From Klebsormidium nitens (taxonomy: Eukaryota > Plantae > Klebsormidiophyceae): a stretch of 64,000 nt of DNA. Shown in pieces: positions 1-64,000 of the stretch. The stretch lies in the NCBI GenBank assembly GCA_000708835.1, contig DF237321.1, positions 1 through 64,000 of the forward strand, given 5' to 3'. The position numbers and the translations under genes were made by a program. Every line of letters starts with the position of its first letter. The first letter of the stretch is position 1. The notes under the pieces are model-generated. The model saw only the letters and a program-made list of their open reading frames with translations. It did not search any database and was not told the DNA's origin.

Positions 1-1780
1 CGGTGATCCGGTGGCATTTCTAGTTCAATACACGGGTTCACCCGGCGCCATGAAATAGTTTTTTTAATTTCACACAAGACCTTTTTCTCGATTATTTTAT
101 GGTTTCACCTTTTCGCACTCGGGGTCCCATTTAGTTTCCAAATTTTCTCACCGACCCCAAAATATTTATTTTCAGGTGAATTCCCTTGGCGGTACTAATG
201 CTAGCCCTTACTATTGCTAAATTGAAGAGACATTGTTTTCAGTTCCAAGGAACATGGAGCAGCAGACGCCAGCTCGTCTCTAGGAGCAGCTCAAGTACCA
301 GAAAATGCAGGCATTCAAGTACCTAGATTTCCATTCAGGATTGCAGGACCTGTTGTAGGACCTATCGTTTTGCAATCTCTAGTTGTCGTAAGCATAGTTT
401 GATTACAGGCGGCGATCAGCTGATCTGCCGAAGTTGGGGAGCGACTGCCTTCTTGAGGTAAGTTCAGGTCGTCCGAGATATCACTTTCACACAGAGCTTT
501 TGAGGACGGGTACTAAAATGATTGAAAGAGATCCCAGTATGGATGAGTGAAGGGATGAATGCAATCAGAGGATGATGCGAAATATGCAGCTTGATAGCGG
601 CCATGAACTTCGCCGGAGATAGGTGCGAATGTGTTTTGATCTTGGTTGAACCGTTTGAAAAGCTTTCTGTCTCCCGAATTGACCCACATCTACAACCACC
701 TGTGAGTCAACTGTACATAAGAACTGGAAACAGAAGTATTCAGCACTGCTGGCGAGCTACAGGATTCCTAAAGCATCATTCGGTTTATCTGGAAGAAAGC
801 CATCAACATCTCATAAAGATCACAGTTTGCATGAATCAGCCAGTCCATCACAGTGCTTGTTGAGATCTTGCTTTCTATGACCAGTCTCTTTCCATGCAGG
901 CAAGGCAAGATCGTCAGGAAAGGCTGAAGACTAGGGACCCTTGCATTACTTTCTGAACGTTCCAAGTGCCATACAGACTATGGCAAAGCCGAGAGGGAGC
1001 TTGCACAGGCTAATCGACCAGGTGAGAAGCACAGACAAGCCCTTATTCAGGTGCTTGGGAGGTGACTTGTCATTGTGGCAGAATTTATAGAAAGCAAGCA
1101 AAGACCTGAAAGCTCTAAGTGTAAACACATGCCCTGTTAGTTTAGCCCAGGATTTACAGCCACTCAAGACTAGGATGGGGGCTTCCGGCAGACATACCAT
1201 GCTCAATGCACAAAGGAAAGCTGTATCGTGCCATGCGTATCAATGCTGAAAGGGGCAACTTCTGAACAGGGACGATGGCTCACATCTTTTCGAGATCCAG
1301 AGTCGCTCTGCCTATCCATATTTGATTAACTTGTATCGGAGGAGATTGACTTAAGCAACGTATGAGCAGTAAAACCTTATAAGGAAAAGAGGCCTCCCCA
1401 CAACATCCCGCTTTCTGCCATGACAGCAGTCATAGTGTAATGTTGAAAGCAATGTCAGAGCAAATGCAAGGTACAAGATTTCTGCATCCAGCTTCTTGCA
1501 TCATAGATCAGCTTTTTGCATCGAGATCGGTGTAATTTGTGTCAGCCGGTTGACCACGGGCAGTATGTGCTGGCCGAACTTTCCCTGATGTAATGACTCT
1601 TCTCAAGTTCTTGATCGCAGATGTACTTCGTTTCTTTTCCCTTTGGCGCTTTCCTACATGGTTGTAACCATGGCAAAAGCTCCTTCTTCCTTTTTCCTCT
1701 GCAGTCTAGTGGCTTTTCATGTCAGATGTCATTACACCAGCTGGACCCCTTTCTGACTATCTTTTTTTGTCCTTCTACAG

Positions 1781-4700
1781 AGCTCCCTCGGAAGCGCCGA
1801 CTCATTGGCCAGCCTTTCGAAGACAGAAGAGGAAACCATTGCACAGGACAGTGAGCTGTGGGGGCACATCAGCCGCTATCCCAGCTACACAGACATCCCG
1901 CTCCATCCCCCCGCTTCTGACCAGAACCCCTCTCAGGATGCGCCCCAGCTGGAACTCCCTGGGACAATGGCTCCGCCGGACATTTCGCCTTTGGAAACGT
2001 CTGATGAATTAGACCGCACGGGTTTTGACAATCTGGCGGAAACGTCCGGAAGCGTGTCCCAAGACAGTAGGGTCCGGTGGGGCAAGGCGGACGTCCAAAG
2101 CGTAACACCGGGCGATCGAAGTGCCCCAACCACGCAGAAGGCGGCTTGTCGGATCAGTTCAGAGAGTCAAAATTCGGGCATCCAGACCCGGCCCCTTGAT
2201 CAGCAAGCAGCTTTCCCGGCGCGACAATCTTCGGAGGTCCAAATGGCGGGGTTCGAGCAGCTGCCAAAGGACACAGAGGGGAGCAGCGCATTCGCAGCGC
2301 TCGAAACGCTGGCGAAAGTGCTGCAAGAGGCTGCAGAAAAGCAGGCTCGTGCGGAAGCGGAAGTGGTAGAGTGGAGGGCGAGGTATGAGAGGGAGTGGCG
2401 AAGGGCGGTTGCGGCGGAGGAAAGGCTGACGAAACCAGATGCCCAACCAGGTAGGTGGCATCCTCAAGAAACCCGCCATTGCTCCTGCGGTGGTCTTGGT
2501 CGTTGGTCTTTTCGCTTTCCCTTTGAAACTCAGGATGCATCATACTCTAGCATCAGTCAGTATTTCCTGCCGCTTTCTTAAGATTCAGAACATCTTTGTA
2601 AGGAAAGGGCAAGTGCCTGACTTGTCGGTATGGTGCTTGGCTCGAAGACCTCTTAGAGCAAGCACAGCAGGAGCGCATCCTGAGCTAGTAAAGTTCAGCC
2701 AGTCGCCAGCCCGATTTGTTGCCCGCTGGCTCGTCTGACCGGTTTTTGTCTTGGTTGTGGTTGAGATCGATACTGTCTGGCTGCCAGTACCAGCAAGTTC
2801 CACCGTAAGTCGACACTATCAAACGAAAGCAGCGAAAAATTTGGACGACTTTCTGCCCAGCAGAATCTCCTACCTCTCTCTGTACAGATCAAGAAGGGGA
2901 GCGCGAATTGCTTCAAGGACTCCTGCTTTGTCCCTCTTGAGGCCTCAGCACAACTCGCGAGACGGATCAATATTACACGTAAATTCTCTCAGTATAGCCC
3001 CATTCCTAAATCTTCTCCGCTTGTATCCGTTCTTCATTTGCAGCCAACAGCGAACCGGCTACTCCGTCCTCGCCGCCCCGGGGGGGTGATTCGCGCCCTG
3101 TTCCTTCCCCCTGCTCCTGCTACGACTCGGACATCTGCGGACGAAGGGTCCTCCGGTCCGGCATCGCCGGTGAAAGAGACCGAACCACGAACGGGGATGC
3201 GTACAATGACGGACAGCCCACTGGCGCCACCTGGCGCCACGTAGACAGCGGGCAGCAGAAGGAGGATGCAGAGACGCGTCGGGAGTTACGAGATGGGGAC
3301 AAGGAAGGCCTGCCTCGGAAGGTGAGTGTGCAGAAGATGGACTCGTCGAAAACGTGGTCGACACGGGGTATCACGATCAGGTTTCAAACAAGAGTCGGGA
3401 ATGCTTTGGGACTGGGTTGACGAACTTACCATGGAACGAGACTGGGGGAAGATTCTCTGGTCATAGCTGCGTTTGAATTCTCTGGCGAGGAATTCGCCAA
3501 GCTGGCGTCATTTCTAGGTGCGAAAGCATCACCTTTGAAGTCCAACTTGGAACGTTCGTTCCCTCGTAACACTCTTTGAAACTCTTCCACGATTCTTTCG
3601 CCGATCAGTATCAATCTGGACAGTAGTCGCAGATTTCTTCTGTGATTCCTGTCTTCTTCAGCATAACACTGTGCAATACGCCGGGCGTCATCGGTTGGCT
3701 CAGTGATCCCAGAAAGTGTTTCGTTTGATTCCCTCTGCTGAAGCATTGACCGGTTTCTCCACGCAGCTAATCGTCCTCGAGACCGTCAGAGTCAAGCCAC
3801 TTGCTCCATAAGGCAGTGTGGGAGCTTGACTGGGTCTGCCCTAACGTCACACACACAGCCGATGTTTGCGTGAATTCGTTGTTGACACTGTCCATGCATT
3901 CCACAACTACAACGCCTCCCTACATCTTCTGGCAATCTGCCCTGAATTTTTGAATAATTCGTGCATATTGATTCCCTATGAAAGGATCTGACACTGCGTA
4001 TGCAAAAAGCAAAAGACGTTTGACACGTGTGCAGCTCAACGACTTCTCCCGTCTCAGCAGACTGCTGATGCCTTCCTTGCGCTTCCCTTGCTGCAGGCAC
4101 ATTTCAAGCTCGCGTGGCGGTCTGCCGACGGGGTTGAGACCACGCATCGGCATCGGCATGAGATTGTGTCGTACGAACGGGGCAACATCTCAAACATGGC
4201 CAGGAGTAACAAACAGGTAAGGCGCACAACATCGCACTGCTCGAAATAACTCAAGTATCCTCGATCCGGTTGATCATGTAGACGCATCAGTGTTTTGCTG
4301 GCTGGATCTTAGGCTTAACTTCCCGCAAGATGCAGACCGTAAAGTGGGAGACGAATTCATAAAAAGGACACGACAGCGGCTCCAATGATGGACTAATATA
4401 CGCTTTGAGAAAGCAGCTTCGGATGATGCAACCTGGCTGAGCTTCTCCTGAGCAACGCCTTTGACATCAGTAATCTCACGAAGACAAGCTTCCGACGTCT
4501 CCTAGTCCTGAGGACGTGATATCCCAGAAAGAACTGATTTGGCGAACGCCAATATCAACCCACGCTTAACCCCGTGTCCAGGTGGCGCTCATCTGGGAGA
4601 GTCCTCCCCAGGCGGTCCTCATTGTGCGCAAGCCCAACTCCCCCAGGGTTAGCAAGATGGTTAAGGAGGTGGTCACGTGGTTAACCGGTGTAAAACACCT

Positions 4701-7700
4701 CACGGTTGTGCTGGAGCCGCCAGCATACCGAGAGCTGCTCGAGGAGGGGGGTCCCAGCGAGCGGGTAGAAACGTGGCAAGAAGGTGGGGGTTAGAAAAAT
4801 GCTTGTTTCGATTCCTCGTCCTTCCTGTCATTCCACGCAACTGCGCCAGCCTTGGCCACGTGCCTTGTATTCAAGATGCACTGGCGGCTACCTGGCTCGG
4901 TTTGGTTCGGTTCGGTTCGGTTCGGTTCGGTTCAAATCGCTTCGTTTCGGTTCGGTATGGTCCAGACCGCCAAAAGGGGCGGATTTTGAGGGAAGGTTGC
5001 AATGGTTACAATGGATCAGCACCTTCTTGGACTGTATTTTCTGCACACCCGTTTAAGGCCTCGCTGGGCATACTCGCCTTCTAAAAGTAGACCTCGGGCT
5101 ATTCGTCGCATTGGTTGCTCCAGCTCCTCAATTTCAAAATTCAGAACATCTCATTCATCCGGCGAAGACAATCCGCTGAACCTACGATCCGTTTACTTCC
5201 CGGTGGTCGTGACACTCCATGCTCTTGGAAATTCTTCATCCTTACTATCATGAACCCTGTCAATCAAAAGAATGCAGTCGGCTTTTAAGAATTCGATAGT
5301 CAAGCAGCAAAGACATTGGCTGGCTCCTCTGCAGAGGACGAGCTGCTCTACTTGCACCAGAGGGTCGATCTTGTGGTGACTCTCGGGGGCGACGGCACGG
5401 TCCTATGGGTACGTACTCCAAAACGCATACGTTCTTTTTCTTCAGCGATGTTATTCAGTCGTTCTGTTTAGTAGTGTCTGCAGGTTGGCGGAAGCAAATA
5501 CGTTAGGGGATATCAGCACATGTCTTCGTCGCAGGTGGAAACTGCGCTTCAAAATAAACGGGTCACAGCGACGTTTCTGGCCTCCTTCTGCCAGCGGTTT
5601 GCAGTCAAGCGTCTTCTGCGAGTTTTTCTCCTCCGAAGTCCTTTATCTCGATCAAGAGCGCAAACAGATCCTCGGTCGAGATTGCGTCAACGAAAGGAAC
5701 TTGCTCTACCATCTTTTTTCGAGTTTCGTAAACGTTACTCTCGAAGGCCGTAAGGACCTCGAACGTCAGATCCCGGAGCCCTACATTGATATGGCGCTTA
5801 AGACCCTAAATGTTCAAACGATACACCTTGCAGGCGTCGTCCCTGTTCAAAGGCCCTGTCCCGCCCGTGGTCTCCTTCGCCATGGGCTCGCTCGGCTTCC
5901 TCACGCCCTTCCCCATCGAGCGGTACCAAGAGTGCCTCTCCTCCCTGCTCAAAGGGCCTATCTACCTGGTAAGCTTCTGGAATCGTTGACCGGTCTTTTC
6001 TGAGAAAGACAAGATGCGCATCGGATGTTTTGCTTCGGTGCCCTTGTTTCGAGCTTGCATTTGCCCCGGCAATACCAGGCAGTCTTTCTGATCCAAGGGG
6101 TTGCAAGCTCGATGTGTATTGGGCGCAGGCACTATATGAGTGCTTCGAAAATTACAGCAGACCTCTGGCGGGGAGCCGTACAAAGAATTCTGTGCTTGCT
6201 CTAAATCAAGTGCAATCTCCGCCCAAAGCTTGTGAGCTGCAGACACGACTTTGAAGCAGGACATTTTAGCTGCCGCAGAGAAGAAAATCGACCGTGATTT
6301 GCATTTTTCGTTACTTCAAGCCTCGTCAAGATTTCACACACGCTCTCTCCTGTTGCACAGACGCTGCGCAATCGGATCCAGTGCCGAATTCTTAAAAACA
6401 GCGCGAATGAGACGCATCTACACGAGGGGCGCGAGCCGTCGTTCGAAAGACTCGTGCTCAATGAGGTGGCAATCGACAGGGGAATGTGAGTCCTCAGACC
6501 CTTACTCTTGAGGCAAGGGTCGTCGAAGAAGATATTCCCAAGATAGGATTGTTCAACGACACTGCTGCTTCTCTGCCTTGGCATTTCGTACCTTCCCCAA
6601 GAAACAGGTCTGTTCTCTGCTTACCTACGGTGAATTGTATCCTTTGCTCCTACGAGCAGACTGTTGAACAGAGAAAAGGTCGACTCTCGGTTCTGGCTTG
6701 TTGGCCGGTCCAGGACATTCGCTTCTCCAACAGGAGCTTTTGCAACTTGCCATCTTCTTGCCAGGGTGATCATATAGCAAGTCTTTGCTGCTCTGGATTC
6801 GACTTGGAAGGCAGATTGCACTCGTACAACTTATAGAGTCGAAGCCGCGAGCAATGAGTACAGCAGTGTCGCTAGCCGTCCGTTTGTGACGTTCTCCAAG
6901 CTTCGACTTACGTTTGCCGGAGACCTCCATTTCGCATCCAGGATACGTTTTGCGGTGCATGCAACTTGGCGACGTCTCCGTCCGTCATAGCAAGTTCCGT
7001 ATCGTAAGACTGGCTCCTCCGCTTTTTGGGCAGGTCCTCCTTCTTGACGAACCTGGAGTGCTACTGCGATGGGGACTTTATGACTACGGTACAAGGGGAC
7101 GGGTAGGTTTCCGCGTCAGTCTCGCTTGACAACGGTGTGTGCTGCTGTCAGAAAGCGCACTTGGTCGCTTCGTTTGAGCCACATTTCAGCGATGGTCACC
7201 GCGATCCCCTTTGCGACAGTCCGTCGTCTCGCAAGGCCGCCCGCTTAAACTCTCATGTCCACGAAAGTGGTGTATCGGAAACTGATCAGATTGCAAATCA
7301 AACAAACATTCAAACGTTCTTCTCCGCCAGGCTCATCGTGTCAACCCCCTCCGGCTCCATTGCCTACTCCCTGTCTGTTGTGGCTCAAGTGCGGAAAAGG
7401 ATCTCAGAAAAAGAAGGAAATGATGGAGCATGATGAAGGAAATATTGTCGAAACCTGTACCCTATTCCTCCGCCAGGCTAATTGTATCGACCCCCTCTGG
7501 CTCCACCGCCTACTCCCTATCGGCGGGCGGCTCCATGGTGCACCCGCAGGTCCCCGGCATCCTGTTCACGCCCATCTGCCCCCACTCGCTCTCCTTCCGG
7601 CCGCTCATCCTCCCCGAGTACGTCTGCCTCCAAGTACAAGTACCGTTCGAAACGCGCGGCCAGGCGTGGGCGTCATTCGACGGTGGGTTTCGATGACTAC

Positions 7701-8889
7701 CCGGACATCATCTTTTCCGTTCCCCTACAAGCTTTTCTCCACAACATTTGTCCCGGTTTGAAGCGAGGCGTTTGCCACGTCTGCCTCCAAGTACAAGTAC
7801 GGTTCGAGACGCGCGGCCAGGCGTGGGCGTCGTTCGACGGTGAGGTTCGGACATCATTTTGACGCTCGTAGTCGTGAGGCGGACTCTTCAGCCCTGAATC
7901 AAAAACGCAATTTCGTTATGCGGACGTGCTTATACAGACGGAATGGAGCATTTGGAAGGGTACGTCCGCCTCCAAGTGCAAGAACCGTGGAAATGCGCAG
8001 CCAGGCGTGGGCGTCGTTTGACGGAGAGGTTTGGGATTTGTCCACCACTTCTAGCGTTACTCGAAATTGACGTCAACCTTGCGAACGCCCTCAGCCAAAA
8101 GCGATGAGTTCTGCAGACTTCGTCTTCCATAACGTGCAAGTGTCCTATCAACTGCGTCGGCCAGTCCCTGGGACTTACCCGACTCTGCGTGTCTCAAGTA
8201 TTCTGGGCTCTTTGGACTCCTGTCTGGACGTTATTTGGAGACCCCATGGAAAAGACTTTTGGGACGAGTGCGCTCCGGATGCGCAAATTCCTTAGCGCCC
8301 TTGTCCGATGGAGACTTATCTACTCGTCACACGTTTGTGGACGTCTCTCTAACAATGTTACTGACGCTCTTACGGTGCAGGTAAGCGATGGGTTGAGTCC
8401 GTTTTCCTCTTGCCGAGCTGATGCGAATCTGGTTCTTGTGCAGGGCGGGACAGGCGGCAACTATGCCCGGGGGACTCCCTCGTCCTAGAAATGTCGCACT
8501 GGCCGGTGCCCGGTAGGTCGCCCCGGGCTTGACCCTAAACTCCTAAACCCTTAAATCCCTGAAACTCAAATCTCTGCACATCGGGTTCTCCACACATTAT
8601 GGATCGTACTGCACTTGTCGGAAGTCTCTCCCACTGTCACTTTGAGCCATAAGGCGGGTGATTTCATAGCTCCGTCACTTGTAGACATGCACATATCTCA
8701 CGCTGGTTTTTGGTTAGGGTCTCCTTGGACGGACAATTCTCCTTTCTGTCTCTGTTTTCCCGCTGTCCATCTTAATGCTCAAATATTCGATCCCCCTTCG
8801 CAGCTGCGTGCCGAGAGGACCCGACTCAAGACTTCCTAAATAGTGCCCGGGAGAATCTGCATTGGAACCTGCGTAAGATGCAGGAGTGA
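1781..8889 (+). CDS. NADK1: NAD kinase, plant NADK1-like (multi-exon; 5' end not resolved)
   Basis: Spliced exons read ...[21 protein letters not shown] (to ~2450), AHFKLAWR...[20 protein letters not shown] (~4098-4217), [18 protein letters not shown] (4582-4784), [15 protein letters not shown] (GGDG motif, 5335-5409), [89 protein letters not shown] (7477-7682) and ...[10 protein letters not shown] (stop 8887-8889). These are canonical NAD kinase motifs with GT-AG boundaries. The first visible exon starts at an AG acceptor (1780), so the start codon lies upstream. Confidence 0.92.
4897..4956. repeat. (GGTTC)n microsatellite in an NADK intron
   Basis: Direct reading: tcggtttggttcggttcggttcggttcggttcggttc...ttcgtttcggttcgg. 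Confidence 0.9.
7321..7389 (+). repeat. Intronic echo of the acceptor plus first ~15 codons of the NADK exon at 7477
   Basis: ctccgccag|gctcatcgtgtcaaccccctccggctccattgcctactccctgtct versus the live ctccgccag|gctaattgtatcgaccccctctggctccaccgcctactccctatcg. Confidence 0.9.
7776..8175 (+). repeat. Two clear (7776-7846, 7960-8030) and one decayed (~8118-8172) echoes of the last ~21 codons plus donor of the NADK exon 7477-7682
   Basis: Copies of tacgtctgcctccaagtacaagtaccgttcgaaacgcgcggccaggcgtgggcgtcattcgacg|gt spaced ~155-185 bp apart. Confidence 0.85.
8532..8570. repeat. Short degenerate telomere-like tract (CCCTAAA) in the last NADK intron
   Basis: accctaaactcctaaacccttaaatccctgaaac, ~20 nt after the donor. 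Confidence 0.6.
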
Positions 8890-10653
8890 GGGGCGCTTGA
8901 CCCAATTACATGGCTAATTGCACTTCGTCCAACATTGATTTGTCTCCTTGTACATATTCGCGGAAGGAGATCCTGTACAGTCATTTTTGCACAGGCACAA
9001 GGACTTACTTGTGCAAACCTTCCAATTGAATGGGCGCGCTCAGGAATACGAGGTTTTTGGCAACGTTGGGCTCGCAAGCAGCTGATAAAAGTCGTCGAAG
9101 CGGCAATCGAAGAAACTTATTGTATCTTCTACCTGAAACAAGCTGTTATGTCAACACCGCGGTCCGCAGATAACTAAGACTTCTAAAATACTCCAAAGGA
9201 GAGCGAATTGATTTGTATTCAATAGACATCAAACTTATAGGAATTTGCGGGCAGGCCACCTTCATTCAGATTTCGATCACACAGCTTTTAAGGTCATCCA
9301 TGAGATCATGTCCTCCGATCCCGACTAGCTTTTCAGAAATATTGAGGGGACACGTCTGTACAAACGCGTGCATAAGCGGGCCGTTAATACTACCTTACCG
9401 GAACGGTATGATTCCGAATGGTCGAAATTGCTAATCATTTACTCGAGTACGACCTCTTTTGACGATATATTTCATCCGACCCTGATTCTGATGCGATCCG
9501 CCCTGGGAACCCTCCCGAGCATGCTCCCGAGAGTGCACTTCTTTGCCTCTGAAAAGCTACTGCTGAAAGGATGACCGGCTGAAAATTTTGAACTCCGACG
9601 GCAAGCTTCAATGCAACTATTAAGTTTCTGAATCCAAAAAATCACTTTCTGAACGAAAAATAGGTAATGTAGCTTTCCGAGGGTCAATTATACATATTTA
9701 ATTATTTGGAATCATACCGTTCCGATACGGTATATATTCGAAGTCCATTGAATGGATGTGCTTCGAATCATGGCCGCGGCAAGCTCGCATGTAGGCACTG
9801 TATATGCTGCATCCGACATAACAAGACATTGTGAGGTCCAAAAGATCAATACTATGATATTGAGCGCGTGATACGAAATGTTTGTAGCCTGGAAATGGCC
9901 GGCCTGAGCGCGGAATGTTTCGTAACCAATTGAGCGCGCAGCATGCAAAATAATGTCCAAGCCAATCATGCTCTTAAGCAGGTCGTACGTTTCATGATGC
10001 ACGTCCTGCACCTAACAAGCAACCGTCGCTTTGTAATACGACGCGTCGTATCACTGTCACGGCATGGACGGTCCTGCGGACGTACTGTCGATCCCCTAAT
10101 CAAGAGGCGACCCCTAACAAAATCCGAGTCAGGCGTATGGTATGCGAGTTATATGTAAGTGCAATCAACGACGTCAAATCCAAGCGTACGGAGAGCCTCC
10201 CCATCTTGTTACTTGAGTGCATCCGTCTGCCAGGGCATGATCCAATAATTCAAAAGCTGCGCTCTTCTTCGAAACAAGCGCATGCATGCCATGTACATCC
10301 AGTTGGCAAGTGTGTCGCCCGGCCGGCCACAATAATAAAGCAGAATTTATCGTAAGTAAACTGCGGATTCTGACAACTTACTAACAGCTTGATGCTCTGC
10401 CTCGCATAGGCATGGTTGCTGCAGTTTATTGTTTGACAGAAGCCTATCATTCAGTTTCAAAAGACGATTTTGAGAGTCAAAGCTTCTTCGGTCTCGAGTT
10501 CTGTTGCTTTCTTTCTCGGTGTTCCTGCAAGAGAAGAGCAAACAGACTTGTGAAGCCTTATGGTTGTTACGCGTCTGATAATCCTGACTTAGTTGAACAA
10601 AATATTCTAAGACTAAGCCCAATTAATCACCTTTTTCAACTTCTCACCTTCCA

Positions 10654-11454
10654 TCAGTCCTTCTTCTCGCTTTCGGTGCTCTCCACTTCCCAGGGGGCAG
10701 GCTTGAGTTGGGCTTTCACGCGCTCCTCACGAGCTTGCACATTCATTTTGTAGATCTTATTCTGGAGTTCGTAGGCTGCGTCAACGAGGCTATTACTGTG
10801 ACGTCCCAGCTGTTCGCCACACAGAGCGCATGTCTGAACCACGCAAGTTCGCCCGTGGTTCCCTATTGCGGTCAGCAGCTCTGATGTCTCCTCTCTCGAG
10901 CGCGATTCTGCATTCGAGGTCCAGTCCTTTCCCCGATCCAGCTCAATTCGGCCAAGCTCTGGCAGGACCAGAGTCCACAGCTCCTCCTTGCCATTCCTGA
11001 TGTGGACCGCGCTGTCTTTGCCATCGAAGAGATGCACCAAGAAACATGCCAGGCTCTTTATTTTCTTTGAGCTGCCGGCGTTGTCCTGATCAAAGCCCTG
11101 CAGAACTTGGAGCAGACCCCGTGCGAACGCCCGGGGGAACTCTGCTTCATGTGCACGCCAGCAGTCGAGCAGGCGAGCAGCGTGCACCTTCATCTGGACC
11201 CTGCAATCAAAAAGCTCGCTGATGTCACACTCAGACACCTCATTCAGAATCCAGGGGACGACGACAGAAGGAGAAGCGGCTGCTTTCTTCTCGAGTGTCT
11301 TCTCGGAGTGGAAGTTCTTCTCCAGTTGGCTCGTCTCTTCAGGTTGAACCTTCACAGGCAGATCTGGTGCCATATCCTTCTCGAGCTTCTCGGGGACGTT
11401 GTCCTGCTTGGGGGACTTGCTTAGGGTGCGCTTCATTGCAGAAAATACGCCCAT
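10654..11454 (-). CDS. 266-aa single-exon protein, probable MIF4G-like helical domain (SLIP1/CTIF/PAIP1-like)
   Basis: Uninterrupted ATG-initiated ORF. A charged N-terminal tail is followed by helical segments AFARGLLQVLQ, LACFLVHLFD and CGEQLGRH, which resemble motifs I recall from MIF4GD/SLIP1. The family call is from memory, not a search. Confidence 0.6.
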   Translation of the reverse strand: MGVFSAMKRTLSKSPKQDNVPEKLEKDMAPDLPVKVQPEETSQLEKNFHSEKTLEKKAAASPSVVVPWILNEVSECDISELFDCRVQMKVHAARLLDCWRAHEAEFPRAFARGLLQVLQGFDQDNAGSSKKIKSLACFLVHLFDGKDSAVHIRNGKEELWTLVLPELGRIELDRGKDWTSNAESRSREETSELLTAIGNHGRTCVVQTCALCGEQLGRHSNSLVDAAYELQNKIYKMNVQAREERVKAQLKPAPWEVESTESEKKD

Positions 11455-12004
11455 TGTTGCGGAGAAGCTAGAGCGGATGCGCCTTTTCGTGCGTCTTGTT
11501 ACTCAGACCTTGAAGATGAATGTGAACCTTGAATCTGGAAGATTACTGCGGACAAGTTGTTCAACTGATCTCGGCTGGCTGCGCGAGCAGATGCATTTGT
11601 GTCTGCCAGTCTGGAGAATTACTCCACTTTGTTCAGGTTTGTTCAAAGTCTGTTGTTTGTTCAAACTAATAGTCCTAGTCTCGACGCGGGCGGCTGCAAC
11701 CGGCGGCCGCGTGGGTCCAACTCATTTCAAGGGGGTTTGACAAACGGGACGATGCCGCGGGCGCGGCCGCGTGGCCGTCAGACAGTACGAGTCTGCCAAC
11801 AGAATTGACTTGATTTTCCTTAGAAGGGAAGAAGTCTTGATTTTGATTTCTTGATTCAAAGGATAACGTTTCAGCGCATTAGTCCTGGAGCAGCACCACT
11901 TGCGCAACTCCCTCTGTCAACAACTTAGCTCTTTCGGTCGCAATTCGTCTTATCGCACGGTGGTTGACGGCTCAGAGCGCGGCCGGCCAATTGCAACTTC
12001 TGTT
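11455..12004. promoter_or_regulatory. Probable bidirectional promoter between the MIF4G-like gene and the macroglobulin gene
   Basis: Head-to-head ATGs ~550 bp apart. GC-rich core at 11685-11780 with gcggccgcgtgg present twice. Confidence 0.35.
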
Positions 12005-15000
12005 ATGGCGAGCGGCAAAGGTGAGTTGTTCGACGTTAGCGATGCTCCTTGCATGTTGAACAGCTGGTCTCGAGGTGTCTTTCTCCTGCTCCGTTCGATC
12101 ATTATTTTGCAAACAGGTGTTGACTCGTTCAAGCACGCTTTCCCCGGTGTTGTGCTGTGAAGAAACTTCTGTAAGAGTACTTCTCGTTAAAGTTTTGAAG
12201 GATTTGCTGGCTTTGCGAAACACCTCATCTGAATTCCAATGATGTAGCAAGCTGTGCTTCTGTGATTGTGGTTTGTTCAAAATCATTCCAACTTTGATTC
12301 TACTGATTCCAGGAAGAGAAAGGTTCCTGTTGCTTAGCAACACTTCCTTCTGTTCTAGAACGTCCTTCCAGCATTACTTTGCTCGGTATCGTTTCCCGAT
12401 TGAGAGCTTTTTGAACGTCTTTGTTCAAAACCTATCTTAAAAGCTCTCAAAAGCTCTCCAAACTTTTGTCCGTGTGCCATGAGTCCTAGCAGGTCAATGG
12501 TACTATGTGCGAGTGGTCATAGAGTCTTATGTTTGGAGGTCGAGAGTATGTTGGTCTGAAGTCCAGCTGTTTGTTTTGGAAGAAGAGCTGAAACAGCCCC
12601 AGAACGCCTTGAAGACTTACATTGACATACCGTGTTTCAGGGAACTGTCTGAATCACAGGATTACTTTGTGACAACTCAGAAAGCTCGGCTCCACTAACA
12701 TCGTACTACTTCGTATGCTTTCTATGATAAGCATCGGAACCTTGTCTTGTTCAGATCCCACAAGTACGACGCTTCTACTCTCTTTCCAGTGACGTCTTTG
12801 GCTTCTCGAGGTGAACAAACTGCACTTTTCATGACGCCACGTCTCTGTCCCCTGGCAGGAACCCCGGGGGAGTACCCCGACTGGCAGCAGTACGCAGAAT
12901 GCCTGACAAGCGACACCCGGTGGAGCACGCATCTCTCCACCGACAAACTGGTGTACCGACCCGGTGACACCGTCCACATCCGCGCAGTGCTGCTCCACCC
13001 CATCACGGGGGCGCCGGTGTCAAAGGAGCCGTCTGCTTATGGAAAGGACGGTACCGTAAAGGTAAGGAGTTTCTCTAATGGTATCAGACCCGTATTAGGC
13101 AATGGACCTCCTCTTTTTCTGTTGGTGACCTGAGAAGCCAACTTTCCAAGATCCCGCAGAATTCCTGAGCATCAATGTTTCTGCGGTGGAGAGGAAAAGT
13201 GGCTGAACTTGACATGAAAGTGTTGGGAACCAAAGGCACCGTGACCAATTTGCATGACCCAAATGTTCGTCTGAACAAAAGAAGACGGGGCGTTGCTCGT
13301 ACGCCTCTTCCTATTTTCTACATAAATTCTTTCTAAATTTCGCTCGTTTCCTCGACAGGTCATGTCTCCCAAGGGCAGCGTAGAAGCCTCTGTCGCTACG
13401 AGTCAGCCAGAGGACAGCGTGGCTTACGCCATGTGGCGAGTCCCCGAGAGCCTGCCCGGAGGAGAATACACTCTGAAACTGGAATACTCTGAATATAACC
13501 AGATGAGATGCAGCCCCTCGGCGGAGAGGAAGATCCAGATCCGCAACTTTCGGAACCCGAAGCTGAACGTGAGGGTGGAGTTTCTGGGGAGGGGGTACGG
13601 ACCAGGAGACGAGGTTCGTGCAAAGGTGAGGGGTGTTTTGCTCTTTACCCACCAAGTGACAGATAGGTCTGAAGCGAGAAATCACTGCTATTGCATAGCA
13701 GAAGGAGGATGGTCTGCTGCCGATCTGCGAACTGCAAGTGTGTTTGATCAGAGAAGCAACGCAGGAGTGAAAATCCACGGGAAGAACGGAGTTTGAGAGC
13801 TACTTCGAGAGCGGAAGGGAAAGAATTAGCGATCTCAAAAAAATTCGAACTTGCCTGAAGATCTTCAAAATCTATCGACATTCGAATCTGTCTTCCTTGC
13901 TTTTGGCTCGTAAGATCGTAATTTTGAGGATTATCATCTTGGTTACCTCTCCTTGAAAGACAAGGGAAATCTTGCGCCTCAACCCCCCTTTCTCGTTGGG
14001 TTTTGCAAACCTGAAAGATGACATCCCAGTTGCACTGTCATACCCCGACTCCCCGTTACCAAACACCTCCACCAACTTTTTCCCGTTTCGCTTGTCCAGG
14101 TTTCGGTTACCAGAGCCGAAGGCGGCCACCCTCCCGCCGGGACACGTGTCAATCTCTCCGCTCGCGTTGATGGCTGCAGCGTTTACTCCGAAAAGGGCGG
14201 CCTCGACGATTCGGGGGTGTGCTATACCACATTCAAACTGCCCCCCAAAATGGAAAAGGGTTTGGGCTCTCTGAGCGCCATGGTACGCGACGGGGGCCAC
14301 GTGGAGAGCGGCAGCAAGACGATCCCGATCGTGTTCCAAACGGTGGATGTAAAGTTCTACCCGGAGGGAGGGCCGCTCGTCCCTGGTAGGGTTTCGAGGT
14401 ATTGTCTGTTTGATTCTTGTATTTGAAAAACAAAGGCCCGTCCCACTGACAGGTCGGCGCTGGTCGGGGATCGTTTGTGCATTTCTGTCGAGCTCAAAAA
14501 GCCTTTTGGGAACTGTTCTGCTTGAATTCAAACTCCTCTGTGTCTCCACATAGAAAATTAAACAAAGTTCCAGATCCTTCAAACAAAAGTTGCACTCAAC
14601 ATACGGTTTTGGTCGTCGCTTTTTGAAAACGCTGTCTCCTTTCCATCATGTTCCGCCTTGTTTCGTAATCATTTTAAGAGAGCTTCTGTAGCTTCATAAG
14701 AACTTGGAGTACGTTTGGACCGGATTCTACTGGCATGCATCAATTCTTTCTCTCCGTTCGCTTGTGGCTGTTCCTTCGACCCTAACTAGAGCGAAGGACT
14801 TTCCTTGGAACTTGGACTTCGTAGTTGGACTTACTAGGAATCTCCCCAACTACATGCTTTGACTTGCAACCAATTAAACGGAATGGCGCCAGAGGCCAAA
14901 GAAAAGAGCGACATAACGAATAGTCCTCGTCCCGAAGGCTTTCGCTTTGATTGGTCAACCAGACGAGAAAATCTTGCCTTTTTCTGCAGGCCTCGAGAAC

Positions 15001-18000
15001 CGCGTCTACTTCGAAGCGCGCGACCCGAAAGAGGAGCCCCTCGAGGTTGCGGGCGAGGTGTGGGCAGTTGGTGGGAATGCGCCCCTCGCCACCTTTGCGG
15101 CAGTCCACGAAGGCCGCGGCCGGTTCGTGTTCACACCGACCATCGGCACCTACTACGAGGCCCGCATCACCAAGCCAAGCGGTATCACAAAACCGATCCG
15201 TTTGCCGCACGTGGAGTATCAGGCGAATCACGGGCTGCCACGTGTCGTCCTGAGAGTGAACTCCCCTGGTGCTGACGTCGAGATGACCGACGCTGGGACG
15301 CCGCAAAACCCCGGGGATTCCGTTCCCGTTTCCGTCGGGAGTTCCGCTCCGGCGAAGCTGCGTGTCGTGCTGTACAAGCGCGAGGTGGCCCTCAACCGCC
15401 AAGACATCGACATTTCCGCCGCGAGGGGCTTCCAGCAGGTGTCTCTGTACCCCCCGGGCGCGGAATATTCCGGCGTGCTGCGGGCGACCGTCTTCGCGGA
15501 GAGCCGCGACAAGAAGTGGACGCCCGTCGCGGAGCGGCTGGTCTTTCGAGCTCCAATCAACAAGCTCCACGTGGCAGTGTCTGGGGGCCCGGCCCAGGGG
15601 GGCGGGGTGGACTGCGTCCCCGGGGGGGGTGCCAAGGTGGAGGTTACGGTAACCGACGCGATTACCGGGGAGCCGATTAACGGAGCCGTGGTGGGTTTGA
15701 GCGTGGTTGACAACATTAATCTGGAACTGGTGGAGCCGCGCAGGCGCGCGCCGCGGCTCCCGTCCATGGCGCTTCTGGAGAACGAGGTAAGCGAAATAGA
15801 AAATGGGCTAAGGTAACCATGATGATGCTGGGACAAAGAGATAGGATCGTTTGACACGGTTAAGGTAAGCGTGCTGCTGGTATGACACAACAAAGAAGGC
15901 GTCAAGGGCCGCAAGAAAATAGTCTAGGGGGTCAACATTCTGCTTGTTTTCGATATTGAGTGGGAATCGAACATTCGGAATGATGTTCCTTGCAGTTGAA
16001 TGAAGTTAAGAGGAAGGAATGATTGAATGGATAAAAAGGCTCATGGCTGGTGCGCACGGTCATAAACTTCATGCTCTCCAGAAGCTGGCGCAGTCTCCGG
16101 TTTCGTTTCGTTCGCCTGCGACTCGCTCTCCATACGAAAATCCAAGCAGAGCGACAGATCCTCAATCCAACTTGTTAAAACACGAACAGAGACTCGTTCC
16201 GACTTTTCAAAACACAAACGGCAAGCTCGTCTAACGTGGATTGCCTATCTAACGACAGGTGAATCACCTCGAGGACTCCGCGGCCTACGTCGACGGCTCA
16301 GATCTGCCCGGCGGCTCAGATCCATCGTTGGCCGTCGATCTTTTGCTTGGCACCCAAGGCTGGCGTCGCTTCCTCTACCTGAACCCCTTGGAAAAGCTGA
16401 GGGGGTCTAGTGGTTCCAGCGAAAACAAGGTAAGTTGTGTCCCCTGCAATTCCTGAACGCAGCTTACCTTTGCATCGAACTTTGAGGCACCGTAAGCTTC
16501 GAAATCGAAATTGCAGAAAGTTCTCAGATCCTCAGATACATGAAACCCTGAAACCCCGAAACCCCGAAACCTGAAACCCTGAAATTCTGAAACCCTAAAC
16601 CCTCGAAACCCTGAAACTCTGCAACCCTGCAACCCTGCAACCCTGTAACCCCGGAAGCCTGAAACTCAACCTTGAAACCTTGCAACCTTGAAACCCTGAA
16701 ACCCTGAAACCCTGAAAACCCCTATCCAGGAAAAGTTTGAGCGCGCGGCCGGCGTGCGCGCTCTTGAGTACTGGAACCCCGAATGGGAGATGGCTCGCCG
16801 TAGCGGCCGTTATGAAAGCAGCCAGATCAGATCATTGGCCAGGGGTGAGGAGTCTGCGAGAATCGACCCCACAGACGGATATTACGACGGCCTTGAGGAG
16901 TCGGATGTCTGGGAATGCGATTCGGAGGAGGACGATTTCGCGGAGCCCGACGTGGACGAGGACTGGCTGCCTGCTGACGTGGCAGCTGACGTGGCGGCTG
17001 ACGTGGGCAGTGACGAAGAGGACGCAGGAGCGCAGCCCGAGCCAGCAGGTATGGTTTCGAATTGGGGTTTGGCTTTTGGCTAACCACCGCTCGGGTTGTG
17101 GCATCGTTCGCACAAATAGTTAGATGCTTTCGTGGTTAGGGCAGGCAGGGCAGCGTCACAATAAAACCACGCGAGCAAGGGAGTCAGTTTGCGCAACACG
17201 TGTTCAGCTTGAAAGCGAGATCAAGGCTTTATCTGGGCAGGGAAATCTCATCACGCGATTGCGCGGTACCATAAGCGTCAGTTCAGGTGTGCGTGGAAGA
17301 TATTCGGAGCCCAAGGCACCCTTCGAGATTCACGGTGTCTTAAAGAGAGGGTAAGCAAAGAGAGAGTAAACGAAGTTGCTCTATCGGCATGCCCAAGAGC
17401 CATTTTTCAGTTGATGAAATTACCGATTCTTTCAAGTTTTACCCATGATGCTATTGCCTTCTATGCTCGTCCTCTTCAATGCGCTTCTCAACTCATCCAG
17501 CAATTTCCAGTTATGCTTCTTTATGATTGTCCTCCTGTTTTGTCAGAGCGAGCGATACCGAAGAGACAGAAGCAGCATCACATCGTTCCGGTACGGGTCT
17601 ACGCTCACAGGCGTCCAAAGCAACAGTAAGTGATTCATCAGACTTATCGAGCGGAACATATCGTTTGAGTCAACAGATTGCGGGTTGCGAAGTTTCAATC
17701 GGACACTGTCGCACGTTTGTCGCATGCTATAACCTGTCGGGCAGCCAAAGGACGCTGGTTGGTTCCAAAACATTGTGTGGCTCGCAGCTTTTTCGTAGGC
17801 AACTAACTCGATGAGCGATTCTTGAGGGGTCGTAATAAGCGCCTCTCCTGTGTATGCTTGTCCAAGTGAATCTCTCTCGTTACGAAGCAGTTGCTCAGTA
17901 GACTCGCATTCTCTTCGCTTTTCTGAATGGTGAACGTTCGAACGTCCTCGCTCTCTGACGGTGCGACGCAAAAGAGGATCCTTATGTTTGCTGACGTTTC

Positions 18001-21000
18001 CCTTCCAGAAGCGTGCACGAACGGTCCGACTTCACGGAGACGGTCTACTTCGCCGCGTCCTTAGTTACGGACGCGCACGGCAAAGCGTGCGCCGAGTTTG
18101 ACGTCAGCGACTCGATCACGTCATTCGCCGTCATCGCCGACGCGCACAAGGAGGTAACGCTCGACCCTGAGACCGGGGCAACCGTTACCGCGTCCCCGAC
18201 CCAGAAATGGCGCAACATGCCGGGCAGCAAGTCGGCCGCCGTGGCCGCGTTCGCGGCAGGGGCCGCGCGGACGGTCCGCACCGTCGCGCTCGGGGCTTCG
18301 GACGGCGTTTTCAAGCTCCGGTCGGTGAAGCCGTTCTCGGTCGATGCCAAGTGCCCCCTGGAGCTGACAGCGGGCGACCGGGTGCTGCTACCGGTCACTC
18401 TGGCGAACGCGTCTCTCGAGCGACTCTCGGTCACCGCGCAGGTGGGATAATTCTCGTTTTAGGTTTAGGATTTTAGGGTTTAGGGTTTTAGGGTGCTGGG
18501 GCACTCACAGTACGACTTCGAGTCGGCTTGGCTGACGCTCTGCTTCCATTACTAACATCGTTGTTGTGTTATCGAACGTTGATAATAGAACTGCATGAAT
18601 ATATATAAAAGGTCATCCTGCCGGGCAAAAACATATTGAAAAACCTTCACTTTCACTGTACAAGCGCTCCCCACTTCAACACCCAAGCCAACCCAATCCG
18701 TCCCCGCGCTTGACGTCATCATCCATACGGCGTATCATTGATAGAAGCGAGTCTTTTGCAGGTGGGTGTCCGAGGGCCTTTGTCCCTGGAGGCGAGCCCC
18801 CCCGGAGGAAACTCAACCGGGGCCAACACCGCCGGACGCAAGTCATCCGGACCGGTACCGATGGACGTCGACACGCCGGGGGCATCCGAACCGGCCAGCT
18901 CAACGGTTCTCAAACAGAGCCTCGACGCCTCTAGAAGTGCCCGGGAGATCGTTCCGGTCGTGGCCGGAGGTGCCGCTCTCGCGGCCGCTTACAAGAGCAT
19001 GACGTCAGACGAGCCGAACCCCCTGCCAAGGGGCTTTGTGACGGTAAACGCCGCCGCGTCGTTTGGAGGGGGTGTCAAGAAAGGAGGGCTGGTTCTCAGG
19101 GACGAGATCAAGAGGGGTTTCGCAGTAACGCCCAAAGGCTTCCCTCAGGAGCAGTCAGCGGGGGGGATGTTGAAGCCGGGAACGAGGAGCGGAGGAGAGT
19201 TTGCGCTGCCGGAAGATACGCAGCCCGGGAGCGTGGTGACGTCTGTAACGGTGTTCCCGTGTCCGGTAGGTTTTCCTCGTCCTGCCATGCGATTCTTACC
19301 AAGAAATTCTTTTCTCGACTCCGCTGTAGGGCATTTCTCCTGATAATTCTAATGCTTACCATCGCTTCCTTCTTCGCCTTCACACTGTCATGCGATTCTT
19401 ATTCTAAGTTCTCGTCTTCATGCAACTCTTACCATTGGTGTTTTTTCCGTCTTTCATCTGTATGCGATTCTTACAAAAATACACAACTTGCATCGGAAAT
19501 GTTGACTCCGCTCACTTGGTAATAACTAAACTTGCCGTTCCTCATCAGCTGACGTTGGCTCTGCGCTTCCTTATCCTTGAAATTCCTTTTTGATCTTATG
19601 GGAAGGGAGCGGATGCACTTTACTTGCCAATTGGGCTAGCGGTTCCGATGCTCTTGTACCCTATTGTGTATCTAAACCACTCTCCACTTTTCGCCGGCAC
19701 GTTTCTGCTTCCAAACAGTTTGAGTCTTGACAGCACCTAACGCTGCTGATTTTGTTTCGCAGCTGGCCAACTTTTCCCAGTCCCTCTCAAACCTCGTCCG
19801 CGAACCGCAGTTATGCAAGGTCAGCCGTTAAGAAATGCCAGAAAAGAAGCTAAAATCATAGAAATGTTCTCTCCAACCCAGTGGTTCTCTTTTCGCAGCT
19901 GGCCAACTTTGCCCACTCCCTATCGGCGCTCGTCCGCGAACCGTACGGCTGCTTCGAACAAGCGTCCGCGACCATATACCCCAACATCCTGGCGCAACAG
20001 TACTTCAAGACGCATACTGGCTCGTCACCCTCGCTGGTGGAAAAGTCGTATACGCTATTGGGTCAGGGCCTGAAGAAACTGCGCGGCTATGAGGTGAACG
20101 GGAGCGGAGGGTACGAGTGGTTCGGGCATGCGCCGGCGCACGAGTCTATGACCGCGTATGGCCTGATGGAGTTCGTGGACATGGCGCAGGTGGGGAGCGC
20201 TTATGGCTACTCATTTGTTTTCGAAGTACGTTGCTATCATCTGCTTTGCAACGAGAGTATTCCTTCGGAGCCTATTTTGATCAATGAGTTCCAGTCACTA
20301 AATCGAACGGCTAGCCAAGCGGAGCCAGGCTTCCCTTAGGCGAGCGGCTCGTTGATAAAGCGGTAAAGTAAGGAGTTGAACGTTGTTTAGGATCATCAGG
20401 TTCAGTAACCGCTTCCGGGCCTACTCAACAGTAACTTATCAGACTCTCTCAGAACGCTTTGCGTCAGCTTTCTTGATATGTTCCTTGAACGAAGTAGGAA
20501 GCGAAGCCTTCTGGGATCGATTGAAAAACTAAGCCAAACTTCATGCGCTTTGCACCCGTACGGAAGGTAGCCCCCTAGGTGAATCACCCGTTCCAGTTTC
20601 TGTTCACTGAGCACACTTTTACAAACTCGACCAGTATGTAAGTAACCTCAGCCGTTTTGTTTCCAGGTGTACCCGGTCCCCGAGGATATGATCCGTCGCA
20701 CGCGCGCGTGGCTCCTCAGCCGCAAGGACGACTCCGCGCGCGCGTTCCGCATCAACCCCCGCCTGCTCGAGCACTTTGGCGGGGCCCCCGCTGACGTCAC
20801 TAACGCCTACATCGTCTGGGCGCTGACGTGTGCCCAGATGACGGACGGGTTTGAACCCCAGGCGAGTTCTCAACAGATTACGTTCTTTCCACCTCTTCTG
20901 TTCTCACTTCGGAGTCCGTATCTGGCAACACCTCTCTTCGAGGTTCTGAAACAACGTTGGTTTGATCCATCCGCTTGAAGACTGTTCCTTGCTGTGCGGT

Positions 21001-24000
21001 ATTATGCGGAATAATGCAGCCTACAATCTAAAACGAGGCCGGTTTCACAAGGTCAGGCTGGCCCTTTGTCCCTTCTCTTTCTCCCGACCATTGCAGCACG
21101 TGTGTCGCCCAGAGCACAAAGGGCTTGTCGAGTCCCCTGTTCTCCACCTTTTTCCCGCTTGAAACCGACGGTCTCTCTAGGTGCCGAACTGTGGAGATTA
21201 CAGATGGGGACCGGCTCGTTGCCGCACTGAAGCATGTGGGCTCTACATCTACCGGACGCGCATCTGAGGCGTTTCTCTTTTCTCCGCAGATTGCCAACCT
21301 CTTGGAGCAAACGGCGACCAACCGGGACCCTTACTTCACCGCCCTGGTCGCCAATTCGCTGTACAATCTGGGCCGCAAGGAGGAGGCCGCCGCGCTGGCT
21401 AAAAGACTCGAGATATCCCAGGTTAGAGGCTGTCTCCAGATCACTGATTCCATGAACGTACAACCCAAGCAAGTGAATCATGTCGCAAGTACTATCCCCC
21501 GACCACCACCTTTTGCCTCCGGCACGCGAAATTTTGATGAAACTAGAATCGAGAATTTGAGGGAGGTCTCCTTTCGTCGAGGGGCCGGTTCTTATTGATT
21601 TCGAATCAGCGAGCGCGGGAACCACCTACTTCGGTATAAGGTATTCGCGAGCGGCGTATACGGCGTGACACATGTCACCAGTACAGTTGCACGGCCTGCA
21701 GGAAAACAACTTTTTTATGCATCCAGAGATGCATCCAGTTTCTTGCACAGGCGATCTGTATCTCAGAGCGGCTAAAGGGGGTCTCGGGGTTTAACATAGA
21801 GAATTTGGAAATAGCTTCTAAGATTCCAGCCCCGTTGGAGACGTTTTCAAATTCAACACCCCGCAAAAGTATCCAAGACGTTCTTCAGAATCTGCAAAAG
21901 TTTCTGCAGAAGGAGGACGGTCACGTCGCCGGCGCCAAGACGTCCATCACGAGTTCCGGCGGAGAGTCGCTGCTCATCGAGACCACCGCCCTGACCACGC
22001 TCTGCTGGCTCAACGAGTACCAGGTAGGTTATCTACAAGTTGTATTCTAGATCGATCGAGACTTTCAGGAAATCAAACTATCCGTCAAATCTCTGCTTAT
22101 GAGGTCGATGCATACGTCATTCGCATAGCGACGCCATTGTCGCAGGGTGCGGCTCCAATTATCCCTTCGTTAGCGTAGTGAGGCTTTTATCATAAGGCGG
22201 ACCGTTCCTTTAGCTCTTGCGCAAATCTGGTCAGCGGCTGGTGTTGAGAAGCTGAGCGGGGCCTAAGTTCGCACGTCATCGGCGGGAGAAGGTCCTCAAG
22301 ACAGCGGAGCTTCCAAGTAGACTGCGCATGCGGATTGTGCAGATAAGCTCAAGCAATGATGCTTCCTGGCATGGAGGCGCAGCGGTCGAGAAATATAACG
22401 GTCATGGTCGAAGTAGTCCAAGCACTGAGCTTTGCGGTTTCTTCCGTCACCAGGTCTTTGGAGGCCGCATCCGCCGCGCCGTCGATTGGATCGCCTCCCG
22501 CTGCAACGGCGGCAAGTTCGGCTCCTCCCAGGGGACCGTGCTCGCGCTGAAAGCGATCGTCGCCTATGACGTCATGATGGCGTCAGAGCGCGCTCCGGGG
22601 ACCGTTCACCTGCTCGTGGACGGGGAGCGCGTCGAGAGCAAAGCGTTTGATGGGAAGACGGAGGGGACGATAGCGTTTGGGGACATAAGCGCGCGGCTGG
22701 CGGCGGACGGGCGTAAGAGGCGGGTGGAGGTGGAGATGGAGGGTGGCGCGGATATGCCGCACGCTATGCAGGTAAGCGCATAACGTAGCGTGCTTGACAA
22801 AAATATATCGCTTGGGTGACTTGGGATTCAAGGGCACCACTAGAATTTGTTGCTGCAGGTCTGAACGCTGAAAAAGACCTTCGAGAGCGTCACGGTCGAA
22901 TGAACAATTCTGAATGTCGGCGCTGGTGCTGATTTTGAGAGAAAAAACGAGTTTCAACCGTCATATTGGACCCTTGAGGTATTTTCTTTTGCCTTCCTCG
23001 AATCTGCGAAAGATGATATCTTGTGCGCACCTGCTATCAACTGTATCCACCGAGTCAACAAGAAGACACGTCCTTTGCACCCTCTACGCCTCGAGGCTTG
23101 CTGCTTCAGTCCTTCAAAGCATGATCAGCGCAACGGTATCTGACCTCGAATCTTTTCAATGATGCAGAACTCCCGTCTTGCATCGTTCAGATATCCATAA
23201 GAAAGTATTTGGCTTGGCGTGAAACCGCGTTTGTTCGCTCTCAGGTCTCATACTACTCGGAGCGCCCCAGCTCCGCGGCCGCGTGCGCTGTAGCGCTAGC
23301 GGCCGCGCTGCAGCAGCCGATCGCCAACGAGGGCGACCTTGTGGACATTCTTCTGACTGTGGAAAACAAGAAAGAGAGCGAAGCGCTGCCAATGACTATC
23401 GCCATTTTGGGCCTCCCAGGGGGGCTCGAGCCGCGCCCTGACCAACTGAGGGAGCTCGTCACGCGGGGCGACGTCGATTTGTACGAGGTGGGTTTTAGTT
23501 TCCAACTCAATACGGATGCTAAACAATAAGCCGAGTGAACAATAAAACGACATTTCTGAGACTGGTAGGGTTAGGTTGGGGTTCGGGTGGGTGCGTGCGG
23601 GATTGCAATACTCCTGGTTTTTATTTTCCCTTAGGAAAGGGCACTAATATAATCCAGGTCGTCGAGTTTCAGGGGCTTTGGCTGGTTGTCTACTCTCTGG
23701 CAGATTCCTGAATTCGCTCTTTCACCCTGTAGTTGTACATCAAGTGCGACACTTTTTCCTTCTTGGAAGCGGTTGCTAGTCTTAATCACCTTCTTAAAGT
23801 TCCTTCATCTGGTTTTTCCCAGCAGGACGCGACGTCTGTGAACGCCCCAAACTCATCAAGGACCTAGTTGAGCTGCCAATTCCAGTTGTCATGAGTACGA
23901 ATCCACGTCTGACTGACAAACCTGACCACTCCAACAATCATTTCTGCAGCTCCGCGGCCGCGACGTCATCTTCTACTGGCGCACCCTGGCAGCCAAGCAG

Positions 24001-24138
24001 AAGGTGACGCTGCGCTTGGAGGCGACCGCGGCAGTCCCTGGCGAGTATGTCGGCCCCGCCTCCCGAGCCTACCTCTATTACACCGACGAGCTCAAGACCT
24101 GGGCGGATCCCATCAAGTGCAGCATCGTTCCCAAGTAG
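12005..24138 (+). CDS. Alpha-2-macroglobulin family / thioester-containing protein, ~1500 aa, ~17 exons
   Basis: Exons join in phase: MG2-type STDKLVYRPGDTVHIR (12859-13061), VKFYPEGGPLV (~14100-14386), 14989-15786, DLLLGTQGWRRF (16260-16429), acidic exon 16730-17048, VRVYAH (17548-17627), RSDFTETVYF...FDVSDSITSF (18009-18441), thioester exon LVREPYGCFEQASATIYPN...GYEWFG...TAYGLMEF (19899-20189), NAYIVWAL, IETTAL, FGSSQGTVLALKA, LPMTIAILGLPGGLEP and receptor-binding-like YVGPASRAYLYYTDE..VPK* (stop 24136-24138). One GC donor (20862). The first exon MASGK (12005-12020) is less certain. Confidence 0.92.
16427..16470 (+). other. Predicted 14-bp pre-mRNA hairpin covering a 5' splice site of the macroglobulin gene
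   Basis: aag|gtaagttgtgt (16427-16440) pairs with acgcagcttacctt (16457-16470): 12 Watson-Crick plus 2 G-U pairs, 16-nt loop. Confidence 0.7.
16541..16723. repeat. Degenerate telomere-like tandem tract (CCCTGAAA/CCCTAAA variants), intronic
   Basis: More than 20 units such as aaaccctg, aaaccccg, aaacccta and caaccctg, ending a few nt before the acceptor at 16729. Confidence 0.85.
18457..18493. repeat. Interstitial telomeric repeat (TTTAGGG/TTTTAGGG), intronic
   Basis: ttttaggtttaggattttagggtttagggttttaggg, ~15 nt after the donor at 18442. Confidence 0.85.
19755..19807 (+). repeat. Intronic echo of the acceptor plus first 15 codons of the thioester exon
   Basis: tttcgcag|ctggccaacttttcccagtccctctcaaacctcgtccgcgaaccg versus the live tttcgcag|ctggccaactttgcccactccctatcggcgctcgtccgcgaaccg (19891-19943). 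Confidence 0.9.
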
Positions 24139-27100
24139 AGCGGACCAGGTGTCATATATAAGAGTGCATCAGAAGGTTCGCCGTACGCAGCAGATTTAGC
24201 TAGTAGGACCACCGCGTAGGATGCATCACTTGCTGAGACTCAGAGTGGGAGACAATTTTGCATCAGAAGTGTCCCAGTTTGTGCAGCAGGTTAGCTCGTA
24301 GATTGATCCTGTCTGCTTTTTCCCGGTGAATCACCTTGGTATTCTGCCATAGCCAGTAGCTTCTTCCCGGATCTAAGAACCATCTTTTAGCATTTTCTGT
24401 TTTCTAAGAACCTCTTGCACCCTCGAATCTTGGAACAGCGGTCGGTCCGGTCAATCTGTCAGTTTTGAAGAACAATTTCTATGGTTTATTTTCCGTTCTA
24501 GAACCTTTTCCACCCTTTTGAAGATGAGACTAGTGTCGGGTCAATCCGTCATTCCGCAAGTCACAACTCAGTAGGGCGATCGACTTTGGTTTCTGGGACC
24601 AAACGACAGGAGAATTTCAAATGGCTCACATACAATAGCAGCCTGTTCTTGCCAGAAGTAACGGACACGTTGCAAATGTGCAGAATCTCAAAGATCTCAA
24701 GCTGCTACAGAACTGACTCGCGAAACAATCATTGCAATCTCTTCTATGAGTGCACAAGCTCAGTGATGCTCTCTCTGGTTGGCACCTCGAGGAGCCAACT
24801 CGATTGACGATGTTCGGATTTGTCATCACCATTTGTAGCTAAACACATGCTGCTAAACCATGGTTGAAATTTTACAAGCGTGACTCGTATTTACCGCGGT
24901 CAAGCAACGCTTATTAGAGTCAAAGCAGTTGCCTGACACGTCGCTTATAGGAGGTGTCACAAGAGTCGGTCGGAAATAGGAGCGTTTTACAATGTTTTCG
25001 GACCAGGAGCACCGCGCTTCGACCGTGAAGGGAGTATATTATGAATTCGCGTTTATGAACGCTCAAGAAGGCGGCCATGCAACCTTACAACGCCGCCGGG
25101 TTGTCCTGCCGTCATGACTTTGGCAACTGGGCTTGCGCGAATACATGTCGTATTACGATCTTATCACCGCAGAAGCCAGCACTCCGTGGATGGCTGAACA
25201 TTTCCGCCCCGCTATACTGATTGCCCGCACCATCTGGGCGGCTCATCAGGAAGGCCGCTTGGCGGGTTTATTCACATGTGATGCACTCGGAAGTGCAGAT
25301 CAAGCCAAGCACTCGATATGTGCAGTAGGTAAGATCGTGCATCTTGCTTTGGAGAGGCGAGCCAGCTTAGTAGGAGAATCGTAGACTTAGACGATCACGG
25401 CTCCAAAACGACGCTGATCAAACAAACACAAACATATACCGGACCTTAGCAGCTCGTCATTCGAAATACAGTCCGTATACCTGCAACAGAGAAGGTGAAG
25501 GCTCTTCGTTTTGGAGCTCCCGAATTTTTGGGCGAAAAATTGGAAGGGGAACCAAGAAGATTGAAATGAAAGCGCTATCTTCAACGGGCAGTAGGAGAAT
25601 CCGTCTCATGCTGGGCTGCCTCGTTCGAAGCTGTGCAGAGGGTGATTCAGGTCATTGATCAGAACACGGGTAGCTAGAAGCATAAATGCCATGTGGCGCA
25701 ACTCTTCGAGTAAGCTGTGAGGAATCAAAGCGGCCGTAATCGATTTGAGACCCTGGCTTACTAAGGACTATTTCAAGGATTCCTTGCTGCATATCCAAGA
25801 CGGCCGGAAACATGTTGTCGAGGCTTGTATCGTCGAATGTTTGCGATGCACAAGAAACATCTCAGAATGTTTCACATGTGGCAGGATAAAGTGGAACGGC
25901 CTACCTGAGCCACGCAGAAGATAGCTTCAGTCTCGAAGCTCTCCGACGCGCAATTGTCTGTCGATGTGTCCCACATGCACCGGCTCGCTAGCCGGATGCC
26001 CTGCCCTTTCTTCTCCCCTATCGTTACTTGTACTAACAGCTTGTAGCGGGCGTAACCAAGCTCCTTAACCCGATCTTTGACCTGGTCAGACAGCTCCTTG
26101 GCAGTCTGTGGAAAATATGCACGACTAACAAAGAGTCAATGGATTGGCTCGTCATGGACAATTCTTCTAGTCTTGTCACGGTACTTGAAAGGAGCCAGTT
26201 ATTTTCTTTTCGCTTAGAAGAAACGCGTCAAAGCTTAGACACTCACTTTCTGTAGAACATGCATTAAGACTATCTTCAGTGTGGGCTGAAGAAGGCTCTC
26301 ACTTTACACGCGCCCAGGTGTAAAGTGGGAGTTGGACTCAGGCCTTCAAGCGACAGATGGCATTTGCAGAACAGATGCATCTGGTTGCAACTAACCAACT
26401 CGCAGTCATGAAGAATGGGGTCATGTCCAAAAAGTAGAGAACCCATGTTTGGGGATTGATGGCATTGACAAGACGATAGAATGTGCTAGATCAGAAAGAA
26501 AAGCCCTGGAACGCCTACATAGATCTCAACGGTTTGGTGGTGCGCCTGATTGAAGCCGTCTTACGAATCTTCCTTTACTCGAAGATGCGCAGACTCTCTA
26601 TGTTTGCATGGAGGGAAATTGCGTCCAGCTATAACGCAAGTTGCTTTTAGCAGCTTTATGCAGGCTTCACACCACCCTGCACTTTCTGCCATATGTCAAC
26701 CTCGTCTCATTCCTTTCATGCTTTTGTTCTTTCTTTCTGAGATTTGCAAAGTTGCCACAGTGCAATGAATCAAGGAGGCCGCGGGAAAGAAAAGCTTGCC
26801 TGAGCTGCCTTCAATGGGTCATATTCGAGCTGCGCAAGCATGCTCTGCAGAACCTCTTTTATTACGCTCCGGACCTTGGAAGACTGGAAGACTTGGTCCT
26901 GCAGAGAGGCGGACAAAGCTCACGGAACTGGCTGTCTCCATCAAGAGAGGGTTTGAATTGGCAGGTAGCCATCACAAGTGGTCAAGAGTGCATTCATTTC
27001 TTGGATTGCATGTCTGTTTATAACCTGAACCATCATCTCGCACAATAGCACGTTTCTTATTGGAGTCCATCGCAGATTTTGCTACGTCTTACCTTTCCAT

Positions 27101-28171
27101 ATCCTTCCGGGCTTGTGATGTATGTATTCTCATATACCAACTCCTTTGGCGGTCCTAGGTCACCCATCGCCCTCTTCCTCTTACATCAGCTATGGTTCTG
27201 CGTCTTCCTGTTACTTTGCTGTTGCAAGGCTTTAAACTCGCAAACGGGCTTTCCAACGAGCTCAACCACTGGGGATAGCTGCAAGACTTAATTACCCAGC
27301 AAAAGTGTCCTCCAACAGGATCAACTGCAGCTCAAGCTAGATGCCTACAACTGTTGCAACTCTGTAGTTTTGGCTGTAAATCAAGCAGGTTGAGTAAAGC
27401 AGCACCAAAAAGGGCCGATGTGATCCCTTTCTACTTCAAGCAATGGAGATACGCCCGGAGGTGATTTGCTCCTCCCAGCTAGAGGCCTTCCAGCAGGCCA
27501 CTGTTGACACCAGGAGCAGATAAAGAGATGCTCAAGACCTGTTCTACCAGCTACGCGCTATCCTAGCTCCCCTTCCGATATAATGGTATTCATACCTTAC
27601 CTGTTGCTTTCTTCTGAATTTGCAGGGCCAGGGCAGGGCAACCAGACAGTTTTCTCCATCATGTCCCCTCTGTCGAAGTCGCGCTAAGACTACCTAGTAA
27701 GTGTTTTGGGTGCGCGCGCTCCTCAAGAAGTCGCCCATTCCGGCCGTCGGATGGACAGGTGCCAGTATTGGACGGCTGACAAAGCTTGGCCAAGAAAAGC
27801 CGGCCCCTGACGTCACTTCGCAATGGTCATGCCACGCTGGCATCATACGCGAGCCTGCGCGCACCAAAAGCTGCCAGCTGGCCATGGTGTCCTGCCTTCG
27901 GAGCGTGGTACCTGTGTCTTGCAATCCATCAAATGCATTGCATTTGTCTTCAGACACTGACGTAGGAAGTGCAGGCGAGAGGGAGAATGCTTGGCGATTT
28001 CAGGTCATAAGGTGGCGTTTGAACTTGTACGCGGTTGCATTGGATGGTTGCGACAATGCAGCGTTAAGTTGGTACGTGGCGGCATTGCGGAAAAGCATGC
28101 TGAGACTGGAATGCATTGTAGGTCTTCTGCTTTGATCATAAGAGAGCTCTTCGCTTGTTGACTCCTTTCAG

Positions 28172-31100
28172 ATGGCTGCCACGAGCGTTAGGTTACTGAC
28201 ACGAAATCTAGAAGGTCTTGCGACTGATCGCGCAGGTTGGAGACAGGGCGATGCGAGCAACAGGAAATGCTGTAGACAAGCCTGTCAACAAGCCCTAACA
28301 ACTCAAGTGGTTGGGAAAGCTGGGTCGCGCAATCTGCTTTGTCGAGACAAAGGGGATCTTCATAGAAAGGGCTGGCTTCAGGGGGAGCATGTGTTTGGAT
28401 CCGAAGTAGAGCAGCCCGAAAGGCAAAGGCGACTAGCTCTTTCAAGCAGAAGCGCAAGTGAGGACTGGTTCGTCATATAGGCCTGATTGCATTCAGTGCA
28501 CCCATTCTTCCTTGGCTCACTTTCCGAACCCACTATCTGGGCTATTGTTGACTGGCTCCGGCTTCTTTCAGATTTCAAGAAGAGCATTTTTATTCAGTTC
28601 TGATACTGTCAGACAATCGCAAAAAGACCATACGTTACAAATCTGCAAATCGTGCTCATGAATAGTTGGAGCACCTTTGATGGAAGCGTCGCCCTTGGGC
28701 ATGATGAAGAACACATTCTTTGCAGACACAAGTTTAAGGTGCAGGTCACCGGGATTCTGACAGGCTTTTAAGTCCCCTACTGCCGCTAAGCTTGGAATGT
28801 AGCTTTATGAAGTACAACATGTATCAGTTGGCCGTTATCTGTTGAATCCAACCACTGATGTCCATGGCCGGCCATTCTTGAGCAGATCAAATCTAAGCGT
28901 ACGATAAAAGATTGGCAAAACAGCATTCACCATGTTTCGCATTAGCCCCGTCCTTTGTCTTGTCTAGGGTTGGCTAACCGATAAGTCATCTCAATCTGCA
29001 TCAGTTTAGGTCACTCAGCTACAGCTCAGAAAGGAGGCTTGTGCTCAAACATCCTAGTACTGCAATCGATCTTACTGTGGCAAATCGTACATGGATCAAT
29101 GCAGTGCGCCCACCACTTGCTTCTTCATAACAGCGACTGCGGTAGATCCTAGCCAACCTTCATGGCCGTTCCGATCTGGACTCCTTGCAAAAATCTGTTG
29201 TTCCACATGTGCGAAGTCTGCAGAAGCGCCCCCAAGATTGCCAAAAACCTCACGGACGACTTTTTCATGTACTATTCTGCAGGAAAGGTGGGTTGCCGAG
29301 CTTCAGCCGGCGTCGCACCTGGGGAGAAGAAAAGGATTGTGGTCACAGGCCTCGGGGTGGTATCCTGCTATGGCACTGATGTCAACCACTTCTATGATCA
29401 GCTGCTGGCGGGCAAGAGTGGGATCACGCACCTTGAGAACTTTGATGCTGCAGCATACCCCACGGTGCGTCTCCAGTTACTTGGGGGGTTTGATGGGTCA
29501 GCAAGTCATTTTTGGCTGGTGTGTCTCGGTGCAACTGACAAGCAGAAACTGCAAGGAGATTGTCTCTATTTTGACATCATGGTGGTGCCACGATGCTGTC
29601 CTCAAGTGCCGCTGTACTTCTTCCTTCATCATGCAACCTTTTCAACGATGATCAAGTTGGCAACTTGGGTTGGGTATACATGTCGGAAATGCCAAAGGCT
29701 TTGCTCAATCAGTGGTGGTAGCTCCTGTCTGAATTGATACAGTTTCTCAGGCTTTCTCAGGGTTTAAGAAAGGGGTTAGTGTGCGTGACCACAAGCTGTC
29801 CACAAACGACAGAAGAAAGAAAGAGAGAAGAAAGACAAAAAGAATATTGGTTTAAGCTGACCTATAATAACTTTGGAGGGATTCATCATGTGACCAGAGT
29901 ATGAAGATACTGGCAGTGGAAACACATGCTGAGACCGCGGACTTTAGCAATTCTCCTTTCGAGGAAAGCCAGCCTGGACGGAGATTTTCGTTGCTCAGAC
30001 TGCAGCTGCTCTGTATCTCAAACATTGTCTCGTCTGCTGGTTCAGAAAATCGGTGGAGAAATCAAACGGGATGACTTTGAGACTGGCGACTACATCAATC
30101 CCAAGATGGCCCGGCGGATGGACAACTACATCCGGTATCTGATGGTGGCGGGGAAGAAGTCGCTGGAGGATGCGGGGCTTAGCACGGAGGTCATGGAGTC
30201 ATTGGACAAGGCCCGGTGCGGGATCCTCATTGGATCCGCCATGGGGGGGATGCAGGTGAGATGCAAAATCGAAACCCCCCCCCTGCTCCTGATGCTCTGC
30301 TCTTTGAATGCTTTCTGGACTCTGCCTCCTTCCCACAAACACTTTCTCGTTCCTTTTAGAGACCGCTCGTGGTGGCCTCTGACGGGGCTACAAAATGAGT
30401 ATGTTAAGGGTTGCGGGGTGGTTGTGAGACTCCTGCAATTTGAAGCGCACCAGTTTGACAGTGGTTATGTCTCAAACAGAGAACTCCATACAAAGCCTGT
30501 GGTCCCAAGCTGTGTGCTCATGTGACACACCTTTGCTGCTGCTTGGTTTCATGAACTGTGGCTGCTGTGTGACTCCTCAATATCGAAGAGTCCTGCTGCC
30601 CCAGTGCTCAGAGGAACGTACATTCGTGGTACTCCAGAGTATTTTCGCGAATTGTGCAGAGCGTTTGCTTATCCCCCTGAGATGGTGAGCATTGATCGAA
30701 ATATATCAGAGGTATTTTGGTGATCATCGCACCATGTGCTGCAGATCTTCACGGATGCCATCGAGGCGCTCAACACCAACTTCAAGCGGATGAACCCGTT
30801 CTGCATCCCGTTCGTGTGTTCGAACATGGGAAGCGCCATGCTGGCAATGGACCTGGTAAGGTTTTGCAAGCACCGTTTCAATATGAGATACTGGAGACTT
30901 TCCTCGATCGAAAGGCAAACGGATTCGCAGCCTGTGTCAAGGCTAATCTAAGCATGTCAGGCAGCAATTGGGATGGGGACGTTCGAGGTTGTCTTGGCGT
31001 CAAAACTTCTGTACGCCGCACTCACGTGATCTGCTATAACGTCTTACAGTGGTCATCCTCCAAAGAGCATTGCTTTCGAAGATTGAGATGTCTTGGTGAA

Positions 31101-34100
31101 GGAATACGCCTGCGTTGATAGCCTACGCAGACAGAACATCGATTCATGCCTGGTTCGAGCTTTTTATTTTGGAGAATTTTTGTCATCCAGAAGCCAGTAA
31201 GTTGATCTTCGTCGAGATCGGTTTTGGGGGCCGTGAGAAAAAATTCTCACCAGTGCCAACTCACGCGTTCTGCATGATGCAGGGCTTCATGGGCCCAAAT
31301 TACTCGATCGCGACGGCCTGCGCTACAGGAAACTATTGCATCCTCAGTGCGGCAAACCACATCTGGAACGGAGAGGCGGTAAGTGGACCTTCTTTCCTCA
31401 CAAAGGCAGGGCTGCTAAGAAGCTGGCTATTGCATGGAAAGTTACAGATACAGGGGTTTGAAACGTACTTGAGGTGGATGCTCTCAACGGGTCCTCTCGG
31501 TCTTCTTGCAGCCTTGACCAAAAGGCTCTCTCTCTTTTAACCGAGAGAACCGAAGGCCTTCAAGGGTGGGTTCATTTTTGGGGGCGGCATGCTAATCGAT
31601 GCGAGAAAGTCCGAGGCATCAGAATATTCAATTGGAATTTGTTCCAATAGTATTTTTGTCAGAAACGAACTCTGTTTCGAAGCTGTACAATCTGCGTGTT
31701 CTGTCACATTTGACACCAAAAAACACGATGAAATCTGTGACTGGGCTGTGAATTGCTAGAAGTGCTTAAGGCACGAAGTACATATGACATTCCCGAAGCA
31801 TCGAGCTGGCGAGAAAGGCTCAGTGGATTGCACCGTTGTTTGCCGTTCTCAATCTCGCTCCTTAATCTTACTTCCAGGACCTGATGCTCTGCGGGGGATC
31901 AGATGCGGCCATCCTTCCTATCGGTAAGGCCACGGCCAGCTCTTCTCTTATTCAAGGTCCTGTTATAGTCCAGCGTGATTTGCATTTATAGGAGACGTTG
32001 GCCTTCAATCTGGCCATGTGCCGAAGGGACGTGCAAGGGAGGTGTTTGGTCGTTGCTCGGGTATTCTCGTTCAGATCAGAGACCCAACCATTTCCAGGCG
32101 TTATTCTTCTTTTCGCTTTCCAATCTTGACAATGGTAGGATCTTCTGATTCGTGTGTCTTATCCTGTAAGGCAGAGGTTTGCACATTGGTAGTCAACAAA
32201 TGCAACGGAATTGCAGAAAAGCAAAATACTGCTGTTTTACAGGGTTGGGTGGCTTCGTGGCTTGTAAAGCTCTGTCAAAGAGGAATGACGCGCCGGAGAA
32301 GGCCTCTCGGCCGTGGGACACGGTAAGCAGGCTCAACTGACCTTTTTGACAAGTGGCTTGGCAAGGGCATCACGCTGTTCTTTACAAAATCTGCACGTCA
32401 CCGATTTCGGTCATACATTAACCCATTGACGAAATAGGATGTCTGACAAAGGTGCTGACAGAATTCAAGCACTCGCACTTTCTCGACTCACAGAGGCATC
32501 GTCTGCCACATGATGGGAACACTGAGCAAGGTCCGCAATCAGGCTCCTAAACGACGAATGTCGCAGCTTCCTGATAATGGTTCGACGTCTTCTTAAGTGT
32601 TCTGCTTCGAACGTTTTAGAGCGAGTCGTGAAGTGCTGAGAAAAGCGGAGAAAGTGACGAAGGCGTCAACAAGCCTGGATTCGCTTGTGCAGGATCGGGA
32701 CGGTTTTGTAATGGGGGAGGGCGCAGGCGTGTTGATACTTGAGGAGTTGGAGCATGCAAAGGTAAGATCTTCCGCATAACCAGGAGAATGCAAGTATCGA
32801 ACTTTTCCTCGTCTATCAGTTTGCAACGTTGTACAGCGAAGCCTACACAAAGGATTGCAAACGCTTCCCGCCCAAAAATACGGTTGGAGGAAACACAAAC
32901 TGTTCCTGCGAACCCAGATTGTCGCGTTTGGAATGGTGTCGTGAAAAGGCTTCTCTCGTCGTGTGTGTAGCGAAGAGGGGCGAAAATCTACTGCGAGTTT
33001 TTGGGGGGCAGCTTTACATCTGACGCACACCACATGACAGACCCCCACCCCGAAGGTGAGGTGTTCCGACCTCTCTAGAAATGTCCTTTTGCCGGAAAGT
33101 TCTTGCTCTTCAGTCAGTTGCTTACTTATCGTTCACGTTTCTTTCTTCGTCCAAGTGCTTCGGGGTGCCCGAGTTCAAGACTCCGGACCGCCGTTTTACG
33201 ACCAGTCGTGGCGACCGAGAAGCCCGTGCCCCTTCTTTGTGGTCGCCGATCGGCTCCGATAGTGAGTGCTTTCAGCAGAGTCATCGTCGAAGACGCGTCT
33301 TTCAAAAGCCACTGGTAACAATCAAACCTGACGCCCTCTTTGGCCACGTGTCTTACGTCGAATCACTTCTTGCATTGCTTCGTAACAGGCGCGGGTGTCG
33401 AGATGTGTTTGCAAAGGGCGTTGGAGAGCAGCGGGGTGGCGGCAGAGGACGTCAACTACGTCAATGCACATGCGACGTCGACCCTGGCGGGGGACCTCCA
33501 AGAGTACAAGGCCCTGCACAGGGCCTTTGGAAGCAACGCTGACGTGAGCATGACTCCTTTGCGTATCCCGTTTGGAAGATGCGGTGGGGGGGCGCTGCAG
33601 TGCCTGCGCTCTTAGGACACCTGTGTGTCCGACGAAATGTTCAGCGTGCCCCCAGTTTTGGATCTGTTTTGGCTCTTTTCAGGGAGCGGGCAGCGAGGCA
33701 CTTCGTGGTCAGACAGTCGCGGAAGCGAAGCGTAAGAGCAGGCCTCAGTGTTGGGCTGCCATTGGCATGCTTTCACGAAGATCGTTCATTTCGCTGAATT
33801 CGTTTTGCTGAAGTTTGGTCACCTGGATTTTAAAGGTCGACACGACTTCAAGCCTCCATTTTCAACTTTCCCTGCGTTTTCGGATGACTCGCTTCGCGCC
33901 TCGTCCTTAGTCATCGTTACCGCCACCTTGTGCTGTCTGACCTGTGAGCTGATCTTTCAACAGCGACGTAGCTGTTCTGGAGGCAGGCACTTTGCTGTCA
34001 AGCAAAGGATGGGAAGAGGAAATCACCGCACAATTGCAACCGGAAAAAGGCATTCCGACCGCGTTTTTGAACTCCAGCATCAGCCAATCACTTTCCTAAG

Positions 34101-35059
34101 CATTGTCTGGAGCAATCCCTTTCCGTGACCTTGTTGCAGCTGAAGATGAACTCCACCAAGTCTCTCATCGGTCACTTGCTGGGGGCGGCGGGGGCGGTCG
34201 AGGCCGTTGCAACCGTTAAGTTAAGCAAGACTAACCACGCCGTCTCTCTGCCTAATATCTGCCTAGCATGCCAGCCAGTTGCGGATTCTTTTATCTGCCA
34301 AGAGTGCGAAATGTCTTTGATTTTCAATCAACATGGACACTTATGCCGCTCGGTTCACGTCTCATGGTTCGCTAGACATTTAGGAGCAAATATCTGGCCT
34401 CTTTTTTGTACTTTGCTCCGAGTCTCGTTGCTGACGACAATACGCCTTCTCTCACTTAAGTGTTGCATCAACAGGATACGAAGAGAATGTGTTTGCTATT
34501 GACATGATTCTTGAGATAATTTTGTTCCCACTGTAGCCTGTCCGTCTGTCTGTGCAGGCGCTCGAGACAGGCTGGGTACATCCAAATCTGAATCTAGAAA
34601 ACCCGGAACCCCTCGTGGTGAGTATTACACGCACTACCTAGCCGTAGCAATCTCGATGTAAGAAAGTGCATAAGGTTGCATGTGCTTGGTATGCGGCTTG
34701 GTGCTGTTAGCAGTTACTGGACGTAGACATTGGACGAAAATTTCATAGATGCGAAAATCCCCATCATTGTGACGGGATTGCTGGCTGTGTTTCCTTCAGT
34801 CCAATCATCCACTGCAGCTTTGGCTTGTGGGGGTTGGCATGGTTTTTGGAGCTAAGTGTCAGTACGCAGCCAAAGCATTATTCCAGCACATCCTCGAGGA
34901 CCCCTTTTGGAGGCTGATTCGTCTTCCGACCGCGTGCAGGACAACAACGTTTTGGTCGGTGGTCAAAAAGAAAAGCTTGACATCAAGGTTGCTCTGTCCA
35001 ATTCATTTGGCTTTGGAGGCCACAACTCCAGCATACTCTTTGGTCCCTACAAGGCTTGA
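28172..35059 (+). CDS. KAS2: Plastid 3-oxoacyl-ACP synthase II (KAS II / FabF-type)
   Basis: Transit-peptide-like exon MAATSVRLL... (28172-~28455) joins in phase 1 to [12 protein letters not shown]. Then follow [47 protein letters not shown] (catalytic Cys), [19 protein letters not shown] (His), [15 protein letters not shown] (His) and [20 protein letters not shown]. The SAMGGM and RMNPFC signatures fit KAS II rather than KAS I. Confidence 0.93.
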
Positions 35060-36606
35060 TCAACAAGGAGGAGACACTGACAGTAGAGAACCTTGGGCAT
35101 GGGCAGCAAGCTGCTTCGCTTGAACATGGTGCTCGTGCCCTCAGAAGATCCTTAGTTTTTTGGGTTGTAAGGAGCTCATTTTGCTCCATTCGTGTTGCCA
35201 TTGGACACGAGTACTAAGGTACTTGCTATAACTCGAGCTCGTCTATCCTTAGAGGTTCTGCAATGCAACTACGTATTCGTGCGCGGTCAACTCCCGGCCT
35301 CATTTCCAGTGCATAAGATAGACAAGTTGACTTCCTCAGCGTGTTCGGTCGATCAGGCCCGGACGTGTTGAGCCTGCGAAAAGGACACAAATATCTGACA
35401 GTTTTGAGGCTTTGCCGTCTGCCAAGCTTTGCAAGCCTCCGTGATTTTCACAGATAACCCTGCTGAAGCATGGCTGGTAAGCAGGCACAAAGACGATTCA
35501 AGGTGGCCGCGCCTTGCCTTTTCATCTGGTGGAACGGTATAGGCAATAGTAGGACACATCGTCCCATGCAAACGGAACCTGTAGCCTCTGGCTGTGATTC
35601 GACAACCGGAAATTGTGATAGAACTCCAGTAACCAGCCTTTATTGTATCCCACGATAATCCCACATGCATGCTCGCGTGCTATTATATAAAAGGTGCAAA
35701 ATGTTGCCAATTTGAGTTAAGTTGCATAGCCAGCTTGGCGTATGCACGCAATTCAGCTGTGGCCTGTGCATACTAACCAGCGCGACGGTATGCAGCGCTC
35801 GCGGCCCATGCATGGATTTGCTTGCACACGTTTCAGCTAACAACCCATAGTTGCCCCATGGTGCGCGCTGCATGTGGCATACATGAGCTGCGGGCAACAA
35901 GCCGCTGCAACCGTTAAGCATCTTGGCCTACCGGGTGTGCGTGCGGCCATAGGCCCACGTTTGCAAGGCAGTCACGGTCCACGGATACACGTTTTCTTTC
36001 AAACTGTCATGATTGCACATCATAACATCAGCAAAAAGCCATGAAGCAATGCATTATGATTAGCATCTCTCAAGGGTCCGCAAGCCGTGAGATCCTATGG
36101 TGATGCGAGTTGCATTGTGCTAAAGAGTAAGCGCAAAGCAGCTTTGCAGACCCTCAGCTGTTTAGACGTCGTGTCGCCTGATTGAGTCTGGCCGCTTTCT
36201 TAGCATGGGCCATCTGCAGAGTCCAAGCCATCCACTGCATGCATCTGGTTGATCGCACGGCTTCGGTTACGGTAATTCGGGCTGCATCTCTGCAGATCCG
36301 TGCCCTCGTGCCCGCGGACTAGCATAACAGGTTGGCAACATCCTGAAAGTTAACCTTATACAGGGGACGTCCTGCGCTGCGGTGTCAAGATCAAGTCATA
36401 ACAGATCGCCCTGGACCGCCCGTGTGCATCGACGTTGAAAACTGCAAGAAGCGAAAAGAATCTTACTTCCAGAAGGACCCTGTTCCGTTGATTCGAGGAA
36501 ATAATCCTACAACCTGGGTCCAAAACGTTTGCATTTTTGGCCAGATGGCCTATACGCTGCTCCATCTGACGGTCTTCTGATTGCAAGAGATCCTTCGAGC
36601 GGGAGC

Positions 36607-39600
36607 ATGGATCTTCAACGGCAATTTGAAGAACGCATCAGCGAAAGCTTTGACCTCTCAGCATCTTTTGAGGCAAGTTCCGAGACGGATCGGGCATCAT
36701 AGAAAAATCAAATGGTTCCTGTCAATGCCAGACGCTTCATTCGCTTCTAGGGAGAAACTGCTCATAGAACAAACACTTCAGCTATGCAATGCATTGAAGC
36801 TAGAAGTGGTTTACCTAGGCTCTCTTTGACCAGGAAAGTCCAACAATTTGCTCTGTCTCTGAATCTGCAGACAGAAGGATTCGTAATGCTCTGTGCTTGT
36901 GTGCAGGAGATTGAGAGCTCTGCAATCTTTGATGGAGCCCAAGACGACGATGCAGACGTCAAGCAAGACCCTTTCTCAAAACTCAGACCTTTTCTCCGAG
37001 AAGAGGTATGGCAATCGTTGCTGACACTGGAAAGGCGTCAAGCGATGGCGACTTGCAGAACTCTCAGAACAATGCTTGTCTTAATCTTGATCTAAGCTAC
37101 CCTTCATTTCGAATGTATTCACCGACATCAAGACGAGTGTCTGCTCCTCAGCCTTTGAATATGATTGAAGGCTTCCTTGAAGAGGTTGGTTCCATTAAAA
37201 AGAATGAAGTCCCCAGATGCTGCTCACGCCTAGGACGAAGGAACAAGGTTCCCTGCAACGTTGTGAAACGCCTGTTACTTTGCAGACTCGCGACCAAGCT
37301 TTCAACTTCAGCTCGAGGGCCTTCATCCAGGTAGGGCGTGCGTCTGCCTCCCTGTGGCCACTGATAGTCAAAGTTGAAGATCAAGCTGCGGTCTCCGTTG
37401 AGGCTCCCGCAAGAGCTTTTTTTGATGCCGAGAGCTATCTATTCGCTTTAGCGTGGAAGAGTAGATCCAGAGAATAACAGCTATTCAGTCACCTGACCCA
37501 ATCCATTGATTGACGGTGTCGTGGCTCTTCGAATTGAGGCAGGTTCTGTCGTCATGCTATACAATTTGTCCAAATCGCAACGAAGCACATGCAGCAAATC
37601 AAACCTATATTGCTCTTCAGGTTGCCTATTATGCCGTCAAGCGAGCAGCAAGCGAAGGCCGGTGGCCAGAAAAAATGGAGGCGGGACTCATGAAGGCACT
37701 GATAAGACGGGGAAAGAAGGCACTGGGTGAAGGATGCAATGTGAAACAGCCCGGGAGACGAATGGTTTGTCAGGAAGGTTCGTCATTCTTCATCCTCCTT
37801 TTGTATCCTTGAGCCAGCAGTCGAGCTGTTCATCCCGTATCTGATTGGTAGTGAGTCTTGGAATCTTTCTTGGTGCAGAAAGTAATCAGATACTCTGTCT
37901 CTACAGAACTACGCGTCTGCATCTTCTTCATCTGCCATCTCGTGAAGATTACGGACGCCAGCCTAGCCTCCGGGAAGGAGGACAAGGACACCAGTGGTAG
38001 ACGAGATTGGCTCGGTGAGTTCGTTGCGCCTTTCAAAAGATGGACAGCCCTTGATATATCCTGGACTATTGATGTAAGTTCTCACTGACTGCAAGTCGTC
38101 AATGCATTCTTGAGTCAAACTAAGTGGATCTGTACAAAGAAGCCTTCATTCAGCCCACGATACTCTGTGGAGAACTCTACATTCAATCCAACGCAGATAC
38201 GAAAGCTTCGGCGGTGAGTTTTCTTAGCAGCGTCAGCGCCTCACTGACGAAAGTGTTCAGCAAGGGTCGTGACATTGAAGAAGCTGCGGAGCTTGTGGAA
38301 AGAAGCGCGCTAGACATCGTCATTGGTCAGAACTGGGTGAGGGATCCGACTAGGAGTGCATCAGGAGTGTCTGTTGATGCGTAGAGGAAACGGATGAGGG
38401 ATAAAAGGCTTTTTTCATCATGCGCAAATCTGCCATATCAACATTATTCAATTCCCACTTTTTCCTAACTGCTTCGGAAGCTTGGGTGCTCTTATGAAGC
38501 TTACTCACACCAGCAATCCAACTTGTGTCTGTAGCAGGCGAGGACTGCGCAAGCCAAGTTGACCTTGCAAACGCTGCGGCAGTCAATTGTGCAAATCCTT
38601 GCTCAACCATTCCTTCACGCTGTGAAACGGCCCAAACACGCTTTGGATCTCTTCGACGCTTTAGCTTCTCTCTGGGTTGAAAAGCAACAGCTGATTGAAG
38701 CTATGGTAAGCCTCAAGCGTCCATCATTCTTCTAGGTTTTAGCCGCAATGCTTTATAAGAGTGATAATGCATCTCTTCAACCAATTTGAAAGTCCGACAG
38801 GAGCCCTTGGCATTTTCGAAACCACTTTTGGTGTTAAAAAATTCTGCTCGCTCATCATTCAGGCACTCCAGTTTCGAATTATTTCACACTCACTCATCAT
38901 TCAGGCCGAGGTGCTACACGTCGTAGTGGACTCGGAACCAAAGTGTGGTGTCTCACTCCTGGTAAGTGGACAACGTTTCAGCTCGAGATTACAGCAGATG
39001 TAGTGTGCTACCATGTTTGCGACGACTGGTGGAAACCATTGAGGCTGCTACCTAGTACGCTGGGCCTGAGAATTGCAGAAGGCTTTCTACTTAAACCTTC
39101 TCTGTTATTTTCGTATGCAGTCCCGTGTCGTGGACGTCGTAATTTGTAAAACGAACGCGGCAAAAACAGACAAAATGGCACTTCTTCAAGATCATATAGG
39201 TAAGATTATCTTGATGTCGCCCCGATAGATGGGGGACACGTCAAATCTATCATTGAATTGATTGAAATCTTCTTGCACAGCTCAAGGCACGGGCTCGTAC
39301 TCCAAATGCGGGGCTAGTACTGCTTGGAGGACTTTTTGTGTACTGTTACTAGCCAGATACCGACACTGACTTTGACGAGCTGCCCTAAACCCTTTTCCGT
39401 CCAATTCTACGTCTGCAGAAGCAGGCATGGCAGTGCTCACCAAGTACGCTGACCGAGAGTCGGGCGCCCAAATCCTGGCTGCGTTTCTAGGTAAGCGTTT
39501 TGATGGCTAGTATGATTAAGCTTAGCGGACGTTTGTTGGGCTATTTTGTATTCAAGAATCTTGATGGCGGTAGAAGAGGCGCTATATGTATGTTGGATCT

Positions 39601-42600
39601 CCTCATATCCCTTACAACCGCTTGCGCACGTTCCATAATCTGTAATTTGCAATACACCCGCTTCGACTACGAGGCAGCTTCTGACTGCAGACCTTCGATT
39701 GCATGCAGGCTCGCTCTCGCCCGTCGTTTTTAATGAGCGCTCAGGAATCCGCAAGTCCTTCTTGGACATCGTCTGCTCTTGTCTAGCATGTAGCAGGTTG
39801 TCACGCGCTGACGGCAACGCTCTTCTGAAGATCAATTCGCTTTTCTTGACCGACAAGGACGCCAACGTCAGACTCCGCGTTCTCTCTTCAATCAGCAAGG
39901 GTCCGCAATGCCTTGGCTTGCTGACAGCTTCAGATTCATTTCCCATCGTAGAAGCTATAATCAAGCGCCTCCTTGATAAGAGCAAGATCGTCCGTTTGAA
40001 AGCCCTCCAAACAATGGAACGCATTCTGGGCTACCTTACAGATTCAAGACAGAAGCATTATGCAGCCGAAGAAGATGAAAGCTCTGGCACGGATCTCTTA
40101 CGAACAAAGACGCAGATCCAGACCTCGCTCTTTCCTATGCTCGCAAGGATGCTCACCATCCCGCAAGATTCTCCATACTTTTGCAAAGAGTCTCTTCTCG
40201 GAGCAGCGCGACTCCTCTCGATGCCTTGCCAAATCGGGGTTATTCAGCCTTACCTCGAGTCTCTGATTGCAATGAATCACTCACCTGACAGCCAAGCCCT
40301 TACAATAGAGGTACTGCAAGCGCACCTGGACTCCTACCAGGCCTGGAGCTCCTTCTTATGCTCCTCAAGTGACAGGGCACTAGTAAAACTGGACAGTTTT
40401 CTGAAGGAAGCTTCTGCGTCCTCTTCATCAGGAGGTTACGACGGAAACAAGATCGAACATTCAGGTAAAAATCTTCGTGAGCCATATTAACACTGTGTTC
40501 TCGTCCCCAATTTGAATCTCGTAATTTTTCTGGAGACTGCCCCTCAGACTAAGGTCATCTCTATATTGATCAAGGAAGCTTCTATCCACGTTGAAAGCCC
40601 AACGTCAGCCAACTATGGACTTTTGCAGGCGCTCCGCAGCAAAGATTTCCAAGCGAGAAGCACCAGAAGCTCGTTCTACAGGCTTTCAACATCATTTCAC
40701 AGTTGCAAAGCAGGGAGCTTACGAAAGCAGAGGTTTTGGGTGCGCTCAAGGTCATCGTATTCCTCATGGCTCCACAAACTCCTGTCAGCACCAGGATGGG
40801 AGACCAGTTGCATTCTCTGGTGCTGTCTGTACGGTGGTCAGCGCAACTGCACGGATCGGTCGAGGAAAATGAGAGCACGTTAGACGGAAACGACTGCCTC
40901 AAGTGGAGCCTGAAGGTAAGCCTACAGAAGTAACCTGAAGTGCAGCTCATTATTCCGTCTACAGTTAGATGTGCTCATGCTTGCTCTTAAGCTGCAGCTT
41001 TACCTACCGTTGATATATGAGCGTGTCCGTGCGAAGAAAGCATCATCTTTGCAAAGTAACGTGATCACATATGCATAACTAGATCCTGTAGATTCGAAAT
41101 CTGGATATATCCCAACCTCTTGTGCAGACTTGTGCGACCGTGTCCAGAAAGCTGAATATCAAAACCTGGACCGAAGCAGAGGATTTGCTGCGGCTTCACT
41201 TCGTCTCCCTGTACCCCTCTCACAAAGAGGAGGTAATAGAGCTTCTCTACAGCATGGGAGATCCGCTCAGACTTTCTGAGGAGATTTTGAGGTGAGAACA
41301 TGTGGTCGATACGACAGTCAGCACTTAAATTTTTCACGGCTCATCGAGATTCTCGAAGCACTACCTGACAGCTTGTATGATACAGATGCCTTAGTATTTC
41401 CAAGAGATGCTGACACCCGGTGCAGAAACGCAGCGATGGTTGACGGCACAGGTCTATTTCTGCGAGCTTCGGGAAGCTTTGTGTCTGCAGAGATCTCATA
41501 AACAATATCCCTGAGTTGCAGAGCATACGTAGAGGCTGGGGTGTTCACCAGTCCCCAGCATCTCGGGACTCTCGTCCACTTCGTTCAGTGGATTGGCGAT
41601 ATGTCTAGGAACTACAAGACTGCGGAGACGCTTTTCTTGAGCCAAATGAGAGACTCTCGGCACGTGAAGGAAAGAAGGACCTCCCGACTCGAAGATGGAT
41701 TCGATTACATGGACGAAGAAGACGAGAAAGCAAATGAGGAAGGCGAGTCTCCTCTAAACCGACATATTTGGAGGTTTCCGTTCAAGAACCCACAGCGCAC
41801 GTCTGGATCTCGTCTAACTTCCTTTGATGAGATAGTAGGAACCAGGTCTTCTTGTCAAAGAAAAATTTGACTCTGTCTCGTCAGCAGAAAAGGTTTCACA
41901 CAGCTTGCGAGCAGATTGGTGACACTTGAGAGGGAGGAAAGTGCGATACATCGGTCCTTTCTCGTCGTGCAGATGCAGTGCAACACTTCGCGGCCTCTCT
42001 GCTCGCCGGGGACTCGGTCCCGGGCTGCTACGTCCCTGTTCTGGCCCACCTCGCTTCCAACCGCGAACTTCCTACCCTCCTGCGAACAGCAGCTGTGACA
42101 AGCCTCGGAAGCTTCTTGCTTCTCTCCCCCGACCTTGCAAAGCAGCACAAGCATTTGGTGCAGGATCTCTTGAGAGAAGGGGCTCCGGAGATGAAACTCG
42201 CAGCACTTGAAGTCGCTTCTAAGCTAGTTCTGCAAGCCCCAAACGAGTATACGCCGGTCTTCGAGACCATCCAGCAGCTGTTGCTAAACTCCGACGTCAA
42301 AGAGACGGCCTACTGCGTCTTCGCGGAACTCCTTCTACAGCAGGTCCGTTCAATTGCTTCCAGAAAAAAATTCTGCTCTCCTGCAGTTTTTCGGTAAGAA
42401 GTAAGTCGCACTTACTGTCTGGTTGCTTTGGTCTGAAGCTCACTTAACGAAGCAGCGATGAAACCCGTCTTGCATCTGGTCATTCTTTATATCTTGCTTT
42501 ATCTTGCAATTCCGTCTCAAGATCGTCCTTTTTCCTGCAACAGAAGCTGAGAGCTCACGTGTATCTGGGGGCCATTACCGCTGGCTTGGTGGACAGCTCT

Positions 42601-43744
42601 GCCAGGATCCAAAGCCTCATGGTCTTTGTGCTTCAAAGGCTCCTTGAAGACTCGGGGCGTGCAAGGTGAGACGGGGTGTAGTGGGACTTGTGCTTAATTG
42701 TCAAGAAGAAGCGTGTCTACGTTCAAGAGAACTTGGGTCTGTGCACTGAAACCGTTTCTTCGCTTCCTAAAGTCCTCGAGTTTCGCGCCTTAAGTAGAAT
42801 TCCGTCAACGTAATGTTGAACGAAACCAGATTAAACTGCAAACTTCGGCTTTTCGTTGTACCTTTTGACGTGACGTGACTCTTTGCACAAGCAGATTGTT
42901 GGCTTTTTCCCCTCAGGTACAAGATCGTGGTCGACGCATACAAGCAGAGCGCGCCGGAAGTCAGGACGGGCCTGCTGGAAACCTTGTTGGACGGCTTCCT
43001 GGACGAGAAGGATCTGAAAGCGGACGACTTGGCGAGCCACGTTCTGCAGCTGCTGGTGCTCGGAACTGAAGGGGCTGCAGAGTTTGCCGCGCACTTGAGC
43101 CCTTCCGCAAAGGTTCTGCAACAGTTGGACGCCCACGTCCAGGTCAGTGGCATCCGTCTTCGACATAATGACAAAGCTACAGCAACAAAAGGAAAACAAC
43201 TTTGCTCGCCTTTCCGGCAAACCTTACTTCCATCTTACGCTACCGAAGAGATTGTTGCAGCCATATTTCAGACTTTTGCGCTGTTCGCCAACGAAACAGC
43301 GCCGGTTAGCCTTCATTCGTAAAATCTTGTTTCGTTTGTTTTGATCAAGTCAGGCAGCTGGTGGACGTATCGATGTTACAGCACATGCTTCAGGACCTGT
43401 CCTCGGGTTTCGCCTCTTTCTGACCCTCTTTGCACACCACGCTGCCGCAGGCCTGCCCTCCTCGGATCTCTCTCTCGAACGACCCGGAATCCGTCGAAGC
43501 CCTCTGCAAGTTTGTCGCAAACCACCGGAAGCATTCTTCCGCAACGACCGCAAGCAAGGATCTTGTGAACAGGCTGCTCGACCACTTCCAGAAAAAGACT
43601 CGGAGGCGCAAACGACGTGCGGAGATTAGCACTGCGCCAGAAAGCTCGTCTTTGGGAGCTATTGAAGAGTACGCTAGAGCGGTCGACGCTTTCAACGAGA
43701 AGGCCGATGCGAGCAGCATATATGAGATTATTGGTGATGGATAG
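36607..43744 (+). CDS. Divergent condensin HEAT subunit (CAP-D2/Cnd1- or CAP-D3-like); 5' exons tentative
   Basis: HEAT segments TDKDANVRLRVL...KRLLDKSKIVRLKALQ (39850-40030), an acidic loop DGFDYMDEEDE (~41700), and a Cnd1-like block LRTAAVTSLGSFLLLSPDLAKQH...MKLAALEVASKLVLQAPN...AYCVFAELLLQQKLRAHVYLGAITAGLVDSSARIQ (41978-42620). Terminal exon ends 43744. The start at 36607 (MDLQRQFEERISESF, GC donor) is a guess. Confidence 0.65.
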
Positions 43745-44745
43745 CCTGTACGTGAGTCCGATGGTGGCCTGGCGATGTCTGGCGCTAAGTGCTTTGGTAA
43801 ACCAGAGAAACAGAGTGTTCACAAGGAAGCCTCTCATGCAAAGAAAGGGACAAATTTGATCTGGTCGGGGGACGCGCACGCGCTTCAAGGGGTACAGTTG
43901 CCGTCCTTGTAAAAGTATGTCTCAGGGCGCAATCGGTTCTTCGCGGATCGCTCGGCGAATCAAGGCGTCAGAAAGGCGGTTCGCTTTCCCGGGCCCTGGA
44001 GGCCCCGATTGAGGATTAATATACCGTAAGAGAATGTTGAAAACGTACTGCCACCGGATGTAATTGATGGATCGGAGATGGATTACTGTAGGAGAAAAAG
44101 CTTGGCCGACTGAGCATCCAACTAAGCATGCTGGAGTACACCCACAAATATATCATGCAGTGGCATACATGCATGCTGCCTTGTCTGGCCGGACTCAATC
44201 GCATCGCCCTTTTTGCGGCGTGCCAACATGCATGATCAAGTCACGCGTCGGAGGGGCTTAATTTAGCCGCGGATGCCTTGTAAACGCCTTAATGCCATGA
44301 TGCGCCTTGTGAACGTACTAGCCGGGCCCGTGTGACCTCCGACATAGCTGCACTCACACGCATCACTCACCATGATGCAGCCGCGCTAAGTAGGCTAGTA
44401 TGGCAGGATACCTAGCCATACTCAGCGGTGCATACATAACCATTGAATCGCAAGACTCGGCAGGAATGCATCAGATGCATATTAAGGATATCAATTTAAG
44501 GAATAGCCTAGGTGCTCCGGTTAAGAGAACAACTGCGTACCCATAGATGCAGCTGCGCGCAACCACTGTAGCGGGCCTCAATAACCCATTCCCCAGGCTC
44601 CATCAAGGATTGACGCATGTTCCGCAACGAAAGGCTGTGGAGCTGTTCGATTCAAGAACACTCCGACTTTTTGCGTCTTTAAAGCACGGTACCACGTGTG
44701 TTCGAACAAGCACCTCGCTTCCAGATCATGATTACCACAGGCTCG

Positions 44746-47700
44746 CTATAGAAGTTTGAGATGACCCGTTACGTCGTCAACTAGTTTCGCCGGACCTGCA
44801 AAGAATTGAAATGAGAGTAAGGGTATGGCAGCAAACAGGACGAAATCCTGCTTCAAAGTTCCCCGCATTGAGGTAGTGTGAACGAGGAAGGCGCGAGGAT
44901 AAGGATCAAGAGCGAGCAATCGAGTATGGTGACATCCGAGCCTCTTATACGGCGAATCCAAAGTATGCTCACCTACGATCGCCATGACAGTCCGAGAGTC
45001 TGCAAATCGACAGGGGCGTCAGTAGATACCGGGATAGACGGATAAAAGTCTTTCTAAGCGTTCCAATCCGATATTGCGAGGAGATCAAACTAGATTGCTG
45101 AAGTGCTAAGGCACCCATGTAGTGATATCTGACGGTTCGTAGTACTACAGCATTGCTGCTCAATCGCCTTCTGTTTCGTGATTCCAATCTGCTTGGACGA
45201 CCTCTTCCTTACGAGCAAAAGTGGACGACCAGCGCCGAGTCAACCGTGCGGTGCCGGTCATCGCGGACTACCGTAAGCAACCTTTGCGTGCTCAACTGTC
45301 ATCATCAGACTCACGTAGATGCAGATTTCTCCGCAATAAGACATTTGTCACTTACTTGGAGCAATCTGCGTGCGTCCCGCATCTATGGTGATATGGGTCG
45401 GCAAACCGACCGCCCTAGCTTGACTCTGCAAGAACGGAAGTCGAATGAGACAAAGTCGGGCAAGCCACAGAGCCTCCTGCTCGTGCCCATCTTGATTTTG
45501 CTGCTTCGTTTCTCCACTTAACTGCCTCATTGACTTTATCTACGCGTCGGATTAATACGCCTATGCCAAGCCTGCCGCAGATTTCTTCTTGATTCGAACG
45601 GGTCATTTTTTGTCTATCGGTAAGCAAGATGGTTTGTAATCAGTGCTGACGTTTCCCGTCAAGTTGTTTTTGACCCTCAGCGGAATCATGCCCCGGCGAA
45701 TCTGCACGCTTCCGTCTCCTTTATGCCAACGAACCACCTCAAGATTTAAGCCTCAACTCTGCGTAACATGCAACACGATGACATCCTGACAAATTGCGGT
45801 CCTGATGTAACGGCGCTCCGAACCACGTAATCTGCGGAAGTATCCGCCGTTGACTCGTAGCATTCTGATTCCAAAGCATGCTTACCTGCAAAGCGAGAAT
45901 GTCGGCTTCCGTCTCGGCCTTGACAACGACCTTCACTTGGGCGCAGTACTCCCATCTGCGAGCGAACCAAGACGGACGCGTTCATCAAAGTTGTGGCGAC
46001 TGCAATGTCCGTAATGCAACACCTTTGGTCGCCTGTCAATTTCAAAGCAGGCCTTACGACGTCTCAAATTCTACTCACATGATCAAAACTTTGAGACATT
46101 AATCTCGTCTCCAGATTTGAGGGCGACCGCATACAGTACGAAAAAGACCTGCAAATTGCTGGTGACATCAACCCTCGCAGGCGAACAGCCCCGAAACCAG
46201 TCATCCTCACCTCCGAAGTATTGAGGGCCCTCGTCTCAGAAGGTGCTTATATACCCCCAATGTTGCGTGGCTGCACAACAAACGCCGTTTTCAGGAAGCT
46301 GTCACCAAACAACGAGGACAAAGGCAGAGACGACTCCTTCTGAATCTGCACAAATTGCTCTAGAGTTGCCACAGGCGAGAGTTGGCAAGGGCACTGGCTG
46401 TGCACACCAGAGTCTGCTTTAGGCCTGCCACCCACATGGTTGATCTTTTGAACAGTCATTCAAAATCGTCCAGATCCTCTGAGATCAGTAGGGAAAGGGG
46501 TCTCTCACAGGTGGATTCGTCGGACCGCATTGCTTGCTTCCAAGAGCAAACAGTCACTTGCATCACGATACCAGAATATGAGAAGCAATTGCCATGCATT
46601 CCGGAACCCACCTGCACTGAGCAGCGATTTTGCCCTTCCCCATCTTCAGGTCGTTCCGAACCACCAGCACCTGAGCGACAGCATTAGTGTGATGTCAGCA
46701 AGACAATCATTGAGGATGGTTGTCAAGGCATGAATGGGTTAGACCATTGCTTTACGGTATCGGAGCTGAAGGGGGGAATCAAAGGGGCAAACACCGGCAA
46801 ATTGAAACCTGAGAAGTTGGAGTTGATGAACGTCTAATGTGTGATCAAGCAGTCCAACTGAGGTGGGACCGAGGATTCTACTCAAAGAATCTGCATCGGT
46901 CCCGGTGCCTGTTCAGATTGGCCTCTAGTCCTGAGCTCCTGCTGATATGTAACAAACGGATGACCTACTTTCTGAAGAAACCCCCATACATTCCGATGTC
47001 AATTCGTCCAGGTAGACCGTCTAACCCACAGAACTCACTTGCAGGACAATCAAACTCTGGAGGTGACCAGAAGGTGGAAGCGCGCCCCACGCAGAAAGCT
47101 GACGGTTTCAAGCATTAAGCCTGGTCAAATGAACCTACTAGGACCTCGATGTCGTATGAAAGCACCCTTCAACAACTTGGTAAGCCTTCAAGACAAAGTC
47201 GGCTCCTACAATCCCATTTCATCTCTCATAAAGGAAAAAAGTTGAAGACACGGTACGCACCATCTTAAAGTCCTCGTACTTCTTCGCCAGCTCCTCATAC
47301 TCATCAACGCCAGAGTTCGCAGATGGCATGTCCTCTTCTGCATCGCTCTCATCTTCTTCCTCCTCTCCATCGACTTCCTCTTCCTCCTCTAATTCTGTGC
47401 TTTGTGGAAGTTTTGGGTACTGCAGCGTCACCCCCAGGTACCAACCTGCATCAACAATTGAGGCGCAGTTGTTGTGTGAACAATGAGGCCATCAATTTGC
47501 AGAGGAAGGTCACAGACCATCACATTCTGATGGTCTACTGTATTGCATTGCTACCTTACACAACATCATTGAAACTGACACAGCCTCAATGAGTGTGTTG
47601 CAAGTGCAAATCCAAGCTACGTGTTCTATATGCCTCTCCAAGACATTGTAAGATCAGTTTGGGATTGGATTGGCAGCCCCATCAATCCCCTCGGTGCACT

Positions 47701-47852
47701 TGCAAGGGCAATCACCACTTATAAGCTGCAACGGTTTAAGGGCCTCCCGCTTTAAGCTGCACAGAGAACATTCTGTTGAGCTCACCAAGGAACAATGCAC
47801 CAGCAGCGACTCCCAGAAACTGATACAGAGACGCCACTTGCGCTGCCGCCAT
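44746..47852 (-). CDS. PTH2: Peptidyl-tRNA hydrolase 2 (PTH2/Bit1 type) with N-terminal membrane anchor
   Basis: In-phase minus-strand exons: MAAAQVASLYQFLGVAAGALFLG | WYLGVTLQ...EEEE...KKYEDFKM | VLVVRNDLKMGKGKIAAQCS | HATLGVYKHLLRRGPSILRR | WEYCAQVKVVVKAETEADILALQ | SQARAVGLPTHITIDAGRTQIAPN | SRTVMAIVG | PAKLVDDVTGHLKLL*. Confidence 0.93.
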
Positions 47853-50033
47853 GGTAGCAGGATGTACCGTAGCGAGAGCTTTCTGAAGAAGCTTTGAGAA
47901 GCGCAATGGACCGGCCTGCAATGGAATACTACTTTTAAGTTAAAAGACGAGCGAAGAGGAAGAGGTGGATGGACGCCCATGCACTACAAATAAGATGGAG
48001 GCTTTTCATTGGCTTGCCTTTCAAAGGGAACCCGTAGGAATTGATCACGAACGAATGATTGGCGGAACATTCAGACCGCAATCGTAGACTGGCCGTTGGC
48101 TTAGCCAGATTTCGATGCGGAAGGTTTGGTGCCGATCGTCCTGGCCGGACTTTGCCAAATGATTATCATGCATGGCGCGACATGCATGACACTATCTTTT
48201 AAAATCGAAACGAAGCTCCGCATTATCCGGCATAATAAGGGACCGCCAGACTATATTAACGTGCTTCGTCGGGTTCACCTGCTTCGGCAGCTGGTATCTT
48301 TGGGTTACTTATCGGGTTTAGTGTTGATGGCCATCTTTGGTGCTATGCGGGTTAATGTGGGTTAAGTTATCGAGAGAAGGCGCATGGCCAGTATGGTCTG
48401 GGCGCTGTGCGCGGCATGGGGCGCCGGCCTCTGCGCGCAACTTTAGACTGTCCGATTACGAGAAGGAAGAGATCGGACGGCTCAAACTCAGCAAGCACAC
48501 AAAGGCAAGCCACGGTTCCCCGCAGGGGAACCATTCGGGTCACCGCTCGTTCCTCAAAGCACAAAATTCTGGCGAACCCTGGGAAATGCAGGCGATGACC
48601 CGCATGACGGTTTTGGTGCCCGGCGTGACGGTGGCGACACCTTGACCCTGAGGGTGACGCGACTTACCGGCAACTCAAGACCGTTGCCGGTGCCGGTCTC
48701 AGGAAGACCAAACGGTAATGGTACTCAAACCGTGCACGGTGAAAGCATCTGTGGAGAGCATTGATCAGTTGTCACTATTTCAAAAATGTCGAAAACTTGT
48801 AAAACCCTCTGCCTTGGCCATTGGCATGGGTGCTGGGATTTGGGCATCACAAGGGCGGGTTGGAAGGGCCTGCGATTTGCAAGTACCAGTGCTGAGCAGG
48901 TTGTCTGTCTAACTAAGGCATCTGGTGAGCGCCAAAGGATTATTGAGGTTGCTGCTGATTGCGCAGCGCATAGTCAGATGATGCGGCGCTTATGGCGACC
49001 AGCTTGCTCGCAACCTACGGGCCGCACAGGCTCCTACGAACAGGCGTTTTGAGCAAGCAAGATTCAAGGGGCTCTTTCCGACACACGGCGTCTCAAGGTG
49101 TGTCATCTGCACCATAAGCACTGTCTGTGATGCTGGATTCTCTTTTGCATGCAAAGAGGAAGAAATTGTTCTTGTCCCGTCATGATCTTCCTATGTTCCA
49201 GCGAGCCACTTCGGCGCTCAACTTGTTGCCCTCTATGCCTCTTTGTAGCAAGGTTGATCTGCAAGGAGGCACCAGATGTGGCCCACTCAAGTATGTCTAT
49301 GTTTCTCATAGCCCCTATCTTTTTGGCCAGTATCGCGAATTCCTGCGGGAGTCTCTGCCACCACCACTGGAAAGCGCTGTCTCTCGTCTTCAAACTCCTA
49401 TGAGGATTTTGCGTGCTGCCGCTCGTTAAGAAGCGATTCAATCGTGTCACATCAAAGCTCCACTTCAAGGCCCCAAGGCACACTCCACCGGATTTGAAGT
49501 GTGCCGGTGGTAAACTTTTGCCACCACTGCTGAAAAGTCTACATATGTGTCCGTTCGCAGGGAGCTCGTGCACAGCCACCTGTCAAGTAGGACGCCAGGT
49601 GACGGACACTTTCTTACAACGGAGAACCATGTTCCATCTTCAGAGAGCAGCAGGTGAGACGCTTCCGCGCAATAGATGACTACTGACCTTGAGCAAGTTC
49701 TCAGACCACAGTAACAGAAGCAGCGGTTTACCTTTTGTTTGAAGTTCCCTTGGCGAAAGGTTTGCTCAGCTTGTTAGCTGCCAACTAAAGAACTCTTTAG
49801 GCAGTTGACGGTGTTTTGCGCCATCGAAGCGTGAGAAACCTGTAGTTTGTCTGCCGCTTGTTTCAAGTTTCATAGATTTGTACCCCTGTGTCATTCCCTT
49901 GTCCTTCTTCATCCACCGCCTCCACCTTAAACCGTTTCGAAGCCTGCACAAGTAACCAGTCAGTCACACCTCTCTCGCGCTCTACAAAGAACCATTCATC
50001 CTGAATCGGACTTTATCATCTCCCCTCTTCCAG

Positions 50034-53000
50034 GTGCCCGCCGCCGTTGCGCCCCCCGCTATCTTTCGACTTTTGCTCGAGCGTTCGCAAGCCCCAATCC
50101 GCAAGCCCCCGGCGAGTCTCAAGCTCGGCCTCCGTTCCCACCACTCAGAAGCCGCCACCCTGCGGAAGCGAATTCAACCCCCGATCACTCCCATAATGGC
50201 AGTGACGGAAACGGCTTCCGGGGTCCTTTGTCGCTGGAAGATACTAGAAGTGAAGCCCCAGGGGGGGGCGATTTGACACCGGAAAAGAGACCCCCGGTGG
50301 CTGCTGTGTTGGCTGAGATGCGCCAGAGGTTGAAGAGAGCCAACGGGAAGCGAGCGGGAACTGCCGGTGCAGCAACGGGGCCTTCAGACGGGCGGGCAGA
50401 GTCGTCTAAGAGGCAAGCTGCTATTATGGATGTTACGAGGAATAGAGAGCGGCCTCATCTCCCCGCTTTCAAGCACGCCCCCCCAATCGCGGTGCTATCT
50501 GCGCAGGCAGCGCAAAGTGCGGTGGAGCCCATTGCGAATGAACTGCTGACGCTTGAAGCGCCTTCCCTCAACACAGAAGTGTACCAAAGCACTCCTTCAG
50601 AAGTAGCGGGCAACGGCCAGTATAAGGCTACAGAACTGCACGACCGGTCTGGGTTTGACGACGAAATTAGCAGTTCCGTCGCCGGAGACTTGCTGTCGTT
50701 TCGTCAAAGTCCCCCCCAGAGCCTTCAAACGCAACCTCCCCGGACCCCTCCTTCGGTGATATCTTCCTGGAGTCTTCCCCCGAGTCTTTTCCCTGGTCAA
50801 AAACCCTCCAAGAATTCTCCAGTTGAGGTGAGGCCAGAAAATCCCGATGCAGCCAGCAGTAGCGCCCCGCCAGACTCCCCAAACGGCCCAACTTCTCTGC
50901 GGAGGTTGCCTCCGATGAAGCTGCGGAGTCGCAGCCTGTTCAGACGGAAAGTGGGACTGGGCGGGGAGCGATCGGAAGACGGAGCCGGTTCGAGTGGTCG
51001 TGCGGACGAGGGCAGCCGTACGTTAAGCGACCGAAGCGCTTCGAGTGGGGAAAACGTTTCTAGAACCGCGGAGCCGAGTAGTGGGGAAACGGGAGGAGTT
51101 GGATGGAGCGCGACTGAGCGGAACGGAAGTAGTCTTGACGAGTCACAAGCAGCGGGAAGAGAAAGGCCCCTCGAGGGCGCGTTGAAAGGAGAACTTGAGG
51201 GGGCCATTCCGCTAACTGAGTGGATGCACGCTGCTAGAGCGTCGGAGCCGCTGCGCACTTCTGCAGATTCTAGGGGGTCACAGCCATTGAGTGTCCTAGA
51301 AAACGCGGAAGAGATTAGTTGTATAGAAAGCGCAGACTTGGATGTACAGAGGCTGTCTTTAGATGCAGACGACGATGCGCTCTTGACAGAGTGGTTAGGA
51401 CCCTCTAACAGGTTTAGCGGAGCTCCGGAGAGCGAAGGGTTAGACCTAGATTCTTCCGGGTCATCAAGCTCTAGTCAGCAAACGGAAATAAGTCAAACGG
51501 AAGTCGAGAACGGCAGCCAGACAGCGGCGGGCATTTTAGAAGCGGAGTTAAGGGGCGGAGGGGGGGAAGCGACGCCCCTAACCGAGTGGTTGACACCGTC
51601 GGGGGACGATACAGCGGTTCTTAGCCTAGACGAATCCCCTGTGTCATCTTCCCAGGCGCCGCTCACAGAATGGCGGCCAGAAACAGGGCGGGACGGAGTT
51701 GGCGGCGCTAGTCGAGCTTCTTCAGAAACGAGATTCCGGCTTCCGATTCCGTTGGTCGAACCAACTTCGAGCGTCCGGACTGGGCAGCGGGCCCAGTTTC
51801 GAAAGTTTTTGCCGAAGGTTTCGGACCGGCTCGCGTTTCGAGGTGAACTGCTTCCGAAAATGTCGCCGACCGTCGAGCAGGCCAATCGGACGTCGGATAA
51901 TGCGAACGGTACAAACGCTTTAGGGCGTTCAGGAGCTTTAGATGATTCAGACAGTTCTGGGCGCTTTTCGGACGGGGCTCAAAGCATCTCAGACGCCTTT
52001 CATAGCAAACCCCAGAGCGGACCCCCTAGCCAATCAAATGGCGCCCCCAGGGGTTCGGACAGCGCCTCAAGCGTTTCGGACGGGCCTCAAAGCTTTTCGG
52101 ACGTTGCTGGTAGCCTTTCGGACGCGTCCCGGAGCCTTTCGGACGGCTCACAAGCAGTATCAGTCGTCTCAAAAAGCCTCTCGGACGCTTTTTCGCTCGC
52201 TTCGGACGGTCCCAAGACCGCGCCGGACGGTCCAAAGAGCGCTTCGGACGGTCCGGACGAGCAGCGGACGCCCGAGTGGTACGCGCTGCGGCGGTGGCGG
52301 CTGACTGCGAGCGCATTCGCGAGCGCGGTCGGGTTCTTCCCGGAGCAGCGGCTGCGACTGTGGGAGGAGAAACTAGAGCTGCGGGAGCCGTTCCGCGGGA
52401 ACCAGGCGACCGTTTGGGGCACAAAACAGGTGGGTTACAGCTTGGGTTAAGGGGTAAAGCAGTTTAGATCCTCTGTTTTGAGTCTCTTCTGAGCAAGTAA
52501 GTTCAGATTCTTGGGATGAGAAATTGGAGTTACGGGAACCATTCTGGGGGAACCAGGCCAGCATCAAACAGGTGGCTTAAGAAATTGAATTACGGGCGTA
52601 AGCAAGTTCTCTGTGCCGAAATTGCTTGTGTAGTTTGAATCGTGGAGCGTTGGCTTTGCGTGTCTCCCTCCAGTAGCCCTGCTATTACCTGGGCAGAATG
52701 GCCTCATCATAACTCAGACGCTTCGTAGTCTCTTGTTCTCTTGTCGTCTGGTGTTTCGTTCGTTGGCCTCAGACACCCGGAACTTTGTGAGACCAGATTA
52801 CTTTGCAGTTCTCAACAGAACAACGAATCACCCAAACTCTGAAACCTCAATGAGCAGACTACTGACGCTGCTTTTTCCACCCTCAGGAAACGCCCGCCCT
52901 CGAGCAATACGCCCGCATCACTGGCAACCAAGTCACCCACCAGTCGTTCCAAGTCTATAAGGATCCCGACGACGTATATACGTGGCTGGGCGCCTCCCCC

Positions 53001-54350
53001 GACGGCCTCATGGCGTATGACTCCGCGGGGCTGGGACAAGGCCCCGGGGTGCTGGAGGTGAAGTGTCCGTTTGGACGGGAGGGGCCGGAGATTGTGCAGC
53101 CGTATCCGAGCGTGCCGTTCTACTACATCCCGCAAGTACAAGGTACGCATAGAGAAACAATCCCCTCCATTGTACTGTACTTGGTTCTTTCCACTCTTGT
53201 CGCTTGGTTGGAAGTGATGGGCGATGTTGGATGTGAAAATTCAGCTTTGGGTTGCCAGTGGTGTTTAGGGACAGATTCTACGAAGTACAGGATACGGTCG
53301 CAGATTGCCTACTCTTAGCGCAATCTTTTACGGACATCCCTTTTACGATGTGATGTAGCGCAGGGCTGCTGGGGATGTCCACCTACTTTCCGTGGTCTCT
53401 CAACTCAGTCGTTCCTGGCCTTGAGTCTAGCGTCTGGGCACTTTGCTCAAAGTTTTTATGGTGTAACTTGCGCAGGGTTGCTTGAGATCTTTGACCGGCA
53501 GTGGGCCGACTTCTTCGTGTGGACGGTCAACGGCAGCGTCGTGTTCCGCGTGGAGCGAGACCCCGCCTATTGGGCGCTGCTCTTCCCCGTGCTCAGCCAT
53601 TTCTGGTGGCAGGTGAGCCCTAAAGAAACTGATCCTACACTTAAGTTGTCATGCTTCTTGTGGTTCTCTTGATTTAGAAGTAGAGTCCAGGTTATGTTTC
53701 AATTGCAGCACTGTGGTGGGCAGGTGGCCGTGAATTTTGTGTGCTCGGTAAGGGCTTACTGTCATCAAAAGAATCATAATGTTGACGGGGATCGGGACGG
53801 GATCCGTGCCCTTTTCGTTGGTTCGTCGTTAACTCCTTCTTCAGTTTTTGAACCGTTGAAATGCCATACGGGATCATTGTGGGGACTTTCCAAGGGACTA
53901 TTGGATCGGCCTAAAGTTTCCCGACTGTTTTGAGTCAGAGCGGCAAAGCGAACGCTTTTACCGGTGCAAAAGAGCAAATAGGATTGGCTTTCACATCTTG
54001 AAGCTTCGCTTGGGGACTCCTTTGTTTGTCGCTGCCACTCCACCCGTTGGTCTGTAGCACGTGGTTCACTGCTAATACTGGAGAATGGTAAACTGCATCA
54101 CATGCAAGGGCTCATCTCAGAGGGTTCCGCTTTCCGCCGCTGATGTTCCGTCCGTTCGCAGCACGTGGTTCCGGCGAAGCACGAGTTGGTCCACGGGCGG
54201 AAGGATCCGGACTACCTCCGGACCAGATTCGAGCCGCAGCCGAAGGACGTCCGCACGGAGCTGATCATTGCGGAGAGCAAGCGGCTGTCCGCAAGGTCAC
54301 CCGCGATCTGGACGGATTCCGGCCGAGTGCGGAACGGAAACTACGGATGA
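50034..54350 (+). CDS. YqaJ-like viral recombinase / lambda-exonuclease-family (PD-(D/E)xK) nuclease with ~750-aa low-complexity N-terminus; start exon upstream of 50034
   Basis: A large exon 50034-52429 is open in one frame and ends QRTPEWYALRRWRLTASAFASAVG...WGTKQ. Then follow ETPALEQY...WLGASPDGL...VLEVKCPF...YYIPQVQ | GLLEIFDRQWADFFVW...FWWQ | HVVPAK...NYG*. The motifs ASPDG, EVKCP and YxxQxQ are typical of YqaJ. Possible upstream exons at 48786-48926 and 49561-49651 join in phase 1. Confidence 0.88.
51961..52260 (+). repeat. Coding ~21-bp minisatellite encoding S-x-S-D-G/A heptads
   Basis: Recurrent tcggacg. Translation: FSDGAQ SISDAFH ... SVSDGPQ SFSDVAG SLSDASR SLSDGSQ ... LASDGPK TAPDGPK SASDGPD. 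Confidence 0.75.
52512..52577 (+). repeat. Intronic echo of the last ~23 codons plus donor of the large YqaJ-gene exon
   Basis: tgggatgagaaattggagttacgggaaccattctgggggaaccaggcc..aaacag|gtgg versus the live tgggaggagaaactagagctgcgggagccgttccgcgggaaccaggcg...aaacag|gtgg (52361-52433). Confidence 0.88.
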
Positions 54351-55582
54351 GCGGAATGTAGAAGCAGGTGTTATTGAATATGCAGGTCATAAGGCGAGTC
54401 TGGGGACCAAAGTCGAGCCAGGTGATACGATCGAAAGGGCAGACGACAGCTTTCACATTGAAAAGTTGAAGAGCTGGATTGATAGATATACAGCACGCAT
54501 GTTCGGCAGATTATGCTCAGCAACAAGATTGGTACTGATTTTCATGACACGTGAGAGACTCAACAAACTAACACAACAACTCATTCGCGTTTTGTTTACG
54601 GTCATCGACCCTGGATGACCACTGCACGAAGCGGGCGCATGATTGAACTTGCCATCCTAGCTGGCTGATGGCAAGTCAGCCTGTCGATATGCTTGTTCGG
54701 TACTACGTCTTTCAATGACTTAGGTCCTACTGCGTGTCGGCGATTAAAGTAGTTCTGTTGAGACTTTGACAGAAAGCCATGACTTCATACAATGGTGCAT
54801 TGATCGACGCAGCTGCGAAGCAGTCATGCGCATTTAAGAGTCAATAGACGAAGTTACACGTCCTTCTGGTCTTCTATGCATCTATTTGGGCGCGCATGTG
54901 CTCCGATCGTCCGTACCGTCGTGCACGTCACCGTGTCGTGTAACTTGACGTCGTTGTTTGCAGTAATGCGCGCACTCAGTCGCTTGCATGCCACAAACCA
55001 CGGCTTGCATGAGAAGTCAACCGGAATACTTCCATATGCATATCGCGCACTCAGAGCGAAAGCGGATTACCATGCAAAGTCAGGACGTGAGTCCAATCTT
55101 GCTGCGCCGCGCAATTGCTGGAATCATGATCTGATTCACCGTGTCACTAACGGCGGCTGATTGATGCCTATATGATCTAGAAGAAGGATCCATATGCATG
55201 GCTGCACTTACATACGAATCGTGTTACTTTACACGTCTACCAAGCTTGGTGGTCAGATCAAATAATCTGTGCACGCAGGCCGCCACAAAAACTGTCTACG
55301 CCTCCAATATAGACAGTACGTAAGCCCATGGAATGCTTGTAATATAGCCCCCAAAGCACAGATTGACTCCCACTAGCCGCAAACACATATATATGGAGGT
55401 CAAGGTCAGTGATGACCTTAATTATGCAGCTTTTTAGATTGTTACAGATCGTTTTAGGAGTCTTTTCCGTCTTGGAAAAAAGCGCTTCAATGGGATTGTT
55501 ACATTCTAAAAGCTCAAAACTAAGCTTGCATCGACCTATGACTGATAGTGGCCTAGCCAACTTTCCTACTCGGTTCCCTAGC

Positions 55583-56241
55583 TCAGCCGCGCCACTCCTT
55601 AATCGCCCGACTGAGACTCTCCACCGGCAGGACGTCCTTCTTCTGGAGCTTCTTGCTCCGTTCGATGGGACACGTGTCGTGCGTTGCCAGCCACTCTTCG
55701 ATGGCCGCTCTCTCGAACGTCTTCCCTGTCTCCACCAGCATGACCGGGTCACTCATGAGCGCCTTGGTTATCGGGCACACAAAAGCGTCCGGGTGGGAGA
55801 GCTTATGGCGCTTTGCCGCCCGGTTTTCCAGGTCTGCCGCGCGCTCCTTCAGCTGAACTTCTCTTTCTTTCAACTGCATCTCCCGCTCCTTGAGCTGTAA
55901 CTCCCTCTCTTTGTACTCCATAAAGTAACTTCCACTCAGCAGATCAGACGGCTTTTCGACCTTGTGCGCAGCCAGGGGGTGGTCGCAAGATGCGCAGATG
56001 CTTTGGACCCCCCCACTGCGGGGAGTTCGCATGGGCAGAACTGCCCGAGCATGTCACAGTGCTCCTCAGGGTGAACGTACCCGCCAGAATCGTTGCCACC
56101 ACTATCCTTCAAGTGCGCCGCGCACATGCAACTGTTTAAGTTCTTTCCAGAGGTGCAGGGACACCTCATCACCTTTTTGCAGACCAGGCCGAATTTCGCG
56201 AAACCCGGGTCCATAACCCACAGAGAGTAACCTCTGTCCAT
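55583..56241 (-). CDS. Small U-box E3 ligase with N-terminal Cys/His cluster and short coiled coil
   Basis: C-terminal U-box PDAFVCPITKALMSDPVMLVETGKTFERAAIEEWLATHDTCPI...AIKEW*. A 65-nt GT-AG intron (56016-56080) joins the two ORF-track frames into CPCTSGKNLNSCMCAAH...ICASCDHPLAAH, followed by (LKERE)n. Start codon uncertain (56241 or 56214). Confidence 0.8.
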
Positions 56242-56299
56242 TTCTCCGGATGCAGGGTGGAACGTGGAGGATCTGAAAGAAACCTGGTCTGCTGACAAG

Positions 56300-57378
56300 G
56301 ATCACGGCTTTGGAACTGCGCGGAAAACGAAGTAGCGAGTCAAGCTGGTTGGGTGATGGAGCAAAAGGCACGCAAGAGGTGACGGATGAGCTGCCAAGGC
56401 ACACGAGTTGAACAAAGCTTTGCTGCAATTGAACTTTAAACACGTGCAGAAACCTTGGACCAGTGACGTTGTGTCCGACTTCAAAGCTTCCAGGTTATTC
56501 TCTTATGGATTCCATCTCGACTGCTTGGAGTGAACATTCAAGATGTCTGCCACTTGAGTTGCTCACACAAACCAATTTACCCTTCCGGGCACATACAGCC
56601 TGTTGTTTTGGCCTTAGCAGATCAAGACTTTGAGTAGTACTGAGACTGCAAGTATGCATAAGGACACAGTAAGATGGCGAACGCAAGCGCTAATCGGTCC
56701 AACAAAGAGAACAAAATTTCCCCAGAATAGCCTGCTGGTTTCCACCGGGATGTCTCGAACATAAACTTGCTTGGCTGATGTAAAAGAATAAAGTGATCAA
56801 AAGTAAGAAGCTGAGGGTCGCGATAGCTTTTGGAGCTTCATCGACAGGGCGCTAACTGTCGGGGCGGGGCCGGGGCGGCCACTGCTGATTGCTTGCCGCC
56901 TGCTTGCTTACCTGCAATATGTGGCTCCCGTGAATCTTGCACTTTGAAGGGCCGCCTGTCCACACATATCAGTATGAGGATGACCTTTGACATACGCTTT
57001 GCTCATGCGCTTTGACGCTTTTCTGAAACGTCAAAGCGGCGCGCGCGGCCGGTGGCCCGCGGGTGCGTTTGTGGCGGCCGGCCGGAAAACCTCGGAAACA
57101 GGGTTTTCGTTCCGTTGACTTTGCTTCCGCCGCGGATCCGTTCGGCGACAGAGATTGTCCTGGCCCCCTGGCCGGCCTGCTCATTTGCAAGCTGCAGCTG
57201 ATTGCGCAGGGCTTCAGTTGCGCCTAAGCCTGTTAGGGCCAGGGTCCGGGCCAGGCGACAGGAAGGGCCGGGCTTTTCCAGTAAATGATCTAGAGCTGCT
57301 TGTGTAGCTGATTGAGCAGGACGTCTTCGGGAGAAGGAGAACTGCACCAAAGATCCTGCGCGCTCCAATCAACCAAAG
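56300..57378. promoter_or_regulatory. Probable bidirectional promoter/5'UTR region of the U-box gene and CASP
   Basis: Head-to-head genes. Very GC-rich palindromic core at 57035-57090 (gcggcgcgcgcggccgg, ggcggccggccgg). Confidence 0.3.
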
Positions 57379-60300
57379 ATGATCGGGCCAGAAGATCAGG
57401 TGCCGAAACCTCCTGAGGAACGGCGGGACGGGAGGAAAGCAGATGCATTCAACAATGCTTCTCCAATTTCGGTTGTCTTGGGGTACTGGAAAGGTATGTG
57501 GCATGATTGAGAACGTGTTGTCAGGGGTGGCAGAATGTCGCCTGTCGTTTCAAAAGGGTTTCCTAAAATCAGCTCACTGGCAGGCAGCCATGATGAGAAA
57601 CTGGAAAAGCTTACACAGCGTACACTAATTGGAGTATTTAGGATTGGGCAACAGAAGCCCCACCGTACATGTAGACTCTGCATATCAGCTTTTGGGGGAC
57701 ATTGGTGTTTCTGTAAGTGTCATCTATTTGTGAATTATGCACGGACATCATTGACTATTTTTGAGGGCCTGCCTCCACAAGAAGTGGTGAGCATCACTGG
57801 TTTTGCACTTGCTCGCTTGGGCCTTGTTAAACGCCCCAGACGATGGAGGTAATCCCAGGCTTCCCTTGGCTCGAAGATCCGCAATGCAAAGAAGGCAGTC
57901 CGAATGAACCAAGAGAATGTCACCACTTCTGATTGCAGAATTTGACCTGGAGAATGCACGGGGCAAACTGGACGAGCAAGGCCTGCGGATTGCAGAGCAC
58001 CAGGAGCAGAGTATGACAAACAGGAGGAAGTTGGCAGAATCCACAAGGGGTAAGTGCTTTGGAAAACGACCTTTGACAAGGTGGTCAATGCCCCATTCTG
58101 TTTACGTTCAACAGAGACAGTGCAGACTACAGTCAACTTCGGCTTGATTGATACATCTTGGGGAAGTGCCAGGGTCCTCGATGCTTCAGGCCTGTTCCTT
58201 TTGGCGGTTGACCTGCTTAGCCAGGTCAGAAGAAAATCATGTTTGGGTTTGCTGACCTAGTCTGCTCCAATCAGGTTGCGATACTGCACTACGTCGAGAT
58301 TTTGAAGCATGTACTCGCTACCTCAGCTTTTGCTTGTCATGTAGGTACGGCCTGATTTGCTGCGATTCATGGGATGTGTTGTCTTTGGCAATTGCAGTTG
58401 GCCCCTGTGTCTCATGGCCAGAACCAGGCCTGCTTTTGCTTTTCCTTGCGGCAGGATCCTAGACAACCTGTAATTCCGCGATAATCACATGTATTAGCGA
58501 TACCCCTTTCCTGCAGATTTCAAGAAGGCCGATACCGAGGAGAAAGTTAAGCTGTTTGGGCCCCTCTTGAAGGCCTATCAGGAGGAGGTGGACAACCTGA
58601 CGAAGCGGGCCAAGTTTGGAGAGAATGCGTTCCTCAATGTCTACCAGAAGCTGTATGAAGCACCAGACCCTGTTTCGTGCTTGGCATCAGCTTCGGTGAG
58701 ACTGGTTGTGCTCAGTCTGGATTTCTGTTACTCAGGAGTATCTTTTTGACTGATTAGTAACCTCTTATATTTCTTGAATTTTGTACTATGGGGGCTGCAA
58801 GTGAAGGATAATTGATGGACTGGGAAAGTGATCTAACTGGTTCTTCCTTCCATTGTATCAAAGGAGGACACAGGACACCATTGTGACCCATCTCGCTTTG
58901 TTGCTATCCAGGTTCAAGGGTTTAGAAACACAAGAAGCAATCGAAGATGAGAAGATCTGATGGGAAGTGTCCAACATTTGAAGCTCACACCTTTACACTG
59001 TACAGGAGACCGCGGCGCGCGTCGCAGAACTAGAGGCGGAGAACCGGCGATTCCGTCAGGAGCTGGAGGAGTACCGAGCAGAGGCGTCCAATCTCAAGAA
59101 CCAGCAGGTACTGCGCGACTTCACGGGCCATGATTGTGGAATAACCTAAAAAGAGGTCGTTGTAGAAGTGGAAAACCATTAGAGTAGCACAAGTGGGATT
59201 CGTAAGTGGTCAGGGTTTCTGAAAAAACCGACATAGTGTGCTTCGGCGTTTGTTTGCTCAGGCAGGATACGTGATTGCAAGATTCCGGCTTCGTTGTACT
59301 CTCCTCAATTGCAAACATTGGATCCCTTACTGCACAATGGGCTGTTCTCAGGTGCACAGTCTTCAGGGGACACGTCTTCGAATTCTGTTCTCGTGATCGT
59401 GTATCCCTGATCCTGTTTCAATCTGCGTTCTCTTCGCGCGCAGGTGACGGTACGGCGGCTGGAGGAGCGCAACCGGCAGCTGGAGCAGCAGATGGAGGAA
59501 AAAGTGCGCGAGATTGTTGAGATGAAGCAACGGTCCCTCGCGGAAGAAAATCAGAAGAGCCTCGAGGTCCTCAAGTCCAGGTGCGTATCTATAAAACGTT
59601 GTGAAGGGTCTTGCGTTATTTTGTTCCTACTCCCCGGTGAGACAACATCGTGACGATGACGCAGGCCTGTTTACGGACAAGAATCAGAAATAAGAGTTTT
59701 GAGGCCCCCAAGTCCACTCGCGTAGATTCTGAATATTGTGAGATTTCTTGTGGTGCTGTGTCGCCGCTTGAGCGGGGAGCAAGCGAAGATGGCTCGAGCA
59801 ATTGAGTGTCTATGGCGAGGGAGCAAAAGAGCTTGGAGGCGCTCGAGTCTAGACCCAGACAACGAAGATGGTCATTTCATCAAGATGGAACCGTCTTGAC
59901 AGGACAAGTATGAGAGTGTCCCACTTTGAGTACTGAGGGAAGTAAGCGATGGTCAAAGCCAACTATTTGAGCCGTTACAAGATTCCGTTCCGCCCTGGAA
60001 TGGGTTCCTGCTCCGCAGGGAAGACCATCTTCGAGAGCAGCTGCAGGCCGCGCACGACCAGCTTTTCAAGATGCAAAAGCTGTACGGTTTCTCGAAAGAA
60101 ATTGCTTCGTTCCGCCGTGAGATTCATTGTGTTCCTTCCGCCCAGCAAGGGTAGCCGTCACAGAACTCCGTTTCGTCCTAAATCTTGATTCGCATCCGTT
60201 TCGCAGGGAAGACCACCTTTAAGAGCAGCTGCGCACTACGCTGAGCGGCATGCAAAAGCTACACGATTACGGGCAGAGCCAGTTCTTCACAATCTTACTT

Positions 60301-63300
60301 CATTCCCGCAAAAAACTTCTTCTTAGACCATCTCCGAGACCAGCTGCGCACTGTGCGCAATACGATGAGCATTCGAAGCTGCACATATTTGGAAAATTCC
60401 TCTACTTGTTTCCGCCACTAAAATTGGCATCCTACTCCGTTTGCAGGGAAGACCATCTGCAAGAGCAGCTGCGCACGGCACGCGACACGTTGAGCAACAT
60501 GCAGAAGCTGCACGAGTACGGGCAGAGCCAGCTGTTCGAGCTGCGGACGCAGTCGGAGGAGGAGCGCGCCGTGCGCCACTCGGAGCTGACGCTGCTCACG
60601 GACGAAGTGGAGCGGGCGCAGGCGCGGCTGATGCAGCTGGAGAAAGAGAAGGTGGGAAGTTTGAAAACTTTATGGCGGCCTTGATCTGCGAGGGCGGGTG
60701 TGGAGAATAGCGTACAGAATTTGATCTCAGGTTCCGGATCTCAGGACATTCCGGATCTGAGGAAACGACCGCCGGGGGTTCAGTTCTCTCCTATTCTGCA
60801 ACCCCTCTTACAATGTCTGCGAATTTCACGCGGCCGCCCGGTGAAAGTGAGGAATACGATCAGCGCCGTTCGATGCAAATTCTTGCAAACCGAAGGGCCT
60901 AGATTCTTTGTCCGCGACCGGCGGACTCCGGAGTCGTACGATACATACTACAGGTGTCGCCGGTCCCGAGATCGGGAAAGGACCTGAGGTTAGGAATTTT
61001 GTGCGCTATTCTCCACACCCGCCCTCTCTAGAGACTCCGAGGGCCAGTGCGTGAGGCGATGTTCGTATAGCAAGAGAATGGCGGGGCCGTTGAGCAGCGC
61101 TTTACTTTCTAGTGATCGACATCTGAAACCGCTACAGAGTGTGAGCTTAGCTCGGTCGATGAAGTGCTTTTGTACGTTCACTTCGAGGATTTGGGGTAAA
61201 CTTTATTTCTGAGGTTTTTGAAACCTTCACAACTTTGGACGGCGGTCGAAGGGCATCCTGCACATCGAAAGACTGCGAAGTCAGGTGCGAGAGCTGCAAC
61301 CAAGGTCGAGTGTAGACGTGACCGATGGATGGTATCTCAGCTGTTTGCTCTAGATACCCGCGAAGCTTAAGCCCAAAGAATTTACAGTATTGACGAGTAT
61401 ACAGAAATGGAAAAGGTCACAGGAGACCTATGAGCCAGGTCCAGACGTTTGACTTGGATCAGATTTAATCTCGATTGGTCGTACGCGATCTATTGTTCGA
61501 AAGAGATTTTTTTGTGCAGAATTGAGGGCCGAAAATTTGGGACCTTACTTCGTTCTAAATACAGCAAGAGCGTTGCATTTTCTGCGAGCACATGAGCACC
61601 TAAATCCTCCTGTGAACCTGCTTCAGCGCTTGTACGTTGGGTTTGCCGCACCTCACAATCCGCGTAAGTATTCTGCAAATTTTGACGTACACACTTCCAG
61701 ACAACTCAAATACGTCGCCTTCCTGCGGGCACAGGAAGACTTGCGGAGCCAGGTCCAGACATCCAACGAGGGCGGGGGCGTTCGGACGTCCGAGCCGCAC
61801 CTTATTGAATCACTCTCTTTGCGATGCTGACCAAGAGGTGGAATTTGAGACTCCAGACAGCGCGCGAATGCTGCCTTTTTGCGTGAGCAGGAGGACTTGC
61901 GGGGCCAAGTCCAGGCGTCCAACGAGGGCGGGGGCGTGCGGACGTCCGAGCCGCCCTTTCTGATAAAGAACTGCTCTGCGATGCTGACTAAGAGCTGGAG
62001 ATTGAGACTCCAGACAGCGCGCGAATGCTGCCTTTTTGCGTGAGCAGGAGGACCTGCGGGGCCAGGTTCAAGCGTCCAACGAGGGCGGGGGTGTCCGGAC
62101 GTCCGACCCGTATGACGACAGCCACCTGGAGGCGGCGCTGCTGGCGAAGGAGAAAGTGATCAGCGAACTGCACGCGGAGCTGCACAAACTAGAGACGGCA
62201 CTTGCGGGGGAGAAGGAGGAGCGGCTGGCGGAGATTAAGAAGCTGCACGTGGCACTCGACGAGAAGGTGGGGCTCCGGATTTTAGGAAACTACATTGATC
62301 AAGGTTTGGAAGACTTCGGTATAAACGAGGAAAGCATGGCAGAACCAGACATGGATTCGTGCTTTCCAAAGTGCTCCAATGCTTCCTGTGCGTGTATCTT
62401 TGTTCATGTTGATCCACGAGCGCTGGCTGATTGAGAAGTCATAGGAAGCCGTCGACGATAAGTTGACTTGGAGGGGTTTACCTCTTTCTTTATCTTTGCC
62501 TTCAAGGAGTGGTCCTAACCATAAGCACACCGTCATAGTCGCTTCACCATCTTCACAAACCTGTCTGGTAGCCGATGTCAACAGCTCGAAGCGGATTGCT
62601 GCAGGGCCGCTGCAAAGCAGGGTCGACGGTCTGTGCAAGCAGCTGACGACCAAAGCTGTGGCGCAAAGATGCAGCGTTGAAAGCGCGCATTCACCCCTCC
62701 TGATCTCTTTTTGCAGGTTGCTGAAGTTCAAAACCTTCAAGCCGAGCTCCTTCAGCAGCAAGCCGACGTTGAAACAGGCCAAAATGCTGTGAAAGCAGGT
62801 GCAAGAGAAGGATGTCGAGGCGCTTTCAAGCCGCGCTCTTGAAATTGCTTTTCAAGCTCCCGTGTCTTGCTCCACAGGTTTCTGAAGTTGAAAGCCTCAA
62901 CGCCGAGCTCCTCAGCCGCCGACATCGAAGCACTTGGACGTTTTGCGCAAGCGGGTGAAGACATAGTCAGCCAAAGCAGTCTTTGATATGCTCGCTTCTT
63001 GAAGCATTCTAATCTCTGTTCACAGGTTTCTGAAGTTGAGAGCCTCAAAGCCGAGCTTCTCCAGCGGCCGACTTCGAAGCAGGTGGATGATCTGCGCAAG
63101 CAGGTGAAGATCCTGCAGGCGGTGGGGTACAACTCGGTGGAGGCGGAGGACTGGGAGATTGCGACACGTGGCGACGACATCGGCAAGCTGGAGACGCTGC
63201 TGCTGGACAAGAACCGGCGGCTCGAGCACGAGCTGACGCAAGCAAAGGTGGGCGGGGCTGAAATGGGAGAAGTGCTTGATTAGAGTGGTTGCTAATGGTC

Positions 63301-64000
63301 CGCAAATGTGATCAAACTGAAGTAGCTTTAGCTATCGAGCACGAGCTGTCGCAAGCAAAGGTGGGCGGGGCAGGAATGGGAGAAGTGCTTAACTAGAGTG
63401 GTCGAAAACTTGTCTGCCTATGTGATCAAAACCGAAGTCGCGCTATCTTTCGAGCACGAGCTTTTATCTTTCGAGCACGAGCACGAGCAAGCAAAGGTGG
63501 GCGCGCTGAAAACGGTATTGAGGTTCGATATTTCTCGTGATAATTCGGATGAATCAGTTGTATGCGGCTGGTCAAAACAGGCGGCTCGAGCGAAAGCCTC
63601 CAGAAATGGAGGTGCGCCGTTGAGCACAGGCCCGTAATCCTGGGGCTTTTGAATATCCAAACCAGATGCTGAATGCCTGGAGCGCTCCTTCATCTCCTTC
63701 TCGACTGATTCAGGAAATCGACCACTCTGAAGCAGGTACTACAATCCATCTGTGCCAAGCCTTTCATTGGGAGCTTGCGACGTCGGCGAGCATTTTTTCG
63801 GGGCCATCAGCTCCTTCAATGCTCGCTTCAGAGCTGCCTACTGTTTTGAATCCTACATAGAAACAAATGCCGAATTGAGCCACCTCTTCGCAGGTGCAAC
63901 TGTCAGAGCGGAGTGCGGAGGCTGAGAAAGCCCTCCAAAAAGTAAAGGAGCTATCGGCCAAGATCGAGGAGCAACGGGACCTCATCGTGCGGCTGGAAGA
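57379..64000 (+). CDS. CASP: Golgin CASP (CUX1 alternatively spliced product / Coy1 homologue), 5' part, truncated by the window end
   Basis: SPISVVLGYWK | EFDLENARGKLDEQGLRIAEHQEQSMTNRRKLAESTR | DFKKADTEEKVKLFGPLLKAYQEEVDNLTKRAKFGENAFLNVYQKLYEAPDP, then coiled-coil exons (LKNQQ|VTVRRLEERNRQLEQQMEEKV, QKLHEYGQSQLFELR, LRKQVKILQAVGYN, LLLDKNRRLEHELTQAK). These match the plant CASP architecture. Confidence 0.93.
60010..60385 (+). repeat. Three echoes of the acceptor/5' edge of the CASP exon starting at 60447
   Basis: cag|ggaagaccat... copies at 60010-60087 and 60191-60283, plus a partial copy at 60325-60385. Confidence 0.88.
61725..62047 (+). repeat. Two ~157-bp tandem units echoing the acceptor/5' edge of the CASP exon starting at 62048
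   Basis: cag|gaagacttgcggagccag (61735), cag|gaggacttgcggggccaa (61891), live cag|gaggacctgcggggccag (62048). The intronic halves are nearly identical. Confidence 0.92.
62710..62960 (+). repeat. Two echoes of the acceptor/5' edge of the CASP exon starting at 63026
   Basis: cag|gttgctgaagttcaaaacc (62717), cag|gtttctgaagttgaaagcc (62878), live cag|gtttctgaagttgagagcc (63026). Confidence 0.88.
63335..63510 (+). repeat. Two echoes of the 3' edge plus donor of the CASP exon ending at 63247
   Basis: cgagcacgagc...caagcaaag|gtgggcg repeated with donors after 63247 (live), 63360 and 63496. Confidence 0.88.

What the first reader, a model, noticed from the sequence alone, without database searches (positions are those of the whole stretch)
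12005..24138. Complete bacterial-type thioester alpha-2-macroglobulin in a green-lineage genome
Seen: an intact ~17-exon gene (~1500 aa) with macroglobulin domains, an acidic bait-like region, PYGCFEQ (codons 19947-19961) and a C-terminal receptor-binding-like domain. Established: CxEQ forms the Cys-Gln thioester of animal C3/C4/A2M/TEP and bacterial A2Ms; to my knowledge the family is not part of the standard land-plant gene set. The GCFEQ variant and the FYPEGG, DLLLGTQGWRRF and VRxYAH..RxDFxET motifs resemble, from memory, the A2Ms of Planctomycetota, Myxococcota and Bacteroidota rather than animal TEPs. Inference: an old horizontally acquired, intronised covalent protease trap or effector trap, i.e. 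a candidate unrecognised innate-defence system in streptophyte algae.
Basis: partly seen in the sequence, partly recalled or inferred. Interest (0 to 1): 0.85.

Follow-up and report, generated by a model that had tools for sequence, protein, structure and literature searches.

The report
Bacterial-type thioester macroglobulin in Klebsormidium
The window carries an intact, spliced and expressed 17-exon gene of the alga Klebsormidium nitens for a thioester alpha-2-macroglobulin whose nearest relatives are bacterial. GenBank already names it, but no paper I could find discusses it, and its role as a protease trap is untested.

Summary
At 12005-24138 (+) lies a 17-exon, 1518-aa open gene with MG2, A2M and TED domains, GCFEQ at 19947-19961 and an MG8-like C-terminus.

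It is not unrecognised. It is 100% identical in shared exons to GenBank 'alpha-2-macroglobulin [Klebsormidium nitens]'. RNA contigs from four runs confirm six splice junctions. They also correct one annotated junction: a GC-AG intron at 20862-21289.

K. nitens has three full-length paralogs, all with PYGCFEQ. They share most intron positions, have dN/dS of about 0.27, and differ most in the bait-like segment.

The nearest relatives at 35-44% identity form a large, uncharacterised bacterial subfamily, found in at least 571 species genomes (Planctomycetota, Myxococcota, Melainabacteria and others). Animal A2M/CD109 and E. coli YfhM match only weakly.

In trees the Klebsormidium clade, joined by one unidentified eukaryotic transcript, sits inside a bacterial clade, also when rooted on YfhM. 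An old bacterium-to-alga transfer is therefore well supported.

The defence or protease-trap role is inferred. No signal peptide is evident, unlike in the bacterial relatives.

The scan had noted the two paralogs before on other DNA of this genome.

Verdict: a new member of a known kind, of moderate interest.

The parts
12005..12020 (+). Candidate exon 1 (MASGK + 1 nt), donor AAG|GTGAGT; uncertain
   Evidence: Its phase fits the exon 2 acceptor. Paralog P0153 is annotated with a similar 8-aa first exon, MAAKGVKG. GenBank instead starts at ATG 12831. No RNA evidence was obtained here.
12859..13061 (+). Exon 2 (start of MG1/MG2-type domain)
13359..13625 (+). Exon 3
14100..14385 (+). Exon 4, holds FYPEGG (14355-14372)
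14990..15786 (+). Exon 5 (largest, MG domains)
16259..16429 (+). Exon 6, holds DLLLGTQGWRRF (16337-16372), the hallmark motif of the subfamily
16730..17048 (+). Exon 7: acidic, poorly conserved bait-like segment
   Evidence: 20-38% identity between paralogs, and dN 0.65 against 0.13-0.27 elsewhere.
17547..17625 (+). Exon 8 (end of bait-like segment, VRVYAH)
   Evidence: Junction 17625|18009 is seen in an RNA contig.
18009..18441 (+). Exon 9 (A2M/MG7 domain, RSDFTET)
18762..19265 (+). Exon 10 (low-complexity insert plus first half of a CUB-like domain)
   Evidence: Junction 19265|19899 is seen in an RNA contig. Strands are predicted in the model.
19899..20189 (+). Exon 11: start of the TED; thioester motif PYGCFEQ at 19941-19961
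20667..20861 (+). Exon 12 (TED), followed by the GC-AG intron 20862-21289
   Evidence: RNA contig X2 joins 20858-20861 to 21287-21290. The GenBank model differs here.
21290..21421 (+). Exon 13 (TED)
   Evidence: (junction, and a loose end at 21907).
21910..22023 (+). Exon 14 (TED)
   Evidence: Junction 22023|22454 is seen in two runs.
22454..22771 (+). Exon 15 (end of TED, second half of CUB-like domain)
   Evidence: Junction 22771|23245 is seen.
23245..23487 (+). Exon 16 (MG8/receptor-binding-like domain)
23950..24138 (+). Exon 17 with stop codon 24136-24138
19755..19807 (+). Echo of the exon-11 acceptor and first 45 nt, inside intron 10; not part of the observed mRNA
   Evidence: 87% identical to 19891-19943. 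It is skipped by RNA contig X1.
17303..17350 (+). Alternative exon in intron 7, joined to exon 8 in one RNA contig; carries an in-frame TAA at 17341-17343. The start coordinate is approximate.
   Evidence: Loose end of X3 record 6; sequence.

Best explanation
This is the Klebsormidium nitens gene that GenBank annotates as alpha-2-macroglobulin. It is an intact, transcribed, 17-exon member of the A2M/TEP thioester-protein superfamily. It belongs to a large, experimentally uncharacterised subfamily that is mainly bacterial, marked by GTQGWRRF and PxGCFEQ. It most likely entered the Klebsormidium lineage by an old transfer from a bacterium; the nearest named relatives are Planctomycetota and Sumerlaeota MAGs. 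After transfer it gained introns and host-like expression and duplicated into three paralogs. By homology it should work as a spring-loaded thioester protein. Cleavage or disturbance of the variable, acidic bait-like segment (aa 581-712) would release the TED from the MG8-like domain. The exposed Cys-Gln thioester would then bind covalently to a nearby protein, a protease in the A2M mode. Shown here: gene structure, expression and splicing, domain content, family placement, purifying selection and the fast-evolving bait segment. Inferred: thioester formation, bait cleavage, the target, and the cell compartment. The confidence figure of 0.7 is a blend: about 0.9 for identity and family, about 0.8 for bacterial origin, and about 0.5 for the protease-trap mechanism.
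For: Identity: my model is 100% identical to P0154 outside one junction and the start. Expression: spliced contigs in 4 runs from 2 studies confirm six junctions. Domains: Pfam scores above the gathering thresholds. Fold: the AF2 model of aa 696-1575 of P0154 (pLDDT 77.8, pTM 0.70) matches native C3, C5, A2ML1, CD109 and TEP1 at TMq 0.54-0.60, native ECAM MG7-to-C-terminus at TMt 0.74, but C3b only at about 0.27. Subfamily: collinear 35-44% identity over the full length to bacterial proteins at about 850 bits, against E 4e-12 for CD109 and 2e-5 for YfhM, limited to the TED. At least 571 bacterial species genomes encode relatives that carry one or both motifs. Trees: (P0002,(Kn,Kn)) at 100*, inside a 12-row clade (95*) with bacterial proteins, also when rooted on E. 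coli YfhM. Residence and function: three full-length paralogs all have PYGCFEQ. At least 12 of 16 intron positions are shared with paralog 2. dN/dS is 0.235/0.87, and bait dN is 0.65. Exons are 64% GC (GC3 0.78) against 47% in introns.
Against: No biochemical evidence exists for a thioester or for protease capture. None of the K. nitens proteins shows an N-terminal hydrophobic signal, whereas the bacterial relatives do, so an extracellular trap is not assured. One RNA contig carries an alternative exon with an in-frame stop before exon 8, and the exon 7/8 junction has no RNA support here. The donor lineage is unresolved, because the sister rows are mostly unnamed metagenomic proteins. The YfhM outgroup branch is very long. 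Animal TEPs and the prasinophyte A2MFs reported in PMC9156758 could not be put in the tree. The loop that holds the catalytic His of C3 and CD109 is two residues shorter here, so the chemistry of the thioester cannot be read off.
Confidence: 0.7

Rival explanations
1. The gene is an ancient, vertically inherited eukaryotic thioester protein, kin of animal TEP/C3/A2M, that was lost in most green plants rather than acquired from bacteria.
For: In the best trees the K. nitens proteins group with two other eukaryotic sequences: an unidentified EukProt transcript at 100*, and Anaeramoeba ignava at 99* in FastTree but only 77 under the mixture model. In the PDB, CD109 and A2M score better than E. 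coli YfhM.
Against: Full-length identity to bacterial proteins is 35-44%, whereas animal proteins match only in the TED at about 47 bits. The eukaryote rows sit inside a bacterial clade, also with the YfhM root. Bacterial members span more than 10 phyla and at least 571 species. Among named eukaryotes only K. nitens and Anaeramoeba appear in the best 120 hits of two searches.
Confidence: 0.1
2. The protein is a functional thioester protein but not a protease inhibitor. It could tag surfaces or particles covalently in the C3/TEP-like opsonin mode. Alternatively it could act inside the cell or as a sensor, as suggested by bacterial relatives fused to anti-sigma factors.
For: No signal peptide is evident. 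Several bacterial relatives carry an N-terminal zf-HC2 anti-sigma domain, or directly follow an ECF sigma gene, which points to a sensing role in that subfamily. Insect TEPs have no demonstrated protease-inhibitory activity (PMC9156758, section 12).
Against: The acidic segment that evolves fastest between paralogs lies where A2M baits lie. The bacterial A2Ms tested so far, ECAM and the Salmonella A2M, inhibit proteases (PMC9156758, section 12). No domain that would pass on a signal is present in the algal protein.
Confidence: 0.25
3. The locus is bacterial contamination of the assembly, or a decaying pseudogene.
For: The nearest relatives are bacterial.
Against: The gene has sixteen spliceosomal introns. 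Spliced RNA contigs exist. Neighbours in the same 64-kb window are interrupted genes of their own (a beta-ketoacyl synthase piece and a PDS5/HEAT piece). Two paralogs lie on other scaffolds of GCA_000708835.1 beside eukaryote-type genes. The 1518-aa frame is open and dN/dS is about 0.27.
Confidence: 0.01

Closest known systems
Bacterial proteins annotated 'A-macroglobulin complement component' or 'MG2 domain-containing protein' (Planctomycetota, Phycisphaerae, Myxococcota, Melainabacteria, Lentisphaerota, Kiritimatiellota, Sumerlaeota, some Gammaproteobacteria); about 1350-1450 aa; no experimental study found
   Same: They are collinear over the full length at 35-44% identity. They share the invariant motifs FYPEGG, DLLLGTQGWRRF, RxYAH...DFTET and PxGCFEQ, and the same Pfam domain set.
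   Different: The bacterial proteins have N-terminal signal peptides, or zf-HC2 anti-sigma plus membrane parts, and no introns. The algal protein has 16 introns, no evident signal peptide, a longer and more acidic bait-like segment, and two low-complexity inserts at about aa 751-800 and 858-905.
E. coli ECAM (YfhM) and Salmonella A2M: periplasmic lipoprotein protease traps with a CLEQ thioester (PDB 4ziq, 4ziu, 5a42, 4u48)
   Same: Both are monomer-sized thioester A2M-family proteins. The predicted MG7-CUB-TED-MG8 half superposes on native ECAM (4ziu, TMt 0.74).
   Different: The sequence match is weak and limited to the TED (E 2e-5). ECAM has two extra N-terminal MG domains (PMC9156758) and a lipoprotein signal, and its gene lies next to pbpC. 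ECAM has CLEQ, not GCFEQ. In the tree it sits on a very long separate branch.
Animal A2M, A2ML1, CD109, insect TEP1 and complement C3/C4/C5
   Same: Same overall architecture and native-state fold of the C-terminal half (TMq 0.54-0.60 to native C3, C5, A2ML1, CD109 and TEP1). These are the best PDB sequence matches in the TED. Total length is similar.
   Different: Identity is only about 15% in the structural alignments. The motif is GCFEQ instead of GCGEQ. The loop holding the His or Asn that tunes thioester chemistry is two residues shorter. There is no signal peptide, and no ANA or C345C domains. No animal sequence was available for the tree.
A2M-family proteins of prasinophyte green algae (Micromonas commoda, Pycnococcus provasolii, Bathycoccus prasinos) reported in PMC9156758 as probable transfers of metazoan origin
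   Same: They are A2M-family genes with a patchy occurrence in green algae, interpreted as horizontally acquired.
   Different: They were found with an animal CD109-like query and ascribed to a metazoan source. That search did not report Klebsormidium. They do not appear among the best 120 relatives of the K. nitens protein, so they are probably a separate acquisition. This was not tested directly.

Membership tests
A2M/TEP/complement thioester-protein superfamily | N-terminal macroglobulin (MG) domains | tested here: met
   Pfam MG2 scores 54.7 bits against a cut-off of 32.8 on P0154, with exon-level hits.
A2M/TEP/complement thioester-protein superfamily | A2M (MG7) domain | tested here: met
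   PF00207 scores 30.7 bits against a cut-off of 21, and 38.7 bits on exon 9 alone.
A2M/TEP/complement thioester-protein superfamily | Alpha-helical thioester domain with a CxEQ motif | tested here: met
   PF07678 scores 73.9 bits against a cut-off of 22. GCFEQ lies at 19947-19961. The predicted helical domain spans residues 334-673 of the model.
A2M/TEP/complement thioester-protein superfamily | C-terminal MG8/receptor-binding-type beta-sandwich packed on the TED in the native state | tested here: met
   The Pfam hits are just below their cut-offs (bMG10 21.4 against 26.2; A2M_recep 18.9 against 21.7). The AF2 model has the C-terminal sandwich at pLDDT about 90. It matches native C3, A2ML1 and ECAM much better than C3b. 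This is a prediction, not a structure.
A2M/TEP/complement thioester-protein superfamily | Exposed, protease-sensitive bait region between the MG6 halves | tested here: inconclusive
   A 132-aa acidic segment (aa 581-712) lies at the expected place and is the least conserved part between paralogs (20-38% identity, dN 0.65). Cleavage was not tested.
A2M/TEP/complement thioester-protein superfamily | Formation and reactivity of the Cys-Gln thioester | not testable with these tools
   This needs protein chemistry: methylamine incorporation, autolytic cleavage and covalent complexes.
A2M/TEP/complement thioester-protein superfamily | Export to an extracytoplasmic compartment (signal peptide or lipobox); usual in the family rather than strictly defining | tested here: not met
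   The maximum 9-residue hydropathy in the first 45 aa is 0.0-0.8 for the K. nitens proteins, against 2.6-3.1 for bacterial relatives. A longer alternative exon 1 (12005-12116) would add a weak hydrophobic stretch; this is unverified.
Bacterial GTQGWRRF / PxGCFEQ A2M subfamily ('A-macroglobulin complement component') | Subfamily motifs and full-length collinearity | tested here: met
   All the motifs are invariant in alignment A1. tblastn shows collinear matches to P0004, P0007 and P0012. Identity is 36-38% over about 1500 columns.
Bacterial GTQGWRRF / PxGCFEQ A2M subfamily ('A-macroglobulin complement component') | Placement inside the subfamily in a tree | tested here: met
   Searches place it in a 12-row clade (SH-aLRT 95) with Planctomycetota and Sumerlaeota MAG proteins. 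The root on YfhM falls elsewhere.
ECAM/YfhM-type bacterial A2M | Two extra N-terminal MG domains, lipoprotein signal, CLEQ motif, pbpC neighbour | tested here: not met
   The protein is 1518 aa against 1653 aa. There is no lipobox, the motif is GCFEQ, and the sequence match is only E 2e-5 in the TED.
Animal TEP/A2M/CD109 clade | Closer kinship to animal proteins than to bacterial ones | tested here: not met
   The best animal match is 47 bits in the TED only, against about 850 bits over the full length for bacterial proteins. No tree with animal sequences could be built.

The most novel reading that the evidence does not exclude
Klebsormidium runs a small family of three thioester 'trap' proteins, domesticated from bacteria, as a surveillance or defence layer. 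Each has its own fast-evolving bait. They would be delivered without a classical signal peptide, either staying in the cytosol or exported through an alternative first exon. Anaeramoeba and an unidentified protist would have taken over the same bacterial subfamily. In the bacterial donors, versions fused to anti-sigma factors would act as protease-sensing switches for ECF sigma factors.
Probability: 0.25. Interest if true: 0.7.

Novelty: new member of a known kind. Interest (0 to 1): 0.45.

Why it matters
Thioester proteins (A2M, TEP, C3) are a pillar of animal innate immunity, and there is a long-standing debate about gene flow between animals and bacteria. Here a streptophyte alga near the base of the land-plant lineage keeps three expressed copies under purifying selection, with divergent bait-like segments. 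That gives a tractable, non-animal eukaryote in which to test what a thioester trap does. A published search for A2M-family genes in green plants (PMC9156758) did not report it. The case also draws attention to a very large bacterial subfamily, in hundreds of species, that nobody seems to have studied. Some of its members are wired to ECF sigma/anti-sigma pairs. The finding is not new at the level of annotation, and no function has been shown.

Tried and rejected
- NCBIfam and PADLOC gave no hit for the algal protein or its bacterial relatives.
- Six paper searches found nothing on this gene family in these organisms: Klebsormidium, charophyte or streptophyte with macroglobulin or thioester protein, Anaeramoeba with macroglobulin, and Planctomycetes with macroglobulin. 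The classic paper on the origin of bacterial A2Ms was not in the searchable library.
For three loci (L005, L006, L046) my 'longest ORF' pick was the wrong ORF; they gave very long branches and were left out afterwards.
- An in-frame intron inside exon 9 (the 18154 donor) was considered and rejected, because no acceptor lies in the right phase. RNA contig X1 record 1 is contiguous from 18009 to 18216.
- A GT donor for intron 12 was considered and rejected. The only nearby GT gives the wrong phase, and RNA supports GC-AG.
- The organism behind the EukProt transcript P0002 could not be identified.
- The ESM Atlas look-up only repeated the family assignment.
- Reading the C3 His / A2M Asn position from the alignment was inconclusive because of a two-residue gap.
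Full report
**1. What is in the sequence**

Six-frame ORFs between 12.0 and 24.2 kb on the + strand form a chain of coding pieces. Pfam assigns these pieces to MG2, A2M_BRD (weak), A2M (8.8e-10) and TED_complement (3.2e-9).

I read the DNA and set each exon edge by frame and splice consensus. This gave 17 exons, a 4557-nt CDS and a 1518-aa protein without an internal stop. Fifteen introns are GT-AG and one is GC-AG (20862-21289).

FYPEGG, DLLLGTQGWRRF and VRVYAH...RSDFTET are also present.

**2. Whose gene it is**

A search of 1.84 billion representative proteins with exon 5 gave 883 hits. The best full-length ones were about 40% identical.

Two word-index searches then returned 'alpha-2-macroglobulin [Klebsormidium nitens]' (P0154, 1575 aa). 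My model is 100% identical to it, with two exceptions:
- the start: GenBank uses ATG 12831, in frame with exon 2;
- a 57-aa insert at the exon 12/13 junction.

The window is thus K. nitens, and the gene is already named in GenBank and UniProt. The assembly of the two paralog loci is GCA_000708835.1.

No paper in the searchable library mentions Klebsormidium, charophytes or streptophytes together with macroglobulin or thioester proteins. The one published search for A2M-family genes in green plants used an animal CD109-like query. It reported only three prasinophyte sequences, which it ascribed to transfer from metazoa (PMC9156758, section 28).

**3. Expression and splicing**

No run is on record as RNA. 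However, contigs of four runs from two studies, all labelled with the same organism, lie on 17400-23399 in spliced form. They show these junctions:
- 17625|18009
- 19265|19899
- 20861|21290
- 22023|22454, seen in two runs
- 22771|23245
- 21421|21910, supported by a loose end that fits it

All agree with my model.

The 20861|21290 junction needs a GC donor and contradicts the GenBank model. The extra 57 aa of that model are absent from all homologues. They get pLDDT below 50 in the fold.

One contig joins an exon ending at 17350 to exon 8. In the frame of exon 8 that exon carries TAA at 17341-17343, so it marks an alternative or unproductive isoform. The exon 7/8 junction itself was not covered.

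**4. Family in the genome**

K. nitens has two more copies. One is P0153 (KFL_005520040, 65% identical). The other is split in the annotation into an 872-aa and a 686-aa model (P0268 and its neighbour). Both loci are collinear with the whole window protein, and both encode PYGCFEQ. The scan's earlier notes s1-316264 and s1-332518 evidently refer to these copies.

- At least 12 of the 16 intron positions of the window gene coincide with those annotated in P0153.
- The introns after aa 857 and aa 1269 are absent from both paralogs.
- Between the window gene and P0153, dN is 0.235 and dS is 0.87.
- The bait-like segment (aa 581-712) has dN 0.65 and only 20-38% identity. The other regions have dN 0.13-0.27.
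- A Logan contig from another sample encodes an exon 5 that is 82% identical to the third paralog. A related organism therefore carries the family too.

**5. Relatives**

After the paralogs, the best hit is an unidentified EukProt transcript (P0002, 39-47% identical). Hundreds of uninterrupted proteins of about 1400 aa follow, on bacterial contigs. Where these have names, they are called 'A-macroglobulin complement component' or 'MG2 domain-containing protein' of Planctomycetota, Phycisphaerae, Myxococcales, Sumerlaeota or Riflebacteria.

These also include Melainabacteria, Lentisphaerota, Kiritimatiellota, Acidobacteriota, several Gammaproteobacteria and one Flavobacteriales MAG.

Anaeramoeba ignava is the only other named eukaryote.

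Against solved structures, the whole protein matches only in the TED:
- CD109: 4e-12
- human A2M: 3e-11
- E. coli YfhM: 2e-5

**6. Trees**

- FastTree on 135 rows gave (Anaeramoeba,(P0002,(three K. nitens copies))) at 99*, among bacterial rows.
- IQ-TREE with the C20 mixture model on 55 rows kept (P0002,(Kn,Kn)) at 100*. It placed this group in a 12-row clade (95*) with proteins of a Planctomycetes MAG, a Sumerlaeia MAG and unnamed metagenomic contigs. Anaeramoeba joins the other eukaryotes at only 77, which neither shows nor rejects the grouping.
- With E. coli YfhM added as outgroup, the root falls in the deep bacterial polytomy, and the eukaryote rows stay inside the same 95* clade.

The outgroup branch is very long, so this is supporting evidence rather than proof. 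Still, long-branch attraction would have pulled the root towards the long eukaryote branches, and it did not.

With the taxon counts, transfer from bacteria to the alga is the economical reading. The donor phylum is not resolved. One origin for all the eukaryotic copies, or several, remains an open question.

**7. Fold**

I folded the C-terminal 880 residues of P0154 with a 37-row alignment. The model reached pLDDT 77.8 and pTM 0.70. In order it shows beta domains, a helical TED, a further beta part and a C-terminal sandwich.

Foldseek matched it as follows:
- native C3, C5, A2ML1, CD109, frog A2M and TEP1: TMq 0.54-0.60
- native ECAM, MG7 to C-terminus: TMt 0.74
- C3b: only about 0.27

The model therefore has the closed, 'loaded' arrangement.

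**8. How it probably works**

By homology the protein is a spring-loaded thioester protein with three predicted steps:
- a protease cuts the exposed bait;
- the TED is released from the MG8-like domain;
- the thioester reacts with a nearby nucleophile and ties the attacker to the trap.

What the data show is that all the parts are present, that they are conserved under selection, and that the bait is the fastest-changing part. Everything else is inference.

The largest open point is location. Bacterial relatives begin with signal peptides. The three algal proteins, P0002 and the Anaeramoeba protein do not. A second isoform of the EukProt gene (P0151) adds a hydrophobic N-terminus. In the window, a longer exon 1 (12005-12116, same phase) would add GVFLLLRSIIIL. 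Both are leads only.

The loop that carries the His of C3 and CD109, or the Asn of A2M, is two residues shorter here. The chemistry of the thioester therefore cannot be predicted.

**9. Verdict**

The reading as a bacterial-type, transferred and intronised gene is well supported. 'Unrecognised' holds for the literature but not for the databases. The defence role is a reasonable hypothesis without direct evidence.

The finding is a new member of a known kind. It has moderate interest, raised somewhat by the unstudied bacterial subfamily and by its links to anti-sigma factors.

Noticed in passing
window 19755-19807 (and L081 13708-13767): A copy of the exon-11 acceptor plus its first 45 nt, 87% identical, lies 136 nt upstream inside intron 10. 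The observed transcript skips it. Read in frame, it encodes LANFSQSLSNLVREPQLCK, so it stops just short of the thioester motif. Paralog 2 has a similar copy of the end of its exon 11 in the following intron. This fits the 'echo' units that the scan noted elsewhere in this genome.
   Followed up: partly
window 16541-16717 and 18456-18494: Telomere-like 8-mer arrays lie inside introns 6 and 9: TGAAACCC x22 and GTTTTAGG x5.
   Followed up: no
window 17303-17350 (start approximate): One RNA contig joins an exon ending at 17350 to exon 8. The exon has an in-frame TAA at 17341-17343. It may be a poison exon or an unproductive isoform placed just before the A2M/TED half.
   Followed up: partly
window 20829-21289: The GenBank model of this gene appears to use a different splice here, inferred from where its protein departs from my model (after ALT, resuming about 21098). 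This adds 57 aa inside the TED. RNA supports a GC-AG intron at 20862-21289, and the added residues fold with pLDDT below 50.
   Followed up: yes
window 18442-18761 and 22024-22453: These two introns of the window gene are absent from both K. nitens paralogs. Either the window gene gained them after duplication, or the other two copies lost them.
   Followed up: partly
L083 5502-10761; P0007, P0103, P0130: In bacteria some members of the subfamily are fused to an N-terminal zf-HC2 anti-sigma domain (P0007: 33.3 bits, above the cut-off). In one case (P0283) the gene overlaps the end of an ECF sigma-factor gene. This suggests an A2M-like extracytoplasmic sensor that controls a sigma factor.
   Followed up: partly
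L082 10001-21817: The third K. nitens paralog is split in the annotation into two gene models of 872 aa and 686 aa. It is collinear with the whole window protein and has PYGCFEQ, so it is probably a single gene.
   Followed up: partly
window 12005-12116: If the first donor is skipped, exon 1 can run on to a second phase-compatible donor (CAG|GTGTTG at 12116/12117). This adds a weakly hydrophobic stretch. Two isoforms of the EukProt relative likewise differ by a hydrophobic N-terminus.
   Followed up: no
window 10654-11454 (- strand): A 266-aa ATG-started ORF with no Pfam match runs away from the A2M gene. About 550 bp separate the two start codons, which looks like a shared divergent promoter region.
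   Followed up: no
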